Assembly (NCBI GenBank): GCA_040905465.1
Contig: JBBDRK010000029.1
Coordinates: forward strand, 30,685 to 56,799
Length of the DNA: 26,115 nt
Origin: Trueperaceae bacterium
Lineage (GTDB): Bacteria; Deinococcota; Deinococci; Deinococcales; Trueperaceae
Reading direction: 5' to 3'
Shown: positions 1 to 26,115 of the stretch, piece after piece
Position numbering within the stretch: the first letter of the stretch is position 1
How the letters are laid out: each line of letters opens with the position of its first letter
Notes under the pieces: generated by a model
The model's database searches: none
The model's input: only the letters and a program-made list of their open reading frames with translations
Told to the model about the DNA's origin: nothing
Position numbers and translations under genes: made by a program

Positions 1-1454
1 GCTGCTTCGTCGGCTGCGCCTTCGCCGATGGCCGGACCCCGGAGTGCCGCCTCGTTGAGTGCCGCCTCGTGAAGGCCATCCTCCCGAAGTGCAGCCTCCT
101 GTGCCGCGGCCTCCTTGGCAGCCGCTTCCTGGGCCGCTGCTTCCTGGGCAGCGGCCCAGGCCCGCCTGGTCCGGTCCTCCACCGCCGCGAGCGCCTGGCG
201 CCAGCCGTCCAGCTTGCGCAGCGCCTCGCGTCGCTTCTCGCGCAGGTCACCGGCCAGGGTACGGTCGTAATCCGCCAGCTCTTCCCCTTCTCCCAGTTCC
301 GCGCGCAGGATCTCGAGCGAATCCAACAGGCCGCGCCAGCCTTCCAGGGTGTCGACCTCGTCCCCCAGTGAACCGGCGTCGCCCTCGACCTTGCCGAAGG
401 CGGCGACCCGTTTGGCGTGCTCCTTGCCGATCCGGTCCAGGTCGCGTGGCCGAGCCTCGCGCAGTGAACCCACCGTCAGGTCGCGCTCGCGCGTCAGGCG
501 CCGGTGCCGTTCCATCAGGGCGGTGAGGTCCAGTGCCATCGCCTTGCGAACGTCGTCGAGCGCGCGCGCTGCCAGGCTCGAGCCGGAAAGCGGATCGTCG
601 AGCTGGGCCTTGACGCCACGGGCCCACTCCTCGAATCCCACCACCCCTTCGGCCTGCAATGTCGCCGAGAGCTCGGCGGCGCGGTCGCGGGCGAAGTCCG
701 AGACGGCCTCCTGCCAGGCCCTGACGTCGAGGCGAACGTCCTCCAACGTCCCGACGTGGGCGTCCCCGAGCCGTGAACGAGAAGCCTGGACAGCCTTGCG
801 CCACCTGTCGAGCTCGCCGGACCCGGGATAGAGCGAGGAGAGGGCGCGCAAGTCCCTGTCCAGCTCCCCGAGTCGCGTGCGCTCGAGAGCGACGTCTGCG
901 TGGAAGGCGGCCCGCTCCCGGGCCCGGCGCCGGGCGGCCACCGCCGCCTTGAACGCGATCCTCAAGCCCTGGACCAGCCGAACCGCTCCCACCCGGACGA
1001 TGGTGGTCGGCCGCCAGCCGAAGATGGCTTCAACCCCGAGAGTGACCACGAACAGGGCCGGCAACAGCGCGAACCAGCCGGCCGCCCCCGCCCCGCTCGC
1101 TCTCAGGGACTCGCCCCAGGCACCGGTCGCCAGCGGACGTGACAGCGCCAGCACCAGCCACAGCCCGGCGACCAGCGCCAGGTACCCGATCAGGACCCGC
1201 GGCCAGCTTCGCGGGTTGCGGCGCAACAGGAACAAGCCGCCCAGCGCGAGCAGCGGCCAGGGCAAGGCATAGGCCCCCCAGCCCGACCGTCCGGTCATCC
1301 AGCCGCGCAGGTCGGCGCCGAAGTCGCCGGTAGGCAGTTGCGGTATCAGTATCCCCAGCACGAATACGCCGAGGGCGAGGAGCACCAACCCTATCGCCTC
1401 GAGGTCCGGCTGCCCCTTGCTCGGGCCCTTTCTTCCCTTGCGCTTGCCTGCCAC
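1..1454 (-). CDS. ftsK: DNA translocase FtsK, N-terminal part (runs off the left edge; motor domain not in window)
   Basis: Absent from the ORF track because there is no stop in the window. Hand translation from GTG 1454 is open to base 1: MAGKRKGRKGPSKGQPDLEAIGLVLLALGVFVLGILIP...GWGAYALPWPLLALGGLFLL. It has ~4 hydrophobic segments followed by a long helical/coiled-coil region, resembling the Deinococcus/Thermus FtsK N-terminus. The ATPase motifs are not visible, so identity is inferred. Confidence 0.75.
   Translation of the reverse strand, partial: MAGKRKGRKGPSKGQPDLEAIGLVLLALGVFVLGILIPQLPTGDFGADLRGWMTGRSGWGAYALPWPLLALGGLFLLRRNPRSWPRVLIGYLALVAGLWLVLALSRPLATGAWGESLRASGAGAAGWFALLPALFVVTLGVEAIFGWRPTTIVRVGAVRLVQGLRIAFKAAVAARRRARERAAFHADVALERTRLGELDRDLRALSSLYPGSGELDRWRKAVQASRSRLGDAHVGTLEDVRLDVRAWQEAVSDFARDRAAELSATLQAEGVVGFEEWARGVKAQLDDPLSGSSLAARALDDVRKAMALDLTALMERHRRLTRERDLTVGSLREARPRDLDRIGKEHAKRVAAFGKVEGDAGSLGDEVDTLEGWRGLLDSLEILRAELGEGEELADYDRTLAGDLREKRREALRKLDGWRQALAAVEDRTRRAWAAAQEAAAQEAAAKEAAAQEAALREDGLHEAALNEAALRGPAIGEGAADEA
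44..157. repeat. Imperfect 15-bp tandem repeat (~7 units) encoding EAAAQ/EAAAK/EAAL(R/N) pentapeptides in the FtsK linker
   Basis: Units at 44 gtgccgcctcgttga, 59 gtgccgcctcgtgaa, 74 ggccatcctcccgaa, 89 gtgcagcctcctgtg, 104 ccgcggcctccttgg, 119 cagccgcttcctggg, 134 ccgctgcttcctggg. Confidence 0.85.
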
Positions 1455-1461
1455 GCCCTCA

Positions 1462-1467
1462 AGTCTA
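1462..1467 (-). promoter_or_regulatory. Putative -10 element (TAGACT) for leaderless ftsK
   Basis: TAGACT lies 7 nt before the GTG at 1454. Confidence 0.6.
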
Positions 1468-1559
1468 TCGCGCGTCCCAACCGGCGTAGGCGGAAAGATT
1501 TACCTCGACGTCCACCGGTGCCCGAGCCGGTCTCGCCGCTACCGCCCGGCGAGGGACGG

Positions 1560-1565
1560 TATGCT
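1560..1565 (+). promoter_or_regulatory. Putative -10 element (TATGCT) for the diguanylate cyclase gene
   Basis: TAnnnT hexamer 43 nt upstream of ATG 1609. An inverted repeat ctcgccg/cggcgag (1532-1553) lies just upstream. Confidence 0.5.
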
Positions 1566-1608
1566 GTTGGGACCGGGCGGAGCTTTCAAAGCAAGGACGA
1601 AGGGCGAA

Positions 1609-3435
1609 ATGTCGGCACCATCTCGAAGCGGCAGGAACCGGTCGGTGCTCATCTCGCACGCGGCTGCAGGTGCGGCGGGAGTCGGCTTGTTCCTCGCCGG
1701 CGTGATGCTGAACTTGCCGCCGCTGTGGCTCGGAGTCATGCTGGCCGGCGGGCTGACCACCGCCTCGGCGCTCTTCGGGATTGTCACCAGCTTGACGATG
1801 CTGGTCCTGGCGGTAGCGGGGCTGTGGGTGTTACCGCCGCTGCTGGGGCGCCCGATCGACGTCGTTAGGCTCGTCGGGCTGGTGGCGATAATGCTACCGG
1901 CGATGTTCGCCGGCCACGCGCTGTACCTGCGGGTCCAGGCTGCCGAACGCCGGCAGGACGAAGAGGCTCGCCGTACCAGGCTCCTCACCGAAGCCGCCAT
2001 GGTGATGCAGAAACTGGACAACACCGACGCCCTCTTTCGCACTATCCTCCGGATGCTGGCCGACATCCTCGACTTCACACACGCACAGGTTTTCGCGCCA
2101 CGTGACGGCACCATGGTGTTGATCGCCAGCCACCGCTGGGAGGTTCCGGCGGAGTTCCACCTGCCGCTGGCGTCGGTGGTGGGCGAAGCGGCCGAATCGA
2201 AGATGCCGCAGTACGTGCCGGACGTGCGCAATCACCCTACCTACTTCGCGGCCCCCAACGCCCCCAGGACGCTTTCCGAGCTCGCCATTCCGTTGATGCT
2301 CGAGGAGCGCGTCGCGGCGGTCCTCAACATCGAGCACGCCTCAGCAAACGCATTCGGCAGCGAGGAGCTGAGGGCACTGGTGGCCTTCGGCAAGATGACC
2401 GAGGAGGCGCTGGAACGCGCCAGCCTCCACACCCAATTAGTGGAGATGCTAGAGGTGATACGCAACCTCGCGCAATCCGACGACCCCACGGTCTTGTTCG
2501 AGGAGACCGTGAAGTCGGCGATTCGGCTGATACCCGGCGCCGAGTCGGGTTCGCTCATGCTCTACGACAAGGGCGACTTCCGCTTCGTGGCGGCCGAGGG
2601 TTACGACCGCCAGTCGCTCCGTACCATCTCCGGCGTCGGCCACACCACGCAGTTGAAGTGGTACGCCGGCTCCGAGGAGGACTTCGTGAAAGGGGTGCCG
2701 CGGCTGCTGATCGGTGAAGCGATCAGCGAGGCGAGCATGGCCGGGCTGGATACCGACGAGCAGCGCAAGACGATATTGCACGCCGGCCGGGTCCAGGAGC
2801 TCACCGCCACCATCTGCGTGCCGATCAGCTACGGCGGGACGGTCCTCGGCATGCTGAACATCGACAGCTTCGCACCGTCCAACCCGTTCGGTCCGCACGC
2901 GCTGCTGCTGGCCGAGACATATGCGCAGCAGATCGCCGTCATCATCCGGCAGACGCTATACCGCGACGCGCTCGAACAGGCTGTGGTCACCGACTCGCTC
3001 ACCGGGCTCGGCAACCGCGAAGGGTTCAACCGCCAATTGAACGTGGAGCTGGCCAGAGCCCGTCGCTACGGTCAGACCTTCAACCTGGTAATGATCGACC
3101 TCGACGGTTTCAAGTGGATTAACGACCGATTGGGTCATAGCGCCGGAGACCGGGCGCTGGTAGAGGTAAGCGGCCAGATGGAACGGGAGCGCCGCGAGGG
3201 CGACAGCATATTCCGGTGGGGCGGCGACGAGTTCGCCCTCATCCTGCCGGAGATCAACCGGGAGCAGGCCTGGCTGGTGGCCGAGCGCTACGCCGCGGCA
3301 ATCGCGCGAGTTCAACTCGAGGACTTCCCCTTGTCGGCGTCGTTCGGCATGGCCTCCTATCCCGAAGACGGCACCGATGCCGAGAGCCTGCTGCGCAAGG
3401 CGGACGACCTGATGTATCGCCGCAAGTCGACCTGA
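1609..3435 (+). CDS. Membrane-anchored GAF-GAF-GGDEF diguanylate cyclase (~608 aa)
   Basis: Hydrophobic N-terminus, two GAF domains (SELAIPLMLEERVAAVLNIEH; TICVPISYGGTVLGMLNID), DSLTGLGNR, IDLDGFKWINDRLGHSAGD, intact WGGDEF with upstream RxxD (REGD) I-site. Start moved from 1417, which overlaps ftsK, to ATG 1609. Confidence 0.93.
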   Translation: MSAPSRSGRNRSVLISHAAAGAAGVGLFLAGVMLNLPPLWLGVMLAGGLTTASALFGIVTSLTMLVLAVAGLWVLPPLLGRPIDVVRLVGLVAIMLPAMFAGHALYLRVQAAERRQDEEARRTRLLTEAAMVMQKLDNTDALFRTILRMLADILDFTHAQVFAPRDGTMVLIASHRWEVPAEFHLPLASVVGEAAESKMPQYVPDVRNHPTYFAAPNAPRTLSELAIPLMLEERVAAVLNIEHASANAFGSEELRALVAFGKMTEEALERASLHTQLVEMLEVIRNLAQSDDPTVLFEETVKSAIRLIPGAESGSLMLYDKGDFRFVAAEGYDRQSLRTISGVGHTTQLKWYAGSEEDFVKGVPRLLIGEAISEASMAGLDTDEQRKTILHAGRVQELTATICVPISYGGTVLGMLNIDSFAPSNPFGPHALLLAETYAQQIAVIIRQTLYRDALEQAVVTDSLTGLGNREGFNRQLNVELARARRYGQTFNLVMIDLDGFKWINDRLGHSAGDRALVEVSGQMERERREGDSIFRWGGDEFALILPEINREQAWLVAERYAAAIARVQLEDFPLSASFGMASYPEDGTDAESLLRKADDLMYRRKST

Positions 3436-3444
3436 GGACGGCCC

Positions 3445-3494
3445 GGGACGCCGCCCGCCCGAGCGGCGCCCCCACTCGACGCGCTTCGAAAGCG
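3445..3494. terminator. Two GC hairpins between convergent genes, possible transcript-end structures
   Basis: cgccgc 3449-3454 / gcggcg 3463-3468 flanked by ggg/ccc; cgctt 3482-3486 / aagcg 3490-3494. No U-tract. Confidence 0.35.
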
Positions 3495-3499
3495 ATCGA

Positions 3500-4744
3500 T
3501 CAGACCCGCTTGCGGTCGACCTCGCTGAGCTCTACGACCGCCTCTTCCCGATATGCCGGACGGTTCAGCAGGTAATCTTCGACGACGATCTTCACCAGCG
3601 CCACGAACGGAACGGCCAGCAACGCCCCTACCAGCCCCAGCAGCCCGATCCCCGCCATGATCGCCAGCAGCACCGTGAGCGGATGAAGGTTGGTGCTGCG
3701 CGAGAGGATCAATGGAGCGAGCACGTTGCCTTCGAGCTGGTTGGCGATTACGAACACCACGACGGCCAGGCCGGCGGTGAGGGGACTGACGGTGAAACCG
3801 AGCAGGACTGCCGGCACTACCCCAATGATCGGACCGAGATACGGAACGAGATTGAAGATGGCCGCCAGGAAGCTGATCGCCAGCGCCAGCGGCACGCCGA
3901 CAATGCTCAGTCCGATCCAGACGAGCACCCCCAGCACAAGCGTGATCAGCAACTGGCCGCGCATGTAACCGCCCACCGCGCCGTCCGCCTTGCGGACCAG
4001 GTCGCTGTAGAGCGGGCGCCACCGCACCGGCACCAGCCGGTAGGCGTTGTTGGTGAAGCGCGGAAAGTCGTAGAGGAAGTAAGCCGACGCCAGCAGGATC
4101 AGAATCACCTGCAGGGTGGTCGAGATGATGTTGGTCGCGCCCGACACGAGCAGCGACGGGCCGCCCGTAACCAGTTGCTCGAGCAGGCCGGTAAGCGCTT
4201 CGACGGCCCGGGCCAGCACGCTCGCCAGCTGCTCCTGCACCTGCACCGCGAGCTGGTCGTTCTGTTCGAGGCCGAGGCGCTCCGACAGGAATCCGGGCAG
4301 TCCTTCCGCCACGCCGGCGAGCCAGACCTGGAAACCGGTGAGGGCGGCGCCGACGTTCTCCAGCGCTACCGGTATTCGCCTCACGAACTCGCCTAGCTGC
4401 GTCACAACCTGGCCGATCAGGATCGAGCCAAGCACGAACACCTGCAGCAGGACCAGATAGATGAGCACCACAGCGAGCCCGCGCGCCACCCGCAGCCGCC
4501 CGATGCGCAGTCGGCTCAGGGCCTCGACCAGAGGGTTGAGGATGTAAGCGATTATGAATCCGATGATCGCGACTTGCAGTGCAAAGGCGTAACCGCGTCG
4601 CAAGGTTATGAGCAGCCAGACCGCGAAGACCGTAAGCGCCAGGTACGCCAGCGCGCGCACCCAGGGGTTGCGCCAGACGATCTCGAGAGCGGTCACCTGC
4701 TGCTCGGAGTACGGATCGTGGGGAGGGGGCCGATCGTCGTTCAT
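3500..4744 (-). CDS. AI-2E (PerM/UPF0118) family transporter
   Basis: Multi-TM protein with IIAYILNPLV, GGYMRGQL, FNLVPYLGPIIG, NQLEGNVLAP, LHPLTVLLAIMAG and GLVGALLAVP family motifs. Confidence 0.93.
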   Translation of the reverse strand: MNDDRPPPHDPYSEQQVTALEIVWRNPWVRALAYLALTVFAVWLLITLRRGYAFALQVAIIGFIIAYILNPLVEALSRLRIGRLRVARGLAVVLIYLVLLQVFVLGSILIGQVVTQLGEFVRRIPVALENVGAALTGFQVWLAGVAEGLPGFLSERLGLEQNDQLAVQVQEQLASVLARAVEALTGLLEQLVTGGPSLLVSGATNIISTTLQVILILLASAYFLYDFPRFTNNAYRLVPVRWRPLYSDLVRKADGAVGGYMRGQLLITLVLGVLVWIGLSIVGVPLALAISFLAAIFNLVPYLGPIIGVVPAVLLGFTVSPLTAGLAVVVFVIANQLEGNVLAPLILSRSTNLHPLTVLLAIMAGIGLLGLVGALLAVPFVALVKIVVEDYLLNRPAYREEAVVELSEVDRKRV

Positions 4745-4748
4745 TCTG

Positions 4749-5480
4749 TCACGGACCCGTGAACACGGTTGCCGCGGCGATGTGCACCTCGTCCGCGTCC
4801 ATACCCTCTCCGAAGTAGCCGTCGTCGCCCCAGATCTCGAAGTGCAGCCTGGATCCGCGCCTGGTGCCGGCGACTCCCTCGTCGGTGCCGGAGTTGCCTA
4901 CGAAGCCGATCACCGTACCGCGTTGCACAGGTTGCCCCTCGCTCAGGCCGTCTCGTATCGCGGACAGATGGGCGTAGCGCAAGAGGCGGCCGTCTTCGAT
5001 CTCGAGCCACACCTGGCGACCGCGCAGGCGGTCGAGCTCGTCGTCGTCCGCACCATCGGCCACCGCCGACATCAACCGCTGCCACTCACCCTCGTCGGCC
5101 TCACGAAAGGCGTTGTCGACGCGCACCAAGGTGCCGGCGGCGGCAGCGATCACCGCGGCGCCGTAGGGAACGGGCACACCCGAGTCGCCGTCGTAGAAGT
5201 CGAAGCCCTCGCTGGCGCCTTGCCGGTAGGGGCGCGGCGAGCCGGGCAGATGGGCAGGGTTGTCGGGCAGCTCGGCGCCCGGTATCGGGAACCACAGCCC
5301 GCGATCGTCGCTGCTCTGAGCAGCGGCGGGCGGTTGGGCAGCGGGCGGCGCGTCGGACCGTTGCCGCAGCTCCCGCAGCTCCGATCTCTGGCCGGCCAGC
5401 AATACGGTCACGACGACGCCATAGACGACGGCAGCCAGTAAGAGATACCAGCCGGGCCTGAGGGTGCGCCAGAATGCCAT
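4749..5480 (-). CDS. Membrane-anchored M23/LytM-domain protein with degenerate active site (~243 aa)
   Basis: N-terminal TM helix, short coiled coil, then LytM-type motifs (VIAAAAGTLV, YAHLS, GQPVQRGTVIGFVGNSG, LHFEI). HxxxD reads SEGFD and HxH reads RLH. Start ATG 5480 is 8 nt after an extended -10 TGaTAGACT (5489-5494). Confidence 0.85.
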   Translation of the reverse strand: MAFWRTLRPGWYLLLAAVVYGVVVTVLLAGQRSELRELRQRSDAPPAAQPPAAAQSSDDRGLWFPIPGAELPDNPAHLPGSPRPYRQGASEGFDFYDGDSGVPVPYGAAVIAAAAGTLVRVDNAFREADEGEWQRLMSAVADGADDDELDRLRGRQVWLEIEDGRLLRYAHLSAIRDGLSEGQPVQRGTVIGFVGNSGTDEGVAGTRRGSRLHFEIWGDDGYFGEGMDADEVHIAAATVFTGP

Positions 5481-5554
5481 TCGCGTCGAGTCTATCATCA
5501 CGTGACCAGCGCGGCATATCTGGCCAGGGCACGCAAGATTGGGCTGAGCGCCGG

Positions 5555-6673
5555 TCAGCCGGCACGCTCCAGCAGGTACAGACCGGGCCTGTGGCCTCCA
5601 TGGAAGACGCGCACCGTATTGGCTGCCCGCCAGCCGGACTGGCCGGCGACAGCCGCTTCGAACAAACGCAGCTCGTGGGTTATCGCCACCATTCGGGCAC
5701 CTTTCGACGCCACCCGCGCCGACTCGGTCAGGAACCGCGGGTAGAGTTCGGAATTGTCGCGGTGCCTGCCGACGGCGTCCCCCCACGGCAGATCTGCGCT
5801 CAGCCGGTCGAAGCTTGCCGACTCGAACGGCAGGGCGGTCGCGTCGGCCGGCAGCAGCTCGGCCCTGGCAGCCAGGCCCGCGCCCGCGAGATTCGCCTTG
5901 GCGCAAGCCAGCGCCTCCGGATCGAGGTCCACGCCGACTCCTCGCGACCACCTGCCGGCAAGCCCTCGTTCGATGAGCAGGGTGCCGGAACCGCACATCA
6001 GGTTCAGGTAGCGGTCGGTGGCCGCGGTGCGCAGCATGTCATGGGCGGCGACGGCAACCGTGGCGTTGAGGCCGCCCGGCCGGTTGCAGACGCGCCAGTC
6101 GCGCGCCGACAGCGGGCGGGGCGTGAGCCGCAGCAGCACCTCCCAGCCGCCTCGCGAACCGGGCCTGACCCGCAGCAGCAGATCCCCATCGGCGCGTTCC
6201 GGCAAGCCGCTGGCCGCGCTCAGTGCCTCGGCGAGCCGTCGGAACGCCGGCGAGTCGCTGCCGGCGGCGCCGAAGCGGAATCCCTGGTATGCCCCGGCGG
6301 GCGCCTCCCGGCGCACGTCCCCGACGGCCGCAATGAGCCTGCTCAGGTGGGCATGGCCCAACAGCGCCTTGGGACGGGGCAGGTCGAAGCCGATCACGAC
6401 GAATACCGCCACACAGCGACGCAGGCTCAGGAGTTCGCGCCGCGACCCGTGGTGCTCGAACAGCAGCGCGTCGTCGCTCTTCCGCAACAGCTTCGCCCCC
6501 AGCGCCCGCAACTCGGCGGTGGCGAACGGAGCCATTCCGGGCAACACCTCGGCTTCGTAGATCTTCTGAGAAGCGGTCGGCTGCGTCTCGGCTTTCTTGG
6601 TCGACGGCTTGCTGGGCGGCTCGCCGGATCGCTGGGAAACGCGGCCACCGGGTCGCTTGGGACGTCGGGCCAC
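5555..6673 (-). CDS. TrmN/Trm14-like (UPF0020) SAM-dependent RNA methyltransferase
   Basis: RLTPRPLSARDWR, GGLNATVA, motif I YLNLMCGSGTLLIE, GVDLD, motif IV-like ADLPWG. TACGGT lies 5 nt before the GTG start. Confidence 0.8.
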   Translation of the reverse strand: MARRPKRPGGRVSQRSGEPPSKPSTKKAETQPTASQKIYEAEVLPGMAPFATAELRALGAKLLRKSDDALLFEHHGSRRELLSLRRCVAVFVVIGFDLPRPKALLGHAHLSRLIAAVGDVRREAPAGAYQGFRFGAAGSDSPAFRRLAEALSAASGLPERADGDLLLRVRPGSRGGWEVLLRLTPRPLSARDWRVCNRPGGLNATVAVAAHDMLRTAATDRYLNLMCGSGTLLIERGLAGRWSRGVGVDLDPEALACAKANLAGAGLAARAELLPADATALPFESASFDRLSADLPWGDAVGRHRDNSELYPRFLTESARVASKGARMVAITHELRLFEAAVAGQSGWRAANTVRVFHGGHRPGLYLLERAG

Positions 6674-6734
6674 GCCTCACCGTAACTCGGGCAGGCGGCT
6701 CCGAACGTCGGACCCGCTGTCAGGACAGCCGCAG

Positions 6735-7766
6735 TCAGAACCGGTAGCCGATGCCGGCCCGGCCGAGCAAGCCCAGCTCCACGCCGTTACGAAAGACCGA
6801 CTCGGGACCGAGCTCGAGGTAGATCAGTCCGGGCTCGCTGAGGCTGCGGCCCAGCGGCACTTCGATGCCGGCAAACGCGAGAATTCCGCCGGCGGCACCG
6901 GCCGGCCCGCCGCGGAGCAGCGGTCCGGCACCGAGGTAGGGCAGTACCGGAGCGTCGACTCCGACGGGAAATGAGTACAGCAGTTGCAGCTCGAGCCCGA
7001 AGCCAGCCCCCATGCTGAAACCGCCGCCGCCACGCAGGTGAAGCGACGGCACGAGGTCACGAATACCTACGTGCACAGTAGCCGGCAGCGGATAGCCGGC
7101 TGCTATTCCGATCCACCACTCCAGCGGGCGGCGCTGCTGAGGAGAAGCCACCCCGAACCTATCCTGTGGCGCGCCTCCGGCAGGGGACGCAGCAGGGGCG
7201 GCGGCCGGCACGCGGCGTCCCGGCGACGCCTCGGGCAGCGGCGGCACTGTGTCGGCCGCCGATACCGGAATCCCCTCGTGGCTCTCCGGATCGAGCGGAA
7301 AGCGCTCCTCACCTACCGACTCGTTGAGGTATGCCTCGATATCGGCGACCCGCCGGCCCAACGCCTGCACGCTCGCCACCGACGCCGCGTTCTCCAACGC
7401 CGACTCGACGCGTCTTACCCGGCCCAGCATCTCCGCAACTCGCTCCACGTCGGACCAGAATGCAGGATCGAGGGCGAGGTCGGCCAGCGAACCGCCTATC
7501 AGGTCGACCAGCCTGGCCGCCACCACCGCCAGCTCATAGCGTGTCGCGGGGCGGTCGCCGCGAAAGTTCTCGTCCGGGTAACCGGTGAGCACTCCGAGAA
7601 CCGACAGCCGTCTGATGGCGTCTACGGCCCAGTGCCGCTCGGGTACGTCGAGATAGCGTTCCGGCGCCAATTGCGTTGCTCCGGTGGGCAGGGGCTGCGC
7701 CAGCGCAGCACCCATGAGGAGGGCCGCCGCGAGGGGGGCCAGGAATGAAGATGGTTGGTGACGCAT
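6735..7766 (-). CDS. SLH-domain outer-membrane protein (signal peptide, SLH, coiled coil, Pro/Ala linker, small beta-barrel)
   Basis: Signal peptide ending ALA; SLH motif YLDVPERHWAVDAIRRL...GYPDENFRGDRPATRYELAV; amphipathic beta strands at the C-terminus ending GIGYRF; SD GGGAG before the ATG. Confidence 0.85.
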   Translation of the reverse strand: MRHQPSSFLAPLAAALLMGAALAQPLPTGATQLAPERYLDVPERHWAVDAIRRLSVLGVLTGYPDENFRGDRPATRYELAVVAARLVDLIGGSLADLALDPAFWSDVERVAEMLGRVRRVESALENAASVASVQALGRRVADIEAYLNESVGEERFPLDPESHEGIPVSAADTVPPLPEASPGRRVPAAAPAASPAGGAPQDRFGVASPQQRRPLEWWIGIAAGYPLPATVHVGIRDLVPSLHLRGGGGFSMGAGFGLELQLLYSFPVGVDAPVLPYLGAGPLLRGGPAGAAGGILAFAGIEVPLGRSLSEPGLIYLELGPESVFRNGVELGLLGRAGIGYRF

Positions 7767-7930
7767 GACTGATCTCCCGTTCTGGCACGGTCGTCGGCAG
7801 CCGGATCGGCGGCCTGTGGGTTGTGGCTGGTCTCATCGTGGCGCATGTGGAGCCGGCTGACAGTGTCGCCGCGACCAGGGTTAGTCTTTCCGGTGTCGGC
7901 GGCGGCCGGCCGTGGGCGGCAGGCTCCCGG

Positions 7931-7936
7931 TAAGCT
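7931..7936 (+). promoter_or_regulatory. Putative -10 element (TAAGCT) for leaderless hemW
   Basis: TAAGCT-ggcgag-GTG, 6-nt spacing. Confidence 0.65.
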
Positions 7937-7942
7937 GGCGAG

Positions 7943-9052
7943 GTGCCGGCAGCGCTCTACCTACACGTCCCGTTCTGCCCCCAGATCTGCCCGTATTGCG
8001 ACTTCCACAAGATGCTGCGCAACGAGGGCCTGGTCGAGGCCTACCTGAACCGGCTGGAGCAGGAGATCGCGGAGACGGCCGTCCGCTATCCCGGCCCACT
8101 CGACACCATCTACCTGGGCGGAGGCACCCCGTCGGGCCTGAGCGATGCCGAACTGGACCGCATCGTTTCCGCCATCGACGCCGCCTGGGGCTTCCCGGCG
8201 CGCCGGGAGACCACGTTGGAAGCCGACCCGCTGACGTTCGATCCGGCGCGCCTGCGCTTCTTCCGAGAGCTCGGTTTCTCACGCCTCTCGATAGGCCTGC
8301 AATCGACGCAGGACCGGGTGTTGAAGCGCCTGGGCCGCCGCCACACCGCCGGCGAGGGCCTGGAAGCGCTCGGCTGGGCGATGGAGGCGGGATTCGAGGC
8401 ATCGGCCGATCTGATCACGGCGGTCGACGGCCAGGACTCCGCCGCCGACCTGCGTGCCCTTGCCGTTACCGGCGTGCCCCACGTCAGCGTATACACCCTC
8501 ACCATCGAGCCCTATACGCCGTTCGCGCTGCGCGGCGTGACGGTCGACGAGGAGCGCGCCGCGGACGATTACGAGCTGGCCGCGGCGATGCTGGGCGAGC
8601 ACGGCCTCGAGCGATACGAGGTCTCGTCGCACGCCCGGCCCGGCCACGAGTCGCGTCACAACCAGGTCTACTGGCACGGCCGGCATTTCCTGGGGATCGG
8701 TCCCTCGGCGGCCGGATTCCTGCCGTCGCTGGACGGGCCGGGCGAACGCGTCAGCAACCAGCAGCTCAAGGGCTGGCTCGACGGCGCGGAACCGCGACGC
8801 GAGCGGCTGACGGCGAACGACTACGCGCTCGAGCGGCTGATGACCGGCCTGCGCACCAGGCTCGGGGTCGACCTGTCGGACGTGCTCGAGCGAAGCGGGG
8901 TAGACGTCGCGGAGCGCTTCGCCGGCACGCTGGAACCCCTCTACCGTCAGCGACTGCTCGAGCTGGAGCAGGGCCGCCTGAGGGCGACCGATGAAGGCCT
9001 CATCCGCCTCGACGCCATGTTGCGCCGGTTCTTCGCGGCCCAGCCGAGCTGA
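7943..9052 (+). CDS. hemW: Radical SAM heme chaperone HemW (HemN-like)
   Basis: LYLHVPFCPQICPYCDF (CxxxCxxC), TIYLGGGTPS, YEVSS, SRHNQVYW, GIGPSA. It lacks the N-terminal extension of true HemN. Confidence 0.9.
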   Translation: MPAALYLHVPFCPQICPYCDFHKMLRNEGLVEAYLNRLEQEIAETAVRYPGPLDTIYLGGGTPSGLSDAELDRIVSAIDAAWGFPARRETTLEADPLTFDPARLRFFRELGFSRLSIGLQSTQDRVLKRLGRRHTAGEGLEALGWAMEAGFEASADLITAVDGQDSAADLRALAVTGVPHVSVYTLTIEPYTPFALRGVTVDEERAADDYELAAAMLGEHGLERYEVSSHARPGHESRHNQVYWHGRHFLGIGPSAAGFLPSLDGPGERVSNQQLKGWLDGAEPRRERLTANDYALERLMTGLRTRLGVDLSDVLERSGVDVAERFAGTLEPLYRQRLLELEQGRLRATDEGLIRLDAMLRRFFAAQPS

Positions 9053-9142
9053 GGAGAATCACCTGCCCGACTCTTATCCGGGCCCGGTCGGTGCCGGTCT
9101 GGCCCGCCGGCGACGCCTGTGGGCCAGGCGGCGAGAAACGCT

Positions 9143-9398
9143 GAGGCGCCGAAATCGCAGAGGTGCCTCGCCTTCCCTGCGGCGCGTTAGAACATCGTGA
9201 CCACGAAAGTTACATCCAGACCGATTTTCGCCTGGGCATTTAGCGGTGCCTTACCGGCATCCGACCCGAAAGTCGGCTACCGCCAGTGAAAAGCCCAGCC
9301 GCAAAGGCCGAAATCGCCTCCGTTTTGCAAGCTTTGTTACCACAGTGTTCCAACTGACCCAGGGAATTGCGACGGACCTCTCCCGCGAAAGCCGGCTC
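9143..9398 (-). ncRNA. Putative long rod-shaped structured RNA (unassigned family) or structured 3' UTR of gdhB
   Basis: Near-constant-register pairing from 9155/9388 inward to a three-way junction at 9241-9285. The A-C oppositions on the plus strand become G-U pairs on the minus strand. Boundaries are approximate. Confidence 0.55.
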
Positions 9399-9406
9399 GA
9401 GCGAGG

Positions 9407-12400
9407 CTACCCCCTCGGCAACTCGGCCTGGGACAGTAACCGGGCCAGCACGCCGGCACTGGCCAGCCCCAGCGCCTCCTCGTCGCGTATCTCGGCGAGC
9501 GCCTGGTCGAAGCGGCGCAGCAGGTTGGGATAGCGCCGCAGGTACTCCTCCGGATCGAGGTCCCCGTCGGCCGCCAGCGCCCTCAGATAGCCCTCGGTCA
9601 GGTCGCGCTGGACCCGCCTCAACTCCATGATCAGGCCTCCCAACGCGATCTTTTCCCACTTGCTCGTGGCCTGATGCGCCGACAGGCTGTCGCGAAGCCA
9701 GGCGAGTGAGAGACGCTCGCCCAGCGCGTAGAACCGCCGGGCCGCTTCGTCGAGCTTCACGCCGGTTCGCTGTGCAACGTCGATCACGCCGACGCTGGTA
9801 GGCAGGTAGTCGAAGGCGGCGACTTCGTCCGCCAGGTCCTTGGCGAACCCGTCCTGGCCCGCGCGTTTGCGCTGGCGCTGGTAGTGGCGCCGCTCGGAGG
9901 GCGGCAGGAAGCCGTGCAGCTTGCGCCGCAGGGTAGCCAGCGGCTCCCGATAGGTGGCCACGAACTCCGCTATCGGGGTGCGGGTCAGGTCGGAAAGGAG
10001 GATCCAGTTGACCATCCCCTCCACCGCCTCGACCAGCTCCGACAGCGCCCGGTATTGCGCGACCGCCGCCACCTCGTTGTCGAGCGCGAACATCTGCGTC
10101 AGGAACTCTTCGACCTCCAGGATCTCCAGGGCGATCAGTGCCGCCCGAATCACCTCTACCGGAGTCGCCCCGGTGTCGCGAATGGTCCTGTGCACGAAGG
10201 TGATACCCAGGATGTCAACGACGGTATTGGTGAACTGGGTGGCGATAATCTCGCGCCGTAGTGGGTGGCCCTCGATCCCTTGCCGAAAGCGTTCGGCCAG
10301 CTGCGCCGGGAAGTAACCGACGAGATAGTGCCGGAAGTGGGCCTCGTCGGGAAAGTCGGTCTCCAGCAGGCGGCGGTAGAGGCCCATCTTGGCGTACGCC
10401 AACAGCACCGCCAGCTCCGGCCGGGTGTAGCCCACGCCGGTGCGACGCCGTTCGGTCAGCTGCCGGGCCGACGGCATCGCCTCGACCTCGAGATCCAGGC
10501 CGCCGCGCTCCGCCAGGTAGGTCTGCAAGGACTCGAACAGGAGCGGATCGTGTCGGCTGCGCTCCTCGGCCAGCGACAGCGCCAGCGACTGGCGGTAGTT
10601 GTCGGCCAACACCAGGGCGCTGACCTCGTCGGTCATCTCCCGTAGCAACCGGTTGCGTTGGACGGCGGACAGCTCGCCCGATGCCAGGGCGGGCCGAAGC
10701 AGGATCTTGATGTTCACCTCGTGATCGGATAGGTCTACCCCGGCGGCGTTGTCGATTGCGTCGGTGTTGATCCGCCCGCCGGCCAACGCATATTCCACTC
10801 GCGCCCGTTGGGTGAGGCCGAGGTTTCCCCCCTCCCCCACGACCCGGCAGCGAAGCTCGTCGGCCGCCACCCGCACCAGATCGTTGGCGGTATCGCCGAC
10901 ATCGCGGTCGCTCTCGGCCGAGCTCCTCACATACGTGCCGATCCCGCCATTCCACAACAGGTCCACCTGTGCGCGCAGGATCGCCTTCACCAGCTCCTGG
11001 CCGCTAAGTACATCGGCCTCGCTGGCGAGCAGCTCCTTGGCCTCCGCGGTCAGCGGGATCGCCTTGGCGCTGCGGTCGAAAACGCCACCGCCCGGCGATA
11101 TCAGAGAGGTGTCGTAATCCCGCCAGGTCGAGCGCGGCATCTCGAAGAGCCGGCGCCGCTCGACGAAGCTGCTGGCCGCGTCCGGCTTCGGATCGAGGAA
11201 GATGTGCATGTGATTGAAGGCCGCCACCAGCCTGATTCGGTCGCTGTAGAGCATCCCGTTGCCGAAGACGTCTCCCGACATGTCGCCGATGCCGGCCACC
11301 GTGAACTCGTCGCGCCCTACGTCCAGGCCCATCTCGCGGAAGTGACGTGCAACGCACTCCCAGGCGCCGCGGGCGGTTATGCCGATCGCCTTGTGGTCGT
11401 AACCCTGCGAGCCGCCCGACGCGAAGGCGTCGCCCAGCCAGAAGTCGTACTCCGCGGCGGTCTCGTTCGCCAGGTCGGAGAAGGTGGCGGTACCCTTGTC
11501 GGCCGCGACCACGAGGTACGGATCGCTCTCGTCATAGATCACCAGTCCCTGCGGCGGTACCGACTCTCCGGCGACCATGTTGTCGGTCAGGTCGAGGAGG
11601 CCGCCGATGTAGGTGCGGTACTGCTGACGCACGTAACGCGCCAGCTCCTCGCGCTCGGCGGGAGCGTTCTTCAGCACGAATCCGCCCTTCGAGCCGACCG
11701 GGACGATGACAGCGTTCTTGGTCATCTGAGTCTTCATCAAGCCGAGCACTTCGGTCCGGAAGTCGTCGGGCCGGTCGGACCAGCGGATCCCCCCGCGCGC
11801 CACCTTGCCTCCGCGCAGGTGCACGCCCTCGACGCCGGGAGCTGAGACTCCGATCTCGAACAGCGGTCGCGGTTCCGGCATCAGCGTCACCTGCTGCGAG
11901 GAGATCTTGAATGAGATGTGCGGCTTGCCCTGGAAGAAGTTGGTCCGGACGGTAGCTTCCATCAGATTGAACAGGCCGCGAAGCGCCTGGTCCTCGGGCA
12001 GCGAGGAGACCTCCGCCAGATGCCCGTCGAACGTGTCGCGGGCCGCCTCCAGTTGCGCTCGCCTGTCCCCCTCGACCACTGGATCGAAGCGAACCCGGAA
12101 GTAGTCGAAGAGCGCCGCCGCCGCCCGCGGGTGGGTGATAAGCGTGTCGTAGAGGAAGCGGCGGCTGGTCACCGCCGAGAGCTGCCCGTAGTACATCTGG
12201 TACGCGCGGAGCAAGGAAACCTGGCGGATGTCGAGACCGGCGCCGAGAACCAGCCGGTTCAGCCGGTCGCTCTCGGCCACGCCGGCGAGCAGCTCCTCCA
12301 GCGCGCCAATCAGAAGCTCGCCCTGGGCCCTGACGTCGAGCGGACTGCCGCTGAGATCCTGCACCCGGAAGACGTCTATGCCCCGGTCGCCGTCCTCCAG

Positions 12401-14248
12401 TCGCGCCCAGTAGGAGATCTGCTCGAGCACTCGCAGGCCGGCGTTCTCGAGCACCGGCAGGACGTCGGAAAGCACCAGTGTGCGCCGGTGGTGATAGATA
12501 CGAAGCAGGCTCGCCGCCTCGCCGCGCGGCTCGGCCGGCGGGGCCAGAAGGTCGACTCGGAAGGGGGAATCGCCCAGCCGCTCGATGTTGTCGATGTCGA
12601 GCAGCGCGGCGCTCGGGCTGATGTCGGCCCGATAGCGTTCATCGAACGCCGTCAGATACCGCTCCGCCAGTCTGCGTCCAACCAGTTGGCCGTGACGCGA
12701 CAGCAGGCGCGCTTGAAGTTCGTCGACCCAGGTGCGCGCCAGTTCGGCCACCTCGTGCTCGAGGCCGCGAGCGTCGACGTCGCCAGCCGTGAGCGCAGTG
12801 GTGAAGAAGAAGTGGAAGCGCACCTGCTCCTCGTCCTCGCCCATGGCCAGTTGGTAGTCGACGTGAGTGGCCTGCAGCGCCGAGGCCAGGAAGCGCTGCA
12901 CCCGCCGTCGCACCTCGGCGTTGAAACGCTCGCGCGGCATGATCACCATCAGCGCCAGCCCGCGTGACAGCGGATCCGCTCGCAGCGTGAGTCGCACCTC
13001 GCGTTCCTGCTCGAGCGCCATGATCGTGCGGATGTCTCGGTGGAGCTGCTCGGCGTCCGACCAGAACAGCTCCTCTCGCGGCATGTTGTTGAAGATGGTG
13101 GTGATCTGCTTGTAATCGTGCGACTCGGGGATCGCCTGGTCGATCTCGAGGACCCGCCGCAACCGGCGGCGGAGGATGGGAATCTCGTCTACCGGCGCCG
13201 ACAACGCCTTGGAGGTGAACAGGCCGAGGAAGCGCTGCTCGCCGGTAACGAGGCCGCTTCTGGCGCTCTCCTTCTCCGCTGCCCCGTCCTCCTCCCCGGC
13301 GCCGCCAACGCCCAGCATCTTGACCCCGATATAGTCCATCCGCGCCGGGCGGTGCACGGTGGCCTCGGCGTTGGTCTTGGTAACTGTGAACACCCTCCCG
13401 CCGATGATCCGCTCGCGCAATCCCGCCGGGATCTCGTCGAGCGGCTTCGGTTCCAGGTAGCCGCTCTCCTCGACGCGTGACAGGATCCCCAGTCCCGACT
13501 CGGGCGCCACCTGCAGATAGCGCTTGCCGTTCGAGCTGCCGATCTGGTATTCGCGGTAGCCGAGGAAGACGAAATTGTCGTCGTCGAGCCAGTCCATGAA
13601 GTTGGCGTACTCGGCGAGCTCCTCGTCGCGCTCGCTGATGTCCAACTCCCGGTCGCGCTTCTGAAGGGCCAGCAGGTAGTCGCTCACCCGGCGCGCCTGC
13701 TCCCGCATCGGCTGGTAATCGCTGGTTGCGAGGATCACGTCTCCCAGCACCCGCCTCACCGAATCAGTCAGGTCGGTAAGGCGCGACTCCTGTTCCTCGC
13801 GCTCCAGGAACCAGATCTCGAAGGCTTCCTGGCGGCCCTCGCGCTGCCGCCCCGCCAACTCGACGATGGCGCCGCCGTCGTCTCGCCTGACGCTGTAGAT
13901 GGGGTGCAGCAGGTGATCGAGGCCGAACTCGCGGCGCCGCAGTTCGGCGCGGACAGAGTCCACGATGAACGGCCGGTCCCGCAGGCACAGGCGCAGCACG
14001 GTATAGGGCGCCTCCCAACCGTCAGCTTCGAACGTCGGGTTGAACACGTCGACGCTCATCTCCTGATGAGCGAGCGAGTCGAGGAATGCGAAACCTTCGG
14101 CGGCCATCGCGCTGAGACTCTCGGGGTCGAACGCTTCGAGGAACCGGGGATCGGACTTCTCGAAGAGGATCTCGGCAAAGGCGGTTACCAGAGGATCGCC
14201 ACCGGACTTCTCGATCCGGGTTCGCACCTGTTTCAGGGTGGCGGGCAT
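9407..14248 (-). CDS. gdhB: Large-type NAD-specific glutamate dehydrogenase (~1613 aa)
   Basis: EGVHLRGGKVARGGIRWSDR, EVLGLMKTQMTKNAVIVPVGSKGGF, DPYLVVAADKGTATFSDLAN, GIGDMSGDVFGNGML, GEGGNLGLTQ, INTDAIDNAAGVDLSDHEVNIKI. Start placed at ATG 14248; the ORF-track GTG 14320 overlaps a likely -10 (TATAGT, 14319-14324). Confidence 0.95.
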   Translation of the reverse strand: MPATLKQVRTRIEKSGGDPLVTAFAEILFEKSDPRFLEAFDPESLSAMAAEGFAFLDSLAHQEMSVDVFNPTFEADGWEAPYTVLRLCLRDRPFIVDSVRAELRRREFGLDHLLHPIYSVRRDDGGAIVELAGRQREGRQEAFEIWFLEREEQESRLTDLTDSVRRVLGDVILATSDYQPMREQARRVSDYLLALQKRDRELDISERDEELAEYANFMDWLDDDNFVFLGYREYQIGSSNGKRYLQVAPESGLGILSRVEESGYLEPKPLDEIPAGLRERIIGGRVFTVTKTNAEATVHRPARMDYIGVKMLGVGGAGEEDGAAEKESARSGLVTGEQRFLGLFTSKALSAPVDEIPILRRRLRRVLEIDQAIPESHDYKQITTIFNNMPREELFWSDAEQLHRDIRTIMALEQEREVRLTLRADPLSRGLALMVIMPRERFNAEVRRRVQRFLASALQATHVDYQLAMGEDEEQVRFHFFFTTALTAGDVDARGLEHEVAELARTWVDELQARLLSRHGQLVGRRLAERYLTAFDERYRADISPSAALLDIDNIERLGDSPFRVDLLAPPAEPRGEAASLLRIYHHRRTLVLSDVLPVLENAGLRVLEQISYWARLEDGDRGIDVFRVQDLSGSPLDVRAQGELLIGALEELLAGVAESDRLNRLVLGAGLDIRQVSLLRAYQMYYGQLSAVTSRRFLYDTLITHPRAAAALFDYFRVRFDPVVEGDRRAQLEAARDTFDGHLAEVSSLPEDQALRGLFNLMEATVRTNFFQGKPHISFKISSQQVTLMPEPRPLFEIGVSAPGVEGVHLRGGKVARGGIRWSDRPDDFRTEVLGLMKTQMTKNAVIVPVGSKGGFVLKNAPAEREELARYVRQQYRTYIGGLLDLTDNMVAGESVPPQGLVIYDESDPYLVVAADKGTATFSDLANETAAEYDFWLGDAFASGGSQGYDHKAIGITARGAWECVARHFREMGLDVGRDEFTVAGIGDMSGDVFGNGMLYSDRIRLVAAFNHMHIFLDPKPDAASSFVERRRLFEMPRSTWRDYDTSLISPGGGVFDRSAKAIPLTAEAKELLASEADVLSGQELVKAILRAQVDLLWNGGIGTYVRSSAESDRDVGDTANDLVRVAADELRCRVVGEGGNLGLTQRARVEYALAGGRINTDAIDNAAGVDLSDHEVNIKILLRPALASGELSAVQRNRLLREMTDEVSALVLADNYRQSLALSLAEERSRHDPLLFESLQTYLAERGGLDLEVEAMPSARQLTERRRTGVGYTRPELAVLLAYAKMGLYRRLLETDFPDEAHFRHYLVGYFPAQLAERFRQGIEGHPLRREIIATQFTNTVVDILGITFVHRTIRDTGATPVEVIRAALIALEILEVEEFLTQMFALDNEVAAVAQYRALSELVEAVEGMVNWILLSDLTRTPIAEFVATYREPLATLRRKLHGFLPPSERRHYQRQRKRAGQDGFAKDLADEVAAFDYLPTSVGVIDVAQRTGVKLDEAARRFYALGERLSLAWLRDSLSAHQATSKWEKIALGGLIMELRRVQRDLTEGYLRALAADGDLDPEEYLRRYPNLLRRFDQALAEIRDEEALGLASAGVLARLLSQAELPRG

Positions 14249-14396
14249 ACTATCATCTGCCTTTCGCGTGCACGAGGCGACTGCGCCTCCGGCCGCGGGT
14301 ATTCGGGCTATGCGGGTCACTATAACGAATCACCGGCTACCCTACCGAGTGCCCTGGTCCAGTGACTCGCCGACGGGCACACGGAGTTACGGAACG

Positions 14397-14402
14397 TATA
14401 CT
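14397..14402 (+). promoter_or_regulatory. Putative -10 element (TATACT) for leaderless lspA
   Basis: TATACT-ggcacg-ATG, 6-nt spacing, no SD. Confidence 0.7.
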
Positions 14403-14408
14403 GGCACG

Positions 14409-14954
14409 ATGTATCTGCTCCTAGCCGCGCTGCTCGTTGCGGCCGACCAGGCAACCAAGTGGTGGGCAAGAACCAGCTTCTCCGGTGGCGGGGCGCAGGA
14501 GCTTGGCCTCGGTTTCTCGTTCACGTATGTGAGCAACACCGGCGCCGCCTTCGGGCTACTTCGCGACCTCAACCTCGCGATCGGGCCGCTCACCGTCGAC
14601 GGGACCGTGCTGCTCGGCGTGCTCTCGGCGATCGTGGCGCTGCTGCTCGTCTGGTACCTGCTGAAGCGCGGGCAGATGGTGCCGCCGCTGCCGCGGTTCG
14701 CGCTGGCCCTGGTACTGGCCGGCGCCTTGGGTAACATGGTCGACCGGCTGTTGCTCGGTTTCGTCGTCGACTTCATTCACTTCCGGTCCGGCAACTTCGA
14801 CTTTCCGGTCTTCAATCTCGCCGACAGCTTCGTGGTGATCGGCGGCGCACTGCTGTTCCTGGGCGGCCTGACCGGCGATCCGATCGAGCGCGACGAGACC
14901 CGCTCCCTGGCGGAACCCGACTTTTTCAGAAAGCTTGACAGCAAAGACCGCTGA
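14409..14954 (+). CDS. lspA: Lipoprotein signal peptidase II
   Basis: DQATK, NTGAAFG, GALGNMVDR, VVDFI and FPVFNLADS motifs. Confidence 0.95.
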   Translation: MYLLLAALLVAADQATKWWARTSFSGGGAQELGLGFSFTYVSNTGAAFGLLRDLNLAIGPLTVDGTVLLGVLSAIVALLLVWYLLKRGQMVPPLPRFALALVLAGALGNMVDRLLLGFVVDFIHFRSGNFDFPVFNLADSFVVIGGALLFLGGLTGDPIERDETRSLAEPDFFRKLDSKDR

Positions 14955-14960
14955 GCCAGC

Positions 14961-15797
14961 TCAACGACGCAGCTCCAGAAAGCGCCGCCGACCGGCGAGG
15001 TCTTCGTGCACGCGCGCCGAACTCCAACCGGCCGCCTCGTTCGCGGCCGCTTCCACGTTGCGAGGATCGAGCTCCACGAGCAGCAGCGTACCCGGCGAGC
15101 ACACGCTCGCTGCCTGAGACAAGAGTCGCCGGAACACCGCGAGGCCGTCCGCGCCGGCATAGAGCGCGCCTTCCGGATCCCAGCGAACCTCCGGCTGGGC
15201 AGTCTCACGGTCGCCGTCCGGCAGATAAGGCGGGTTCGACACCAGCGCGTGAGCCTCGGCCGCGAAACCGGCTACCGGCTTCGCGGCCAGCAGGTCGGAC
15301 CCCTCGACCTCGATCTCCAGGCCCAACTCGGCGGCGTTGCGAGCGCTTACCGCCAACGCGATCGCCGAGACGTCACTGGCCATGACCCGGGCGTCCGGCC
15401 GCTCGCTCTTGATCGCAAGCGCCAGCGCACCGGCGCCGGTGCCGACGTCCAGCACACGGGGCGACGGGACGCCTCGCAACATCCTCAGCGCCAACTCCGC
15501 CAACCTTTCGGTCTCCGGCCGCGGTATGAGAACTCCGGGCTCGAGCCCGAGCCCCAGTCCGTAGAAGTGCGCACGACCGAGGATCAGCTGCAACGGCTCA
15601 CGCAGCTCCCGGCGCGCCGTCCAGTCACCCAGATTCCGGTGCTCGGCGAGGCTCAGGTTGCGCGGCTCCATCAGCAACCTCCCGCGGCTCTCGCCGGTGA
15701 CGGCTTCGATCAGTTGCCACGCTTCGGCCTCGGGGCTGGCGACCCCTGCCCTGGTCAGTCGCTCCGCCACCATCGGGTACGCCTGCTGAACCTTCAT
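14961..15797 (-). CDS. prmC: Release-factor glutamine N5-methyltransferase PrmC/HemK (~278 aa)
   Basis: REPLQLILG, VLIPRPETE, VLDVGTGAGALAL, SNPPY, EDLAGRRRF. Start ATG 15797 has no clear SD. Confidence 0.94.
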   Translation of the reverse strand: MKVQQAYPMVAERLTRAGVASPEAEAWQLIEAVTGESRGRLLMEPRNLSLAEHRNLGDWTARRELREPLQLILGRAHFYGLGLGLEPGVLIPRPETERLAELALRMLRGVPSPRVLDVGTGAGALALAIKSERPDARVMASDVSAIALAVSARNAAELGLEIEVEGSDLLAAKPVAGFAAEAHALVSNPPYLPDGDRETAQPEVRWDPEGALYAGADGLAVFRRLLSQAASVCSPGTLLLVELDPRNVEAAANEAAGWSSARVHEDLAGRRRFLELRR

Positions 15798-15826
15798 GCC
15801 GGCCGCCCTGTTGCCACTCCATCCAC
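15794..15826 (-). CDS. Putative leaderless 10-aa uORF (MDGVATGRPA) whose TGA overlaps the prmC ATG
   Basis: TATCAT (15833-15838), 6 nt, then GTG GAT GGA GTG GCA ACA GGG CGG CCG GCA TGA, with an ATGA overlap with prmC. Confidence 0.45.
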   Translation of the reverse strand: MDGVATGRPA

Positions 15827-15855
15827 CCGACCATGATAGGCACTCACCACGATGA

Positions 15856-15885
15856 CGGGCGGAGGACCTTTCGGCCCTCCGCCCG
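15856..15885 (-). terminator. Strong hairpin after the secreted-protein gene (probable terminator or 3' stabiliser)
   Basis: Minus strand cgggcggagggcc-GAAA-ggtcctccgcccg: 13-bp stem with a GNRA loop, 20 nt after the stop at 15906. The U-tract is weak. Confidence 0.7.
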
Positions 15886-15905
15886 CTCCGCACCCCGCTG
15901 CCCCG

Positions 15906-16604
15906 TCAGTCGCGTCCGTTGCCGACGCGATCTCCGGCTCCGACCCCCAAGCCGACATCGGCGCCACTCCCCGCGCCTTCGACGTCGACATCGACTTCCA
16001 CTTCCGCACCGACTTCCGTGTCGACTTCCGCCTCCGTCGCGCCGCGACCGGCACTGTCAGCGGCGCCGACGGCCCGGCCTCCGGCCTCCTCGGCGCGCTC
16101 CAGGCCGTCGGCCGCACGTTCGGCCGCCCTTTCGACAGGCAGGTCGCTGCCAACCGGACGCCCCGACGCATCGGCGTCGCCGGCTGCCCGGCCGTTGCCG
16201 CCGCCGCGACCATCCGCCGCTGCATTACCATTGCCGCCCGCTTCCCGCTTGCCGCCGCCGTCTACACCGACCTCGAACGCCAACCCGGCTCCGGCCACCG
16301 ACTGACCCATATCGACGAAGTCCCCTTCATCGCTTATCAGGATGCTTCCGTCGGCATCGACCACTACGTCGAGTGTCGCCAGTGCACCGTTCGTGCCCTC
16401 CACGACCAGCACGGCGAAGCCGCTGAAGTCCGGCGACAGCGTCAGTTCCAGGCGCCGCTCATCGACCGTTCCCACGCCCACCACGGTCTTGCCGTTGCTC
16501 GTTACCAGCGTCAGCCGGGATCCTGACTGCCAACCCCAGGCCAGGGCCGATGCCGAGATCAGCAGAGCCGCCGTCGCGGACGTAATAATCACGATTCGAC
16601 TCAT
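15906..16604 (-). CDS. Secreted hypothetical protein (~232 aa): signal peptide, beta-rich domain, Gly/Ala/acidic low-complexity tail
   Basis: SD AAGGAGG 5 nt before ATG 16604; MSRIVIITSATAALLISASALA signal peptide. Confidence 0.8.
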   Translation of the reverse strand: MSRIVIITSATAALLISASALAWGWQSGSRLTLVTSNGKTVVGVGTVDERRLELTLSPDFSGFAVLVVEGTNGALATLDVVVDADGSILISDEGDFVDMGQSVAGAGLAFEVGVDGGGKREAGGNGNAAADGRGGGNGRAAGDADASGRPVGSDLPVERAAERAADGLERAEEAGGRAVGAADSAGRGATEAEVDTEVGAEVEVDVDVEGAGSGADVGLGVGAGDRVGNGRD

Positions 16605-16621
16605 GGTCGCCTCCTTCAGCG

Positions 16622-16674
16622 AGTCTATGCAAGCGACCTGAACGGATGCTGACGGTAGCTGAAGCTGCATTAAG
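16622..16674 (-). promoter_or_regulatory. Promoter with -10 TAGACT and four direct repeats over the -35 region (candidate OmpR/PmrA-type binding site)
   Basis: Minus strand CTTAAT (16674), CTTCAG (16664), CGTCAG (16654), GTTCAG (16643), with 10/10/11-bp periodicity. TAGACT at 16622-16627. Confidence 0.6.
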
Positions 16675-16759
16675 GAAGAGGGCTCATGCTGTGGCCGGCG
16701 GGTGACGGCTCACGCCCACAGGTCATAGAATCCGAAGTGGCGGCCACCAGGAGGTGAAG

Positions 16760-17422
16760 GTGAAGGGAGCAACGATCCTCGTCGTCGAGGACGACCCGAA
16801 GTTGGCTATGCTGCTCAGTCAGGAGCTCGGCCACGAGGGTTACCAGGTCGACAAGGTAGGAACCGGCTCGGAGGCGTTGCTGCTGTCCGAGGATAAGGAG
16901 TTCGACCTGATTCTGCTCGACCTGAACCTGCCGGACTTCGACGGACTCGAGGTGGCCGAACTCATCCGCAAGCGGAGCGACGCCAGAATCCTGATGCTGA
17001 CCGCTCGAGCCGATGTCGACAGCCGGGTGAAAGGCCTCTACGCGGGAGCCAGCGACTACCTGGCAAAACCGTTCAGCATCCAGGAGCTGCTGGCGCGGGT
17101 GCATGCCCGGGTGCGCGAGCGGGAACGGAGCCAGGTCCTCGAGGCGGGCGCGGTCAAGCTGGACCCCACCGGCGCCTGGTGCAGCGTCGCGGACTCGCCG
17201 GTAACTCTCACGGCCCGCGAGTTCGAGCTCCTGGCGCTCCTGCTGGAGCACCGCGGTCGGATCTTCTCGCGCGAGGAGCTGGAGCGCCGGCTCTACCGCG
17301 ACGAGATGCCGGGGTCGAACACCATAGAGGTGTTCGTCTCCAAGCTGCGCACCAAGCTTCGCGATGCGGGCGAGCCCTCGCTGGTACAGACGGTGAGAGG
17401 GGCGGGCTATGTGGTGCCCTGA
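16760..17422 (+). CDS. OmpR/PhoB-family response regulator (QseB/PmrA-like)
   Basis: ILVVEDD, LLDLNLPDFDG, MLTAR, DYLAKPF, LTAREFELL, SNTIEVFVSKLRTKL, TVRGAGY. SD AGGAGG lies 5 nt before GTG 16760, and TAGAAT is at 16726-16731. Confidence 0.95.
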   Translation: MKGATILVVEDDPKLAMLLSQELGHEGYQVDKVGTGSEALLLSEDKEFDLILLDLNLPDFDGLEVAELIRKRSDARILMLTARADVDSRVKGLYAGASDYLAKPFSIQELLARVHARVRERERSQVLEAGAVKLDPTGAWCSVADSPVTLTAREFELLALLLEHRGRIFSREELERRLYRDEMPGSNTIEVFVSKLRTKLRDAGEPSLVQTVRGAGYVVP

Positions 17423-17461
17423 GACGAGCCGGCCGGATCGCGGATCGGCGGCGCGTCGGAG

Positions 17462-18763
17462 ATGACGCTGCGGCTGCGGCTCGTGCTTACGTTCGGCCTG
17501 ATGGCGTTGCTCATCGCCGCCCTCTACGGCGGCCTGACCTACGTCCTGTACCAGCGTCAGCAGTGGTCGCAGTTGGAGAGCCTGCTGAACCGTGAGTTGG
17601 AACGCATGGAGGGGGCGCTGAGCAATCGCGAGCTCGGCGTGCCCTTCTTCGAGACCGAGCGCGGCGGAACGATAGTCCAGCTCGTCACAAACGGCCGCGT
17701 GGTGCTTCCTCGACCGGCCAGCGCCGTGCTGCCGGCGACCGAGGAGCTGGAGGTCGTGTCCTTCGACGGCCGGCGATACATGTCGGCGCTGCGCCCGCTG
17801 GCGGGGGGATCGAGCGTTCGTGTCGGCCTCGACGTCACCAGCGAAGTGCAGGCCGGCTACGCACTTGCCCGGCAACTCGTCTGGCTGGGCCTCCTGCTGG
17901 CGCTCCTGGCGGCCCTGACAGTCGCGATCCTGGCCCGCCGCACGCTGGCGCCCTTGACGTCGGTCGCCCGCCAGGCGCGCAGCGTGGATCCTTCCAGCCC
18001 GGCGCCCGTGGAGTATCACGGCCCCAACGACGAGGTCTGGGAGGTTGTGTCGGCGCTCAACGCTGCGCTCGAGAACATCCGGCAACGCCGCCAGGAGGAG
18101 AGATCGTTCCTGTCGGAGGTCGCCCACGAACTGGCCGCGCCGTTGACGCTCGTCAAGGGCCACCTCGACGCTTACGAGCGACACGGCTCGAGCACGGCGA
18201 ATGGCGCCGCGGGAAGCGATTCCGGCGGAGCGGAGCATCTGCAGGCCGCTCGCGAAGCAGCTCAGGAGTTGCTGCTCACCTCCCAGGACCTGCTTGCCGT
18301 CGCCCGAGGCGAACTCGACCGCGCGGTGCACAACGAGGTCTTCAGTCTCGACGAGCTTCTGGCTCGCCTCACCAGGGCTTACCCCGGGATACGGCTGCAC
18401 GCTGACGGCCCGGTCCGGGTAGTCGGCGACAGTCACCAACTGCTGCAGGCGATCCGCAACCTCGTGCGAAACGCGGTCCAGGCTTCCGGCGGGACGGAAG
18501 GCGTGACGGTCGACCTCACCACGGAGGGCGAGAGCGTAGTGCTGCGGGTACGCGACAGCGGGCCGGGCATCCCGCCGGAGCGGCTTGAGCGGATATTCGA
18601 ACGCTACTTCAGCGGCAGCAGCGGTGCCGGCGTCGGCCTCACAGTGGTCAGCCGGATAGTGGAGCAGCACGGCGGCGAGCTGCGCGTGGAAACGACTTCG
18701 GCCGGGAGCTGCTTCACGGTGACGCTGCCCAGTTTCGCCGCTCAGCTCGCCACCTCACCCTGA
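17462..18763 (+). CDS. Sensor histidine kinase (2 TM, HAMP, HisKA, HATPase_c)
   Basis: Two TM helices, HAMP, H-box VAHELAAPL, N-box NLVRNAVQA, G1 VRDSGPGIP, F-box IFERYF, G2 GAGVGL. Confidence 0.93.
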   Translation: MTLRLRLVLTFGLMALLIAALYGGLTYVLYQRQQWSQLESLLNRELERMEGALSNRELGVPFFETERGGTIVQLVTNGRVVLPRPASAVLPATEELEVVSFDGRRYMSALRPLAGGSSVRVGLDVTSEVQAGYALARQLVWLGLLLALLAALTVAILARRTLAPLTSVARQARSVDPSSPAPVEYHGPNDEVWEVVSALNAALENIRQRRQEERSFLSEVAHELAAPLTLVKGHLDAYERHGSSTANGAAGSDSGGAEHLQAAREAAQELLLTSQDLLAVARGELDRAVHNEVFSLDELLARLTRAYPGIRLHADGPVRVVGDSHQLLQAIRNLVRNAVQASGGTEGVTVDLTTEGESVVLRVRDSGPGIPPERLERIFERYFSGSSGAGVGLTVVSRIVEQHGGELRVETTSAGSCFTVTLPSFAAQLATSP

Positions 18764-18785
18764 CCTCCGAGACCCGACGCGCTCC

Positions 18786-19787
18786 TCAGTAGTAGACCGT
18801 GCGGGTACGGTGTTTGCTCCCCCCTCGGTAGCGCTCGGCCTGGCCACGGTTCCACAGATGCAGGTCGAGCAGGCGCGCGCTCGTTCGCTCCCCGCTCGCC
18901 CGAAGCCCGGCGACCATCTGTTCCACCGCGTGCAGCGCCACCGCCCGGATCTCCACCTCCTCGACCGAGCCGGCCGGCAGCAACTCCCCGCGCTCGAGCC
19001 GTTGCGCAAGCGAAGGGGCGTATTCTAGCAGGCCTTCCAGCCGCAGCACGTGCGGAACCAGGTTGTCGGCGAATATCGTCAACCGTTCCAGGTCGTGGAA
19101 CTCCCCACGGGGGCGACCGGCGAGCGCCAGGGCCAGGTCCGAAGGCGTTATCTGGGCGCGCTTGAGAATCGGCACGTCGCGGCCGCGGTAACGAGCCACG
19201 TCGCGGAAGTACGGCATCGCGGTGAGCAAGCCAGCCAGCCGCTCCGCCGAACCGGCGGCAGCGTCCAGCAGTTTGGTGAACGATCCCCGGAAGCGCTGGT
19301 CGAGAAAGGCGCCGAGGTCGTTGAGCGCCCGCGTGAAGTGAAGGACGAGCTCGCTGCGCACCGCGTCGCCCGGCCCCTGGCCGAACAGACCGGCCACGTC
19401 ATCCGGGACCAGCCGCTCCAGCTCGCGGGCGCTGAAAGGCCCGTGGCGCTCGAAACGCTCTTTGAGCGCCAGCGCCACCGTGAAGTATCCCGACAGGCCG
19501 GAGCGCTTCTGCAGGTGCGGGAAGTAGCCCGAACCGAAGTTGACCGAGTCGAGCGTGAAGACGTATGCGGCCGTCTCCTCATCTGCGCCGCTGAAATGGG
19601 TGGCCCGGTCCCACTCGACCTCCGCCGAGCCCACCCGGTCCTCAGCCAGTAGCTCGCGTGCATGCGACGCGGGGTCTCCGACGATGCGCACGAACTCCGC
19701 CCGACCGGCCACCCATGCGCACGCCTCGCGCACTTCGGCCAGCAGGGGCGGCGCCTGAGCGTCAGACTCGGTCGCGGACCCCGGCAG
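18786..19787 (-). CDS. Queuosine-salvage (DUF2419/Qng1-like) N-glycosylase homologue; start uncertain (CTG 19787 or GTG 19733)
   Basis: FTLDSVNF, SGYFTVA, MPYFRDV, LKRAQI, LTIFADNLVPHVLR, EEVEIRA, LDLHLWNRGQ, HRTRTVYY match the family pattern. The ORF-track extension to 20030 overlaps another gene. Confidence 0.85.
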   Translation of the reverse strand: MPGSATESDAQAPPLLAEVREACAWVAGRAEFVRIVGDPASHARELLAEDRVGSAEVEWDRATHFSGADEETAAYVFTLDSVNFGSGYFPHLQKRSGLSGYFTVALALKERFERHGPFSARELERLVPDDVAGLFGQGPGDAVRSELVLHFTRALNDLGAFLDQRFRGSFTKLLDAAAGSAERLAGLLTAMPYFRDVARYRGRDVPILKRAQITPSDLALALAGRPRGEFHDLERLTIFADNLVPHVLRLEGLLEYAPSLAQRLERGELLPAGSVEEVEIRAVALHAVEQMVAGLRASGERTSARLLDLHLWNRGQAERYRGGSKHRTRTVYY

Positions 19788-19998
19788 CCTTCTCCTCCAT
19801 GTCGGCGCAATGCGCGCAGCAGTAGACGGTCGTGTCGACCTGCACGCCGTGGCCGATGACCCTGACGCCACAGTGGCCGCAGGTGGGCGCCAAGGCGTGA
19901 ATAGCGCACTCGAAGCAGTCGAAGATGTGGCTCTTCCCGTCCACCACGATCTCCAGTGGATGGTCGTAGCTGTTGCCGCAGGTCTCGCAGTGCCGCAT
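19762..19998 (-). CDS. Small Cys/His-rich metal-binding protein (78 aa; metallothionein-like, tandem TRASH/YHS-like fingers)
   Basis: 9 Cys in CETC...CFEC...CGHC...CCAHC; SD GGGAGG 7 nt before ATG 19998; TAGAAT -10 at 20058-20063. Confidence 0.8.
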   Translation of the reverse strand: MRHCETCGNSYDHPLEIVVDGKSHIFDCFECAIHALAPTCGHCGVRVIGHGVQVDTTVYCCAHCADMEEKAAGVRDRV

Positions 19999-20091
19999 GG
20001 TCCACCCTCCCGTTGCCACGCCCGCCGCACACCCGTGCGTCCAGGCAGGCGTGTCTCATTCTACTCGGCCGCTCCGTGCCGGGAGGGAGCC

Positions 20092-21249
20092 TCAGTAGCG
20101 GTAGATCGCCGCAACCTCGGAGTCGGAAGGAACCTGATCGGCCGGGACCGGGAAAACGGCCGCTCCGGTCCGCAAGGCCTCCACTGCGGCCCGGTCGAGA
20201 AGCTCCTCCGCGTCGGGCTCGGTGGCCTGCGTGTCGCGCACGGTTCGCGCCGTTGCGTCGTAAGTACCCCAACGCTGTCGGTCCAGCGCCACGAACAGGG
20301 TGTCTACCCGGCCGTCGGAGCCCGCGTTTATGACCTCCTCGAGATCGTCGCCGGTCGAACCGGTGCCGGCCAGTTCCCGATAGCGGGCCGCGGCGTCCCG
20401 GCGCGGCTGCTCGAAGCGCTCGTGCACGGCGCCCCAGGAATGCTTGCGGATGTCGTCCGGACCCCACTGATCGGGGTTGCCCTTCACCCAGTCGCCATCG
20501 AGCAGGTGCGGGTAGTGATTCGCCTCCACGTAGAGCGGATGGAGGTACTCCACCCCCATGAACAGCAACGGTAACTCACTGCCGGCGATGACTTCGCGCA
20601 CCCCGTTGTCGACCATGCGGAAGAACGTGAGTATCTCAGTCTTGCGATCCGGCTGCTCGGGTCCGGAGCCGTGGTAGCTGGCCTCGGGTTCCCGGCTGTC
20701 CCCACGACCGGTTATGTGGTGACGCACGGTCGAATCGGGATCATCGTCGGTGAAGCGCAGCGACTGCGCCAGGCTGCGCGGCGTGTTCTCGGGGAGCTCC
20801 ACCTCCTCCGCCCCGAGTCGGTCCACCTGGAAGAGTCGAGTCTTGCCGAGGCTCGCCGCCAGAACGTAATAGCTGTCCTGCTCATTGAGGAGGGGTATCA
20901 GCGGCTTCAGGTGATATCGCGGACCGATCACGCTCAGGTCCGGCAGATCGCGCTCCACCTTCACGCTGTGGTTCTCGCTTTCGGTCATGAACAGAGCCAG
21001 CCCGTCGAGCTGGTGCTGCCAGAAGTCGTAGTCATCCAGCAGGGTCAGTGCCGGTGCCAGCAAACGGTCGACATCGCGCGGGTCCCAGCCACGGCCGTCG
21101 AGTTGCTGCCTGACCTCGACGATCCGATTCTTCATGCGGATCGGGTTCTCGCGCGTGGGCTTGCCGGCCCGTTGCGTTGGCAGGTAGAACGATACCGCCA
21201 GGCCGTCCTTGGGCTCGCTCAGCGAAACCAGATCCTCGCGTGTGATCAC
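20092..21249 (-). CDS. Bacterial aeRF1-superfamily protein (baeRF7/baeRF3 type, Balon-like ribosome hibernation factor candidate)
   Basis: VSFYLPT, NPIRMKN, FWQHQLDGLALF, YHLKPL, FFRMVD, KGNP, GRVDTLFV, C-terminal VAAIYRY; no GGQ. SD GGGAGG before the GTG. Confidence 0.85.
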   Translation of the reverse strand: MITREDLVSLSEPKDGLAVSFYLPTQRAGKPTRENPIRMKNRIVEVRQQLDGRGWDPRDVDRLLAPALTLLDDYDFWQHQLDGLALFMTESENHSVKVERDLPDLSVIGPRYHLKPLIPLLNEQDSYYVLAASLGKTRLFQVDRLGAEEVELPENTPRSLAQSLRFTDDDPDSTVRHHITGRGDSREPEASYHGSGPEQPDRKTEILTFFRMVDNGVREVIAGSELPLLFMGVEYLHPLYVEANHYPHLLDGDWVKGNPDQWGPDDIRKHSWGAVHERFEQPRRDAAARYRELAGTGSTGDDLEEVINAGSDGRVDTLFVALDRQRWGTYDATARTVRDTQATEPDAEELLDRAAVEALRTGAAVFPVPADQVPSDSEVAAIYRY

Positions 21250-21253
21250 GGTT

Positions 21254-21300
21254 GCCTCCCTCGCTCACAACGTCGCACGTAGGCGTGGGAGGCGACTGTA
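21254..21300 (-). promoter_or_regulatory. Internal -10 (TACAGT) plus anti-SD/SD hairpin upstream of the baeRF gene
   Basis: On the minus strand, GCCTCCC (21293-21287) is complementary to the SD-containing GGGAGGC (21260-21254). TACAGT is at 21295-21300. Confidence 0.55.
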
Positions 21301-21332
21301 AGCCATGCGGAACAGGTTCCGCCGGCAGGTGT

Positions 21333-21917
21333 TCAGGACGGTCTTACCACGACCCGCCTGGCGCGGCCCTCGCCGCTCGACTCGGTCACCACGCCGGTCT
21401 CTTCGGCCAGCGCCATGTGGATTACCCGCCTCTCGGCGGCGCTCATCGGCTCGAGCTCCACCGGCTCCCCGCTCTTGCGTACCCGGTCGGCGATCTTCAG
21501 CGCCGTATCACGTAGCCGCTCGTCGCGCCGGCGCTTGTACCCGCCGACGTCGACGTTCACCCGAATGTTGGACCCCTCCTGGCGGTTTATCACCGCGTTG
21601 GTCAGGTATTCCAGGGCGGCAAGGGTACGGCCGTTGCGGCCGATGATCTTTCCGGGATCACCGCCGAAGATCTCTGCGTGTACCTCGTCTTCATCGTTCT
21701 GGACGACCTCTACCGCGTAAGAGGGGTCGAAGTTCAACAAGAGGTTCACCAGGAACGACTCGGTGCGATCGCGCGGATCGCCTTCCCCGGCGATGATGGC
21801 CGGAACCGACAGTGGCTCGTCCGTCTCGCGGGTCTCGGGGATCTGCGGTTCGGCCTCGTCCTCGTCGACACTGATTCCGATGTCTTCGAGGTACTTTTCC
21901 AGGTCGTTGTCAGCCAT
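21333..21917 (-). CDS. jag: Jag/EloR (KhpB) RNA-binding protein, KH + R3H, without a recognisable Jag_N domain
   Basis: GKIIGRNGRTLAALEYL (KH), LEPMSAAERRVIHMAL (R3H), TESSGEG; located after yidC. Alternative start GTG 21923. Confidence 0.93.
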   Translation of the reverse strand: MADNDLEKYLEDIGISVDEDEAEPQIPETRETDEPLSVPAIIAGEGDPRDRTESFLVNLLLNFDPSYAVEVVQNDEDEVHAEIFGGDPGKIIGRNGRTLAALEYLTNAVINRQEGSNIRVNVDVGGYKRRRDERLRDTALKIADRVRKSGEPVELEPMSAAERRVIHMALAEETGVVTESSGEGRARRVVVRPS

Positions 21918-21992
21918 GCTCACCCTCTGTCGCCTCTGCCTTGCGCTCGCGCGCTGATGTGCTCGCCACCGGTCGGACCGAAGTGCTCGGGA

Positions 21993-23603
21993 TCAACCCT
22001 TGCTCTTCTTGACCGGTACCGCCGCAGGCCGGTTTCGGCTGAGCAGCCAGTACTGGATTACCTGCACGAGCATCGACACTACGAAGTATAGAATCACGCC
22101 GGCCGGGAAACCAACCATGATGAAAACGAAGACGACGTTGATGAACAGTTGCTGACGGAATTGCGACTGGTTTCCACGAGTCGCGAAGTACGACTGTGCC
22201 ACCATCACGCCGACGTAGAGCGCCGGCAGGATGTAGAACGGGTCGGCCTGGCCCAGGTCGGGAATCCACACGAAACCTTCGTTGAACTCGAAGTTGACGA
22301 ACACGCGCCAGAGGATGATGAAGAGCGGCATCTGCAGCAGGATCGGCAGACAGCCCCCGGCGGGGTTCACCCCCGCTTCCCGATAGAGCTTCATCGTCTC
22401 CTGGGTGAGCTTCTCCTTGTCGTCCTTGTACTTCTTCTGAAGCGCCTGGATCTTCGGCTGAAGTTGCTGCATGCCGAACATCGACTTGGTCTGGGTAGCG
22501 ATGAGCGGCCAGATGAGCACTCGGAACAGCAACGTGAGGACGATGATCGACAGTCCCCAGGAGCCCACGTACTCGTGGATATAGCGCAGTACCCAGATGA
22601 TGCCCAGCGACATCCGACCGAGGATGTTGGCGTTGAACAGCCCGGGGAGATCGGCGTAGCCCTCCTGGGTGTAGCGCACCAACTCGTTCGGTCCGGTGTA
22701 TACGTCCAGCGCCAGTTGCGCTTCGCTGCCCGGCTCGCCAGGGAGCGGTCGCTGCATGGCCACCACGCCGCCCGGGAGCGCCTGCGCGGCCAGGTCGACG
22801 GCGGCCTCGTTGCTGGCCGACTGGGTCGCCTCGTCGAGGCTGAGCAGCGAGCGCTCGCCGGTTCCGGCTGGTCGCATCACCACGGCGTAGCCACTGTTGC
22901 GGTTGTTGGTCTGCAGCGAGGCGTAGCTCACGTCGGGCACTGATTGCGATACCGGGTTGGCGGTGAAGGTCGTGGACTGGCCGATCTTGATCGTCGGTTC
23001 GTCCTGGCGGGCGATGCCGTCGAAGGCAAACTGCAGCATCTGGCTGTCGTCGGACTGCTCGAGCCGCTCCGCCCTGACGGCGACCTTCAGCGTGTGGGTG
23101 ATGTTGCTGACGCGCACCACCCGCTCCACCTGGAGATCTCCCGCGCGATAGGTGAAGCGCCCCTCGAACTCGGTGTCGTCCACCCGCTGCCAACTGGCCT
23201 GGGCGTCTTCGACTTCGAGGTACTCACCGTCGGCCAGCAGCGCGCCGCCGGGGAAGCGGGCGTCGTCGGGGATGAGATTCTGCCCGCTGTCGATGCTGTA
23301 GCTGCCCAGGTTCTGGCCCTTTTGCTGCTTGGCGTACACGGCCAGGAGCTCACCGGCTTCGTTGAAGAAGTAGTCGGCTCCCTTGGTCGGGATGCGGGTG
23401 AGCGTGGTGCCCGCCTCGTCGCACCAGAACGAGGAAGCCGCCGGCGCGGAACATTCTTGCTGGACGTCACTGAAATCGCGAAACTCGCTCACGGCGAAGT
23501 CGTGGAGGGCAAACTCCACTCTCGCCCAGGCGGTCGGCAGGAGCAGTGCTACTGCGAGCGCGAGAAACAGGAATCTCGACTTCTTCGAGCTGGGGGTCTT
23601 CAA
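21993..23603 (-). CDS. yidC: Membrane protein insertase YidC (~536 aa)
   Basis: [59 protein letters not shown] start follows GGAGG and overlaps the yidD stop (TTGA). Confidence 0.95.
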
Positions 23604-23893
23604 CTTTCCTCCGGGCGGGAGCCACTGGCGGGGCCCTGGCGGGAACTGGTCGGCGGCCGGGACTCGGCCGGAACCGGGTCGAGGCCGCCGGGATGGAACG
23701 GATGGCACTTGAGAACGCGGCGCAGCGCCAGATAAGAGCCACGTGCCGGTCCATGAGTGCGGATCGACTCGACTGCGTAGGCGCTGCAAGTCGGGTGGAA
23801 TCGGCAGCTAGGGCCGGGCTTCAGGGGCGAAACGAAACGTCGATAGAACAGCAGCGGTGCGATAAGGATTTCTTGAGTCAGTCGGACTATCAT
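23600..23893 (-). CDS. yidD: Membrane protein insertion efficiency factor YidD
   Basis: [37 protein letters not shown]. Confidence 0.95.
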
Positions 23894-23901
23894 GCCTGCG
23901 C

Positions 23902-24258
23902 TCACAGGACCTTGCCTCGCTCGAGGGCGCGCCGAAGCGCCGCGGCGAGCTGGCTGTAGGACGCTGCAGCCGCATCCGGTCTGGCTATGATCACGAGATC
24001 GAACGACGCCGCGCCGCGATGCTGGGCGCCCGCCGACACACCGCCCGCGAGCAGCTCCCTGAGCGCCTCGCGCAGCCTGCGCCTGACTCGGTTCCGGACA
24101 ACAGCCTTGCCGACCTTCTTGCTCACTACGATTCCGACCCTTACGTTTCCCTGACGATGTGGCCGCCAGCGTACGCTCAAAAGTCGCGCTCCGCCGGGAC
24201 GACCATGGCGGAGCCGCTGGAAGGCCCGATCCCCCTTGAGAGAAGCGATAACGGGCAT
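23902..24258 (-). CDS. rnpA: RNase P protein component (true start may lie upstream of rpmH)
   Basis: [35 protein letters not shown] (RNR motif); located between rpmH and yidD. Confidence 0.93.
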
Positions 24259-24305
24259 CGGATCGGTGGGGCCCGGCGCGACGCCGGTTAAGGCCGTCTG
24301 GCCGC

Positions 24306-24452
<147 letters not shown>

Positions 24453-24575
24453 GATCGACTCCCTCCAGGATCGGGTCTGTTGGCATCATCGGCGGCGCCG
24501 CTCGAAGTGGGGACGTGATTGTCGGGGCGCTGCGCCGTCTCTTCGACTGTCGTGCTACCGGCAGTCAAGCCTTAG

Positions 24576-24584
24576 AACAATACC
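24576..24584 (-). promoter_or_regulatory. Putative extended -10 (TGgTATTGT) for the rpmH operon
   Basis: TG-n-TAnnnT ~125 nt upstream of the rpmH start, in the gatA-rpmH gap. Confidence 0.5.
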
Positions 24585-24637
24585 ACACCACCGCCGCGCC
24601 CGCGAGCGGTTGCGGAGCGAATTCCCCAGTGCAAGCG

Positions 24638-26092
24638 TCAGGACAGGTCCATACCGAACGGCGGTGGGCTCGTTCGCCCGGACTGCCTCTCCAGCGCGGC
24701 CGCCACGCCCAGTAGTCGGGCGTCTCGCATCGGCGGCGCGATGAACTGCACTCCGCACGGAAGCTCATCGGGGCTGAGTCCCGCGGGAACACTGATCGCG
24801 GGAAGGCCCGCAAGGCTCGCGAGGCAGGTGTCGACATCTCCCAGGTACATGGCGAGCGGATCGTCGCGCCGGGAACCGAGCGGAAAAGCGGTCTCGGGGG
24901 TCGTCGGGCTCAGCAGTACGTCGGCGGACTCGAACGCCCGGTCGAAGTCGTCGGCGATCAATCGTCTGACCCGCAACGCCTTGCCGTAGTATGCGTCGTA
25001 GTAGCCGGCCGACAGCGCATAGGTACCCATCAGCACCCGACGCTTCACTTCGCGGCCCAGCGAGCGCCCCCGACTCTCGGTCATGACCTGCGCCTGGCCC
25101 AGTGAACTCTCGCCGTGCCTGGCGCTATAGACCATCCCGTCGAAGCGCGACAGGTTCGAGCTCGCCTCGGCCGTCGCCACCAGGTAGTAGGTGGCCACGC
25201 CGTGCCGGGCGTAGGGAAGGTCAGCGTCCACTACCGTTGCGCCCAACGTCTCGAGGTCGGCGACCGTCCTGGCAAGGGCGTCGCGCATCGCCGGGCTGTT
25301 GCCGTCGCCCGACAGCTCTCGCACGATCCCGACGCGCAGGCCCGCCAGATTCGTACCGGCGAAGGCGCATTCGGGAGCCTCGGGCAGGCTGGTCGCGTCA
25401 CGTGGATCGGCGCCGGCCATGACCGACATCGCAAGGGCCAGGTCGCCGTTGCTTCTCGCCAGCACACCGACCTGATCGAGCGAAGAAGCGAAGGCGATTA
25501 CCCCGTAGCGCGAAAGGGTGCCGTAGGTAGGCTTGAAGCCAAGCACCCCGCAGAACGCGGCCGGCTGACGCACCGATCCACCGGTGTCGGTTCCCAGCGC
25601 CAGCGGAACCACACCGGCAGCCACCGCGGCGGCCGAGCCACCGGAGGAGCCCCCGGGCACGCGACCCAAGTTCCAGGGATTGCGTACCGGACCGAAGGCG
25701 GAATTCTCGTTCGACGAGCCCATGCCGAACTCGTCGAGGTTGCTCTTGCCGATCACAATCGCGCCGGCCGCGCGCAGGCGCTCGACTACAGTGGCGTCGA
25801 CCGGGGGCACGAACCGCGCAAGCGCTTCCGAACCCGCGGTGGTCAGCAGGCCCGCGGTCAGGATGTTGTCCTTCACGACTACCGGGACGCCTGCCAGCGG
25901 TCCCAAGTCTTCACCGGCAGCGATGCGAGCGTCCAGCCGCTCGGCTGCCGCGCGGGCGCCGGCCTCGTCCAGGGTGATGAAGATGTTCAGGTGAGAGGCC
26001 GCCCTTGCGCGAGCGAGCGACCGATCGACGACCTCGCGCGCGGAGCGGGTCGCCGAGCGCACGTCCCTTGCGATCTCCACGGCCGTCGTCAT
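24638..26092 (-). CDS. gatA: Asp/Glu-tRNA amidotransferase subunit A (~484 aa)
   Basis: VVKDNI, GKSNLDEFGMGSS, PGGSSGGSAAAV, GTDTGGSVRQPAAFCG, EASSNLSRFDG, EVKRRVLMGTYALSAGYYDAYY. Start ATG 26092 is 7 nt after TATGCT (26100-26105). Confidence 0.95.
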   Translation of the reverse strand: MTTAVEIARDVRSATRSAREVVDRSLARARAASHLNIFITLDEAGARAAAERLDARIAAGEDLGPLAGVPVVVKDNILTAGLLTTAGSEALARFVPPVDATVVERLRAAGAIVIGKSNLDEFGMGSSNENSAFGPVRNPWNLGRVPGGSSGGSAAAVAAGVVPLALGTDTGGSVRQPAAFCGVLGFKPTYGTLSRYGVIAFASSLDQVGVLARSNGDLALAMSVMAGADPRDATSLPEAPECAFAGTNLAGLRVGIVRELSGDGNSPAMRDALARTVADLETLGATVVDADLPYARHGVATYYLVATAEASSNLSRFDGMVYSARHGESSLGQAQVMTESRGRSLGREVKRRVLMGTYALSAGYYDAYYGKALRVRRLIADDFDRAFESADVLLSPTTPETAFPLGSRRDDPLAMYLGDVDTCLASLAGLPAISVPAGLSPDELPCGVQFIAPPMRDARLLGVAAALERQSGRTSPPPFGMDLS

Positions 26093-26115
26093 GCCGGGGA
26101 GCATACCAAGACGCT

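What the first reader, a model, noticed from the sequence alone, without database searches (positions are those of the whole stretch)
9091..9459. Unannotated long rod-like RNA structure with a Y-shaped tip between hemW and gdhB
Seen in sequence: the 354-bp gap between the convergent hemW and gdhB genes is largely one imperfect inverted repeat in near-constant register. Paired segments are tcgc 9155/gcga 9385, agaggt 9159/acctct 9376, tcgc 9168/gcga 9369, ttccctg 9173/cagggaa 9360, gttagaaca 9186/tgttccaac 9346, cgtgaccac 9196/gttaccaca 9336, aaag 9206/cttt 9332, ttaca 9210/tgcaa 9326, cgattt 9222/aaatcg 9311, ctgggc 9232/gcccag 9293 and tagcggt 9241/accgcca 9279. It is capped by two hairpins (minus strand ccgact-TTCG-ggtcgg and tgcc-GGTAA-ggca). 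By manual count about nine oppositions are A-C on the plus strand (G-U on minus) against about two G-T, which fits selection on a minus-strand RNA helix better than a DNA palindrome. The core is more AT-rich than the flanking genes, so chance GC pairing is an unlikely explanation. Weaker outer pairs (gtgccgg 9091/9453, ctggcccg 9099/9441, ccaggc 9124/9426) reach into the last gdhB codons. A TAnnnT hexamer (TAGCCT) overlaps the gdhB stop and would start an RNA near 9397. Inference: an unassigned ~250-nt sRNA (an RNA-polymerase-binding rod like 6S/Ms1, or a double-strand RNase substrate) or a large structured 3' UTR. I cannot match it to SRP, tmRNA, RNase P RNA or a riboswitch.
Basis: partly seen in the sequence, partly recalled or inferred. 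Interest (0 to 1): 0.85.

Follow-up and report, generated by a model that had tools for sequence, protein, structure and literature searches.

The report
Decaying foldback repeat downstream of gdhB
The long hairpin between gdhB and hemW is real, but it is one of three diverged copies of a small inserted foldback repeat found only in this Trueperaceae genome, so it looks like an ordinary mobile-element relic rather than a new housekeeping RNA.

Summary
Window 9155-9388 is a long imperfect inverted repeat. It folds better than shuffled controls, and better on the minus strand (z -3.9) than on the plus strand (z -3.0).

The 6S/Ms1-like sRNA interpretation does not hold. There is no Rfam match, no large central bubble and no promoter-like site.

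A covariance model of the rod found two more full-length copies in the same genome, on contig C32 and elsewhere on C29. The copies are 192-194 nt long, differ at 39-48% of positions, and share inverted ends (TTCCCTGG...CCAGGGAA).

No copy was found in 127 other family genomes, 150 class genomes, 80 hemW loci or viral contigs. The only metagenome match was a chance one.

Same-genus relatives have short, empty spacers at two of the three sites. The third copy lies in a toxin-antitoxin islet that they lack.

Homology begins at the element's edge, so no promoter is shared. Arms are no more Watson-Crick complementary within a copy than between copies. The strand bias is not family-wide.

Best reading: a MITE-like foldback repeat, probably read through as a gdhB 3' UTR hairpin. 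Only the window copy shows a G.U excess on the gdhB-sense strand.

The parts
9407..14320 (-). gdhB, large NAD-specific glutamate dehydrogenase (1637 aa). The element lies 41 nt downstream of its stop codon, on its sense strand.
   Evidence: ORF list. Pfam Bac_GDH_CD E 3.3e-240 plus seven accessory GDH domains.
7943..9052 (+). hemW-like radical SAM gene, convergent with gdhB.
   Evidence: Pfam Radical_SAM E 5.9e-24 and HemN_C E 1.8e-16.
9173..9366 (-). Conserved 194-nt core of the foldback element, from TTCCCTGG to CAGGGAA on the minus strand. It is homologous to two other copies at G000 C32:15447-15638(+) and C29:144067-144259(+).
   Evidence: CM and nhmmer hits, motif positions, alignments.
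9161..9367 (-). Full extent of detectable homology with the other copies. It starts 1-2 nt before the 5' TTCC and runs 12-16 nt past the 3' CAGGGAA.
   Evidence: Pairwise local alignments.
9155..9388 (-). Whole rod of this copy, including the outer stem AGAGGU/ACCUCU and UCGC/GCGA.
   Evidence: MFE and centroid folds; sequence read.
9346..9366 (-). 5' inverted end (TTCCCTGGGTCAGTTGGAACA on the minus strand).
   Evidence: Fuzzy motif search located it at C29:40030-40050; alignment.
9173..9193 (-). 3' inverted end (GTTCTAACGCGCCGCAGGGAA on the minus strand). This is the best conserved block of the family.
   Evidence: Motif scan found it exactly three times in the genome; alignment.
9261..9276 (-). 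Apical hairpin CCGACU-UUCG-GGUCGG.
   Evidence: Present in the RNA MFE and in the three-copy consensus structure, columns 96-110.
9247..9259 (-). Second tip hairpin UGCC-GGUAA-GGCA. It is an alternative pairing and is not conserved.
   Evidence: Formed in the DNA-parameter fold but not in the RNA MFE. Unpaired in the consensus.
9099..9127 (.). GC-rich hairpin (ctggccc...gggccag) outside the element, with no T-run. It may be the original spacer or terminator hairpin shared by the convergent genes.
   Evidence: Self-complement blastn hit at gap positions 280-308. Same-genus G002 has only such a hairpin in its 54-nt spacer.

Best explanation
Window 9155-9388 is one copy of a small, lineage-restricted foldback (palindromic, MITE-like) repeat. 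It was inserted into the short spacer between the convergent gdhB and hemW genes of a Trueperaceae metagenome-assembled genome.

Shown:
- The genome holds three full-length copies of 192-194 nt with shared inverted ends.
- Same-genus relatives have short spacers without it at two of the three sites, and the third copy sits in a toxin-antitoxin islet that they lack.
- No copy was found in any other genome searched.

Inferred:
- The ancestor was a more perfect palindrome that spread to a few sites, moved by a transposase that is not in this assembly.
- The copies have since diverged largely neutrally.
- The window copy lies 41 nt after the gdhB stop, on the gdhB sense strand, and has no promoter of its own. 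It is therefore most likely transcribed by read-through and forms an interrupted RNA hairpin of about 85-90 pairs at the 3' end of the gdhB mRNA.
- There it would act passively, as a 3' exonuclease barrier or as a double-strand RNase target, as reported for other bacterial MITEs.
- The G.U excess on the gdhB-sense strand of this one copy may reflect mild selection for that hairpin, or strand-biased C-to-T mutation.
For: 1. Real hairpin: z -3.90 on minus and -2.96 on plus; self reverse-complement E 1.1e-7.

2. Three copies. A single-sequence CM found C32:15434-15645 (E 0.018) and C29:144052-144267 (E 0.04). nhmmer from the three-copy alignment gives E 2.9e-69, 1.4e-66 and 5.4e-64, and the next forward hit is at E 0.57. 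The 3' motif AACGCG..CAGGGAA occurs exactly 3 times in the genome.

3. Non-coding. Stops occur in nearly all frames, and differences fall evenly by codon position (35/28/33, 26/24/29, 25/26/28).

4. Insertion polymorphism.
- The gdhB-hemW gap is 354 nt here. In 48 of the 49 loci with convergent gdhB (of 80 hemW loci) it is -160 to 236 nt, and in one it is 1068 nt because of a different insert.
- Same-genus G002 has 54 nt with only a terminator hairpin.
- The HAD-to-next-gene spacer is 33 nt in G002 and about 350 nt here.
- The third copy lies in about 3 kb of extra DNA with HepT/MNT and a BrnT-like gene.

5. Restricted distribution.
- R2 gave nothing better than E 0.04 in 127 other family genomes.
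- It gave nothing at E <= 1 in G001 or G002 with lax filters.
- One chance-level hit appeared in 150 other class genomes.
- None appeared in 80 hemW loci.
- The two-motif pattern gave 0 hits in genome contigs and viral contigs, and 1 chance hit in metagenome contigs.

6. No shared promoter. Homology starts 0-2 nt before the core, and there are 0 promoter-like sites at all three loci.

7. Neutral-looking arms.
- Left arm against the reverse complement of its own right arm: 57/88, 59/86, 57/84 identical. Against the other copies' right arms: 55-60 of 78-86.
- Pairs of one copy's MFE that changed on both sides in another copy stay paired in 29 of 74 cases, which is the level of the slid controls (30-54%).

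8. The element is more AT-rich than its surroundings. The MITE review PMC10969869 (passages read) lists AT-richness and stable stem-loop transcripts as typical of MITEs. It also reports RNase III cleavage of Correia-containing transcripts and 3'-end effects of ERIC.

9. Precedent in the phylum. D. radiodurans has 295 small noncoding repeats that are absent from D. geothermalis (PMC1978522, passages read).
Against: - Only three copies, with no cognate transposase. A search of the genome for either 21-nt end with up to 5 mismatches found only the three copies and scattered 4- and 5-mismatch singletons.
- No target-site duplication could be identified.
- Lengths are almost identical (192-194 nt) despite 39-48% divergence. 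That is more orderly than simple decay would predict.
- On the RNAalifold consensus, 87.3% of cells pair against 80.5 +/- 1.7 in shuffles (0 of 500), and 10 pairs change on both sides (3 of 500). That structure was derived from the same three sequences, so this test is biased towards it.
- In the window copy, the sense-strand duplex of its own two arms is -79.3 kcal/mol. The other 8 sense-strand arm combinations give -50.6 to -63.2, and its own antisense duplex gives -60.8. It has 11 G.U against about 2-3 A.C oppositions. This could mean RNA-level selection on this copy.
- No transcript data exist, so read-through is inferred.
Confidence: 0.6

Rival explanations
1. A genuine structured RNA family: three paralogous rod RNAs of about 210-245 nt, cis-acting or processed from read-through transcripts. 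An example would be a double-strand RNase substrate that sets mRNA 3' ends or yields small RNAs. The hairpin itself would be under selection.
For: - Length is kept at 192-194 nt at 39-48% divergence, with no ORF.
- The consensus structure has 87.3% of cells paired and 10 pairs changed on both sides.
- The window copy's own arms pair about 19 kcal/mol better on the gdhB-sense strand than any cross combination, with 11 G.U pairs.
- The copies downstream of gdhB and of the HAD gene (2 of 3) lie in sense downstream of a co-directional gene. The third is in sense upstream of a BrnT-like gene.
Against: - No shared promoter and no shared terminator tail.
- The strand preference is not family-wide. 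C32 gives z -1.76 sense against -3.53 antisense; C29b gives -3.65 against -3.76.
- Arms are no more Watson-Crick complementary within copies than between them.
- Changed pairs are kept only at background rate when one copy's structure is read in another.
- It was found in no other genome.
- There is no Rfam match.
Confidence: 0.2
2. A DNA-level site: a cruciform-forming or protein-bound inverted repeat. It could be the recombination or integration scar of small mobile cassettes such as toxin-antitoxin modules that target intergenic spacers.
For: - Across the family the hairpin is roughly strand-symmetric.
- One copy lies between two toxin-antitoxin operons in an islet. A fragment resembling the 3' end lies just upstream of it.
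- A 3'-end-like stretch lies upstream of an AbrB-like gene on C53. The hit is weak (E 1.7) and the gene's identity is by eye.
- Same-genus G001 carries a different insert with an HTH ORF at the same gdhB-hemW spacer.
Against: - Two of the three copies have no cassette beside them.
- No recombinase or transposase is linked to any copy among the neighbouring ORFs I scanned.
- The window copy folds much worse on the plus strand with DNA parameters (z -1.64).
- By my reading from memory of the integron attC core sites (RYYYAAC / GTTRRRY), the ends do not fit, and the length exceeds the attC range.
Confidence: 0.1
3. An RNA-polymerase-binding rod RNA of the 6S or Ms1 kind, or a bacterial Y RNA.
For: It is rod-like and about 220 nt long. 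No RF00013 (6S) match at E <= 1 was found anywhere in this genome, so the lineage's 6S is unidentified.
Against: - No internal loop exceeds 4 nt on a side, so there is no open-promoter-like bubble.
- Nothing better than two chance-level hits (E > 4) to unrelated sRNA families appeared in 8950-9550.
- It is absent from same-genus genomes.
- It is present in three diverged copies at insertion sites.
- No TROVE/Ro protein is encoded in the genome.
- The RF00013 control rang in only 5 of 14 reference genomes, so the missing 6S hit is weak evidence either way.
Confidence: 0.03
4. A chance inverted repeat or an assembly artefact.
For: The genome is GC-rich and is a metagenome assembly.
Against: - 0 of 200 shuffles fold as well.
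- The self reverse-complement match has E 1.1e-7.
- Two homologous copies lie elsewhere.
- The repeat is imperfect, unlike an assembly palindrome.
- A 2627-nt Logan contig of run X1 spans 8900-9600 with 0 differences, though it may come from the same data.
Confidence: 0.02

Closest known systems
Bacterial MITEs with whole-length hairpins (ERIC, Correia elements, Coxiella QMITE2)
   Same: - Size of 100-300 bp, inverted ends, intergenic sites often just after genes.
- More AT-rich than the host genome.
- Transcripts fold into long stable stem-loops.
- Presence or absence differs between close relatives.
- Copy number can be as low as 1 per genome.
(PMC10969869, passages read; here.)
   Different: Only three copies, which are strongly diverged (39-48%). 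No target-site duplication is visible. No related insertion sequence was found in this assembly. There is no sequence similarity to any record in the plasmid or phage collections beyond one 43-nt chance-level match.
Small noncoding repeats (SNRs) of Deinococcus radiodurans
   Same: Same phylum. They are short intergenic non-coding repeats confined to one species: 295 copies in D. radiodurans and none in D. geothermalis (PMC1978522, passages read).
   Different: SNRs are described there as mosaic and numerous. This family has three copies and a simple foldback shape. I did not compare sequences with SNRs.
Rickettsia palindromic elements (recalled, not read here)
   Same: Old, diverged palindromic insertions that still fold as hairpins and are no longer visibly mobile.
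   Different: They are often inserted in frame inside genes. Here all three copies are intergenic.
6S RNA (RF00013) and Ms1
   Same: Rod-like shape and a length of about 200 nt.
   Different: No central bubble, no Rfam match, no conservation in the genus, three inserted copies.
REP/BIME extragenic palindromes
   Same: Extragenic palindromes found after genes. They are said to affect mRNA stability and termination (abstract of PMC3733652, search listing only).
   Different: REPs are 20-40 bp and occur in high copy number (same abstract). This element is about 210-245 bp in three copies.

Membership tests
MITE / foldback non-autonomous element | Small size (tens to a few hundred bp) and non-coding | tested here: met
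   Core of 192-194 nt and rod of up to about 234 nt. No conserved ORF and no 3-periodicity.
MITE / foldback non-autonomous element | Terminal inverted repeats shared by copies | tested here: met
   TTCCCTGG(4 nt)GTTAGAAC-like 5' end and its imperfect complement at the 3' end in all 3 copies.
MITE / foldback non-autonomous element | Target-site duplication flanking the ends | tested here: inconclusive
   No direct repeat longer than 3 nt next to the rod ends, and the ends themselves are not sharply defined. The review notes that direct repeats wane with age.
MITE / foldback non-autonomous element | Several dispersed copies | tested here: met
   3 full copies on 2 contigs, plus two possible end fragments. 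This copy number is low for the class.
MITE / foldback non-autonomous element | Insertion polymorphism against close relatives | tested here: met
   Spacers without the element at 2 of 3 sites in same-genus G002. The third copy is inside an islet absent from G001 and G002.
MITE / foldback non-autonomous element | Cognate autonomous element with the same ends | tested here: not met
   No further paired ends within 5 mismatches of 21 in the 95%-complete assembly. Insertion sequences are often missing from metagenome assemblies, and other genomes could not be searched for this.
6S RNA (RF00013) | Match to the covariance model | tested here: not met
   0 gathering-level hits in the window. No 6S hit at E <= 10 in 8950-9550. 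No hit at E <= 1 in the genome.
6S RNA (RF00013) | Large central bubble that mimics an open promoter | tested here: not met
   The largest internal loop in the MFE has 4 nt on a side.
6S RNA (RF00013) | Conserved single-copy housekeeping gene across relatives | tested here: not met
   Not found in 127 other family genomes. Three copies in this one.
Bacterial Y RNA | Ro/Rsr (TROVE) protein encoded in the genome | tested here: not met
   PF05731 gave 0 matches in the genome. The control rang in D. radiodurans.
Intrinsic terminator | GC-rich hairpin followed by a T-run | tested here: not met
   The only terminator-like site is internal (9312-9294, minus strand), and shuffles give 0.4 such sites on average. 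There is no T-run after the rod.
Integron attC site | RYYYAAC / GTTRRRY core sites, 57-141 bp, next to cassettes | tested here: not met
   By eye on the alignment, the GTTAGAA / TCTAAC-like blocks do not fit the core consensus, and the length is about 200 nt. The consensus is recalled from memory, not from a call.

The most novel reading that the evidence does not exclude
The foldback element has been taken over as a functional RNA module. The window copy would be kept as an interrupted double-stranded RNA of about 90 pairs at the end of the gdhB mRNA. It would be maintained by selection that tolerates only G.U-forming changes on the sense strand. It would either set the stability of the glutamate dehydrogenase message or be cut by a double-strand RNase into small RNAs. 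This would be a lineage-born regulatory RNA caught early in its domestication.
Probability: 0.15. Interest if true: 0.5.

Novelty: new member of a known kind. Interest (0 to 1): 0.3.

Why it matters
This result removes a candidate 'new 6S-like RNA' and replaces it with a documented small repeat family in an uncultured Trueperaceae lineage. It is a further case, after the D. radiodurans SNRs, of species-restricted non-coding repeats in Deinococcota.

It is also a worked example of three points:
- A long hairpin with a good folding z-score and a G.U strand bias can still be a decaying foldback insertion.
- A single-sequence covariance model can uncover copies that BLAST missed.
- Covariation counted on a consensus structure derived from the same few sequences overstates the support for that structure.

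If the window copy does shape gdhB mRNA fate, it would be a small, testable case of a mobile hairpin being recruited into the 3' UTR of a central nitrogen-metabolism gene.

Tried and rejected
- **Rfam.** No gathering-level hit in the window. Only two chance-level hits (E 4.6 and 6.4) near the element. One unrelated weak hit near the other copies.
- **BLAST of the rod.** Single copy in its own genome. No hit in 60 relatives. No hit in phages. One 43-nt hit at E 7e-3 outside the rod in a Paracoccus plasmid. BLAST missed the two paralogues that the CM later found.
- **Weak CM hits.** I inspected G149 and G221 and rejected both as chance or coding sequence. The other weak hits (E 0.04-0.8, partial) I judged chance without inspecting them.
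- **Pattern scans.** The metagenome match L050 did not score with R2 and was rejected. Two viral contigs carrying the 16-mer did not score with R2.
- **Expression.** No RNA holder is listed for this stretch. The only holder is a sediment metagenome DNA run that may be the source. Its contig matches 100%, which is not independent.
- **Coding.** No conserved ORF.
- **Target-site duplication.** None found.
- **Polarising changes with a two-of-three majority.** 36-49 of the 62-78 pairs per copy were ambiguous, so the test was uninformative.
- **Supplements** of the papers were not consulted.
Full report
**What is there**

The window comes from a metagenome-assembled genome of about 3.5 Mb in 81 contigs (95% complete). 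Its closest named relatives are Trueperaceae MAGs (Deinococcota). The only sequencing run holding the stretch is a sediment metagenome.

gdhB (9407-14320, minus strand; Pfam Bac_GDH_CD E 3.3e-240) and a hemW-like radical SAM gene (7943-9052, plus strand) converge on a 354-nt gap.

**Is the hairpin more than chance?**

Yes. Folding results for 9150-9395 as RNA:

| Strand | MFE (kcal/mol) | Shuffles | z | Shuffles as good |
|---|---|---|---|---|
| minus | -110.5 | -90.0 +/- 5.25 | -3.90 | 0 of 200 |
| plus | -86.4 | -72.6 +/- 4.66 | -2.96 | 1 of 200 |

- With DNA parameters the z-scores are -3.63 on minus and -1.64 on plus.
- nhmmer aligns the gap to its own reverse complement at E 1.1e-7.
- The minus-strand MFE is a single rod of 90 pairs, 11 of them G.U. 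Small loops and bulges interrupt it every few pairs, none longer than 4 nt on a side.
- The core is more AT-rich (GC 0.575) than the flanks (0.69-0.73).
- The Y-shaped tip is only one alternative. The RNA MFE forms the UUCG hairpin but not the GGUAA one.
- About 17 of the 24 kcal/mol difference between strands is already present in the shuffled sequences. Composition therefore explains most of it: the minus strand is 55% G+T.

**It is not a known RNA**

- No Rfam family reaches its gathering score anywhere in the window.
- At E <= 10 the region gives only two chance-level hits.
- The genome has no RF00013 (6S) match at E <= 1. The same search rang in only 5 of 14 control genomes, so this says little.
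- There is no TROVE/Ro gene that would suggest a Y RNA.
- No sigma-70-like promoter was found in 8900-9600.

**It is not conserved at this locus**

- Fourteen other family genomes (15 locus rows), besides the window's own, have hemW within 900 nt downstream of gdhB. The hemW alignment there ends 15-168 nt from the gdhB stop, against 358 nt here.
- Of 80 hemW loci fetched from the species-representative collection, 49 have a convergent gdhB. By my script, the gaps are -160 to 236 nt in 48 of them and 1068 nt in one.
- That one locus (L054) is the closest relative in the set by hemW and gdhB identity. It is probably the same-genus genome G001, which carries an unrelated insert with an HTH-like ORF downstream of gdhB.
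- The other same-genus genome, G002, has a 54-nt spacer that is just a terminator hairpin.

**It is a member of a three-copy family**

BLAST saw only one copy in the genome. A covariance model built from the rod alone (R1) gave two more weak, full-length matches in the same genome: C32:15434-15645 (E 0.018) and C29:144052-144267 (E 0.04).

Aligned, the three share clear blocks:
- a 5' end, TTCCCTGGGT..GTT..AAC;
- a 3' end, TAACGCG(Y)C(.)CAGGGAA;
- several inner blocks.

nhmmer from the alignment finds exactly these three (E 2.9e-69 to 5.4e-64), and the next forward hit is at E 0.57. The 3' motif occurs three times in the genome and nowhere else.

The cores are 194, 192 and 193 nt long. They differ at 96 of 202, 79 of 203 and 79 of 202 aligned positions. 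The differences show no codon periodicity and there is no conserved ORF.

Homology begins 0-2 nt before the 5' TTCC and ends 12-16 nt after the 3' CAGGGAA. No upstream promoter can therefore be part of the unit. No promoter-like site was found at the other two loci either.

**Where the other copies sit**

- *C32 copy.* It lies between a HAD-family hydrolase gene and the next co-directional gene, in their sense orientation. In G002 these two genes are 33 nt apart. Here they are about 350 nt apart.
- *Second C29 copy.* It lies in about 3 kb of lower-GC3 DNA that G001 and G002 lack at the syntenic place. It sits between a HepT/MNT pair on one strand and a BrnT-like gene on the other.
- *Possible fragments.* A stretch 22 nt upstream of that copy resembles the family's 3' end (5 mismatches of 21; 18 of 22 by my eye). 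A similar weak stretch lies upstream of what looks like an AbrB-type antitoxin gene on C53 (nhmmer E 1.7). These fragments are not established.

**Distribution**

A three-copy model (R2) gave the following:
- In 127 other family genomes, nothing better than E 0.04. The count includes the unpublished G034, whose only match had E 0.81. I inspected the one full-length candidate, in G149, and rejected it.
- In G001 and G002 with lax filters, nothing at E <= 1.
- In 150 other genomes of the class, one chance hit, which I inspected.
- In the 80 hemW loci, none.

An exact two-motif pattern found 0 matches in the 185,579-species collection. It found 1 match in the metagenome collection, about the number expected by chance, and that match did not score with R2. 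It found 0 in viral contigs. These searches need either conserved end motifs or CM-detectable similarity. They show 'not found in those searched', not absence.

**Is the structure under selection?**

The evidence is mixed, and I give both sides.

*For selection:*
- On the RNAalifold consensus of the three copies, 87.3% of cells pair against 80.5 +/- 1.7 in shuffles (0 of 500).
- 10 of 58 pairs change on both sides (3 of 500 shuffles reach this).
- Slid controls pair at 39-46%.

That structure was derived from the same three sequences, which favours it.

*Less biased tests show no such signal:*
- Reading one copy's own MFE in another copy, 53-68% of pairs form, against 30-54% when slid.
- Pairs changed on both sides stay paired in 29 of 74 cases, which is about background.
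- The left arm of a copy is no closer to the reverse complement of its own right arm (57/88, 59/86, 57/84) than to that of another copy (55-60 of 78-86).

This is what independent neutral divergence of six arms from one more perfect ancestral palindrome would give.

*Strand preference is not family-wide:*

| Copy | z, sense | z, antisense |
|---|---|---|
| C32 | -1.76 | -3.53 |
| C29b | -3.65 | -3.76 |

*The window copy is an exception:*
- Its own two arms form a sense-strand duplex of -79.3 kcal/mol.
- The other eight sense-strand arm combinations give -50.6 to -63.2.
- Its own antisense duplex gives -60.8.
- Its Watson-Crick identity is not elevated, so the excess is all G.U. There are 11 G.U pairs against 2-3 A.C oppositions, which gives a two-sided binomial p of roughly 0.02-0.09 by my arithmetic. 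The fold used to count them favours G.U.

This could be mild selection for an RNA hairpin on the gdhB-sense strand. It could equally be strand-biased C-to-T mutation. I could not separate the two.

**Best explanation**

The element is a small foldback, MITE-like repeat that entered a few intergenic spacers in this lineage and is now diverging. The window copy is most likely read through from gdhB. Its RNA would form a long interrupted hairpin at the 3' end of the message.

Comparable elements are reported to be cut by RNase III (Correia) or to change transcript levels when placed at 3' ends (ERIC). MITEs are described as AT-rich, intergenic, hairpin-forming, and variable in copy number down to 1 per genome (PMC10969869, passages read).

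Species-restricted small non-coding repeats are already known in this phylum: 295 SNRs in D. radiodurans and none in D. geothermalis (PMC1978522, passages read).

Two things are missing for full MITE membership. There is no visible target-site duplication. No partner insertion sequence with the same ends was found in this assembly.

**What remains open**

No RNA data exist for this organism, and the only run that holds the stretch is DNA. Transcription, strand and processing are therefore all inferred. The Logan contig that matches the region exactly may derive from the same data as the assembly. With three sequences, no covariation statistic is reliable.

Searches for Truepera together with noncoding RNA and for Deinococcus together with MITE turned up nothing on such an element in their listings. 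I read only the listings, and supplements were not available.

Noticed in passing
L010 1-900 (G001, downstream of gdhB); L054 (1068-nt gdhB-hemW gap): At the same gdhB-hemW spacer, the same-genus genome carries a different AT-rich insert of about 1 kb with an HTH-like ORF. L054 is probably this same genome. The spacer looks like a recurrent landing site for small foreign DNA in this genus.
   Followed up: partly
G000 C29:142200-145750 (L136 about 2200-5750), outside the window: An islet of about 3 kb with low GC3 that is absent from G001 and G002. It carries a HepT/MNT toxin-antitoxin pair, a BrnT-like gene, a DUF421 protein and one copy of the foldback element.
   Followed up: partly
G000 C29:144024-144044 and C53:13010-13056: Two short stretches resemble the 3' end of the element. 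The first is 22 nt upstream of a full copy (5 mismatches of 21; 18 of 22 by eye). The second is upstream of an AbrB-like antitoxin gene (nhmmer E 1.7). They may be truncated copies or chance.
   Followed up: partly
whole genome G000: There is no RF00013 (6S RNA) match at E <= 1 in this 95%-complete genome. The 6S RNA of this Trueperaceae lineage, if it exists, is not detected by the Rfam model.
   Followed up: no
L012 400-475 (G021, downstream of gdhB): A head-to-tail duplicated unit of about 36 nt (ATGCCATCTCGAAGTCCAGCGGGCTGACGTAATCAA twice), together with other short direct repeats, lies in the spacer after gdhB in another family genome.
   Followed up: no
window 6735-7766 (-): A 343-aa ORF with an N-terminal S-layer homology (SLH) domain, consistent with a Deinococcota cell envelope.
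   Followed up: no
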